Assembly (NCBI GenBank): GCA_950097015.1
Contig: CATNEN010000037.1
Location: forward strand, 2,046,001 to 2,110,000
Length of the DNA: 64,000 nt
Source: Macrostomum hystrix
Taxonomy: Eukaryota > Animalia > Platyhelminthes
Direction of reading: 5' to 3'
Under the pieces are notes generated by a model, which ran no database searches, was not told the origin of the DNA, and saw only the letters and a program-made list of their open reading frames with translations. This document shows, one piece after another, positions 1 to 64,000 of this stretch. Made by a program: the position numbers and the translations under genes. Position 1 is the stretch's first letter. Each line of letters begins with the position of its first letter.

Positions 1-621
1 ATCTACCGCATTGCTGTACGCAATTCCAGCAAGAGCTTATCTTATCTCGTATCAATGCTATATTTTGCTTGCTCAATGGGTATGTGAGTGTGCGTGTTTG
101 TGTGTGTTTAAAGCTAAACTAAACTATACAGACGTGTACAGTGTCGACTGTCCTCTGCTATATGTTTTAACTCTGCTTAATTTTCGAGCATTCATTCTCT
201 TCCGCGAATGTACACAAAGCCGCGGCAGGTTTGCCGACTTATTTATGCAGCTGAAGAGAGTTGAACACAGTAGACACAAGGAGAGAAAATTCACCAACGC
301 GTATTGGGGTGGGTTGAAAGGGCTGTGTTGTGTTCGGCCTGTCGGCTAGATTTGAAACGTAATTCTGCTGTTTCCGAGTCTTAGCTAGCTCTGTCTCAGC
401 CTCTGTCTCTCTCACTCACTCACTCCAACTCTCAGCCTTTGTGTGCGTGTGCTGACTGGCCCGCCTTAACTCTTGGGTGCGACCAGGCCGCCAGCAACTG
501 CGGGACTTCGCTTTTCTAATGCGTAGCTTAATATGGCTAATATGGCTAGTATGGCTAATATGGCTGCAGCAACAGGCTGTGTCTGAGTGCCCTCCGTCTG
601 TTAGCTGGCGGATGTCTGACT

Positions 622-920
622 GTCTATCTATCTATCTATCTATTCTATTATATTCTATTAGAATATATTCTATTCTATTCTATTCTGAGGTTGTAGCCTA
701 GTGTGAGGTTGTAGCCTAGTGGTTAGGGCGTCGGACTCACGACTTGAAGGTCGGGGTTCGATTCCCGACTCCACTGGAACAGTTTGTGTCCTTTAGCAAG
801 ACACTTAATTCTGTATTGCTTTAGTTCTCCCAGCATCAGCTGGGATAATTGAAGGTGGGTGTTCTATTCTATTCTATTCTATTCTATTCTATTCTATTCT
901 ATTCTATTCTATTCTATTCT
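622..920. repeat. (TCTA)n/(TTCTA)n microsatellites flanking the SINE (622-686, 863-920)
   Basis: Direct reading. Confidence 0.9.
705..861 (+). mobile_element. tRNA-derived SINE (family 1, CORE-like body), 3'-truncated
   Basis: A box TAGCCTAGTGG and B box GGTTCGATTCCC, followed by GTGTCCTTTAGCAAGACACTTAA (CORE-type motif); homologous copy on the minus strand at 33585-33788; flanked on both sides by (TTCTA)n. Confidence 0.75.
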
Positions 921-1277
921 GTTCAGACTATTACGTGCATCTAGCTGTGGTCTACTATACTAGGAGGAGTAGGAAGCCATAGTCGAGTCTAAACTATGGT
1001 ATTAGTCAGACGGCCCCACAGAAATTAATACTGGCATGGCCGCGCACATGTAAATGAAGCAGTGTACAATTATTGTGCGCTCGTGTGGTCCCCGCTCTAG
1101 TGACTCATTTGACTGTGTTCTCAGCCCTTGTTTGCTATCCGCGCGTGGGTCTAATTCATTTACTAGTAGGGCTCATATCTTATAATTTTACTGAATCTGC
1201 TTTAGATACGCTAGAATCCTAGATTGCAAGTGACTCGTAAAATCTTTGAAAAATAAAGATTGCGAAACTGCGTATTA

Positions 1278-2405
1278 TTTACTGCGAAATTAGCTCGTGT
1301 ATTGCATGAACTGGCTGTGAAAAATAAAAAAGTAGTTTTTTTTGTTATTAGACTGCACACCAGAGATTTCAGAACAGACGATGTCACTGCATGCATCCTA
1401 AAATGGCTGGCTCTCCTTAACATTAGATCAAATATACATAATTCTTAGAAGCCAAAGAATGACAATCTTTAGATTCCGAAATGGCAGTTCTTAGACGCCG
1501 AAATGGCAATCCTTATCTATTTATAGAAGCCGAAATGGCAATCCTTAGCTAGAAGCCGAAGTGGCAATCCTTAGCTAGAAGCCGAAATGGCAATCCTTAG
1601 CTAGAAGCCGAAGTGGCAATCCTTAGCTAGAAGCCAAGTGGCAATCCTTAGCTAGAAGCCAAGTGGCAATCCTTAGCTAGAAGCCAAGTGGCAATCCTTA
1701 GCTAGAAGCCAAGTGGCAATCCTTAGCTAGAAGCCAAGTGGCAATCCTTAGCTAGAAGCCAAGTGGCAATCCTTAGCTAGAAGCCGAAGTGGCAATCCTT
1801 AGCTAGAAGCCAAGTGGCAATCCTTAGCTAGAAGCCAAGTGGCAATCCTTAGCTAGAAGCCAAGTGGCAATCCTTAGCTAGAAGCCGAAGTGGCAATCCT
1901 TAGCTAGAAGCCAAGTGGCAATCCTTAGCTAGAGGCCGAAATGGCAATCCTTAGCTAGAAGCCAAGTGGCAATCCTTAGCTAGAAGCCAAATGCCAATCC
2001 TTAACTAGAAGCCAAATGGCAATCCTTAGCTAGAAGCCGAAGTGGCAATCCTTAGCTAGAAGCCGAAGTGGCAATCCTTAGCTAGAAGCCAAATGGCAAT
2101 CCTTAGCTAGAAGCCAAATGGCAATCCTTAGAATCTTATACTCGTAGAAGCGTTAGGTTTCGATGGTAAGAGCCAAAAAGCGCAAAATGAAACACATTGT
2201 ACCTTCATCTTTTAATGCGATAAAATATGTAAAGGAGAAAATGCGAACGGCAAATACACTTGTACATTCTGCCGCCCTGTGTCTTACTTCGAAGTATCTC
2301 ATGCCCTCTGTTGTGAAATCTGTGGTGTGCAGTCTAAGAATATGAAATTTATTTTCGAATTTCCGCAGCTAGTTCATGCTATACAGAAAATAATTTCGCA
2401 GTAAA
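1278..2405. mobile_element. Foldback/MITE-like element with about 100-bp imperfect terminal inverted repeats enclosing a minisatellite
   Basis: 1278-1378 (tttactgcgaaatta..tgtattgcatgaactggctg..ttagactgcacaccagagatttcagaacaga) matches the reverse complement of 2307-2405; no TSD identified. Confidence 0.6.
1471..2131. repeat. 22-23-bp minisatellite GAAGCC(G)AA(G/A)TGGCAATCCTTAGCTA
   Basis: Direct reading; about 28 units. Confidence 0.95.
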
Positions 2406-2621
2406 GTAGATTTGATATTGATATTGCTTTGCAAATATTGTTTATATCATGGCGTGTCAGTTCAAGCCAAATTTTAAACTGCTAACATTGTGTAGAAAAC
2501 TCGTAAATTGTTGCGAAAAATTCCGCTAACTATCATAGCTGACTCATTAGCAAGTCAACATGCTTGGTTTGGTCTAGAAAAACTAGTCATGATTTCTAAC
2601 CGTTGCTTAGCATACAGAAGA

Positions 2622-3434
2622 ACCAGTGGTACAGGGGATGGGTTAGCAGTGGCCTACAGAGCTGTAGGACCAGTGGTACAGGCATGGGTTAGCAGTGGCC
2701 TACAGAGCTGTAGGACCAGTGGTACAGGGATGGGTTAGCAGTGGCCTACAGAGCTGTAGGACCAGTGGTACAGGCATGGGTAAGCAGTGGCCTACAGAGC
2801 TGTAGGACCAATGGTACAGGCATGGGTTAGCAGTGGCCTACAGAGCTGTAGGACCAGTGGTACAGGGATGGGTTAGCAGTGGCCTACAGAGCTGTAGGAC
2901 CAGTGGTACAGGCATGGGTTAGCAGTGGCCTACAGAGCTGTAGGACCAGTGGTACAGGGATGGGTTAGCAGTGGCCTACAGAGCTGTAGGACCAGTGGTA
3001 CAGGCATGGGTAAGCAGTGGCCTACAGAGCTGTAGGACCAATGGTACAGGCATGGGTTAGCAGTGGCCTACAGAGCTGTAGGACCAGTGGTACAGGGATG
3101 GGTTAGCAGTGGCCTACAGAGCTGTAGGACCAGTGGTACAGGGATGGGTTAGCAGTGGCCTACAGAGCTGTAGGACCATTGGTACAGGGATGGGTTAGCA
3201 GTGGCCTACAGAGCTGTAGGACCATTGGTACAGGGATGGGTTAGCAGTGGCCTACAGAGCTGTAGGACCAATGGTACAGGGGATAGGTTAGCAGTGGCCT
3301 ACAGAGCTGTAGGACCATTGGTACAGGGATGGGTTAGCAGTGGCCTACAGAGCTGTAGGACCATTGGTACAGGGAATGGGTTAGCAGTGGCCTACAGAGC
3401 TGTAGGACCATTGGTACAGGGAATGGGTTAGCAG
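2622..3434. repeat. 46-bp minisatellite with internal palindrome CCTACAG-AG-CTGTAGG
   Basis: Period 46 (2715 to 2761); about 17.5 units. Confidence 0.95.
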
Positions 3435-3477
3435 CTATCCGCATGCAGACCTGATCCCTCAACTACTCAATATCCAG

Positions 3478-3710
3478 AGAACGAATGGAAGCTGGAGTTC
3501 ATGGTGAAGTTCTACCCGCCAGATCCCGAGAATCTGCGCGAAAACCTGACCAGGTACTACATGGCACTGCAGATTCGGCAGAACCTTATGGCCGAAACAC
3601 TGCCCTGCTCCTTCGTCACCTACATTATTCTGGGCAGCTATGTTCTTCAGTCTGAGGTTGGCGACTTTGATGTTCACGACGAAAAAATGAACACCTTGGC
3701 TTACCTGCAG
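3478..3710 (+). CDS. FERM domain exon (F1/F2 lobes)
   Basis: tatccag acceptor and cag|gtaaga donor; encodes WKLEFMVKFYPPDPENLRENLTRYYMALQIRQNL..LPCSF..LGSYVLQSEVGDFD, typical of band 4.1 proteins. Confidence 0.93.
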
Positions 3711-6700
3711 GTAAGACATTGTGGCCTTACCGTGTATATATTGCATTTTCAATATGCGAGTGATGTACAATTGGATGAATAAGGAAACATTGTACTCATA
3801 CACTCATGCAATTTAAATTTGGGGGCTCACTGTACATTTAATTTAGTATAGGTGGATAAAAAGGGTTCATTGTACATCCCCTGTAACATTCCAGCCATGC
3901 ATACTGTACATCGAATTAATTTACTTCCTGTGGTGCACATTGTATATTTAAAAAATGATCATTTTGGTGCACACTGTACATTCATGAAAAGTACATTCGG
4001 GTGCACACTGTACATTCAAGAAAAGTAAATTCTCGTGCGTACTGTACATTTATGAAAAGTACATTCTGGTGCACACTGTACATTCAAGAAATTTACATTC
4101 GGGTGCACAAGAAATTTACATTCCGATGCGCACTGTGCATCCATGAGAAGTACATTCTGGTGCACACTGTACATTCAAGAAATGTACATTCGGGTGCACA
4201 AGAAATTTACATTCCGATGCGCACTGTACATCCATGAGAGGTAAATTCTGGTGCACACTGTACATTCAAGAAACGTACATGTAAAAAAACTGCCTCCGCC
4301 AACTGAACTCCTTCAGGACTGCCCGTTCTGCCCGGAGGAATATCGCAACGTGCGCGAGCTGATGGAGCGAGTCAGCGAGCTGCACCGAACTCACGAAGGC
4401 ATGACACCGGAGGAGGCCGATCTGCACTTCCTGCAGAACGCCAAGAAGCTGGCTATGTATGGCGTGGACATGCACGAGGCCAAGGATAACTCCGGCGAGG
4501 AGGTCTTCGTTGGCGTCTACCACGGCGGTGCTCTGGTCTACCGGAACAGTCTGCGCATCAACCGCTTCTCCTGGCCAAAGATTTTAAAAGTGTCCTACAA
4601 GAGAAACGTTGTCAAGGTGTCGATTCGAACCGCTGAGAACGACCGCGATCTCAAATCCGAAATGCTGGTGGAATTCAAGTGCTCCACGCCCAAGCTGGCC
4701 AAGCGGCTGTGGCGGGCCGTGGTCGAGCATCACCAGTTCTTCCGGTGAGTGCGGCTTAACTCACTTTCGGATTCGATCGTCGTAAATAACGTAGCCATTT
4801 TAGCCAGTTAGTCTTCTACAAATAGTTTCACAGCCTATTTCCGAAAGTTCCTACTCGATTTAATCTAAACATCCTAGATAATACTTCGTAAGAGATGTTA
4901 AACTATTATTTAGCTATTTCGTACTCTACCATGATTTTACTGTTCATTGTAGCCTACTAACAGTAGGAGAGTAAATGAAAAAGCTTAATAACTTGCTGCC
5001 ATGCCACAGGCTAAAATCTTCCGAGAAGCCACAGAAGCCGCATATTCCGGGCACCTTCAAGGGCCGCTGGGGCACGGGAATGCAGAGCCAGCAGAATGAC
5101 CAGTCGGGCACCTACCCAGAGGTTCAGGTCACCTCGGACATGCGGAAGAGCTTCAAGAAGAAGAGTAAGCGCGGTTGTTTTTTTGACGCGATTGTTCTTT
5201 TATCTAATGTTGTATTATCATTCTATCATTATCGCTCATTATCACCAAGCTTCACCAATTAGAATCCACTAATCAACCATGCACTTCTCTTATTAAATAA
5301 TTTTCCCGAGCCCCGGTTATTCAAAAAACATGCTACACTTCATTTCCACTCACCCTTGATTATGTACCCGCCTCAATCCATTTCCTTCCCCCGAGCCCCG
5401 ACTCTTCAACCTCCTCACTCCATTTCCTTCCCCCGAGCCCCGACTCGTCAACCTCCTCACTCCACTTCCTTCCCCCTAGCCCGACTCTTCAACCTCCTCA
5501 CTCCACTTCCTTCCCCCGAGCCCCGACTCTTCAACCTCCTCACTCCACTTCCTTCCCCCGAGCCCCGACTCGTCAACCTCCTCACTCCACTTCCTTCCCC
5601 CGAGCCCCGACTCTTCAACCTCCTCACTCCACTTCCTTCCCCCGAGCCCCGACTCTTCAACCTCCTCACTCCATTTCCTTCCCCCGAGCCCCGACTCGTC
5701 AACCTCCTCACTCCACTTCCTTCCCCCGAGCCCCGACTCTTCAACCTCCTCACTCCACTTCCTTCCCCCTAGCCCGACTCTTCAACCTCCTCACTCCACT
5801 TCCTTCCCCCAGCCCCGACTCTTCAACCACCTCATTCCACTTCTTTCTCCCTCGTAACACAATGGATAAAATTCTACAAGGTAAAGAAAATTAAGAACCT
5901 TTTTATCAACTAAATTTAGTCCAACCTGTTGAATTAACTATGTACGCTACACTTTGTCTCTCCCATTAATTATTAGAAGGGCAAAAATTAATTATTAGAA
6001 AGACGCAGCGGCAAAATTTTGGGAAACCGGCCTTTAAAATTTGATTGGTTCAGTAAGGTTTAGTCGTTGCTAGTTTTGGTAAACCAGTTGGGTCACGTGA
6101 CTTGGCTTCTGAAATGGAATTCTAGTCACCTAGAAGTGGCATTCCGATTGGAAAAATATTGGAACAGTGATAGTCAATTAAAATCTTAAAGGCCGATTTC
6201 TAAAGAAATACCGTGTTGTGTCGTCAATTTTATTAGCTCATATTTTTAGCACTTTGCACCAATATTTTCGCACCAGCTAATTTTTTTAATCTAATCGGTT
6301 GCTCACTGCAGACGTGCCGACCAAGGCCAGAGTAGACGAAGGATTTGACGGTCTGTTGAGGCTACATTTATTCATAGGAATTCAATGGCCAATACTTGAC
6401 CACAGACTTAGTCTGAATTATTGCTAATGCTTTGATTTACAAGTTAGTGATAAAAACCCATAACGAACATCAATCACAGCTTTTTTGTATTAAAACCTGC
6501 CTGCTTCAATAAATATCGAATCAAACCTAAAAATATCGAAATAATAAAAGGGCAACTTTTGCTAAATTAATTTTTTGTGTGTGTTTTGCTTCCTAATTAG
6601 ACTAATAATGCGACTGAAGTACGCGTGTAAGTTCTCACTGCTCTTTTTTGGTTAGTGGCAAAAGCGGCATATTTAAAATTGCTTTCAGACGAATGAAATC

Positions 6701-9700
6701 GATTGCATTTTTTTGCGTTTAACAGCCGATCTACCATTATCGCAAACTCACCCCAAACCAGAGAGCCGATTGAATTTTGTTGGTTGACGTTTATTCTTGC
6801 CCAGAGTTGTTGTATGGGGAGAGCGGAGAGGGAAGCGCGGAGAGGGAAGAGCGGAGAGGAAAGAGCGGAGAGGGAAGAGCGGAGAGGGAAGAGCAGAGAG
6901 GGAATAGCAGAGAGGAAAGAACAGAGAGGAAAGAGTGGAGAGCGGAGCGGAGAGGGAAGAGCGGAGAGGGAAGAACCGAGAGGGAAGAACCGAGAGGGAA
7001 GAGCGGAGAGGGAAGAACCGAGAGGGAAGAACCGAGAGGGAAGAGCGGAGAGGGAAGAACCGAGAGGGAAGAGCAGAGAGGAAAGAGCGGAGAGCGGAGC
7101 GGAGAGGGAAGAGCGGAGAGAGAAGAGCCGAGAGGAAAGAACCGAGAGGGAAGAGCGGAGAGGGAAGAACCGAGAGGGAAGAACCGAGAGGGAAGAACCG
7201 AGAGGGAAGAGCGGAGAGGGAAGAACCGAGAGGGAAGAGCAGAGAGGAAAGAGCGGAGAGCGGAGCGGAGAGGGAAGAGCGGAGAGGGAAGAGCCGAGAG
7301 GAAAGAACCGAGAGGGAAGAGCGGAGAGGGAAGAACTGAGAGGGAAGAACCGAGAGGGAAGAACCGAGAGGGAAGAACCGAGAGGGAAGAGCCGAGAGGG
7401 AAGAGCAGAGAGGAAAGAGCGGAGAGCGGAGCGGAGAGGGAAGAGCGGAGAGGGAAGAATTGAGAGGAAAGAGCGGAGGGGGGAGAGCGGAGAGGAAAGA
7501 GCGGAGAGGGAAGAGCGGAGGGTGAAGAGCGGAGAGAGAAGAGCCGAGAGAAAAGAACCGAGAGGATAGAGCGGAGGGGGAAGAGCGGAGAGGGAAGAGC
7601 CGAGAGGAAAGAACCGAGAGGAAAGAGCGGAGGGGGAAGAGCGGAGAGGAAAGAGCGGAGAGGGAAGAGCCGAGAGAGAAGAACCGAGAGGGAAGAACCG
7701 AGAGGGAAGAGCGGAGAGGGAAGAGCCGAGAGGGAAGAGCGGAGAAGGGAAGAGCTGATAAAATCTGGGAATGGGGCGACATGGTAGGGGATTCAAAGAC
7801 GCTAATCTACGCTTATTAAATACATTGAATCCAACATAGTGATGAAGATTGCCAATCTGCTGTCATCGCAGTCATAAGTGACTTGTTTGATTTGCTCCAA
7901 AAAATCTTTGCCCCCTCAGACGATGCCTACAACCGCGACCAACGAGCCGATCAACATGGCGCCGGGACCTCCGGTTTGCCAGACGATATGTACGCGAGCT
8001 CCGGTAGGCAGGGCGCCGGTATGACGCAGCCGATGCCGGTTAGCCGGCACGAGCAGTACGACCGCAGGCCTGAGCTGGGGGTCGACAGGCCGGCGCGTTG
8101 GCGAATGAACCCGTCGGACGCCGATGCCTATCTCGCCGCCGGCATGGATCCGGCGCGATCGGCCGGCGCCTGCCCGGCCGGCGTGCACGACTGGCAAGGC
8201 TGTCGGTCCGACCGGGGCATCCGGGCTTCGGCCGGCGGCCAGTGGTACTACGAGACCACCGTGCAGGGCGAGGGGGCGCCCGACAAGCCGGTGGATGCCC
8301 GCATCGGTTGGGCCGACGGAAATGCAGATCTCAACCTGGGACGGGTAAGCGGGGCTTGGACCAGGGCCTGTTTGAAACTGACCAGGGCCTGTCTGAAACT
8401 GACCAGGGATTGTCTGAAACTGACCAGGGATTGTCTGAAACTGACCAGGGCCTGTCTGAAACTGACCAGGGATTGTCTGAAACTGACCAGGGCCTGTTTG
8501 AAACTGACCAGGGCCTGTCTGAAACTGACCAGGGCCTGTCTGAAACTGACCAGGGATTGTCTGAAACTGACCAGGGCCTGTCTGAAACTGACCAGGGATT
8601 GTCTGAAACTGACCAGGGCCTGTTTGAAACTGACCAGGGCCTGTCTGAAACTGACCAGGGATTGTCTGAAACTGACCAGGGCCTGTTTGAAACTGACCAG
8701 GGCCTGTCTGAAACTGACCAGGGATTGTCTGAAACTGACCAGGGATTGTCTGAAACTGACCAGGGCCTGTTTGAAACTGACCAGGGCCTGTCTGAAACTG
8801 ACCAGGGATTGTCTGAAACTGACCAGGGCCTGTCTGAAACTGACCAGGGCTTGTCTGAAACTGACCAGGGCCTGTCTGAAACTGATCGTGGGTTGAAGTC
8901 ACATCGGGGGCAAGTCACAGCGCCTTGAACACATTGCAGGACAACCATGGCTGCGGCTTCGGAACGGATCCGTCGGGTCGTCACGCCCAGAAGACCCTGG
9001 CTGGCATCTCCGATCAGTACGGCGTCGAGCTCGTTGCTGGCGACATTGTGGGCGCTTTCCTCGACCTTGACAATGGCACTGTTGCCTACGCCGTCAACGG
9101 ACGCGAGCTCGGACCAGCGCATCAGCTGCCGAGTGACTTCTTTACCCCGCCCGGAGGCGGCTCTGGCGAAAAAGGCAAGAAGTCGCGCAACGGCGCCAAT
9201 TCGAACTCCGGCGGCCCGCCGGCTGTCTACCCGGCTGCCTGCCTGCGCGACGGCGCCGGGGCCGAGTGGAATTTCGGCGACGATCCGTCCAGACCGCTCG
9301 CTTACCCGCCTGGCGGTCCTTGGCGGCCAGTTGGCCAGGCTCCGGCCGGCAAAACCGCGGAAAATCCGCGCAACTGGCTCCTAAATCCGCACGATACGAG
9401 CGGGCCTGGCCTGCAGCTGGGACCGGATCAGCTGTCCGCCCAGGGACAGCTGGGATTCGGCTGGCAGGGCGTCCGTTCCAATAAGGTTGGTTAAGTATCT
9501 TGTCAGCTTTCAAGATTTTCATACCACAAGAAAGAACTTATTCAGCCATCTAATTGCACATCGTTACTGCCTAGGTGAGGTTTTATCCACCTCACTCCAA
9601 TTCCTTCCCCTACCCCAGTTTCTGCACCCACCTCACTCCAATTCCTTCCCCTACCCCAGTTTCTGCAACCACCTCACTCCAATTCCTTCCCCTACCCTAG

Positions 9701-12700
9701 TTTCTGCACTCACCTCACTCCAATTCCTTCCCCTACCCCAGTTTCTGAACCCACCTCACTCCAATTCCTTCCCCTACCCCAGCTTCTGCACCCACCTCAC
9801 TCCAATTCCTTCCCCTACCCCAGTTTTTGCACCCACCTCACTCCAATTCCTTTCCCCTACCTCAGATTCTGCACCCAACTGATTCCATTTTCTCCATCTT
9901 GCCGAGCTTTTGCTACCACCTCATTTTTAAGTTCTTTAACCCTCTCAGAATTTTTTCAGCAATAACCTACCAACCCAACCATTCAACTGTCCAGGGCCTA
10001 AAAGGCAGCGCTGGTGGCCGATTCTACTGGGAGGCGGAGCCGCTCGAGGTTGGTGGCCTCGGTCGCGTCGGCTGGACAACTGAGTCCGGCTCCTTGGACG
10101 TTGGCCGCGACGCCAACGGCTGGGGCTACGGCGCCGATCACGAAGGCTTCGGGCTGGCCGGCAATCAGGGCAAGAAACTTTTCGACGATGAAATCGAAGC
10201 CTATGGCGAGCCTTTCGCCAAGGGCGACGTAGTCGGCTGCTTCGTAGACTTCGACAACGGCCAGTTGCAGTTCGCTAAGAACGGCGTCCGGTTCGGTCCC
10301 GCATACAACCTGCAGCAGGACGTGCTGGAGCGAGAATCCTTTTTCCCGACCGTGGCCATGAGGGACCAGACATTGGACGTAAATCTCGGCCAAAGGCCGT
10401 TCCACTATCCGCCCGGACCGGAATGGACGCCAGTCTGTCTCGCGCCGGAGTCCAGCGTCCAACGCTCCGGCCGCGTAGGCATTTCTGAGGTACGAAATTC
10501 GCAGCAGAATTTCCTTCATTTCTACTCATAGTAGTGCCGTTGGAAGATGTCGAAATTAGGTTTTTATTTTTGTTTCACTTTGCCGTTCCTACTATCAGTA
10601 GTCTCAATTGGGCAGCGCGAAAATTTAAACTTGCAGCGAAAGTCAACAAAGAAAGGCTTCAAATATGCCGACCCGGCAACTGTGCGACAGAGCCTCATCA
10701 TTCGGGTTAGATTAATCCCATATATTAATCGGAGAAGTGCTTTGAGCACCGAGCATGCAAATACAATATTTTCCAGTTTTTTGCGCTTTAGTCTAGCTTT
10801 GCTATTTCAGCTTTGCTTGCCTACAAGCTAATGATGAGCTGATAAGCACATTGTATCTATACTTTTCTCGCAAATCTTACTAATTGGAGTTGGCACAAAT
10901 CGATAAATATTACACCTGACCCAGTAATGCCATACTTATATAAGGCGAGAAAAAAGCGAACGCCAAATACCCTACTAACAGTAGTGCAGTTGGAAGAGCG
11001 AAGCCTAACTTATAGGCGGCCAGTGAATTAAACCAGCCCCTTTAAGTCCTCGGAAGCCTTTTGGAATCGTTTTAAAAATTTTTTTACTTGTCTTTTCATT
11101 GTATTTTTATTTACTCAGAAAACTGGTCTCGACATCAGCTCGCCATAGATGATTTAGTAAACATTTACTTGCTTGAAACACCTTGCAGAATTCCAATCTG
11201 CCGGCTGTGGACCAGAAGTACGATATGATCCGCGAGAACAAGCCGCAGATCAAGGCTCCGCCACGCGAACCGCCTGCCGCATCCATCACTGTACACGAGA
11301 GCCGCACAGAAGTGAGTCTCAGTATTTAAACCGGAGGTGCCCATTTAGCCTGTAGTTAAATTAAAGTTTGCCGTTTGCCTTTGCACGGACCAAGGAAAGA
11401 GATGAAGGCCATCCTGAAGAGGTTTTTAAAGGAGCGGAATCGCAGCAGACTCAACCAAAGACGATGCACAAAGACGCGATCATTGTGTCTACTGTAAATT
11501 ATTTATATTCAGCTATTCAAGCAGCTTTTGCGAACCTAATTTCGGAACCTAATTTGATTATTGCCTAAACTGTTTTAAGCGCAAAGAAACCTTTGCATGT
11601 TTATAATAAGCATTTAACAGTATTTTACAATTATACCTAAACTATTGCACCATCTACACGTATTTCTGTGAGCAGCGTCTGGAACTTAAAATTGTGTGGA
11701 ATTGACGCTACAGTAAGGGATTTAAGTGAGGTGGGTGTAATACGGTCGCTAGGGTAAGGAAGTGGAGTGAGGTGGGTTTGTGTTGTGTGCGTTGGGCCGG
11801 GTGTGAGGCGTTGTATGGGGGTGGGGCGGGTGTACACCAGCCATGCGTGCTCTGAGCGGCGAGGTTTCACCAGCCGTCTGCGCGCGTGGCTTGGTCCTCT
11901 CGTCCCTTCCCCTCAGGCATCTAAGTCGTCCCCTGGTTTGGTCTGCTCTGTGCGTGTGCGGGCCTGGGGTGAGAGGCACTCCGACTGCCGTCCCCTTCCC
12001 CGCTTGGCTTGCTGCTGTGTATGAGGTGCCTGAGTCCAGGGTCCAGATGGCGCGATGGGCGACTCCCGCCTAGTTCGCCGGCCTGGGGGCATGCCGTTCC
12101 TGTGCTTGTGCGTCAAGTGCCCAAGGCCCCCTGCAATTAAGTAAAGAGGTGGATGTCGAATGCTTGTGTAAGGTATTTAAGTGAGGTGGGTGTAAATACG
12201 ATCGCTAGGATAAGGAAGTGGAGTGAGGTGGGTGTAAAATTGACGCTAGGGTATGGATGTGGAGTGGGGTGGGTGTAGAATAGACGCTAGGGAAGGGAAG
12301 TGGAATGAGGTAGGTGTATTACGGTCGTTTGGGTAAGGGAGTTGGAATGATTTAGAGACTAGAAGACACTGGAGTTAGTGAAGTGAAGGTCGGTGTAGAA
12401 TGGACACTAGGGTTAAAAAGCGCAGTGAGGCGGGGTAGAAATAGCGGCTGGATACTAGATTTCGTGTCGATTTACATCGATGTGGGTAATACGAGTATAT
12501 TGAATTTATAAATTTGCTAGTAAATATCCATGGCTGTTATTTTTCTGAGTGGGCAAACGAACCCGCTTGTAAGTATTTAAATAAAAAGTCAAGACCTTCT
12601 CAGGAGAAACGTATTCTTTAAGGTATAAATGATCAGACTTCAGAAGCTTTTACCGACGAAGAAAACTGATTTATGCATCTCAAAAATGCTCGAATAAAAT

Positions 12701-14331
12701 GCGTTTGTCTCTACTATGAAGTAGACTATAATGAATATTTAACAGGAGAAAAAATAAGGTGAAGCTATTTTAAAACTCAACAACTTTCTGCCAATTTCTC
12801 AGAGCGAGCACATGGGCGAGCCAGAAGAAGAGATTGTAACCTACGTTGACGAGCACGGCAACACCATCACGAAGAAGGTTATTCGCAGCAAGAAGACGCG
12901 CCAGGTGGTCACTAGCAAAGTGATTGAGACTCGAGGCCCCATGCCGGATAGCAACCCGACCACCACTGAGCACTTGGAGAAGTCGGTGAGTACCCGGATG
13001 TACCGAGTAGAGAAATCACAGTGGCGTGCATGATATGCACGTAATTAGCTCGTAAAGGTTTAAAAAACTAATGATTTCTTAAGTTTTGAAAAGTTGCTTA
13101 AATTACTTCAATATCTAAACCTTCTTAGTTAACGAAATTGGCTTAAAATTTACTACGAGTACTTAGTTAACGTTTTAAAAAAGTTAACGATAAAATCTGA
13201 CAGAATTTCATTTTAACGAATAAAAATATGCTTCAGCAATGCCCATCGCTGAAAATCAGATATCGTGGGTCATTCTTATGAAACTAAAACGAGGGGGAGA
13301 GAGCGACGGAAAGCTGCAGGGGAAAAACCCATGACATTTCCATGATACTCGTTTCTTAGACCAAATCTGGCGCCTCCGGCCTGACCCGCAAGGAGACCCG
13401 AACTGGCCGGCGCAACCTGGCCCTGTACGAGGATGGCGGCGAAGAGGACGATGTGAGACCCGCTTTCTACTTTTTTCATTCTAGCTAATTTTCTGTTTGA
13501 ACTTTTTTTTGGTTTCATGAATGAAAATTGCATAGGAAGAAATGGACTAGCTAGTACTCGGTTACGTCATACATAAGAGCTAAAAATAGCACCTGACTCG
13601 GGTTAGCAGGCATTTCCCTTAGACAGTGTACACACTGAGCTAAAAATAGCACCTGACTCGGGTTAGCAGGCATTTCCCTTAGACAGCGTACACACTGAGC
13701 TAAAAATAGCACCTGACTCGGGTTAGCAGGCATTTCAATTGGGCAGTGTACACACTGAGCTAAAAATAGCACCTGACTCGGGTTAGCAGGCATTTCCCTT
13801 AGACAGTGTACACACTGAGCTAAAAATAGCACCTGACTCGGGTTAGCAGGCATTTCCCTTAGACAGCGTACACACTGAGCTAAAAATAGCACCTGACTCG
13901 GGTTAGCAGGCATTTCAATTGGGCAGTGTACACACTGAGCTAAAAATACGAGCGTAGCAACTGAATAACTAAGGCAGTGTACAGCCAGAGCTAAATATTG
14001 CTTCATACAGTTTCATGCAATGTTTCATGCCGACCTTGTGGCAGAAATTTAGAGCAGGATATTTTAAAACATACAGACAGAAGACGAGCAATTGTAAAGT
14101 GTCTCATCTGAGCAACCCTCTTAAGACAAATCAGTTCATTAATCTTGCTAGTATTATTAATAAAATAAAACAACGATTTTAAAATTAATCGACCAGATGC
14201 TGAGCGACATCATCTATCAGCAGACTGGCCTGAGTCGGCAGGACAAGATCATGGATGAGAATGTGAACGATTTCAGCATGTCCACCATTGACTCCAGGAA
14301 GACTCCAGCCAAGCATGAGAGCGAAATCTGA
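3478..14331 (+). CDS. Band 4.1/Coracle-like protein, 5'-partial: FERM - FA - SPRY - SPRY - degenerate 4.1 C-terminal region (about 937 aa encoded in window)
   Basis: Exons 3478-3710, 4317-4744, 5010-5164, 7920-8344, 8940-9485, 9995-10489, 11189-11311, 12803-12985, 13360-13452, 14197-14331 (TGA). All junctions are GT..AG and phase-consistent (0,2,1,0,0,0,0,0,0). FERM motifs VKFYPPDP, LGSYVLQSEVGD, YGVDMH, FSWPKILKVSYK, AKRLWRAVVEHHQFFR. The FERM F1 exons were not found in the window. Confidence 0.85.
3965..4282. repeat. Degenerate GGTGCACACTGTACATTC.. intronic repeat
   Basis: Recurrent motif at irregular spacing. Confidence 0.8.
4317..4744 (+). CDS. FERM domain exon (F2/F3 lobes)
   Basis: cttcag acceptor and cg|gtgagt donor; [32 protein letters not shown]...RINRFSWPKILKVSYKRN...AKRLWRAVVEHHQFFR. 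Confidence 0.95.
5010..5164 (+). CDS. FERM-adjacent (FA-like) exon
   Basis: ccacag acceptor completes the split Arg codon; GTFKGRWGTGMQSQ resembles the FA motif GSKFRYSGRTQ; a|gtaagc donor. Confidence 0.8.
5375..5846. repeat. 42-bp C-rich minisatellite (CCTCACTCCACTTCCTTCCC core family)
   Basis: Period 42; same core as 9586-9876 and, inverted, 11713-12440 and 14662-14897. Confidence 0.95.
6817..7755. repeat. Purine-rich ~14-bp repeat GAGCGGAGAGGGAA / GAACCGAGAGGGAA
   Basis: Direct reading; almost no T on the + strand. Confidence 0.95.
7920..8344 (+). CDS. Linker plus N-terminal part of DDX1-type SPRY domain 1
   Basis: ccctcag acceptor (phase 1) and cgg|gtaagc donor; WRMNPSD...DWQGCRSDRGIRASAGGQWYYE...RIGWADGNADLNLG parallels the DDX1 SPRY start (MNPYD..WHGCRATKG..KHYYE..RVGWS..LDLG). 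Confidence 0.85.
8357..8884. repeat. 21-bp minisatellite GACCAGGG(CC/AT)TGT(C/T)TGAAACT filling the intron that splits SPRY1
   Basis: About 25 units between donor 8345 and acceptor 8939. Confidence 0.95.
8940..9485 (+). CDS. C-terminal part of SPRY domain 1 plus start of SPRY domain 2
   Basis: ttgcag acceptor and aag|gttggt donor; GCGFG..YGVELVAGDIVGAFLDLDNGTVAYAVNGRELGPAH..VYPAACL..AEWNFG..YPP, followed by WLLNPHD..GWQGVRSNK. Confidence 0.87.
9586..9876. repeat. ~43-bp C-rich minisatellite (CCTCACTCCA core family)
   Basis: Direct reading; about 7 units. Confidence 0.9.
9995..10489 (+). CDS. Body of DDX1-type SPRY domain 2
   Basis: gtccag acceptor and gag|gtacga donor; GRFYWE..GRVGWTT..SLDVGRDANGWGYG..GKK..YGEPFAKGDVVGCFVDFDNGQLQFAKNGVRFGPAY..FFPTVAM..VNLG..FHYPP. 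Confidence 0.92.
11189..14331 (+). CDS. Last four coding exons of the FERM/SPRY gene (11189-11311, 12803-12985, 13360-13452, 14197-14331)
   Basis: Four phase-0 exons with cag/tag acceptors and gtgag donors, open frame ending ..KHESEI*. The T/V/K/E-rich segment and TKSGASGLTRKETR..EEDDMLSDII weakly resemble the band 4.1 C-terminal domain. Confidence 0.75.
11713..12440. repeat. Degenerate G-rich copies of the 42-bp family, interrupted by a GC-rich insert (11778-12167)
   Basis: GAAGTGGAGTGAGGTGGGTGTA cores at 11713-11777 and 12168-12440. Confidence 0.8.
13568..13947. repeat. 60-bp minisatellite, six units arranged as a 180-bp trimer x2
   Basis: Variant order A,B,C,A,B,C (cccttagacagt / cccttagacagc / caattgggcagt). 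Confidence 0.95.
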
Positions 14332-14661
14332 GCAGGCGCCAAGTCCGCTGCGCCCTCGTCCTTTCCTAATGGCCTGCACACACTAAGAATACATAAATAT
14401 ATAAATGTTTTCAGCACTGGACATCAACTCATTGAGTGAATGCCTTGACCAGCTATATAGAGCAGCCTCGCTTTATATTAAATAGATCAGTGTGCCAATA
14501 CCGGCTTGGATTGCTTGAAATTCAATGTGTGTTTTAGCATTTGTCAGTCCTTATGAAAAAAATTAGGACTGAATATTCGACTAATCCAAAAATAGGAACA
14601 CTTAATAGCAGATATAAAATTTGATAGTTAAAATTAGTTTAAAATTTACGACAATAATAAC

Positions 14662-14897
14662 GTGGAGTGAGGTGGGTGTAAAATGGACACTAGGGTGAGG
14701 AAGTGGAGTGAGTTTGGTGCAGAATTTGCGCTTAGGTTAAGGAAGTGGAGTGAGGTGGGTGCAGAATTTGCGCTTAGGTTAAGGAAGTGGAGTGAGGTGG
14801 GTGCAGAATTTGAGCTTAGGGTAGGGAAGTGGAGTGAGATGGGTGCAGAATTTGCGCTTAGGGTAGGGAAGTGGAGTGAGGTGGGTGCAGAATTTGC
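14662..14897. repeat. 42-bp G-rich minisatellite (same family, inverted)
   Basis: GGAAGTGGAGTGAGGTGGGTGCAGAATTTGCGCTTAGG units. Confidence 0.9.
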
Positions 14898-16299
14898 AAA
14901 AATGTCAATTCGTAAGCAATCCACAGGTTGGTGTGAATTTTTACTCATGCTTAACGGCCTGACCCTGTTCCCTCTAGCTCTTTTAAATATCGTTCCAAAG
15001 TGCGCACTGTACTGATTATGCGCTAATTTCACCCGACTTCTTGCAGTTTTTGTTATATTGCGTTTTATAGTGCTAGTTGTTTTACTAACGGTGAAATAAT
15101 ATAGTTCGCTAAAGTATATCAACTATCTTCTAGCCTAACTTAGCTAGAGGCGATAGAAGCAGTTGAATGATATTTTATTGGACGTCAGCTTGTACTGAGA
15201 AATAATGCTTTAAATTCTATGAAAAGCTGCCATTGTCACAACATTTATTAATTAATCTTCATTTTAAATACAAAATTATGAACACCTATTTGCTTATTTC
15301 TGTTTTCCATTAGTTGTTGCTATTGTATTTTGTTTTAATTATCGAAAATTGTCACTATTTTCTAATGGAAAATCTTTAGTAACGCCTCAGCCAACGAATA
15401 ATAGTTTTCTGTGTCTTCCCATCCTTCATCCAGCTTTTTAAATAGAATTTGTTCATCCGGTCAAATAAAATTTGATACGCCAATACTGATTGGCCATCAG
15501 TAGCATGTTGAGCTTTTTATCGCTCTTTTTTGTTGTTTCGGTGACACGCGCCTTCCATTATTGCGTCAAACTGTTGTAGCCAGTTATTTTTTTATACTAT
15601 ATTTAAACTCTGCGCGTAACTGTCAATATCAGTTTTGGCGGATCGGTTAAAACGATTGTTTGTTATTTTATTTCAGTTTTTTATCAACCTTTTTAAGAAA
15701 AAATTCATTAAAAATAGTTTTTAAGCTAACTTTTCGCCCTAATCAAAATGAACTAATTCGTTTTACCTACTTTGGTCCTGTTTCTGAATTGCCGGTATAA
15801 TTTTTTGCTTCGTTTTTTTAATGACAAAAATGCTGAAATGCTCGCCCGCTATCTGGCAATACGCGCACGCACTACTGAAAGTAACATTTTAGCGCATGAT
15901 TAATATTGACGGGAATAAAATGGCAGATTCGAAATCTGTGAACTTTTTCTGATTTTCTAATTGGCTACGAAAATGTGTCGTTGGCGACGGCTTGCTTAAG
16001 CTGCAACTACCTGCGCTGATTTTTTATTGCTTGATTTGTTTGCGGAAGAAACTAACTTTATTTAGTTTTACACAAGCAAATAGTTAACAGGACAGTTTTA
16101 CAAGTTCTTAATATTATTTAATAAAAAACTATTTAACGGTTCTTCAAACTAGTTAGTTTTGTTATTAGGTATATGGAATGTTTATCACGAACATGGATTA
16201 TGGATCCATGAACAGACACCGAATCCGTTACTTTTCAGGATCTATATCTATACTAAAGTTACGTTACTTTTAATATTACGTTAAGATTCTCGAATATTT

Positions 16300-16640
16300 C
16301 GTTAGTTTTAAGGATTAGGAAAATTGTCCCATCAAAGGTTTCGTTACTTTTTAGGATTGAGATTATCGAAGATTTCGTTAGTTTTAAGGATTTGGATTAT
16401 CAAAATGTTTCGTTACTTTTTAGGATTAAGATTATCAAATATTTCGTTAGTTTTAAGGATTAGGATTATCAAAGGTTTCGTTACTTTTTAGGATTGAGAT
16501 TATCAAAGGTTTCGTTACTTTTAAGGATTGAGATTATCGAAGATTTCGTTAGTTTTAAGGATTAGGATTATCAAAGGTTTCGTTACTTTTTAGGATTGAG
16601 ATTATCAAAGGTTTCGTTACTTTTTAGGATTGAGATTATC
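16300..16640. repeat. ~39-40-bp AT-rich minisatellite GGATTGAGATTATCAAAGGTTTCGTTACTTTTTA
   Basis: Direct reading. Confidence 0.9.
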
Positions 16641-16975
16641 GCATTCAACCTCGGTCAATTTGCTGTTATTTGTGTTCCGCGCAAACATGTTATGGCAAAT
16701 GGGCCCAAGTGATTGACTCCAGCCGTTGGCCCGTCAGTAAACATTGAGAACACTTTCGCTTCCCGCGGCTTGTCTATCTTTGTCAACTAAAACTTCCTGC
16801 TTCAGCATCGGTGCTGTATTTGCTTTTGCATTTGGCGAAAAGCAGTTTACTAATGTGTCAACAGGGCCAGTTGGAAAGCATGGTATAAAGCCTAAGTCAC
16901 TGATGACTCAGACAGAAATATCCTAAAACTAGTTTTCTTGTTGGACACAGCTGCGGTTGCCAGCTAACCGCTAGA

Positions 16976-18258
16976 ATGAAATTGCTTTTCATTGTTCTTT
17001 TGATGATACCCTTCACGTCAGGTAAGCCAACACTGGGTTTAGTTTTGCTCTCGCACCAAGGTCCATGAGTTCGATGGAATCGAGCTAATTGGACAAAATA
17101 TTTCTAAAATGTAACGCAGGTCAGGCAGATTTCCAAGCGGTGCCTCAAACTGACTGCGCCTGCGTTGACATCAACTATCCATCTGCCATGTCCAAGTCTG
17201 ACTGCGTGTTGAAATGCCTGACTGAGCCAACATGTAGATCTATGCGTTACAACGATACCACTGGCAAGTGTGAGATGTCATCTAACTCTGATGGCTGCTT
17301 CTACTATGTACCGGAGGGTTCTGTCTTGTATCGCAAGTCTGGTAAACATTTTTCTAAAGCATGTGGTTTTACAGGGCCGTCAGCCAATCAGCGGCAGGGA
17401 AAGGATAGAGGGAAACGGTAGAGTGGGGATGGGGCTAGACTGAGCTTTTCCCAGCCAATCAGCGGCAGGGAAAGGAAAGAGAGAAACAGTAGAGAGGAGA
17501 CATCGAATGAGCATGTGCCAGCCAGTCAGCGATGGGTAATGAATAGAGAGAAAAAAAGAGAAAACATACTCGTATTTTGGTACACATGTCAAGAAACTGA
17601 GATATTCTTTATCGTTGAACAAACGCATTCAGCATCCTCGCCAGTCAATCCGTCCAAGTGCCTGATTCAGAAGCGCACAGACAAGACCTTGGACTTTAGC
17701 AGAACATGGACGGATTACGTCAACGGTTTCGGGGACGATAAGAACTTCTGGCTGGGTGAGTCGGTGATATTATACGATATCCAAAAAAAAATTTACTGCC
17801 TCTAATAGCACCATTCCTTATCTGCAGGACTCGACAAGATTCACCAGATCACGGTGAATGCCACAGCCACGCTGAAACTTGAAATGAATAGCGGAACCAA
17901 GTTTTACACATTGAGGTACAGCGACTTTCGTATTGGCAGATCAGCTAGCAACTACACCATGAACTACACCGCACTTATACGCAGTGCCAGCTCGAACCAG
18001 TTCGACGGCGACTCGCTGCTGTTGAGCCGAGGTGCCCAATTCGCCACCAAAGATTCGATTGGAAATCCCGTCGGTATGGCCTGCTCGGTTGCCTACGGTC
18101 AGAGTGGCTGGTGGTTCGGCCCGAATTGCAGCGACGCCAATCCCAACGGACAGTACGGAATGCATGGCCTGGTCGATAATCCAAAGTACATGGCATGGAG
18201 CAATGGCACCGGACAATGGCTAGCAATGGATGGCTTCAATATTTACCTGACCCTCTGA
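16976..18258 (+). CDS. Secreted PAN/Apple + fibrinogen C-terminal (FReD) domain protein, 273 aa
   Basis: Exons 16976-17021, 17120-17341, 17633-17755, 17828-18258, all phase 1 GT-AG. Signal peptide MKLLFIVLLMIPFTSG; PAN pattern SKSDCVLKCLTEPTCRSMRYNDTTGKCEM; FReD motifs IQKR.D..LDFSRTWTDYVNGFG..NFWLGLDKIHQIT, FATKD, GWWFGPNCSDANPNGQY. Confidence 0.92.
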
Positions 18259-18259
18259 A

Positions 18260-18525
<266 letters not shown>

Positions 18526-18779
18526 TTTCGCTCCGTTCCAAAAGGGGAGATGTGGGACGATTTGAGAACCATGAAAACGAAAAAATATACCGGCCTAGCT
18601 GACAATCAGCAAATCATCAATAACAAAGACTCTGCGTGAATTAAGCACCGTTTAAATCTTTTTTCAAACCAGGAAAATAAACAAATCATTTTGTTTGTTG
18701 GTGCATCCGATATAGCGCAACTGAAATTCTGTTAGTCACCAAGGACACGCAGAAAGGAAACTCTCAGTATAAGCTATTT

Positions 18780-25043
<6,264 letters not shown>

Positions 25044-25939
25044 CCAGGTCCTTTTTGTTTTAATTTTTTTCGACGCGCCTTTTCAAATGATTGATTTCTT
25101 CGATATAGAAAACTGACAAGTAGAGAGAGAGAGAGAGAGAGTTACCGTGACACACGTGACACAGAAAAGTGCTGGAGATATTAAAGCCATTCTTCCACTT
25201 CCCGGTAAAACGTCGAAAGCACTCTAGCATGCCAGAAATACCACATACCACCAGCCAGCAGGGTAACCATTGCCTGTCTATTTCTGACCCCCCGTTAAGG
25301 TCAAGACCTCATCTACAGTGCCTGCATACCGGACCACCTCCAGGACAAGGCAAATTGATGCCTCCTGACCTAATCGCAGTGTGAATCCACTTCTTATTTC
25401 AAGTCCCAGCCTCTCTCCTTCACAACCAGTCTGTCTCTTTTAAGCTGTTGAAATCTGATCTTTATCGTGCAGGCCTACTTCAGTTTCGATTGGGGCGAAA
25501 ACATTGCCAAGTCATTCTTCCTCAAAGAAGTGTTCTATTTTTTTAGCGAAACCAGAGGCTTGCGTGCCTAGATAAGTGGATGAGGGTCTCACGACCTGTT
25601 TTGTTGCCGAGGTTCTCTTTGATACGCATTTATTTTTATCAAATGCCACGCACACAGGCTGCCAGTGAGATTAGATTTTTTATATTTAGACAACCGTGAT
25701 GGCTTTAAAGTGCTTATCCATTGTGTTAAAATTATTTGACTAAATATTTAGTCCACCGATTTTCAGTCAGGCTAATTAATTAAAAAATCAGGAATGTTTT
25801 TCTCATTTTTTAGGAACGCGATAACAGATTGATTGCAGCCTCGCTTGAATGACTTCTTCAACAAAGCTGCACTTTTATGAGTCGATAGACATCACTGATG
25901 CCAAGAACCATCGACATATTAAACATGACATTAAACTGA

Positions 25940-27543
25940 TGACAAGAACAATCACCTACTGACAAGATCAATCACCTACTGACATGAACAATCACCTACT
26001 GATAAGAACAATCACCTACTGACAATACCAATCACCTACTGACAATACCAATCACCTACTGACAATACCAATCACCTACTGACAATACCAATCACCTACT
26101 GACAATACCAATCACCTACTGACAACAACAATCACCTACTGACAATACCAATCACCTACTGACAATACCAATCACCTACTGACAAGACCAATCACCTACT
26201 GACAAGATCAATCACCTACTGACAATACCAATCACCTACTGACAAGACCAATCACCTACTGACAATACCAATCACCTACTGACAAGACCAATCACCTACT
26301 GACAAGATCAATCACCTACTGACAACAACAATCACCTACTGGCAACAACAATCACCTACTGACAATACCAATCACCTACTGACAAGATCAATCACCTACT
26401 GACAAGATCAATCACCTACTGACAAGACCAATCACCTACTGACAAGACCAATCACCTACTGACAAGATCAATCACCTACTGACAAGACCAATCACCTACT
26501 GACAAGATCAATCACCTACTGACAACAACAATCACCTACTGACAACAACAATCACCTACTGACAATACCAATCACCTACTGACAATACCAATCACCTACT
26601 GACAAGATCAATCACCTACTGACAATACCAATCACCTACTGACAAGACCAATCACCTACTGACAATACCAATCACCTACTGACAAGATCAATCACCAACT
26701 GACAAGATCAATCACCTACTGACAATACCAATCACCTACTGACAAGACCAATCACCTACTGACAAGACCAATCACCTACTGACAAGACCAATCACCTACT
26801 GACAAGATCAATCACCTACTGACAACAACAATCACCTACTGGACAACAACAATCACCTACTGACAATACCAATCACCTACTGACAAGATCAATCACCTAC
26901 TGACAAGATCAATCACCTACTGACAAGACCAATCACCTACTGACAAGACCAATCACCTACTGACAAGATCAATCACCTACTGACAAGACCAATCACCTAC
27001 TGACAAGATCAATCACCTACTGACAACAACAATCACCTACTGACAACAACAATCACCTACTGACAATACCAATCACCTACTGACAAGATCAATCACCTAC
27101 TGACAAGATCAATCACCTACTGACAAGACCAATCACCTACTGACAACAACAATCACCTACTGACAACAACAATCACCTACTGACAAGAACAATCACCTAC
27201 TGACAAGACCAATCACCTACTGACAAGATCAATCACCTACTGACATGAACAATCACCTACTGATAAGAACAATCACCTACTGACAAGACCAATCACCTAC
27301 TGACATGAACAATCACCTACTGACATGAACAATCACCTACTGACATGAACAATCACCTACTGATAAGAACAATCACCTACTGACAAGACCAATCACCTAC
27401 TGACATGAACAATCACCTACTGATAAGAACAATCACCTACTGACAAGATCAATCACCTACTGACATGAACAATCACCTACTGATAAGAACAATCACGTAC
27501 TGACAAGACCAATCACCTACTGACATGAACAATCACCTACTGA
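25940..27543. repeat. 20-bp minisatellite GACAA(GAT/TAC/GAC/CAA)CAATCACCTACT
   Basis: About 80 units; variation is largely confined to one triplet. Confidence 0.97.
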
Positions 27544-28470
27544 TGGATTATTACAATTTTGTTGTGTTCTTCATGACTGGTCGATGACTAGATGAATTTA
27601 TAAGAAAGTCTGAATGGGTAATTCGTGCACCAGTCAAATCTGTAAATTCTTTTAAGAGACAAGAATTCTTCCAAATCTCCCGGGAGATGTCTGTATGGTA
27701 AGGTCGTAAATATTTTGTCAGCAGACTAAAAGTGCTTATTTCAGTCACAATGCAACTAGACTTGCAGCTCATAATGACTTAAGTAGGCAAAAATTAAAAT
27801 CATGTCAAGAATTCCCATATAAATTTTTGTGAAAATGTTGTTCCTAACTTCAAGGAGTTGATGCTACTGTCTGAGAGATCAATTTATACAGATAGCCCTA
27901 CTGGATAGTAATTTTAATTATTCATTGAAATCTGTGGCGTCACAAAATACTTCGCCGATTTTTTCCGAATTTCCGATCAAACTATTCAATTTCTATTCAA
28001 CGTCTAACAGTGTCGCATCGTCAGACAGAATATCTGGATAGTCATTGACTAATCATTGAACACTCGGCTTTGAGAAACAATCAGTCGGAGAAAATGAAAA
28101 TTAGATTTCTCTCTTTTTTAAGCCCAAGCGTCACGACTGCCAAAATTGAATGCTGGAAGCCTCGCAGTCTTGCAGATGGCACCCATTGTAGCCGGGCAAA
28201 TCTGGGCCAGAGATGAATCTTCTTGACATTGTCATGGCTTCTTCAGGATGAATTGCTCATTCCCGCCCCCTCCCATCTCCAGGGGGGTATTTAAGGCCGA
28301 GCCGACTGAAACTGTGAGTCCTGCCGAACCGCCTGAACAGCGACATATTTTTGGTAAGTCCAGTGTGCTGCTGATTGAAGCAGAAGAATTTACTTTGTTT
28401 CACTTGTTTCAAACGGATGCTTTCCTGAATGATTTCATGTTTAGAAAGTCAAAACATCTAAAGTCCAACA

Positions 28471-28860
28471 ATGTCCAAGATCTGTCAATTGCTTCTGGTT
28501 ATCAGTTGCGTGGCTGCGTGCATTCTAACCGATTGTCCAGCCAGTGGCTTCATCGTGTCCTCACCGAGCGGCAACAGCAACGGCGGACATCGGTACCAGC
28601 GACCTAGGAAGGCTTTCGATGCGTCTGCAATGTCCTGCAACCCGGCTCGCTATGAACCGTTGGTGCATAGGTTCAGGACTGCAAGAGCTGCCTATCTGGT
28701 CAGTGCTATCGATTCTATTCAAGCTATACGCTCTCCCTATGGCTTTTCTAAGAACAATGCGATTCTTTGATGTGCTTTTCAGAATCTGATCGACGAATTG
28801 GCTGCTTGCACTGAGGAGCTGCAGATGAAGCTGACGCCAGCCTCCGCTGACACCGAGTGA
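28471..28860 (+). CDS. Candidate small secreted protein / peptide precursor, 101 aa (exons 28471-28698, 28783-28860)
   Basis: Hydrophobic N-terminus MSKICQLLLVISCVAACILTDCPASG; basic site QRPRK; ctg|gtcagt donor and ttttcag acceptor (phase 0); probable 5'UTR intron 28354-28444 (gtaagt..tttag); TATA-like tatttaa at 28288; aataaa near 28950. Confidence 0.6.
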
Positions 28861-29387
28861 GCCAGAACGCAGCGGATAAACTCAAGCTTATGTTAATCTA
28901 GTTCCAATGAACTTCTGTCGACATTTTGCTGCTGGAAAAACAACAACAATAAACAATGATTTTGAAAGTAAAATGAAACATAATAAAATAAATTGCTAAG
29001 CACTCGCAGAATTAAAAGCATTCTGCTGTCTTACAATCTTTCCGATATAGTACTGTAATTCACCTTCTTTATCTCTTTATTGTCTTAACAACTGTGATGC
29101 TGAGGGGCTGATGCGAAAGTGAAATAACTTTCTCTTAACTAGCTGCTGCGTTGTGCCCAGGAATTCCAGTTATGCAAAAGTGCAGACAGCATCGGCAGCA
29201 ACAGCAGCAGCGCCAGTTACATTCGACTCCGAATCAGGAAATATGCTTGCTTACATATTGGGCTAGGAGAAAAAACAAGTACACAATGCCTTGCTTCGAT
29301 AAAGAAATGTGCTGTCGGTATTGTCACGAATTTTAGATTTTTTCCTGTCATGATGATTAAATACCTGGACTGAGAAGCACCCTGACA

Positions 29388-30449
29388 ATAGGGATTCTAC
29401 TTTGAGAATGAGGATTCTACTCTAATAATGAGGATTCTACTCTAATAATGAGGATTCTACAATGATAATGAGGATTCTACAATGATAATGAGGATTCTAC
29501 AATTATAATGAGGATTCTACTCTGATAATGAGAATTCTACAATGATAATGAGGATTCTACAATGATAATGAGGATTCTACAATTATAATGAGGATTCTAC
29601 TCTTATAATGAGGATTCTACAATTATAATGAGGATTCTACAATTATAATGAGGATTCTACTCTAATAATGAGGATTCTACTCTAATAATGAGGATTCTAC
29701 AATTATAATGAGGATTCTACTCTTATAATGAGGATTCTACAATTATAATGAGGATTCTACTCTAATAATGAGGATTCTACTCTAATAATGAGGATTCTAC
29801 TATGATAATGAGGATTCTACTCTAATAATGAGGATTCTACTCTAATAATGAGGATTCTACTCTAATAATGAGGATTCTACAATTATAATGAGGATTCTAC
29901 AATGATAATGAGGATTCTACAATTATAATGAGGATTCTACTCTGATAATGAGAATTCTACAATGATAATGAGAATTCTACAATGATAATGAGGATTCTAC
30001 AATGATAATGAGGATTCTACAATGATAATGAAGATTCTACTATGATAATGAGGATTCTACTCTGATAATGAAGATTCTACAATGATAATGAGGATTCTAC
30101 TATGATAATGAGGATTCTACTCTGATAATGAGGATTCTACTCTGATAATGAGGATTCTACTATGATAATGAGGATTCTACTATGTTAATGAAGATTCTAC
30201 TCTGATAATGAGGATTCTACTATGTTAATGAAGATTCTACAATGATAATGAGGATTCTACTATGATAATGAGGATTCTACTCTGATAATGAAGATTCTAC
30301 AATGATAATGAGGATTCTACTATGATAATGAGGATTCTACTCTGATAATGAGGATTCTACTCTGATAATGAGGATTCTACTATGATAATGAGGATTCTAC
30401 TCTGATAATGAGGATTCTACTCTGATAATGAGGATTCTACTCTGATAAT
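29388..30449. repeat. 20-bp minisatellite GAGGATTCTAC(TCT/AAT/TAT)GATAAT
   Basis: About 53 units. Confidence 0.97.
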
Positions 30450-31113
30450 TAGTATTATCAACGTATCCACAATTTCTCCCTTGAAGAATTACTCGTACAA
30501 ATCAATGAAAAATACTATTTTTTTTCTGGTTAAGCGATAGACCAATATCTAACGAGAATTTTTCTTAGTTGAATACCAATGAGTAGAAAATTAGTCATAT
30601 GATCTTGGTTATATTACATATACAGATTACATCTGTCCGGGCAGCATTGTAGTGCAAACATTTTTTACATTTGGTGTCACTACTCGTAATGGCGCTATTG
30701 AATAAAAAATGTATGTTCATACATACATAAAAAGATAACTTTTATTAAAATTCTCCGCAAAAATTCTTACAGCGACCAGCGCTGCATCTCAAATTTGTTG
30801 AGACTTGAAATAAAAAATCTACTAACTCGACAATCTGCTTGAATACTACTGACTACGGTTCCACACAATAAGTAGTATGTTTTACCATTTCAAGATCAAT
30901 TTTCACAGTTGCATAAGTAAAAAAATAACTAAAAAATTGAAGACGGCTATACTTAGAGGCAGGAGAAAAAATAAGTGAAAGAGACAGAATTCTAATTTGA
31001 AAGTACAGAACATTGTTCACAAAAGCAATTCCTTCATTCATTCCTTCAAAAGTAATCTTTGATAAAATTTATGTCAAGGCGAGATCACACTGCGGAGCAT
31101 TTTTTGCAGCCAA

Positions 31114-32484
31114 TCAGAAATCGAACCGTGAACCATCGGGATCTTCGCCATTGTGCCGACAGAGGCAGCAGCAGCGCCCATCGCGATAGCAGCAGCAGCA
31201 GCAGCAGCGCGCTCGGATGCGGCCGCCGGCAGCCTGGCAGCCGGCGCGGGCTCTACGGTGGCAAAGCCGGTTTCCACAAAACACGTAGGCAAACGGATCC
31301 AGGACGCTGTTGAGGTGAACCAGCAGTTCAAGGTAGAAGCTGCACGGACCGAGAAGGTCGGCTGGCAGCAGTCCAGCCCAGTCCACGCAGGCCAGGGCGG
31401 CTCGGGGCGCCCGGCAGGCAATGAAAAGCATCACGAGGAGCGCCAGAGTTCTCAGGGCCCGGCGGTGCTGCCTGGCCAGGATCTCGTTGATGACCTCCTC
31501 GGAGTCGCGCTGCCGGGCGTAGCGGCGCGAATTGGCGTCCAGCGAGAGGCGCTGCATCGACTGCAGGCTCAGGCGGGTGTCGCCGCGGTGAAGCGGCACA
31601 GCGGCTCCACCAGCGCCGGCAGCCGCGGCACAGCCAACAACGCCAATGTCGCAGAGGGTGTTGCGCCGACAGGGCATCTCGGTGTTGGCAGTCGGCGCCG
31701 CGGCTGCCTGGCGACAGGCATTGACAGGCACGGAGCACTTCCTGACGGCGCAGGCGCCGCCGCTGCTGGCGAGCAGGAGTTGCCGTGTGGAGCCACCGGC
31801 TCCGCAGTCGGTCGAGAAGCCCGAATGTCTGCGCAAGAATTTCAGCTTGCGGCTGCGCTCAATCTGGCGGCAGATGGTGAAATTGCAGCAGGCCAGGGCG
31901 CACAGGGCCGCCACGAATTCAACAACAACGTGGAGCCGCTGAAACAGCTGCCTGCCGCTGCCTTCAAGGCAGAGCCGGGGAGCCTGGCCGACTATGCAGA
32001 GGGCCCAGGCGAGTCCCGCAACGAGCAGCGGGGTCAGCCGGCGGTGGCTCAGCCTGTACTTGATGGGCCGGAACACCAGACAGGTGCGGTCAAGGGTCAC
32101 CGCCACCACGGCGCAGACGGAAGCCGACTGGGCCGCCTGCAGTGCCGCCTCGGTCCAGCGGGAGGCCACCAGACGCAGCCCCCCCGCGGCTGGCCAGGCG
32201 TAGAAGTACCAGGCGGCAGGTGTGAGCAATGTGAGCAGAAGATCAGCCAGCGCTAGATTTCCAACAAAGATTGAGTGCAGCTTCGACTGGGCTCCGCGGC
32301 GGCAGTTCAGCGACAGAGCGACCGCGTTGGCCGCAGCGCCGACTAGAAGGACGGCGGCAACGCCTGAAATGCTTAGCGCCAGTTCGAGATGCTGCGGCTG
32401 ATGCGGCAGATGCTGTTGTTGCTGCTTGTGAGTTCGATTTGAACTACTGTTAGCCAACATGGCCTCTAATAATTCAGTCTCCAT
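31114..32484 (-). CDS. Rhodopsin-like (class A) GPCR, intronless CDS, about 456 aa
   Basis: Seven hydrophobic segments: TM1 GAAANAV, TM2 NLALADLL, TM3 VTLDRT, TM4 LAWAL..P, TM6 LFIACRAP, TM7 LNSVLDPFAY. N-terminal NSS/NRT sequons, long ICL3. First ATG is at 32484 (the ORF track starts at TTG 32496). Confidence 0.9.
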   Translation of the reverse strand: METELLEAMLANSSSNRTHKQQQQHLPHQPQHLELALSISGVAAVLLVGAAANAVALSLNCRRGAQSKLHSIFVGNLALADLLLTLLTPAAWYFYAWPAAGGLRLVASRWTEAALQAAQSASVCAVVAVTLDRTCLVFRPIKYRLSHRRLTPLLVAGLAWALCIVGQAPRLCLEGSGRQLFQRLHVVVEFVAALCALACCNFTICRQIERSRKLKFLRRHSGFSTDCGAGGSTRQLLLASSGGACAVRKCSVPVNACRQAAAAPTANTEMPCRRNTLCDIGVVGCAAAAGAGGAAVPLHRGDTRLSLQSMQRLSLDANSRRYARQRDSEEVINEILARQHRRALRTLALLVMLFIACRAPRAALACVDWAGLLPADLLGPCSFYLELLVHLNSVLDPFAYVFCGNRLCHRRARAGCQAAGGRIRARCCCCCCYRDGRCCCLCRHNGEDPDGSRFDF

Positions 32485-33045
32485 GCTAGTTGGCAAAGCT
32501 ATTCAGTTCGTGCGTGTGTGTGGGCGGCTGTGAGGGATGCCAGACTTGCTGAAATAGCCCTGGACTGGGGTTGACGGCGGCGCAGGGGTGGGCGGTGGGG
32601 AGAAAGTGGGTGGACGGGACGGCAGCCTGTGGGATGGGATTTTAAGGATGAAGAAGGCGGAGAGGGTTTCACCTCTGTCTCTCTCTATCTCTCTTACAAT
32701 GTCCCCCAAAATCTCGACAAGCAGGATGAGGGCCGGCACACAATGGGATGGGGATAACGGAATGCGAGTCACTACCTGGTAGCGACTTGAAAAATTTATT
32801 CGCAATAAATTTCAAGTGTCTGGATTTGGCCAGATTTGAAACAATGAAATCTTTGACTCCGATGCCGCTAATGCGAAATGCGTGGGAGGCGCGTATCGCT
32901 AACAATGGCTGCTAATAACGATTCAAACTTGATTTTGTTGATTGAAAATTAATTTGACAATTTTGTCTTCACACTCGCGTGGGCGTCAATCGTTTCGACT
33001 ATAATTTATATCGGCTAGATTTCCTTTAATTGGAAATATGACTAT

Positions 33046-33120
33046 CGACATCAGCATTCGAACACAAGACCTCTCTCGGTCCGAAGTCCACAGCTCTGAC
33101 CGCTGGGCTACAAGCTCGTC
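33046..33120 (-). mobile_element. Isolated degenerate tRNA-like (SINE head) fragment
   Basis: Reverse complement gagcttgtagcccagcggtcagagctgtggacttcggaccgagagaggtcttgtgttcgaatgc has A/B boxes and resembles the family-1 head; the acceptor stem does not close. Confidence 0.5.
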
Positions 33121-33584
33121 TATAAGAAGGTACTTAGAAGGGATTATTTTTTTGATGATTTCGTGAGCAGTAGGACAGGGATGAGATGCACGGGGAAGCG
33201 AGAGAGATATTCAAGGAACAGAAGCTCTCATCCTGTCACCTCCCCCACTCCGCAATCTCCCAGGGCAGCAGTCGTGACTCAATCCAGGCCTATTTTGTAA
33301 AAGGGGGCGCGCGGCCAGTTGTGACCCGAGATGAACTCAGACGGGGGAGCAGCTGCGGCAGTGGAGTGCCCTGGGGGTGCCGAGTCAACCGCTCTCGGAG
33401 TGGTCGGGGCCTGGAGGCGCGAGTGTGAGCGGCTGTTTCAGACCTGCCAATCCGCAGTTCCCGGTGTTGTTATCTTCTGCTTTCCTACAGCACTCAATAT
33501 TGTCTGCAATCTGAATAGATCTGAACTCGGCTATTTAGAGCGGTTTGATTGATAGTTAAAGTACATAAAATTTAAAAAAACTGT

Positions 33585-33788
33585 CGACAGCAAAGCCGTA
33601 GCTGTTGCGCGGTACAGCGGTTCAGTCCATGGACTGGGGGGGACGCCACACCTACCCTCAATTACCCCAGCTGGATGTTGCAACCAATTTAGCAGTTTGA
33701 TAAACTGAAGCAATGCAGATCGAGTTAAGTGCCTGCTTTAGAACGCCAACTGTTCTGGTGGGGTCGGGAATTGAACCCCCGACCTTCA
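33585..33788 (-). mobile_element. SINE family 1 copy lacking the 5' half of the tRNA head
   Basis: Reverse complement reads ttgaaggtcgggggttcaattcccgaccccaccagaacagttgg..gcaggcacttaac..cagctggggtaattgagggtaggtgt and aligns to 744-861. The 3' boundary is approximate. Confidence 0.7.
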
Positions 33789-34162
33789 AAAAATAATGAT
33801 TAACAGTAGCAGTTAACTGTTGGAGGGCTGCGGGCAATGGCACATCATTTGGTGACACTAGACCCGCAGCCAGCGAGGAGGCAATTCTGCCCATTTCGCT
33901 GACTCCTGAGAACACACGCACACAGATACTGTACGCAGGCACACGCTCACACAGGTGTGTACATCTGCCCTGACTTTCGCATCGTCAGGCAGTGTACACT
34001 CTCACTGTGCCTTGGAGGTTGGCCCTCACGGGTGTAAATTGCACGACAAGCCCCCAAGCCTTCACTCCGCGGCTGCGCCCCAAATGAATGTGGCTTCATC
34101 GCGGATTCGAACTCAGGGACCTTGGTCGCTCCGCACACCTACTTAATACCACTGTACCACTA
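33789..34162 (-). mobile_element. tRNA-derived SINE family 2, copy B
   Basis: A box TGGTACAGTGG and B box GTTCGAATCC; body of about 290 bp is highly similar to 53890-54175; short A/T-rich tail. Confidence 0.82.
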
Positions 34163-34744
34163 TACTATTTCTCTATTCCAGTAGTGTGTATTGCGGTAAC
34201 TGCATCATTAAGCTTCAGTACCTATGGAAATATCAATGCCTGATATATTTTATGCTGATATACACTAGGGACTACAGTAGCTCCACTGCACTGATGTCTT
34301 AAATAAAAAACTATCATTTTTTCAGGTCAAAATCAGTGCACCACAAAAAAGCCAAGCCTAGCTTGCAAGCTTAAATCAAATGGAAGGGAACAAAATTTGG
34401 GATTATGGTGAAATGAGGTCGGATTGCTTTCCGCGCAATTGCGCGGAACTCTGACTAGATCAGATCAACTCAACCTGTGCTCAATTTCCTAACCAAACTT
34501 GCGGGCTGCAGGTCTTGCTTATCTGACATCAGCTTGCATTCTGTTTTTTTTAAACTTATCTTTCAGTTTCTGAATCACTCTCATCCTGATACCTAGTCAA
34601 GCGGAGGGTTGAGCCAGATTTCCTGAGGTGAAATGTTCGTTTTTACTCAGCGAGCGAGGGAGCAACGTAATGGTAAGGTTGACTGTAAGGGTTGACTGTG
34701 CGGACGAAAGGAATACTCAAGATACACTGCGAGTACATCGTTAG

Positions 34745-35487
34745 AGACAGGACTGATGTTGTTATGGACAATACTGATGTTGTTAAGGACAACACTGATG
34801 TTAAGGACAACACTGATGTTGTTAAGGACAACACTGATGTTAAGGACAACACTGATGTTGTTAAGGACAACACTGATGTTGTTAGGGACAACACTGATGT
34901 TGTTAAGGACAGGACTGATGTTGTTAAGGACAATACTGATTTTGTTAGGGACAATACTGATGTTGTTAAGGACAACACTGATGTTAAGGACAACACTGAT
35001 GTTGTTAAGGACAATACTGATGTTGTTAAGGACAGCACTGATGTTGTTAAGGACAACACTGATGTTAAGGACAGGACTGATGTTGTTAAGGACAATACTG
35101 ATTTTGTTAGGGACAATACTGATGTTGTTAAGGACAACACTGATGTTAAGGACAACACTGATGTTGTTAAGGACAACACTGATGTTAAGGACAACACTGA
35201 TGTTGTTAAGGACAACACTGATGTTGTTAAGGACAACACTGATGTTAAGGACAACACTGATGTTGTTAAGGACAACACTGATGTTAAGGACAACACTGAT
35301 GTTGTTAGGGACAACACTGATGTTGTTAAGGACAATACTGATTTTGTTAGGGACAATACTGATGTTGTTAAGGACAACACTGATGTTAAGGACAACACTG
35401 ATGTTGTTAAGGACAATACTGATGTTGTTAAGGACAGCACTGATGTTGTTAAGGACAACACTGATGTTGTTAGGGACAATACTGATT
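34745..35487. repeat. 18/21-bp minisatellite ACTGATGTT(GTT)AAGGACAAC
   Basis: Direct reading. Confidence 0.95.
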
Positions 35488-36134
35488 GTCAGGAGCCAGG
35501 ATGCAGCCGTTCAGAAAGTAGTCAAATTAATTATTGACTTCAGCTTCAATTAGGGGGACAAGAATTGAAGTTAGAGAAAAGGGCAATTAGGGGGAATCTT
35601 ACCTACTTGGGCGCTGACTAGCATACACAATGCTCTTCGATTAGGAAGTTCCGATTTGCTCAGACGAAATGATTAGAAATTAAAAAAAGACAATTTTAGC
35701 ACTCTCTAGCAGAATATTCCTATCAGTCTTCTTCTTTTAGCGCGAAAAAAGCGAAACAGTTGAAGAAAATCTCCAGATGAAATTCAATCTTACTGATGGC
35801 TCATATTCCATAGTTTCAGAGCGTAGAAAGGTCGAGACCATCAATCAACAGGATTGAGAGTGAGCTGGAATTGAATGACATCTGGCCCTCATTCACTTGC
35901 CGCTGCAAACTTGCCCAGTGTTGACAGCTGACTTATACTCAACAAACTGCCTGACGAGATGAAACAACGAGGCGACACGTGAGCGATTTTGTTAAACTGA
36001 GATTATTGCACGAGCTGCTGTACTAGTGCAACGAAGTTTTCTTCTACTGAAGGATTTTCTACTACTGTGTCAATTTCCCATTTCTAGGTCAATATGTCCT
36101 TTTCTTCATTCTTCTCTGTGTATTTCCTTTCTCC

Positions 36135-37548
36135 CGCTACCTGTCTCCCCATCTCTACCTGTCTTCTATCTCTACCTGTCTCCCATCTCTACCTGTCTCC
36201 CATCTCTACTTGTCTCCCATCTCTACTTGTCTCCCATCTCTACTTGTCTCCCATCTCTACCATGTATCCTATCTCTACTTGTCTCCCATCTCTACCTTGT
36301 CTCCCATCTCTACCTAGTCTTCCTATCTCTACCTGTCTCCCATCTCTACCTGTCTCCCATCTCTACCTGTCTCCCATCTCTACCTGTATCCTATCTCTAC
36401 TTGTCTCCCATCTCTACCTGTCTCCCATCTCTACCTGTCTCCCATCTCTACCTGTCTCCCATCTCTACTTGTCTCCCATCTCTACCTGTCTCCCATCTCT
36501 ACCTGTATCCTATCTCTACTTGTCTCCCATCTCTACCTGTCTCCCATCTCTACCTGTCTTCTATCTCTACCTGTCTCCCATCTCTACCTGTCTCCCATCT
36601 CTACCTGTCTCCCATCTCTATTTGTCTCCCATCTCTACCTATCTCCCATCTCTACCTGTCTCCTATTTCTACCTGTCTCCCATATCTACCTGTCTCCCAT
36701 CTCCACTTGTCTCCTATCTCTACTTGTCTCCCATCTCTACTTGTCTCCCATCTCTACCTTTCTCCCATCTCTACTTGTCTCCCATCTCTACTTGTCTCCC
36801 ATCTCTACTTATCTCCCATCTCTACTTGTCTCCCATCTCTACTTGTCTCCCATCTCTACCTGTCTCCCATCTCTACCTGTCTCCTATCTCTACTTATCTC
36901 CCATCTCTACTTGTCTCCCATCTCTACCTGTCTCCCATCTCTACCTGTCTCCCATCTCTACTTATCTCCCATCTCTATTTGTCTCCCATCTCAACCTGTC
37001 TCCCATCTCTACCTGTCTCCCATCTCTACCTGTCTCCCATCTCTCCCTGTCTCCCATCTCTACCTGTCTCCCATCTCTACCTGTCTCCTATTTCTACCTG
37101 TCTCCCATATCTACCTGTCTCCCATCTCCACTTGTCTCCTATCTCTACTTGTCTCCCATCTCTACTTGTCTCCCATCTCTACCTGTCTTCCATCTCTACT
37201 TGTCTCCCATCTCTACCTGTCTCCCATCTCTATTTGTCTCCCATCTCTACCTGTCTCCCATTTCTACCTGTCTCCCATCTCTACTTGTCTCCCATCTCTA
37301 CCTGTCTCCCATCTCTACCTGTCTCCCATCTCTACTTGTCTCCCATCTCTACCTGTCTCCCCATCTCTACCTGTCTCCCATCTCTACTTGTCTCCCATCT
37401 CTACCTGTCTCCCATCTCTACTTGTCTCCCCATCTCTACCTGTCTGCCATCTCTACTTGTCTCCCATCTCTACCTGTCTTCCATCTCTACTTGTCTCCCA
37501 TCTCTACCTGTCTCCCATCTCTCCCTGTCTCCCATCTCTACCTATGTT
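36135..37548. repeat. 17-bp pyrimidine-rich minisatellite CTCCCATCTCTAC(C/T)TGT
   Basis: About 83 units. Confidence 0.97.
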
Positions 37549-37981
37549 TCCATCCCTCCGGAAAGAAACGAAAGTTATTAAGCAACGTAGGCAATTGTAT
37601 CGTTTTCTTAAAATAACTTCACTTCCTTATTTAGCTGTGGAATAATTCTATACAGTTTATTCATCCTGTCAAAATGGAAATCCTAAAAATTTGTTACGCA
37701 GCACAACGGAGCAATGTGAAAACGCATTGATAACTTGCTACATCAAGCTGCAGACATTGAAACTATTCTATTGATTTTCAGTCCAGCACTTCGGCGCCAA
37801 AGTTAAAATATTCGCTACCGCCTATGCTACATTATACAGATCAACTGTATACTTACAGACTCGCAGGAAGTTAAAAATTAAAATTTCACTTCTAAATTTT
37901 ATATCAGAAGCCTTTTAAAAGATTTGCAGCTATAGTGCTGCTTGCAATAGCTTCACGAATTTTGAACTGCACCTGATGAAT

Positions 37982-38447
37982 TAGCTGAATGGTGCCTGAG
38001 GTATTGGCTGAATGATTCCTGAGGTATTGGCTGAATGGTGCCTGAGGTATTGGCTGAATGGTGCCTGAGGTATTGGCTGAATGGTGCCTGAGGTATTGGC
38101 TGAATGGTGCCTGAGGTATTGGCTGAATTGTGCCTGAGGTATTGGCTGAATGGTGCCTGAGGTATTGGCTGAATGGTGCCTGAGGTATTGGCTGAATGGT
38201 GCCTGAGGTATTGGCTGAATGGTGCCTGAGGTATTGGCTGAATGGTGCCTGAGGTATTGGCTGAATGGTGCCTGAGGTATTGGCTGAATGATGCCTGAGG
38301 TATTGGCTGAATGGTGCCTGAGGTATTGGCTGAATGGTGCCTGAGGTATTGGCTGAATGGTGCCTGAGGTATTGGCTGAATGGTGCCTGAGGTATTGGCT
38401 GAATGGTGCCTGAGGTATTGGCTGAATGGTGCCTGAGGTATTGGCTG
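37982..38447. repeat. 23-bp minisatellite GGTATTGGCTGAATGGTGCCTGA
   Basis: About 20 units. Confidence 0.97.
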
Positions 38448-38944
38448 ATGTCTGCATGCTGCAGTCAGTATGAAGCCAGCCTAGCACTTGATACCTAGAT
38501 AAATTATTCAGTAAATTTCTCATACATCATTGGCATCACAGGTACAGGTGCTAGATTATTATCGTCCGTAAACCCTGTCATCTGACAGATTTAGGACTTT
38601 TATTTTAGCCAGCCGCACGGGTATTTTGCAGTAATTATATGATTTTTTGCAACCGGAATGTGCTTGCATATACAGTGTAGGTTTCATAAAACCGTTTGTC
38701 TAACAGACGAAGTCATCACTCTCGTCCTACTGCGCATCCTGTAATTCTGTCTAAAAAAGCGATGTTTTTCCTTAGTTTCTTGCCTTATAACTTGCCTCGT
38801 CATCCTATAACTTCAGTGGAGAATACGAGCTAAATTTCAAGAAAGTGCAAAAAACAATGATTAATTGTCTAGAGTTTGACCTTGTTAATTACTGCTCTTC
38901 TAAGGTAGTGGTAGTTTGAGGTGGCACTCATGAAACCACATTTG

Positions 38945-40660
38945 ACGCTCCTCAACCACGGGTGACGCTTTTCCAACCTCCGGTGGCGCTCCCAAATCAC
39001 CGGTGGCGCTCCCAAAACGCTCCTTAAACAACAAGTGACGCTCCTAAAACATCAGGTGACGCTCCTCAAACAACAGGTGACGCTTCTTAAACAACAGGTG
39101 ACGCTCCTCAAACAACAGGTGACGCTTCTTAAACAACAGGTGACGCTCCTTAAACAACAGGTGACGCTCCTTAAACAACAGGTGACGCTCCTTAAACAAC
39201 AGGTGACACTCCTTAAACAACAGGTGACGCTCCTTAAACAGTAGGTGACGCTTCTTAAACATCAGGTGACGCTCCTTAAACAACAGGTGACGCTCCTCAA
39301 ACAACAGGTGACGCTTCTTAAACAACAGGTGACGCTTCAAAACAACAGGTGACGCTTCTTAAACAACAGGTGACGCTTCTTAAACAACAGGTGACGCTCC
39401 TTAAACAACAGGTGACACTCCATAAACAACAGGTGACACTCCTTAAACAACAAGTGACGCTCCTTAAACAACAGGTGACACTCCTTAAACAACAAGTGAC
39501 GCTCTTTAAACAACAAGTGACGCTCCTTAAACAAGTGACGCTCCTCAAACCACCGGTGACGTTCCCATCACCGGTGACGTTCCCATCACCGGTGACGCTC
39601 TTTAAACAACAGGTGACGCTCCTTAAACAATAGGTGACGCTCCTCAAACAACAGGTGACGCTTCTTAAACAACAGGTGACGCTCCTTAAACAACAGGTGA
39701 CACTCCTTAAACAACAAGTGACGCTCTTTAAACAACAAGTGACGCTCCTTAAACAAGTGACGCTCCTGAAACCACCGGTGACGTTCCCATCACCAGTGAC
39801 GTTCCCATCACCGGTGACGCTCTTTAAACAACAAGTGACGCTCTTTAAACAACAAGTGACGCTCTTTAAACAACAAGTGACGCTCTTTAAACAACAAGTG
39901 ACGCTCTTTAAACAACAAGTGACGCTCTTTAAACAACAAGTGACGCTCTTTAAACAACAAGTGACGCTCTTTAAACAACAAGTGACGCTCTTTAAACAAC
40001 AAGTGACGCTCTTTAAACAACAAGTGACGCTCTTTAAATAAGTGACGCAACTCAACCACCGGTGGCGCTCCCAAATCACCGGTGACGCTCTTTAAACAAC
40101 AAGTGACGCTACATAAACAGGTGACGCTCCTCAAACCACCGTGGCGTTCCCAAATCACTGGTGGCGTTCCCAAATCACTGGTGGCGTTCCCAAATCACTG
40201 GTGGCGTTCCCAAATCACTGGTGGCGCTCCCAAATCACTGGTGGCGCTCCCAAATCACTGGTGGCGCTCCCAAATCACTGGTGGCGTTCCCAAATCACCG
40301 GTGGCGTTCCCAAATCACTGGTGGCGCTCCCAAAACACTGGTGGCGTTCCCAAATCACTGGTGGCGTTCCCAAATCACTGGTGGCGCTCCCAAAACACTG
40401 GTGGCGCTCCCAAATCACTGGTGGCGTTCCCAAATCACTGGTGGCGTTCCCAAATCACTGGTGGCGTTCCCAAATCACTGGTGGCGTTCCCAAATCACCG
40501 GTGGCGTTCCCAAAACACTGGTGGCGTTCCCAAATCACTGGTGGCGCTCCCAAATCACTGGTGGCGCTCCCAAATCACTGGTGGCGCTCCCAAATCACTG
40601 GTGGCGCTCCCACATCACTGGTGGCGTTCCCAAATCACTGGTGGCGCTCCCACATCTTTG
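38945..40660. repeat. Compound array: 21-bp GTGACGCTCCTTAAACAACAG (to ~40140), then 20-bp GTGGCGTTCCCAAATCACTG
   Basis: Direct reading; chimeric units GGTGACGTTCCCATCACC occur in the first block. Confidence 0.95.
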
Positions 40661-41287
40661 GTAGCGCCTCGTAGGATGCTGACCTTCCAAATCGGAAATA
40701 CTAGCTACACTCGCTGTATAAACCAAATAGAAATTGGAAGCATTTTGTTTGCCAGTAAATCAGGAGATCATTTCGGTTCTCACAGCAAGAATCTGTTTTA
40801 TTCCCATGAGATCCCATGTTTCACAGATTTACTTCATTTTCCCCTGTAGTCGAGGCGTCCCGGTCAATTCTCCCAATTTGAGTGAACTCTCGCCTCGACT
40901 TCCCTTTCAGATTCCATCCGGGCAGCAGCAACCGCATAGTTATGTCTTTCATTATGCATTCGTTCTGATGAATGCGGAGAAGGTTGAAAAATTCTAGATT
41001 CTTCTATCCATTGCTGATTTCTATACAAATCAACAACTCAGATTATAGTCAAGAAGGATTCTGTTCATATTCTCATTCTTATTCACTAACCATTTTTTTA
41101 TTTCTCATTCTGCAAACAACAAATAGCTTATATTGCACATTCCCTCGACTGTAATTCGGGGGATTCAACTGCAATTTAGTCCACAAACTTATCCAACTAG
41201 ACCAAATTGAGGAACATAAGTTCTGGGAAAGTACTGTTCAGGGCATGCGCAATAATGGGAATTCGTTGTTTATGGAATGTGAAGCTT

Positions 41288-42318
41288 TGGGAATGTGCAG
41301 CTTAGGGAATGTGCAGCTTAGGGAATGTGCAGCTTAGGGAATATGTAGCTTAGGGAATGTGCAATTTAGGGAATGTGCAGCTTAGGGAATGTGTAGTTTA
41401 GGGAATGTGCAATTTAGGGAATGTGTAGCTTAGGGAATATGTAGTTTAGGGAATGTGCAACTTAGGAAATGTGCAGCTCAAGGAATGTGTAGCATAAGGA
41501 ATGTGCAGCTCAAAGAATCTGTAGCTTAGGGAATGTGCAGTTTAGGGAATGTGCCGTTGAGGGAATGTGCAGTTTAGGGAATGTTTAGCTTAGGGAATGT
41601 GCAATTTAGGGAATGTGCCGTTGAGGGAATGTGCAGTTTAGGGAATGTGCCGTTGAGGGAATGTGCAGTTTAGGGAATGTTTAGCTTAGGGAATGTGCAA
41701 CTTAGGAAATGTGCAGCTCAAGGAATGTGTAGCTTAGGGAATGTGCAGTTTAGGGAATGTGCCGTTGAGGGAATGTGCAGTTTAGGGAATGTTTAGCTTA
41801 GGGAATGTGCAATTTAGGGAATGTGCCGTTGAGGGAATGTGCAGTTTAGGGAATGTGCCGTTGAGGGAATGTGCAGTTTAGGGAATGTTTAGCTTAGGGA
41901 ATGTGCAATTTAGGGAATGTGCCGTTGAGGGAATGTGCAGTTTAGGGAATGTGCCGTTGAGGGAATGTGCAGTTTAGGGAATGTTTAGCTTAGGGAATGT
42001 GCAACTTAGGAAATGTGCAGCTCAAGGAATGTGTAGCTTAGGGAATATGAAATTTAGGGAATGTTTAGCTTAGGGAATGTGAAATTTAGGGAATGCTTAG
42101 CTTAGGGAATATGAAATTTAGGGAATGTTTAGCTTAGGGAATATGAAATTTAGGGAATGTTTAGCTTAGGGAATGTGAAATTTAGGGAATGCTTAGCTTA
42201 GGGAATGTGCAGCTCAACGAATGTGTAGCTTAGGGAATTTACAGTTTAGGGAATTTACAGTTTAGGGAATTTACAGTTTATGGGATTTTACAGTTTAGGG
42301 AATGTGCAGCTTAGGGAA
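41288..42318. repeat. 16-bp minisatellite (C/T)TTAGGGAATGTGCAG
   Basis: Period 16; most units contain TTAGGG. Confidence 0.95.
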
Positions 42319-42649
42319 CTGTTGGATTTCTAATTATAATTCTAATTCTAATTCTAATTTCAAAATTATTGTTTTAAGTACATTAGCACTGTAAAACTTA
42401 ATAAAAATTTTATAGGAAATGCAGAAACATTTTTGTTTCAGTTGTAAAGTAAGTTGTAAAGTACAGAACATGCAGCCCACGTTCCTGCTGACTAAACGCA
42501 AATTGATACAAGCGTCACATTATTCAAAGATTAGATTGCAAAAAAGTTTCAGCAATAACAAAATGATGATAAGGGCTTCAACAATCTATTTTACACTCAT
42601 TTAGTTAGACGGAATCTGAATAAATTATCCTGAATTAAATCTGAATAAT

Positions 42650-45600
42650 TCTGATGATTATCCTAGCTGCGATTCTGATGACTATCCCAGCTACGATTCT
42701 GATGATTAATCCCAGCTGCGATTCTGATGACTATCCCAGCTGCGATTCTGATGATTATCCCAGCTGCGATTCTGATGATTATCCTAGCTGCGATTCTGAT
42801 GATTATCCCAGCTGCGACTTCTGATGATTATCCCTAGCTGCGATTCTGATGATTATCCTAGCTGCGATTCTGATTATTATCCTAGCTGCGATTCTGATGA
42901 TTATCCCAGCTGCGATTCTGATGATTATCCCAGCTGCGACTTCTGATGATTATCCCAGCTGCGATTCTGATGATTATCCCAGCTGCGATTCTGATGATTA
43001 TCCTAGCTGCGATTCTGATGATTATCCCTAGCTGCGACTTCTGATGATTATCCCAGCTGCACTTCTGATGATTATCCCTAGCTGCGATTCTGATGATTAT
43101 CCTAGCTGCGATTCTGATGATTATCCCAGCTGCGATTCTGATGATTATCCCAGCTGCGATTCTGATGATTATCCCAGCTGCGATTCTGATGATTATCCCA
43201 GCTGCGATTCTGATGATTATCCCAGCTGCGATTCTGATGATTATCCCAGCTGCGATTCTGATGATTATCCTAGCTGCGATTCTGATGATTATCCTAGCTG
43301 CGATTCTGATGATTATCCCAGCTGCGATTCTGATGATTATCCCAGCTGCGATTCTGATGATTATCCTAGCTGCGATTCTGATGATTATCCCAGCTGCGAT
43401 TCTGATGATTATCCTAGCTGCGATTCTGATGATTATCCCAGCTGCGATTCTGATGATTATCCCAGCTGCGATTCTGATGATTATCCCAGCTGCGATTCTG
43501 ATGATTATCCCAGCTGCGATTCTGATGATTATCCAGCTGCGATTCTGATGATTATCCCAGCTGCGATTCTGATGATTATCCCAGCTGCGATTCTGATGAT
43601 TATCCCAGCTGCGATTCTGATGATTATCCCAGCTGCGATTCTGATGATTATCCTAGCTGCGATTCTGATGATTAACCCAGCTACGATTCTGATGATTATC
43701 CCAGCTGCGTTCTGATGATAATTCCAGCTGCGATTCTGATGATAATCCCAGCTGCGATTCTGATGATAATCCCAGCTGCGATTCTGATGATTATCCCAGC
43801 TGTGATTCTGATGATTATCCTAGCTGCGATTCTGATGATTATCCTAGCTGCGATTCTGATGATTTAACCCAGCTACGATTTTTATGATTATCCCAGCTGC
43901 GATTCTGATGATTATCCCAGCTGCGACTCTGATGATTATCCCAGCTGCGATTCTGATGATTATCCCAGCTGCGATTCTGATGATTATCCCAGCTGCGATT
44001 CTGATGATTATCCTAGCTGCGATTCTGATGATTATCCCAGCTGCGATTCTGATGATTATCCCAGCTGCGACTCTGATGATTATCCCAGCTGCGATTCTGA
44101 TGATTATCCCAGCTGCGATTCTGATGATTATCCTAGCTGCGATTCTGATGATTATCCCAGCTGCGATTCTGATGGTTATCCCAGCTGTGATTCTGATGAT
44201 TATCCTAGCTGCGATTCTGATGATTTAACCCAGCTACGATTTTTATGATTATCCCAGCTACGATTCTGATGATTATCCCAGCTGCGATTCTGATGGTTAT
44301 CCCAGCTGTGATTCTGATGATTATCCTAGCTGCGATTCTGATGATTTAACCCAGCTACGATTTTATGATTATCCCAGCTACGATTCTGATGATTATCCCA
44401 GCTGCGATTCTGATGATTATCCCAGCTGCGATTCTGATGATTATCCCAGCTGCGATTCTGATGATTATCCCAGCTGCGATTCTGATGATTATCCCAGCTG
44501 CGATTCTGATGATTATCCCAGCTGCGATTCTGATGATTATCCCAGCTGCGATTCTGATGATTATCCCAGCTGCGATTCTGATGATTATCCCAGCTGCGAT
44601 TCTGATGATTATCCCAGCTGCGATTCTGATGATTATCCTAGCTGCGATTCTGATGATTATCCCAGCTGCGATTCTGATGATTATCCCAGCTGCGATTCTG
44701 ATGATTATCCCAGCTGCGATTCTGATGATTATCCCAGCTGCGACTCTGATGATTATCCCAGCTGCGATTCTGATGATTATCCCAATTGCGTTCTGATGAT
44801 AATTCCAGCTGCGATTCTGATGATAATCCCAGCTGCGATTCTGATGATTATCCCAGCTGTGATTCTGATGATTATCCTAGCTGCGATTCTGATGATTTAA
44901 CCCAGCTACGATTTTTATGATTATCCCAGCTGCAATTCTAATGATTATCCCAGCTGCAATTCCGATGACTATCCTAGCTGCGATTCTGATGATTATCCCA
45001 GCTGCGATTCTAATGATTATCCCAGCTGCGATTCTAATGATTATCCCAGCTGCAATTCCGATGATTATCCTAGCTGCGATTCTGATGATTATCCCAGCTG
45101 CGATTCTAATGATTATCCCAGCTGCGATTCTAATGATTATCCCAGCTGCAATTCTAATGATTATCCCAGCTGCGATTCTGATGATTATCCTAGCTGCGAT
45201 TCTGATGATTATCCGAGCTGCGATTCTAATGATTATCCCAGCTGCAATTCTAATGATTATCCCAGCTGCAATTCTGATGATTATCCCAGCTGCGATTCTG
45301 ATGATTATCCCAGCTGCAATTCTGATGATTATCCCAGCTGCGATTCTGATGATTATCCCAGCTGCGATTCTGATGATTATCCCAGCTGCGATTCTGATGA
45401 TTATCCCAGCTGCGATTCTGATGATTATCCCAGCTGCGATTCTGATGATTATCCCAGCTGCGATTCTGATGATTATCCCAGCTGCAATTCTGATGATTAT
45501 CCCAGCTGCAATTCTGATGATTATCCTAGCTGCGATTCTGATGATTATCCCAGCTGCAATTCTGATGATTATCCTAGCTGCGATTCTGATGATTATCCCA

Positions 45601-46010
45601 GCTGCAATTCTTATGATTATCCCAGCTGCGATTCTGATGATTATCCCAGCTGCAATTCTGATGATTATCCCAGCTGCGATTCTGATGATTATCCCAGCTG
45701 TGATTCTGATGATTATCCTAGCTGCGATTCTGATGATTATCCTAGCTGCGATTCTGATGATTATCCCAGCTGCGATTCTGATGATTATCCCAGCTGCGAT
45801 TCTGATGACTATCCCAGCTGTGATTCTGATGATTATCCCAGCTGTGATTCTGATGATTATCCCAGCTGCGATTCTGATGATTATCCCAGCTGCGATTCTG
45901 ATGATTATCCTAGCTGCGATTCTGATGATTATCCCAGCTGCGATTCTGATGATTAACCCAGCTGCGATTCTGATGAATATCCCAGCTGCGATTCTGATGA
46001 TTATCCCAGC
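42650..46010. repeat. 24-bp satellite GATTATCCCAGCTGCGATTCTGAT, about 3.4 kb
   Basis: Period 24 (44401 to 44425); about 140 units. Confidence 0.98.
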
Positions 46011-46685
46011 AACAAGAAAGTGAAGGATTTTTTTATTATAGCTCGTACTACTAAAAGAGGAAGTGGCAATTACTTTCGACCTCATACATCCAAAATAATT
46101 TAAAGAAATACCTGTGCCAAGGTCAAGGCCGTAAGAATATGACCCGAATGTTTCATATGCCTACTATAGCCAGTGAAACTAATGTACCATAGCTACAGAC
46201 TTACGCAAAAAATCAATAGAAAAACTAAACATCTACACTGCAGCTGTCAGCCCACCTAAAGCAACTGATTTACTGAACTAAATTCAATTATGCAATCTTC
46301 CACTCCAACTATAGGACTTGGTCAATACACACCGTAGGTTTTCAGTGCGGGCAACGAATTATATATTCGTATTACGAGTACATAGTAAGCGCAACAACAA
46401 GTAAAGCATTGGAGCGGATAGATAGCAAACCTGTACGAAAAAATACATATGCCCGCTTCATATTCAACTATAAGCTGGTTACGGCGCAGCAAAAACCACT
46501 GTAAACATGTCCGTTCAGTTTAAAGCGATTTCTGCGTCGAAGCCACGATGCCTACGGCAATGGATATTTATTCTTTTAGTCTGCTTATTCTAAAAAAGTA
46601 AATCGCAGCTTCACCCGCTTAGAAATAACAAAGCAGTGCGTCAGAACTGTTCAAATTACGAGCGTTAAAAGAACTACGAGTACAG

Positions 46686-47500
46686 ATCTGGATCTAGGGA
46701 CGTTACTTTGGGGATCTAGGTCTAGGGACATTAATTTTGGGATCTGGATCTAAGGATATTAATTTTGGATCTGGATCTACGGATATTAATTTGGAATGTA
46801 GAACTAGGGATAGTAATTTGGGGACCTAGATCTAAGGATAGTAATTTTGGATCTAGATCTAGGGACATTAATTTGGGATCTAGATCTAGGGATAGTAATT
46901 TTGGGATCTAGATCTAGGGACATTAATTTGGGGATCTAGGTCTAGGGACATTAATTTTGGAATCTAGATCTAAGGATAGTAATTTTGGATCTAGATCTAG
47001 GGACATTAAATTTGGATCTAGATCTAGGGATAGTAATTTGGGGATCTAGATCTAGGGACATTAATTTGGGGATCTAGGTCTAAGGGACATTAATTTTGGA
47101 TCTGGATCTACGGATATTAATTTGGAATGTAGAACTAGGGATAGTAATTTGGAATGTAGATCTAGGGATAGTAATTTTGGATCTAGATCTAGGGACATTA
47201 ATTTGGGATCTAGATCTAGGGACATTAGTTTGAGATCTAGATATAGGGATGGTAATTTGGGGATCAAGATCTAATGATAGTAATTTTGGATCTAGATCTA
47301 GGGATAGTAATTTGGGGATCTAGATCTAGGGACACTAATTTTGGATCTGGATCTAGGGATATTAGTTTGGGGATCTAGATCTAGGGACATTAATTTTGGA
47401 TCTGGATCTAGGGATAGCAATTTGGGGATCTGGATCTAGGGATTGTAATTTTGAGATTTTGATCTAGGGGTAGTAATTTGGGAAACTGCAACTAAAGCCA
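46686..47500. repeat. Degenerate ~27-29-bp GGATCTAGATCTAGGGA(C/T)A..AATTT repeat
   Basis: Direct reading. Confidence 0.9.
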
Positions 47501-47992
47501 TTAAATTGGAGATCTAGATCTGGGAATAGTCACTTAGAGATTTGGATCTAAAGATTATCAACCACTTAAATGCTTCACTTTCCTAGCATAGAATCAGTTT
47601 TTACTTTTTAAAAGAAACAAGTCAATAAAGATGAGATAGCATGTTAAAAGATTGAAACTATAACCAAATAATATTATTGTATATTATTATAATTATTATG
47701 ATACTAAATTGCAGATAAATTTGATTACGAAATTCACCGTCGTATATATAGGTTGCAAAAACATTATCTATGATACAAAACGTAGGAAATGTGAAGGAAC
47801 AAGCACATGCCCATAAATACTCGTAGAATTTCACTAAACGAAACTGACTACTCACACACTGGGTCACGCGCGCGTAAGTAGTCAGTAGTAATAAAGGCAT
47901 ATTAGCGTCGAAAAAATTCAGACTAAAAAATATTTCGATACGAGAAAATTAAGCGCAGGCGGGCAGGAGAGTGAAAGGAAAAACCAGTTTAA

Positions 47993-48096
47993 TCAGCCGC
48001 TGGAGCTAAATTTGCCTTTTTTGAGATCCTCTGTTAGCTTGTGAAACATCAGCTCCATGCAGGTCCGGGCGTCCTCGCTTGAGTCGTGACCGGCAT
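47993..48096 (-). CDS. REXO1: REXO1 last coding exon
   Basis: ccacag acceptor (phase 1); [22 protein letters not shown]. Confidence 0.92.
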
Positions 48097-51000
48097 CTGT
48101 GGATTCAAGAATTTTGGCTATGTCAAACAGTTGCTGCAGCTATGTCAGACTTTTAGACTATAGATTGAGAATGTCAGACACATTGAGAATGTCAGACTAC
48201 AGATTGAGAATGTCAGACCATAGATTGAGAATGTCAGACTTTAGTTTGAGAATGTCAGACCATAGATTGAGAATGTCAGACTACAGATTGAGAATGTCAG
48301 ACTACAGATTGAGAATGTCAGACTACAGATTGAGAATGTCAGACTACAGATTGAGAATGTCAGACTATATATTGAGAATATCAGACTTTAGTTTGAGAAT
48401 GTCACTGTATATTGAGAGAGAATGTCAGATAATAGATTGAGAATGTCAGACCATAGATTGAGAATTTCAGGCCATAGATTGAGAATGTCAGGCCATAGAT
48501 TGAGAATGTCCGACTACACATTGAGAATGTCAGAAATATTGAGAATGTCAGACCATAGTTTGAGAATGTCAGGCCATAGATTGAGAATGTCAGACTACAG
48601 ATTGAGAATGTCAGACCATAGATTGAGAATGTCAGACTACAGATTGAGAATGTCAGACTACAGATTGAGAATGTCAGACTACAGATTGAGAATGTCAGAC
48701 TACAGATTGAGAATGTCAGACTACAGATTGAGAATGTCAGACTACAGATTGAGAATGTCAGACTATATATTGAGAATATCAGACTTTAGTTTGAGAATGT
48801 CACTGTATATTGAGAAAGAATGTCAGATCATAGATTGAGAATGTCAGACCATAGATTGAGAATTTCAGGCCATAGATTGAGAATGTCAGGCCATAGATTG
48901 AGAATGTCCGACTACACATTGAGAATGTCAGAAATGTTGAGAATGTCAGACCATAGTTTGAGAATGTCAGGCCATAGATTGAGAATGTCAGACTACAGAT
49001 TGAGAATGTCAGACTACAGATTGAGAATGTCAGACTACAGATTGAGAATGTCAGACTACAGATTGAGAATGTCAGACTACAGATTGAGAATGTCAGACTA
49101 CAGATTGAGAATGTCAGACTACAGATTGAGAATGTCAGACTACAGATTGAGAATGTCAGACTATATATTGAGAATATAAGACTTTAGTTTGAGAATGTCA
49201 CTGTATATTGAGAGAGAATGTCAGATCATAGATTGAGAATGTCAGACCATAGATTGAGAATTTCAGGCCATAGATTGAGAATGTCAGGCCATAGATTGAG
49301 AATGTCCGACTACACATTGAGAATGTCAGAAATATTGAGAATGTCAGACCATAGTTTGAGAATGTCAGGCCATAGATTGAGAATGTCAGACTACAGATTG
49401 AGAATGTCAGACCATAGATTGAGAATGTCAGACTACAGATTGAGAATGTCAGACTACAGATTGAGAATGTCAGACTACAGATTGAGAATGTCAGACCATA
49501 TATTGAGAATATCAGACTTTAGTTTGAGAATGTCACTGTATATTGAGAGAGAATGTCTGACCATAGATTGAGAATGTCAGACCATAGATTGAGAATTTCA
49601 GGCCATAGATTGAGAATGTCAGACCACAGATTGAGAATGTCAGGCCAAAGATTGAGAATGTCAGACTAGACATTGAGAATGTCAGAAATATTGAGAATGT
49701 CAGACTACAGATTGAGAATGTCAGACTACACATTGAGAATGTCAGACTACAGATTGAGAATGTCAGGCCATATATTGAGAATGTCAGACTTTAGTTTGAG
49801 AATGTCAGACTGTATATTGAGAATGGCAGACTGTATATTGAGAATGGCAGACTGTATATTGAGAATGTCAGACTGTATATTGAGAATGTCAGACTGTATA
49901 TTGAGAATGGCAGACTGTATATTGAGAATGTCAGACCATAGATTGAGAATGTCAGGCCATAGATTGAGAATGTCAGACTACACATTGAGAATGTCAGACT
50001 ATAGATTGAGAATGTCAGACTGTATATTGATAATGTCAGACCATAGATTGAGAATGTCAGACTATAGATTGAGAATGTCAGACTATAGAATGAGAATGTC
50101 AGACTGGATATTGATAATGTCAGACCATAGATTGAGAATGTGAGACTATAGATTGAGAATGTCAGACTGTATATTGAGAATGTCAGACCATAGATTGAGA
50201 ATGTGAGACCATAGATTGAGAATGTCAGACTATAGATTGAGAATGTCAGACTGGATATTGATAATGTCAGACCATAGATTGAGAATGTGAGACTATAGAT
50301 TGAGAATGTCAGACTGTATATTGATAATGTCAGACCATAGATTGAGAACGTCAGACTATAGATTGAGAATGTCAGACTGTATATTGAGAATGTCAGACCA
50401 TAGATTGAGAATGTCAGGCCATAGATTGAGAATGTCAGGCCATAGATTGAGAATGTCAGACTATAGATTGAGAATGTCAGACTGTATATTGAGAATGTCA
50501 GACTCAAGATTTGAGATCATTTATATATTTCTCAAACAAAAATGGCCAAAAATGCAATGAAAAACTGACCACCGCCAGCTTGAATAATCTTGTTGAGTAT
50601 TTCGCTAGCTAGATTTCTCAGCGCACGCTTCTTAGGCAAGCCCTGTCGGTGAGGAAACACTATGCTAGTGTCTACAACTGTGGGGTGTCGCAATTTCAAC
50701 ACCTGCAGATCGCTCTCTAGACTGTGGCCAATCAGAATGCAAGTTGAATAGAACATTTTTAACAGTTCGTCTTGCACATCGGCAAGCTGGTGCTGAGCTA
50801 AGGCTAGCTGATCTTCGCGCAAACCGGAGAATCTAGTATTGCAATCCACAATGGCAGCTGATGGTCGCACAATGCGATCGTACACAACTTTCAAGCTGCG
50901 ATCGATAACGGTGACCCGGGCCAACTCTTTGCCGGCGTCAGTGTAGATCATTTCGCAGTCTAGGGCGAAAACTGCTCTGCGCTGCTTCTTGGAGACGGTC

Positions 51001-54000
51001 TGTGGAGGTGGAATGATTATATAGGAATAGTGTATAGCTTAACTCTATAGTCTATGGCAAAAGTTCACGAAGAAACGGCTAACTAATACGTCTGACAATA
51101 AACTCTTGTTCAATAAGACACTCACAATTAATTTTTTTTAATTCTATGGCAAAGCCCTAGTCCCAGTCAAACAAGTTTTTAAAATAGTCTATGACCAAAC
51201 CCTAGTCCATCAATTCAAGCTAGATTTTATTTGGAATAGTCTATAACCTGGTTGAATATTCAGGTAGATAATTAATACAAAGTAACGGTTATCTATGGCT
51301 AAGAATCATGCCCACACTTACAGCCTTATCCGGCATTGGAGTATCCCGATAGCCGTCAGTGTCGCAATAGACATTATATTCGTGAACGTGCCTCTCGCAA
51401 AGTGAGCAACCCTTAGCCTGCAGGTCGCCGCCGCAGCAGCTATAGATCTGTTGGACACCAGCTCCGGGCATTCGCCTACTATAGGCCCGGCCGTAGTGAT
51501 AGCAGCACTGGCCTGGCGGTATTGATAATTGTGGTCGCTGCAATAGGAAGGCCGAGCCGCAGCGGACGCACAATCGTTCCAAAGGATTAGCCGGGGGCGC
51601 GTAGGGCAGCGGCGGCAGGTTGGGCGGATAGCGATTATCGGCTAGCTGGGCTGGGGTCATGGCGTATTTTAATAGATGCTTGTGCAATCGTTTGTCGGAA
51701 AGTTGGCTAGCCTCTTCAGGCTGCTGCTGACGCTGTTTCTGATTGCCAGTCGAGTCGGGTCCGGAAGCGCGAACGCGTTTAATGGCCAAAATGACAGCGT
51801 TTAGGTAGACATTGCGATTCGCGCTGCGCTCGTAGCATTCCAGCTCTAGTTGCTGGGCTCGTCTACTAGCCGAGGATCCGGCGTCTGCGGACACCCTAGC
51901 GCGGTCTGCGGACACAATCAGACGGCATTCCTCGGCTAAGCGGTCCAGATAGCGCTGTCGGACAACATCCGGAATCTTGTTAGCAACGGAGCCAGGTAGG
52001 GGACTGGCAGCCACGGCTACTATGATTGGCGGACAAGCTGCTGAACTGCCCGACGATGAGGCCAAGGCCGCCGATAGGGAGGATGGGGCGCGAACTTTGC
52101 CCTGGCTGAGCAGGGCGGATGGATTAGCGGCCAGCTGTTGAGCACGTCGGGCCACCTGCTCGGAGGGCGTCATCCGACGAACTCCGGAGCATGCTGGGGG
52201 ACCGGAGACGGTGAAATGCGGTAAATTACTAAACTGTAACTTTAAATGTTAAGACGACAAACTATTGACGTAAGGACGGATTGGGGGGAGGGGAAGAATT
52301 AAGGGATTGAGAGAAAGGGGAAGAAAGGAGGGATTGATAGGAAGGGGAAGAAATGAGGGATTGAGAGGAAGGGGAAGAAAGGAGGGATTGGGATAAAGGG
52401 TAAGAAAGGAGGGTTGGGAGGAAGGGGAAGAAAGGAGGGTTGGGAGGAAGGGGAAGAAAGGAGGGTTAGGAGGAAGGGGAAGAAAGGAGGGTTGGGAGGA
52501 AGGGGAAGAAAGGAGGGTTGGGAGGAAGGGGAAGAAATGAGGGATTGAGAGGAAGGGGAAGAAATGAGGGATTGAGAGGAAGGGGAAGAAAGGAGGGTTG
52601 GGAGGAAGGGGAAGAAAGGAGGGATTGGGATAAAGGGTAAGAAAGGAGGGTTGGGAGGAAGGGGAAGAAAGGAGGGTTGGGAGGAAGGGGAAGAAAGGAG
52701 GGTTGGGAGGAAGGGTAAGAAAGGAGGGTTGGGAGGAAGGGGAAGAAAGGAGGGTTGGGAGGAAGGGGAAGAAAGGAGGGTTGGGAGGAAGGGGAAGAAA
52801 GGAGGGTTGGGAGGAAGGGGAAGAAATGAGGGATTGAGAGGAAGGGGAAGAAATGAGGGATTGAGAGGAAGGGGAAGAAAGGAGGGTTGGGAGGAAGGGG
52901 AAGAAAGGAGGGTTGGGAGGAAGGGGAAGAAAGGAGGGATTGAGAGGAAGGGGAAGAAAGGAGGGTTGGGAGGAAGGGTAAGAAAGGAGGGTTGGGAGGA
53001 AGGGGAAGAAAGGAGGGTTGGGAGGAAGGGGAAGAAAGGAGGGTTGGGAGGAAGGGGAAGAAATGAGGGATTGAGAGGAAGGGGAAGAAATGAGGGATTG
53101 AGAGGAAGGGGAAGAAATGAGGGATTGAGAGGAAGGGGAAGAAAGGAGGGTTGGGAGGAAGGGGAAGAAAGGAGGGATTGGGATAAAGGGTAAGAAAGGA
53201 GGGTTGGGAGGAAGGGGAAGAATGGAGGGTTGGGAGGAAGGGGAAGAAAGGAGGGTTGGGAGGAAGGGTAAGAAAGGAGGGTTGGGAGGAAGGGGAAGAA
53301 AGGAGGGTTGGGAGGAAGGGGAAGAAAGGAGGGTTGGGAGGAAGGGGAAGAAAGGAGGGTTGGGAGGAAGGGGAAGAAATGAGGGATTGAGAGGAAGGGG
53401 AAGAAAGGAGGGTTGGGAGGAAGGGGAAGAAAGGAGGGTTGGGAGGAAGGGGAAGAAATGAGGGATTGAGAGGAAGGGGAAGAAAGGAGGGTTGGGAGGA
53501 AGGGGAAGAAAGGAGGGTTGGGAGGAAGGGGAAGAAAGGAGGGTTGGGAGGAAGGGGAAGAAATGAGGGATTGAGAGGAAGGGGAAGAAAGGAGGGTTGG
53601 GAGGAAGGGGAAGAAAGGAGGGTTGGGAGGAAGGGGAAGAAATGAGGGATTGAGAGGAAGGGGAAGAAAGGAGGGTTGGGAGGAAGGGGAAGAAAGGAGG
53701 GTTGGGAGGAAGGGGAAGAAAGGAGGGTTGGGAGGAAGGGGAAGAAAGGAGGGTTGGGAGGAAGGGGAAGAAAGGAGGGTTGGGAGGAAGGGGAAGAAAG
53801 GAGGGTTGGGAGGAAGGGGAAGAAATAGGGGGTCGGTGGCAGAGCGGTTAACGCGTTTGCCACTCGCACCACAGTCCCTAAGTTCGATTCCACGGCGAGG
53901 CCACATTTATTTGGGGCGCAGCCGCGGAGAGAAGGCTTGGGGGCTTGTCGTGCAATTTACGCCCTTGAGGGCCAACCTCCAAGGCACAGTGAGAGTGTAC

Positions 54001-57000
54001 ACTGCCTGACGATGAGAAAGTCAGGGCAGATGTACACACCTGTGTGAGCGTATGCCTGCGTACGGTATCTGTGTGCGTGTGTGCTCAGGAGTCAGCGAAA
54101 TGGGCAGAATTGCCTCCTCGCTGGCTGCGGGTCTAGTGTCACCAAACTATGTGTCATTGCCCGCAGCCCTCCTGCAATTATTATTATTATTATTATAAGG
54201 GGAAGAAATGAGGGATTGAGAGGAAGGGGAAGAAATGAGGGATTGAGAGGAAGGGGAAGAAATGAGGGATTGAGAGGAAGGGGAAGAAAGGAGGGTTGGG
54301 AGGAAGGGGAAGAAAGGAGGGTTGGGAGGAAGGGGAAGAAAGGAGGGTTGGGAGGAAGGGGAAGAAAGGAGGGTTGGGAGGAAGGGGAAGAAAGGAGGGT
54401 TGGGAGGAAGGGGAAGAAATGAGGGATTGAGAGGAAGGGGAAGAAATGAGGGATTGAGAGGAAGGGGAAGAAAGGAGGGTTGGGAGGAAGGGGAAGAAAG
54501 GAGGGTTGGGAGGAAGGGGAAGAAAGAGGGATTGAGAGGAAGGGGAAGAAAGGAGGGTAGGGAGGAACAAAAGGAGAGCAGCTTGCACTGAAATGTATCA
54601 ACTCAAATGACAAATGAACAAATCGTTCAAACCTTTGCCAGAATTCGAAGCAGACATTAACGTAGAAGCTGCCTCAGAAGAAACAGCGGCAGCAGGATGG
54701 ACTGAATTGGTGGCCTGGATAGGCAGGATGCCAGGCCTAGACGCAGCTACTTCTTCTGGCTCCTCACCGAACAGATCTAGAAAGACTCGTTTAATCTCTC
54801 CTCCGGCACCTTCTTGGTTCGATTTTTCGCTACTTTTTGATAAATGGTCAGGGACTGAAGTGGGAGCGGACACAGCGGTCGGACAGTACTCGTCGTCATT
54901 GTCATCCTCAGGATTCGAGTCTGGGTCTTGGTCGTAGGTGTTTCCGCCAGATCCGATTGGCGTTGGCTCATAGCTGACTTCAACTGATGTTGGCGAATCT
55001 AATCTGTGGCGCATTCGCTTCGCAGTAGAATATTGTGCCTCATCGGCTGCCAGTGCCTCGCCGCCGCCCGAAGTAGGATCGTAGACTTCGCCATCGCCAG
55101 GCGTAGCCTTTGAAGACAAGGCCGACAGATTAGACGGAGAAGCTTCGCCTAGTTTCGGCGCCGGCAATTGCAGGGGTCGTCGTCGGTTTGTTGCCATAGA
55201 CTGCTGCGGCTGCGTCACAGTCAGCGGTGTCGGCTCGTAAGTAGGCGATTCTGCAGGCGGCGGCGGCGGCGGCGGCGGCGGTGGAGTTTTTGGCTGCTGA
55301 ACCTTAGCTCGCCGAAGAACACTCAGCGGTGTCGGAGTGTAATCGTCACCGGCCTCTTCGCCGACGGCACCACCGGCCCCATCTGATTCGGACAGAGACG
55401 AAGGCTGTCTGGATCGGCCTGAATGCTTGGCTGGCGAGTTGGAGGACTCCTGACGTGCCTATATTCGGCAAATTAAATTATATTTTTTATATAATAATAA
55501 TATATACTAGGCTTGAATCAGCGATTAAAAAATAAATTGCTTACAAATTTTGATGTCTGCTGAACAGGCCGAACTTGTAAGTTAGGGCGCTCTAAAATTA
55601 TTTCAAATGAAGTTTTATCATTAAAATATCTTATTTTCAACTTGGGGATCATTGTCAACTGGGGGATAATTGTCAACTGGGGAATCATCATCAAATGGGG
55701 ATCATGGTCAACTGGGGATCATTGTCAACTGGGGATCATCATCAATTGGGAGTCATTATCAAATGGGGGATCATGGTCAACTGGGTGATCATCATCAACT
55801 GGGGGATCATTGTCAACTAGGGGATAATGGTCAACTGGGGGAACATTGTCAACTGGGGATCATTGTCAACTGGGGGATCATTGTCAACTGGGGGATCATT
55901 GTGAACTGGGGGATCATTGTCAACTGGGGGATCATTGTCAACTGTGGATCATCATCAATGGGGAGTCATCATCAATTGGGGGATCATTGTCAACTGGGGG
56001 ATCATTGTCAACTGGGGGATCATTGTAGCTCTAAAAAGCTGTAAATTCAGCTGCTAAAAAGTATATACTAAACAGATTAAAAATATTTCTGCTCCCCAAA
56101 GGGGGGCAAAACTTGCTAGTTTTAATCTATAACTGAAAAGTCCCATATATCTCAGCCAATGATATATAAAACAAATAAATTTGTTTCATTATCAAATGGT
56201 TTGAAAAACTGAGTAGGTCAGGGTCTGGTTAACTTCCAAGCTCATTTGATATAATTGGCATGTGTTATATAAAGTGTTTTGGCAAAAATTATTGGCTAAA
56301 ATTTATATAATAATGATATCACTTTAAGGTCAAAATGTCACCAACCCATTGGCAAACTTTTTTGGCGGGTGTAATAATGTGACTCACTGATAGTTAAATA
56401 GTTAGAAATGCTGAAACAAAGCAAAAATTGTTAGTTATTAATAATTACTAATTTGTTAAACAATTATTTTACCTTTTAACTATGTACTGGTCAATATAAT
56501 TTTGCATTATATTGTATAAAAAGTCATAATACCATTAATGTACATTGGCCATTGGCATTAGCAAAAAGTCAAATTTTGAATATAGTTGCATAACAAAAGT
56601 AATGCTCATAGTCCTGCTTGTCCTGCTTGACAGCTCAAGAAATTCAAAAGATTTGAAAAGATTTTTTTCTTATATTAAATAATTTTTTGATAAATGTACC
56701 CCTGTCCATTGGGACATGCATTAGTGTTGCCTGCCCATGCCTAATAATAACACTAACACTAATGACTAATAATAACTAAGAAATAAAGATTGTTGATAAG
56801 GAAGTGACTATATGTCACTGCCCATTTATCAGGTTTTGTAATGTTTTTTTTACATTCAAATGTGAAATCATCTAGTTTTGAACATTTTTTTATTTTACAA
56901 AATATAATGGCTTGTCCATGCCAACTTCATTTGAACTGTCCATTTGAAATTGACACATGACATGACCATCCATACTACCTTAGGTATATATTGCGTGGTA

Positions 57001-58078
57001 CACTATTTATAGTAGCTGAAAACTTATTCCAATAGGGAACCATTTCCCTAGCTTAGCTGCCACCAGTGCAACACCATCTTGCTTTTCCTAGGTGACACAC
57101 TACCATGCCATCTAGGGGCACTACTATGAGATCTGAGTAGATTTTTCTCTCTTGATTTCTATTTTTTACTGTAAAGAAGTCAATAAAACTATAATTAATT
57201 TAATTAAAATTAAATGTGCAAAACTAGAGAATTGTCAAAAAAAATTACTGGTTTCAAAACAATTAATTCTTGCAAAATAATAAAATAGTGTTCAATTTCA
57301 CTTTAACTCTGAAAGAATTTAAAAATGAACTTATTGAAAGACTCCCAAAAGCTTTTGTGAATCTTCTATCATACAGATTTCCAAAAATTAGCCTGCTATT
57401 TGTATTGATATTACTTAGTGGACTAATAATAGGCATAGTTTTTGTTTCCTTCTCTATATATTATTTTAAGGGTGTAGGACCAAGGTGTAAGACCACCATA
57501 TACCAAGACTGCCACAGCTAGGTAGGGGGTCAGGGCGAAATAACTTATGATCTTCTATTGCATAGCTTGGTTGGGTAGACACGAGGTTGATGGTGGCTGT
57601 GGGTTTACTAGCAGTTAAGTAATTCCATTTCAATTCTGAAGCAAAAACAAAAAGTTTCTCAGGTTTTTAGGCTCTTACTTTTAGTACAAAACAAAAAACT
57701 CTTTCTCTGTAGAAAATATTTGAAGATAATTTAACCATTTCAGAGCAGCCTTGCTGCTGTGTGCTGCATTTGACACAAATAAGCAACGCACTTAAATTAT
57801 ATTTTAGAAAGGGAGTTATGTGGCAATCTCCTCTCATCTCATCTATGGAGCAAGTCAGAGATGTGGCAGTCTTGGTCATGCGCCTTCAAAGGGATGGTAA
57901 CCAACTAATCAACAACTAACAGTTTGTCACAAATATTTTAAAAAATTCTCACTTTTCTATCGACTCAGGACATACCTTCTTGTTTCATGTGTCGAAAGTG
58001 GCAATATGGACGCTCACATAGGCCGGATAGATAATAGGGACAGTTGTGTGATCGAAAAAATCCAGAGGTAGGAAACAT
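47993..58078 (-). CDS. REXO1: RNA exonuclease 1 homolog (DEDDh 3'-5' exonuclease, Elongin A-binding)
   Basis: Exons (minus) 58078-57976, 55458 (or 55430)-54633, 52193-51322, 50999-50570, 48096-47993. N-terminal [30 protein letters not shown]; CCYHYGR..CCG..GC..HV segment; ExoI ALDCEM, Exo[10 protein letters not shown], Exo[11 protein letters not shown]. The exon 1 to exon 2 join is unresolved: it needs the phase-1 acceptor at 55430 or a missed small exon. Confidence 0.92.
48143..50503. repeat. 21-bp minisatellite GATTGAGAATGTCAGACTACA with 398-bp higher-order blocks (last REXO1 intron)
   Basis: Marker gtcactgtat at 48401, 48799, 49197 and 49532. Confidence 0.97.
50570..50999 (-). CDS. REXO1: REXO1 exonuclease domain exon
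   Basis: ccacag acceptor and g|gtcagt donor; [63 protein letters not shown]. Confidence 0.95.
52280..54566. repeat. 26-bp purine/G-rich minisatellite GGGAGGAAGGGGAAGAAAGGAGGGTT, split by a SINE at 53827-54196
   Basis: Period 26 (53701 to 53727). Confidence 0.97.
53827..54196 (+). mobile_element. tRNA-derived SINE family 2, copy A, inserted into an intronic minisatellite of REXO1
   Basis: A box TGGCAGAGCGG, B box GTTCGATTCC, (ATT)n tail; interrupts the 26-bp purine array, with aaggggaagaaa on both sides (possible TSD, confounded by the array). Confidence 0.85.
55642..56025. repeat. 19-20-bp minisatellite GGGGATCATTGTCAACTG
   Basis: Direct reading. Confidence 0.92.
57976..58078 (-). CDS. REXO1: REXO1 first coding exon (zinc-finger-like N-terminus)
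   Basis: [34 protein letters not shown] then g|gtatgt; matches the conserved REXO1 N-terminus ([21 protein letters not shown]). Confidence 0.88.
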
Positions 58079-59049
58079 TTTGCTTAGACTGTTGAGTAAG
58101 TGATTCAGAAAATATAGTATTACAGTGGGTTAGTTACAACTTAAAGTACTAGTAGATAATTCTTGAGGCAAAGTCAGAAATATCACTGATTATCAGTACT
58201 TCGCCCCACGCATAACCCAGATCTATCTTTCACGCATTGTGTCTAGTTTTAAATATTTTCCAAGAAAGTTTTTATGTCGTCAACTCGTTTAGTACGATAA
58301 CAATAAAAGGCATGGTGGTAACAAAATGATAATCGGAGCGTTCCTTTAAAATTAAAATCAGAAAATAAAAGAGTAAGAAGAATTATTACGTCGTTTTGCT
58401 AAATTTGGGAGGGACATTAAACGACAGAATACAGGATAAAGTTCATTACGTGTTATTTACGCACCAATATTTATAGATTTATCACTAAGAAAATCTTCCG
58501 GCTTAATATCATTTTGTGCGTCCTTGGATCGAAGTCTAAGACTTCTATTGTCTCTCTTGAAACAAATTCAAAGCAGCATTTTAAACATACATGCCATACA
58601 TGTCCTGTTCTGCAGGTAAAATGGAGATACCGACTCACAAGTTCGCTGTTCGTTGAGAAGACGTTGAGCCCGATTCAAGGGAATCGATATGAGAACAGTG
58701 GATCCAGGGATGAGACACTGAGCTTCGTGGGCTGTATCTGGCGGGCGATCCAGAGTTAAAAGCCGATCGTAAAATTCCGATTTATCTTTCAAAATCCAAG
58801 GTTCGCGCCAGTGCATGTTTTAGGATTGTCCAAGTCTCAGACGCACACGAATGCTAGCTATATATAACAACATGCAAACAACATAAGTAGTAGCAATTGC
58901 GCGTTTTTTTCAAATATTAAAGATATAAAATTTTCATTCACTAATAACTTGCTGATTACCAATCGATTGGCACAGCTCTTTACACCTTGCTTTTAACACT
59001 TTGAAACCAAATGCAAGGTAGGACTTCGAAATATGTTTAGCATGATATA

Positions 59050-59210
59050 TTTTGGGATTATAAGCCTTAAAGATTATGAAATTTGGGGATTATGGCACTT
59101 GGGAATTCTGAAATTCGGTGGTTGGCAAATTCAGGGCGCAGTGAATTTTTGTTTATGAAAGGTAGGATTATGAAATTTAGGGATTATGAAAGTTTGAGAT
59201 TATGAAATGA
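59050..59210. repeat. Degenerate GGATTATGAAATTT(G/A)GG repeat
   Basis: Several imperfect copies. Confidence 0.6.
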
Positions 59211-61365
59211 GGCGGAGTCGAATACAAAAGTTATGGAAAATTAAATAAGAGAAGTGAAACGCACATATAGTTTTATACAACAGACATGCCACCTGTCTAA
59301 GAGTGTCAAGTTAACTTCCATGTGAACCGAGCACTGAGTTATTTTTCTTATTTTACAATTATTGACAACAGTCTTGGAAGAAACACAGAAATATTTCGAC
59401 AACCGGAAATGGGATGAAGAGAGCAGCTTAAATATTGGCTTTTGTTTTTTCTGTGGAGTGACAACGCCACTAAAAATAATGTTGATCGAATAGAATCAGA
59501 CAGGAGTGAGGTGGACTCACTGCAGCTGCAGAATTGCACAGATCTCGAAGAAACTGGTGTCTTATTTATGTGGAGTCAATAATTATACTCTCTCTCTGTA
59601 AAAAGATTGACACAATTATTACAATTTGAGCTAATCAGTTCATGTCCGAGTTCATGCGCGATTCACCTTAGCCTAGAGTATAGAAATATGAGAAGCAGGT
59701 GGGTTCCATGCATATGTTGGTGGAACTCAAACGCCTCAGGATCATGACCGGATGAGCATAAGGCAGACTCGATCGTGAGCAGGCAGGAAACAGCCGGCGT
59801 GCTGCCAACAACAACCAGAAGCTGCCGGCGGGTGGCCCCAACAAAATTGCTTTTTTTCTGTTTTCCTGCCGCAACTCACACCCACCTCCCTCCTCCAACA
59901 GTCGAGCTCGCGAGCAGGGGGGGTCGAGAGAAAATGAAAAAAACGAAGGAAAAACACGCCAGCGATCCGCAGTATGTGCTAGGGAGTGGCTCGAGACGGT
60001 CAAAAACAGAAGTCATAAAGAGGGAAGGCGTTATTCTAACCCCCAAAAAACCTATATATAAAAAGATGGTAGATAATTAGAGACTCGGATCCGGAATAGG
60101 CTACTGGAGCTGCGTGATTTACGCCCAACTGTCTGAACTAGAGACCGCAACACCTGTGCGTGTTGAGCTGGTGCTTTTCTCGCCCATCACTTTCTCCGCT
60201 GAGGATTAAGGACTGCCAGCATACGGGTGGACCCCCGCTGTGCCAGCCACTTCCTGCTATATACACTGGGGATCTGGGAATCTGGGGGATCTCACGCGCA
60301 CAGTGTATATAGTCTCCAAGTCTTTGTCGTTCCCCATCTGTGCTCAACGCATGGCGGGGAGTCGCAGGCTTTCAGGCACGACTGCAAAATTTCACTTCTC
60401 ATCCTTTGTCTTAGAAGCAGCCTCCGGCTTAAGTCAGGCTAAATAGGTTGAGAAGGATTCATTGTCGAAAACCTGAAATACACACGTGTAAGGTAGGGTA
60501 TTGTCTTGTACGCAACTCACATTCACAACATATGCTTTGTTAATGATTTACTGGTAAAAATGAATTTAAAACGATGGTCTTATTTTGTTCAGAACGGTAT
60601 CGGAAGTTTTTTAGCAGCATTTTAAAAAATAACTTTTTTCATCTGTAATCCGACTGGGTTATAAAACTACAATACTATATAGTTTAACAAGTTTAAATGC
60701 GCATTCTTGGGCAAACAAAGATCAATAATAATTATTACAATTATACGTGTAATGGTTCTCATCTTTGCTATGAAATGTGCACGAACTGTTTGGCTGTTCT
60801 CTGCATCAAGCACCATGGTTACTATGTCGAAATGCAGCCTGCAGAGAGTCGCTAACCCAGTACAGGCCAGCCGCTAACTACAAATAAATAATTAATTTAT
60901 TCTCCTATTTTCCTTTTGGATGTCACGTTTCTATTTGAAACTTTTTAACGCAATGTGAAATAGTTGCATGATTTCACTTGACTACATGGTGTTGTGTGTG
61001 AGTGTGATGCACCTGCTTGCACAACTTTAACAATTGTCAAGATTGACAAGTGGTCAGTGACACCCTTCTATAACTTGAACCATAGCGACGCAACCGTATG
61101 CGCAAAGCTGATGCCAGTTTCTGTCTCTCGAACAGGTTTCGATTCAATAATTTTATTTCATATTAAATTTTTAGGATTCGGGCAGTAGATCTTCATGAAC
61201 AGCGGGGGCACAGTCGTATAGTAGGCACGTTTTTTAATAATATGCCTCTCGATTATTGCTCCGTACAAAGTCCTCCCATTCTCCCCTATTCACACCTCTC
61301 TTTGCTCCCCAGTCGACGGGGGTTCGTAAAATTCGATGTTGCGACCACACACGTATAAGCAGGTC

Positions 61366-61420
61366 TTATATAAAATGCTCACTATATAGGAGGATCCTGC
61401 GGTCCCACTCACTCAGTTTT
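61366..61420 (+). promoter_or_regulatory. Possible TATA + initiator core promoter
   Basis: TTATATAAAA (~61366), TATATAGG (~61383) and TCAGTT (~61414, about 30 nt after the second box); no downstream CDS recognised. Confidence 0.3.
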
Positions 61421-61964
61421 AAAGCAACAGTTTCATTGCTTGCATGCCATTGTATAGACCACATACCGAGCCGGGATGAGTAGGATAAAGGTTTGAGTTG
61501 GATGAAGGTGACAGGAAGGGATAGAAGTGAGGAGTATAGGATGGGGTGCAAGGCAGTGATGTCACACAGGCCATTGTGCCCTGATTTCCTACGCTTTGGT
61601 CTCCCCCGCGTGGACTTGGCCAATGCCATAAAGATAAAAATGGGATAGAAAATAGTGAATGATGAAGAGACGCATTGACCGCCAGTCTGTTGGGAGAGTA
61701 AGTGAGATGGGGGCATCGGAAAAGATTTGAGGCGGCAAAGTTGATGGGGAGCCGGATGCGACAGTCTTGACGCTGAGGCTGAAAATGACTCCGACGGGCT
61801 TCACCTGCTGGCTCTGTTGCTCGCTTTGATCTCTTCGATACCGCTCAGTGCCGTCTGTCTCTTTTGGCGAGTCACTATCCAACAGTTTTCATTGCCATCT
61901 CATAAGTACTATTCAGTATTCCCAGTACTATCAAGCATTCTCTAGTGAGTCGTAGTTTTCACTA

Positions 61965-64000
61965 GTATTCTCTAGTATTCTCTAGTATTCTCTAGTATTC
62001 TCTAGTATTCTCTAGTATTCTCTAGTATTCTCTAGTAATCTCTAGTATTCTCTAGTATTCTCTAGTAATCTCTAGTATTCTCTAGTATCCACTAGTATTC
62101 TCTAATATTCTCTAGTAATCTCTAGTATTCTCTAGTATTCTCTAGTATTCTCTAGTATTCTCTAATATTCTCTAGTATTCTCTAGTATTCTCTAGTAATC
62201 TCTAGTATTCTCTAGTATCCACTAGTATTCTCTAATATTCTCTAGTAATCTCTAGTATTCTCTAGTATTCTCTAGTATTCTCTAGTATTCTCTAATATTC
62301 TCTAGTATTCTCTAGTATTCTCTAGTAATCTCTTGTATTCTCTAGTATCCACTAGTATTCTCTAGTAATCTCTAGTATTCTCTAGTATTCTCTAGTATCC
62401 TCTATTATTCTCTAGTATTCTCTAGTATTCTCTAGTATTCTCTAGTATTCTCTAGTATTCTCTAGTATTCTCTAGTATTCTCTAGTATTCTCTAATATTC
62501 TCTAGTATTCTCTAGTATTCTCTAGTATTCTCTATTATTCTCTAGCATTCTCTAGTATTCTCTAGTATTCTCTAGTATTCTCTAGTAATCTCTAGTATTC
62601 TCTAGTATCCACTAGTATTCTCTAATATTCTCTAGAAATCTCTAGTATTCTCTAGTATTCTCTAGTATTCTCTAGTATTCTCTAATATTCTCTAGTATTC
62701 TCTAGTATTCTCTAGTAATCTCTTGTATTCTCTAGTATCCACTAGTATTCTCTAGTAATCTCTAGTATTCTCTAGTATTCTCTAGTATTCTCTATTATTC
62801 TCTAGTATTCTCTAGTATTCTCTAGTATTCTCTAGTATTCTCTAATATTCTCTAGTATTCTCTAATATTCTCTAGTAATCTCTAGTATTCTCTAGTATTC
62901 TCTAGTATTCTCTAGTATTCTCTAATATTCTCTAGTATTCTCTAGTATTCTCTAGTAATCTCTTGTATTCTCTAGTATCCACTAGTATTCTCTAGTAATC
63001 TCTAGTATTCTCTAGTATTCTCTAGTATCCTCTATTATTCTCTAGTATTCTCTAGTATTCTCTAGTATTCTCTAGTATTCTCTAGTATTCTCTAGTATTC
63101 TCTAGTATTCTCTAGTATTCTCTAATATTCTCTAGTATTCTCTAGTATTCTCTAGTATTCTCTATTATTCTCTAGCATTCTCTAGTATTCTCTAGTATTC
63201 TCTAGTATTCTCTAGTAATCTCTAGTATTCTCTAGTATCCACTAGTATTCTCTAATATTCTCTAGTAATCTCTAGTATTCTCTAGTATTCTCTAGTATTC
63301 TCTAGTATTCTCTAATATTCTCTAGTAATCTCTAGTATTCTCTAGTAATCTCTTGTATTCTCTAGTATCCACTAGTATTCTCTAGTAATCTCTAGTATTC
63401 TCTAGTATTCTCTAGTATTCTCTATTATTCTCTAGTATTCTCTAGTATTCTCTAGTATTCTCTAGTATTCTCTAGTATTCTCTAGTATTCTCTAGTATTC
63501 TCTAGTATTCTCTAATATTCTCTAGTATTCTCTAGTAATCTCTAGTATTCTCTATTATTCTCTAGCATTCTCTAGTATTCTCTAGTATTCTCTAGTATTC
63601 TCTAGTAATCTCTTGTATTCTCTAGTATCCACTAGTATTCTCTAGTAATCTCTAGTATTCTCTAGTATTCTCTAGTATTCTCTAGTATTCTCTAGTATTC
63701 TCTAGTATTCTCTAGTATTCACTAATATTCTCTAGTATTCTCTAGTATTCTCTAGTATTCTCTAGTATTCTCTATTATTCTCTAGCATTCTCTAGTATTC
63801 TCTAGTATTCTCTAGTATTCTCTAGTAATCTCTAGTATTCTCTAGTATCCACTAGTATTCTCTAATATTCTCTAGTATCCACTAGTATTCTCTAATATTC
63901 TCTAGTATTCTCTAGTATTCTCTAGTATTCTCTAGTATTCTCTAATATTCTCTAGTATTCTCTAGTATTCTCTAGTATTCTCTAGTATTCTCTAGTATTC
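61965..64000. repeat. 10-bp satellite TCTAGTATTC running off the window end, with a 630-bp higher-order period
   Basis: Variants tcttgtattc at 62331/62961 and 62721/63351; tctagcattc at 62541/63171. Confidence 0.98.

Follow-up and report, generated by a model that had tools for sequence, protein, structure and literature searches.

The window analysed here, a stretch of 64,000 nucleotides from the flatworm Macrostomum hystrix, is confirmed to hold most of one flatworm gene, which is expressed and codes for a band 4.1-type FERM protein with two DDX1-like SPRY domains. The predicted product of about 1,090 residues consists of a FERM domain, a short linker, two tandem SPRYs and a tail some 180 residues long. 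Taken as a whole, with the origin and the cortical adaptor role proposed below included, we consider this reading quite probable.

Gene model and transcript structure

The exons were mapped by sequence reading, Pfam, alignment, RNA contigs and tblastn with P0001, an RNA-derived protein of a relative (1088 aa) that matches every exon collinearly (75-90% identity). Positions are those of the window, except for the first line.

C37:2040988-2045029: FERM_N exons, upstream of the window
3449..3710, +: FERM central-lobe exon (Pfam FERM_M, E 8e-9; tblastn P0001 aa 131-211, 90% identity); acceptor near 3449 approximate, donor after 3710 clear
4317..4744, +: end of FERM_M and whole FERM_C (Pfam FERM_C, E 1.5e-20; RNA loose end); 2 bases left over at its end
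5010..5164, +: post-FERM linker exon (5009-5164 covered by RNA contigs that continue by splicing from 5164; no Pfam family found); 1 base left over at its end
6312..6350, +: optional micro-exon, 39 nt or 13 codons, in frame (RNA joints; GT/AG sites)
7920..8344, +: SPRY exon A (sequence; joints at 7920 and 8344; P0001 aa 380-561; alignment), holding a linker (about 57 residues), the leader of SPRY1 (WRMNPSD...WQGCR) and the initial half of the SPRY1 core
8940..9485, +: SPRY exon B (Pfam SPRY, E 6e-7; 4xw3, E 1.3e-10; joints 8344>8940 and 9485>9995), with the second half of SPRY1, a loop insertion, a conserved inter-domain linker and the SPRY2 leader (WLLNPHD...WQGVRSNK)
9995..10489, +: SPRY exon C (Pfam SPRY, E 3e-18; 4xw3, E 2.2e-23; RNA contigs reach 10489), with the SPRY2 core and C-terminal strands
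11189..11311, +: exon after the SPRY block, 41 codons, phase 0/0 (RNA loose end; P0001 aa 912-949)
12803..12985, +: C-terminal tail exon 1 (tblastn P0001 aa 948-1012; alignment)
13360..13452, +: C-terminal tail exon 2 (tblastn P0001 aa 1013-1045)
14197..14331, +: last coding exon (tblastn P0001 aa 1043-1088; alignment), stop codon at 14329-14331

Reading phases match from one exon to the next along the gene. The introns of the SPRY block are all GT..AG, and SPRY exons A, B and C end in phases 0, 0 and 0, with one base brought in from 5164. GC3 is even over the FERM, SPRY and tail exons.

Spliced contigs from four runs of two studies join the FERM-side exon in frame to the SPRY exons, and these to 11189; this splice evidence consists of assembled contigs rather than individual reads, and the runs are not recorded as RNA. 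The span from 5164 to 7920 is bridged directly in runs X1 and X2, where the micro-exon is skipped, and through joints 5164>6312 and 6350>7920 (6349/6350>7919/7920) in runs X5 and X6, where it is included. Joint 8344>8940 was found in X5 and X6, and joint 9485>9995 in X6 and X2. The contig loose end upstream of 5009 corresponds to the end of the FERM_C exon, and beyond 10489 the loose ends of all four runs match the exon from 11189 onward. These data support a single mRNA in which the FERM exons are followed by both SPRYs and the C-terminal exons. An earlier note on this DNA had proposed exactly this from three SPRY exons spliced in phase; its outer limits, 7920 and 10489, are correct, and the collinear P0001 adds to the contigs in linking FERM and SPRY in one transcript.

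It is very improbable that the SPRY exons instead form a gene of their own inside an intron of a 4.1 gene, or are confined to a minor isoform of a gene whose main product is SPRY-less. The SPRY block does share its strand with the FERM-side exons before it and the tail exons behind it, exon A does hold an in-frame ATG, and a SPRY-less isoform is possible because contigs drop rare variants. But contigs of the four runs splice FERM_C to 5010-5164 to 7920, and 10489 to 11189, all in frame, and the SPRY-skipping joint 5164>11189 was not seen in them. Moreover, the three SPRY exons total 1466 nt, so that skipping them as a block would shift the frame, and the architecture is continuous in database proteins of >10 flatworm species as well as in three paralogues of this genome.

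Both SPRY domains are of the DDX1 type

Both SPRYs were shown to be closest to the DDX1 SPRY in sequence and in fold. Pfam recognizes SPRY in exons B and C and two SPRY stretches following FERM_N/M/C in P0001, and an alignment of 16 flatworm sequences shows conservation of both leaders, W-R-M-N-P-S-D...W-Q-G-C-R and W-L-L-N-P-H-D...W-Q-G-V-R. The leader aligns to DDX1 residues 19-57, with W-x-M/L-N-P-x-D common to both proteins. In the PDB sequence search with exon C, the DDX1 SPRY (4xw3, E 2.2e-23) was followed by RanBP10 (E 3.9e-9). Within the M. hystrix genome, the nearest sequence outside the family is the SPRY exon of DDX1 (2.8e-28), other SPRYs scoring 1e-5 or weaker. Among the best 150 SPRY representatives, the top 11 are all flatworm proteins, and 58 SPRY domains belong to helicase-bearing proteins. 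An AF2 model of the tandem SPRY of an orthologue (pLDDT 84, pTM 0.80) retrieved 4xw3_A and 4xw3_B on top in Foldseek (TM 0.91-0.93, rmsd 1.4-1.8 A, 34% identity). The identification of two complete, DDX1-type SPRYs in the earlier note was therefore right, as was its statement that helicase motifs are absent nearby: no helicase part was matched on this contig, where a DDX1 query matches the SPRY only, and Pfam finds neither DEAD nor Helicase_C in any FERM-SPRY family member.

The domains share with the DDX1 SPRY (4xw3), which is also their nearest neighbour in the tree, the long N-terminal leader and the C-terminal strands. Unlike DDX1, in which one SPRY is inserted in RecA1, the gene described here has two in tandem and no helicase motifs, and Macrostomum SPRY1 differs further by a disordered loop insertion (Gly/Ser/Lys-rich, about 9141-9222 in exon B). 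Several SPRYs in one chain also occur in the ryanodine receptor, the next structural match after DDX1, and in protist kinase, EF-hand or ankyrin multi-SPRY proteins; all of these, however, are without FERM, and their SPRYs fall outside the group of DDX1 and flatworm domains in PMSF trees.

In PMSF quick trees, the flatworm FERM-SPRYs all fall into a single clade (SH-aLRT 94-95), which adjoins the animal DDX1 SPRYs (support 81-90), and the second domain of the window groups with those of neodermatans in the d2 clade. That both copies belong to one clade fits a single capture followed by duplication. The topology varies with the substitution model, the starred branches do not force nesting of the flatworm SPRYs inside DDX1, and an AU test under LG+F+G4 did not reject a single clade of DDX1 SPRYs excluding the flatworm ones (p 0.43), so placement inside rather than beside the DDX1 clade is not statistically secured. 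Of the capture and duplication of a DDX1 SPRY proposed earlier, the single clade beside animal DDX1 stands, while placement within the DDX1 clade is left unsecured.

The same AU result leaves room for twin SPRYs that come from another lineage (hnRNPU-like, RanBP9/10 or the protist multi-SPRY type) or from a pre-DDX1 ancestor, their likeness to DDX1 reflecting shared ancestry. In favour of such an origin, hnRNPU-type SPRYs are absent from both the PDB match list and the tree, and the topology shifts with the model. We nevertheless regard it as unlikely, given that DDX1 is the best outsider by PDB search (2e-23 vs 4e-9), in the genome itself (2.8e-28 vs 1e-5 or weaker) and by fold, that the W-x-M/L-N-P-x-D leader is common to DDX1, and that both models put the flatworm clade beside animal DDX1 SPRYs and away from multi-SPRY proteins. 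The distributions point the same way: FERM-SPRY is confined to flatworms among the best 150 matches, whereas SPRY-bearing DDX1 extends from algae to animals.

Band 4.1 relationship and distribution

FERM_M and FERM_C were detected in the window exons and FERM_N/M/C in the orthologues (Pfam). The best solved relatives of the FERM domain (PDB search) are 4.1B (8e-88) and 4.1R (2e-78), followed by modular FERM proteins such as FARP (2e-53) and by ERM (1e-31). The FA domain (PF08736) gave no Pfam match in the exon at 5010-5164 up to E 0.01, none in P0001:350-430 or eight family members with the cutoff relaxed to E 1, and none in a genome-wide scan at the FERM-SPRY loci on C37, C3:87xxxx and C34. 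SAB had no Pfam match in any family member at E up to 1. Likewise, 4_1_CTD (PF05902) was not matched by Pfam in the family tails, and a scan of the M. hystrix genome found it nowhere, SPRY-less 4.1 loci included. Because Pfam finds no FA, SAB or 4.1 CTD, it is the FERM domain alone that ties the protein to band 4.1. The band 4.1/Coracle-type label given earlier holds for the FERM subtype, whereas the supposed FA exon (5010-5164) is not confirmed as such, and of the FERM-FA-variable-CTD plan that the earlier note gives for band 4.1 proteins, Pfam detects neither FA nor 4.1 CTD here.

The tail has a conserved but unclassified motif. In alignments, GEPEEEIVTYVDEHGN..TKK of tail exon 1 is kept in the flatworm family, and GEPxxE..Y.DE.G and D..LN.AI...T.L are conserved across it, the last coding exon carrying D-x-L-N-x-A/I-I...T-x-L. 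An Atlas feature search of the tail placed a 4_1_CTD cluster first at 0.76, which is a lead only. The overall layout, in which a variable middle separates an N-terminal, three-lobed FERM from a conserved C-terminal tail, is like that of EPB41, EPB41L1-3 and Coracle. Unlike the protein 4.1 family, the protein carries two SPRYs in its middle region, and FA, SAB and 4_1_CTD go undetected by Pfam. SAB is present in vertebrate 4.1 and is not known from Coracle; the SPRY pair takes its position here. FARP1/2 (FERM+RhoGEF), PTPN3/4 (FERM+PDZ+phosphatase) and MYLIP (FERM+RING) also join a 4.1-like FERM to an effector or binding module unrelated to it, and we know of no member of these families with a SPRY.

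The architecture is no one-off but is conserved in Macrostomorpha and Neodermata (trematodes, cestodes and monogeneans). FERM_N/M/C with two SPRYs was found by Pfam in P0001, P0002, P0005-7, P0168-172 and P0195, and the taxa with FERM-SPRY proteins include Macrostomum lignano (whose protein shares 88% identity with exon C), Clonorchis, Dicrocoelium, Echinostoma, Paragonimus, Echinococcus, Hydatigera, Mesocestoides, Schistocephalus, Cichlidogyrus and Protopolystoma. Among the best 150 SPRY matches, a FERM domain occurs in flatworm proteins only. The architecture is already deposited in public databases, where the orthologues are named 'Band 4.1-like protein 2/3', 'FERM domain-containing protein' or 'DDX1, partial'. 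The last of these names, given to P0003 and P0007, is a misannotation, as family members have no DEAD or Helicase_C. The architecture is undescribed in searchable papers: none that combines both terms, FERM and SPRY, in flatworms was found in the literature that could be searched, in agreement with the earlier statement that no characterised protein of this kind was known.

The M. hystrix genome holds three paralogous loci with full FERM_N/M/C and two SPRYs (on C37, C3 and C34). An intact-looking, complete and collinear DDX1, whose presence elsewhere in the genome the earlier note had proposed to confirm, is located on a separate contig (C1:24591872-24597026). On C8 and C5 lie two 4.1-type loci devoid of SPRY, which in the genome-wide scan still show a weak FA match after FERM; their FERM domains score 245 and 234 bits against the same region of 4.1B, vs 210 bits for the FERM-SPRY protein.

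Proposed origin and function

A 4.1 paralogue of an early flatworm probably acquired a DDX1 SPRY copy within its variable middle region and then duplicated it, both events presumably predating the split of Macrostomum and the parasitic flatworms. The protein would act as a cortical adaptor. By analogy with other 4.1 proteins, its FERM domain would dock on lipids and the tails of membrane proteins. For the two SPRYs, the pTM value alone predicts packing as one rigid unit, which may serve as an added, putative protein-binding platform where vertebrate 4.1 has the spectrin-actin-binding region. For the DDX1 SPRY itself, which bears a conserved positive patch, a role as a protein-interaction platform has been proposed (PMC4555926). 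Published work describes the molecular function of this domain as unknown (PMC8668186), and it has no known ligand (PMC4555926, PMC8668186).

The earlier suggestion that the protein couples the membrane skeleton to DDX1-type partners or RNA granules fares less well. Even without RecA1 and SPRY, a fragment of DDX1 can assemble the tRNA ligase complex via its C-terminal region (PMC8668186); the SPRY being dispensable for this assembly, the RTCB link is without support. Descent of the domain from DDX1 and the published platform with its positive patch (PMC4555926) would favour a SPRY pair that recruits RNA granules or the RTCB tRNA-ligase complex, as partners of DDX1, to the membrane skeleton, yet assembly of the complex without RecA1 and SPRY (PMC8668186) speaks against it. 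So does the divergence of the flatworm domains, since at only about 34-46% identity to DDX1 SPRYs retention of a ligand is not assured, and we judge such recruitment very unlikely. A cortical adaptor whose twin SPRY kept the patch specificity of the DDX1 SPRY, and which tethers a DDX1-type partner (e.g., an RNP or RNA-processing component) to the cortex via the 4.1 scaffold, is likewise a distinctly doubtful prospect. If true, however, this conserved and experimentally tractable protein would offer a route to the ligand of the DDX1 SPRY. RNAi and transgenesis exist in Macrostomum lignano.

FERM and SPRY exons in one mRNA

The window gene encodes one expressed protein composed of a FERM domain, an optional 13-residue insert, twin DDX1-type SPRY domains and a conserved tail. 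Reading of the DNA reveals an intron-rich gene with GT..AG introns throughout and the following exons:

~3449-3710, + strand, FERM-side exon
4317-4744, + strand, FERM_C exon
5010-5164, + strand, post-FERM exon
6312-6350, + strand, optional micro-exon
7920-8344, + strand, SPRY exon A
8940-9485, + strand, SPRY exon B
9995-10489, + strand, SPRY exon C
11189-11311, + strand, exon 3' of the SPRY block
12803-12985, + strand, tail exon
13360-13452, + strand, tail exon
14197-14331, + strand, last exon, with the stop codon at its end

Phases agree across these exons: exon 5010 takes in two bases and exon 7920 one, and the exons ending at 8344, 9485, 10489 and 11311 pass on no base. Pfam assigns FERM_M and FERM_C to the upstream window exons and SPRY to exons B and C; the FERM_N exons fall outside the window, ~1-5 kb before its first base.

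We placed contigs of four public sequencing runs from two studies (X1 and X2 from P1, X5 and X6 from P2) on window positions 5000-10999; because the contigs are spliced, they were taken as RNA-derived, although the runs carry no RNA label on record. The joint 5164>7920 is present in X1 and X2 contigs, the joints 5164>6312 and 6350>7920 in X5 and X6, 8344>8940 in X5 and X6, and 9485>9995 in X6 and X2. Contig letters ahead of 5009 match the FERM_C exon at its end, and those past 10489 match exon 11189 at its start, the joint 10489>11189 being read from loose-end letters only, as placement ended at 10999. A single contig (X1 record 1) covers FERM_C, exon 5010-5164 and SPRY exon A, and another (X6 record 20, 1978 nt) covers SPRY exons A to C and continues 733 nt beyond. 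The SPRY exons thus belong to the FERM mRNA, and a separate gene nested in the 4.1 gene is rejected because the contigs join the FERM-side exon to the SPRY exons. No joint skipping all three SPRY exons was found among the contigs of the four runs in 5000-10999; together these exons measure 1466 nt, so that skipping the block would break the frame. The window exons were searched singly, and P0001, an RNA-derived database orthologue of 1088 aa from a related species, was used in place of the whole product; it is collinear with every exon of the gene in the window, at 75-90% identity. The contigs of the four runs and P0001 confirm the observation of the earlier note that SPRY exons are spliced in phase between the FERM side and the tail of one transcript, and its outer limits for the SPRY exons (7920 and 10489) are exact.

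The 39-nt micro-exon 6312-6350 is used alternatively and adds 13 codons in frame after the post-FERM exon and ahead of SPRY exon A. Contigs of X5 and X6 (P2) include it; those of X1 and X2 (P1) skip it.

Type, origin and putative role of the SPRY domains

Both SPRY domains are DDX1-type, as the earlier note had proposed; searches of solved structures, the host genome and Foldseek all put DDX1 first. Among solved structures, exon C matches the DDX1 SPRY (4xw3) at 2.2e-23, with RanBP10 as the next family at 3.9e-9; exon B matches 4xw3 at 1.3e-10, the SPRY2 leader in this exon aligning with that of DDX1. Within the host genome, the DDX1 exon of contig C1 comes nearest among SPRYs outside the family (2.8e-28), the others scoring 1e-5 or weaker. 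An AlphaFold model of the tandem SPRY of P0001, built from a 16-sequence alignment (pLDDT 84, pTM 0.80), has both chains of 4xw3 as its top Foldseek matches (TM 0.91-0.93, rmsd 1.4-1.8 A), with ryanodine receptors next. An Atlas search with exon C gave generic SPRY clusters only. The helicase part is absent from the window gene and from its contig, in agreement with the earlier note, and a separate DDX1, which the note wanted looked for, is present as a complete collinear copy at C1:24591872-24597026.

A Gly/Ser/Lys-rich insertion of ~25 residues occupies a SPRY1 loop in exon B (window ~9141-9222). In the alignment it is found in the window gene, P0001 and the Macrostomum lignano protein P0168, but not in its paralogue P0169 or in any neodermatan, and it is predicted to be disordered (pLDDT <50 at model residues 162-185).

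The earlier note attributed the twin SPRYs to capture from DDX1 and duplication. In quick, site-heterogeneous trees of 108 and 54 SPRY domains, all flatworm FERM-SPRYs fall in one clade (SH-aLRT 94 and 95, respectively), which adjoins a group of animal DDX1 SPRYs (among them the host's own DDX1, nematodes and a snake), with algal and other DDX1 SPRYs further out. SPRY2 of Macrostomum groups with SPRY2 of neodermatans (support 88-90). This pattern fits, with moderate support, a single capture of a SPRY from animal DDX1 into a 4.1-type gene, which would have been followed by tandem duplication ahead of the Macrostomum/Neodermata split. However, a DDX1 clade that leaves out the flatworm SPRYs is not rejected by the AU test under LG+F+G4 (p 0.43). 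That the GC-rich SPRY exons came from a foreign source is rejected, since their GC3 equals that of the FERM and tail exons; the uniform values (0.64-0.80) argue against recent or foreign insertion. The case for capture and duplication is one of ancient and clean domain shuffling, in which a piece of an RNA helicase would have moved into a membrane-skeleton adaptor and then been duplicated. Modular add-ons are a familiar feature of FERM proteins, and the SPRY binding fold is common; FERM with twin SPRY is no new kind of molecular system.

The protein probably acts as a cortical adaptor, in which the FERM domain, by likeness to other 4.1 proteins, would dock on membrane proteins and lipids, and the twin SPRY, modelled as one compact unit (pTM 0.80), would offer an extra protein-binding surface. 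For the DDX1 SPRY, a conserved positive patch and a putative role as an interaction platform have been described (PMC4555926). DDX1 enters the tRNA ligase complex via its C-terminal region, SPRY not being needed, and the function of its SPRY is given as unknown (PMC8668186); the tie to RTCB or RNA granules raised in the earlier note is therefore pure conjecture, and that note's interpretation as a whole is supported in part. The family provides an indirect route to DDX1 SPRY function.

Band 4.1 membership and occurrence in flatworms

The assignment to band 4.1/Coracle holds for the FERM domain, whose sequence places it closest to 4.1B (8e-88) and 4.1R (2e-78) among solved structures, ahead of FARP (2e-53), but the other 4.1 hallmarks are not demonstrable. 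Exon 5010-5164 had been read as an FA exon, but Pfam detects no FA there, in P0001 or in 8 relatives. Nor does Pfam detect 4_1_CTD in the tail of P0001 or in family members, and a host-genome 4_1_CTD scan gave no match anywhere, controls included, and so carries no weight. The tail has no match among PDB sequences; it carries motifs common to the whole family, and its nearest cluster in the Atlas search is a 4_1_CTD cluster (score 0.76), which is a lead only. With a 4.1-type FERM but no other hallmark demonstrable, the protein would be a divergent 4.1-type paralogue and not Coracle itself.

Two 4.1-type FERM loci of the host genome (G000:C8:3412855-3414623 and G000:C5:3427719-3430457) have no SPRY from ~13 kb upstream to ~25 kb downstream. 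Their FERMs score 245 and 234 bits against human 4.1B, compared with 210 for the matching region of the SPRY-bearing FERM. A genome FA scan found a weak match directly downstream (3') of each and none at the three SPRY-bearing loci. The C8 and C5 loci may be the conventional 4.1/Coracle orthologues, and the twin SPRY is not a feature of all 4.1-type genes in flatworms.

The layout of FERM with twin SPRY has been kept across deep flatworm divergence. When exon C was compared with 1.84 billion representatives in an exhaustive HMMER search, the 11 top matches (1e-112 to 4e-37) were all from flatworms, and complete models of the family carry FERM_N/M/C and two SPRYs by Pfam. Further members found by word search are BOX15_Mlig026758g1 and Mlig018785g1 of Macrostomum lignano, 'Band 4.1-like protein 3' of Clonorchis, 'Band 4.1-like protein 2' of Echinococcus granulosus and a protein of Hydatigera taeniaeformis; exon C is 88% identical to the M. 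lignano protein, which points to a Macrostomum-like species as the source of the 220-Mb host genome. Three complete paralogues, with their parts in the same order, are found in the host genome, on C37 (the window), C3 and C34. The earlier note knew of no characterised protein with this architecture, which is not unique: it is present in Macrostomum, neodermatans, three host loci and public databases. No non-flatworm protein with both FERM and SPRY occurs among the best 150 exon C matches, and the window gene is apparently a conserved, flatworm-specific 4.1-family variant. The sampled flatworm lineages, whether free-living (Macrostomum) or parasitic (liver flukes and tapeworms), retain twin-SPRY 4.1 proteins; Clonorchis, Paragonimus, Echinococcus and Dicrocoelium, all major parasites of people or livestock, are among them. 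Restriction to flatworms among those 150 matches, together with presence in parasites, makes the family a candidate marker for cortical or tegumental biology specific to flatworms. Since Macrostomorpha is the earliest-branching rhabditophoran lineage, the design would date at least to the base of Rhabditophora.

The family is in databases, partly misannotated, and no relevant paper on a protein with FERM and SPRY came up in the literature searched. Two entries, GAA30691.2 of Clonorchis sinensis and KAL3319268.1 of Cichlidogyrus casuarinus, are misnamed DDX1 / 'DEAD box helicase 1, partial'; they are FERM and twin-SPRY proteins without a helicase domain, an annotation error propagated via SPRY similarity. 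Such entries should be corrected.

The C3 paralogue (G000:C3:878350-880974, minus strand) has far fewer introns than the window gene: a single open frame of 913 codons covers FERM_M through SPRY1, a stretch with at least 5 introns in the window gene.

Repeats and composition in the window

Nearly every intron of the window gene contains minisatellite arrays, whose periods range from 14 to 91 nt and whose copies match one another at 74-100%:

2622-3434, minisatellite array
3932-4280, minisatellite array
5371-5851, minisatellite array
6816-7755, minisatellite array
8359-8885, minisatellite array
9587-9923, minisatellite array
13577-13948, minisatellite array
14662-14897, minisatellite array

A related 41-42 nt unit (CCACCTCACTCC...TTCC...) recurs at 5371-5851 and 9587-9877, and as its reverse complement at 14662-14897. 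The array at 6600-7800 is also covered by low-depth RNA contigs. Extreme strand composition marks 20001-22000 (AT skew 0.63), 36001-38000 (GC skew -0.62) and 52001-54000 (GC skew 0.80), which are probably further simple or satellite repeats.
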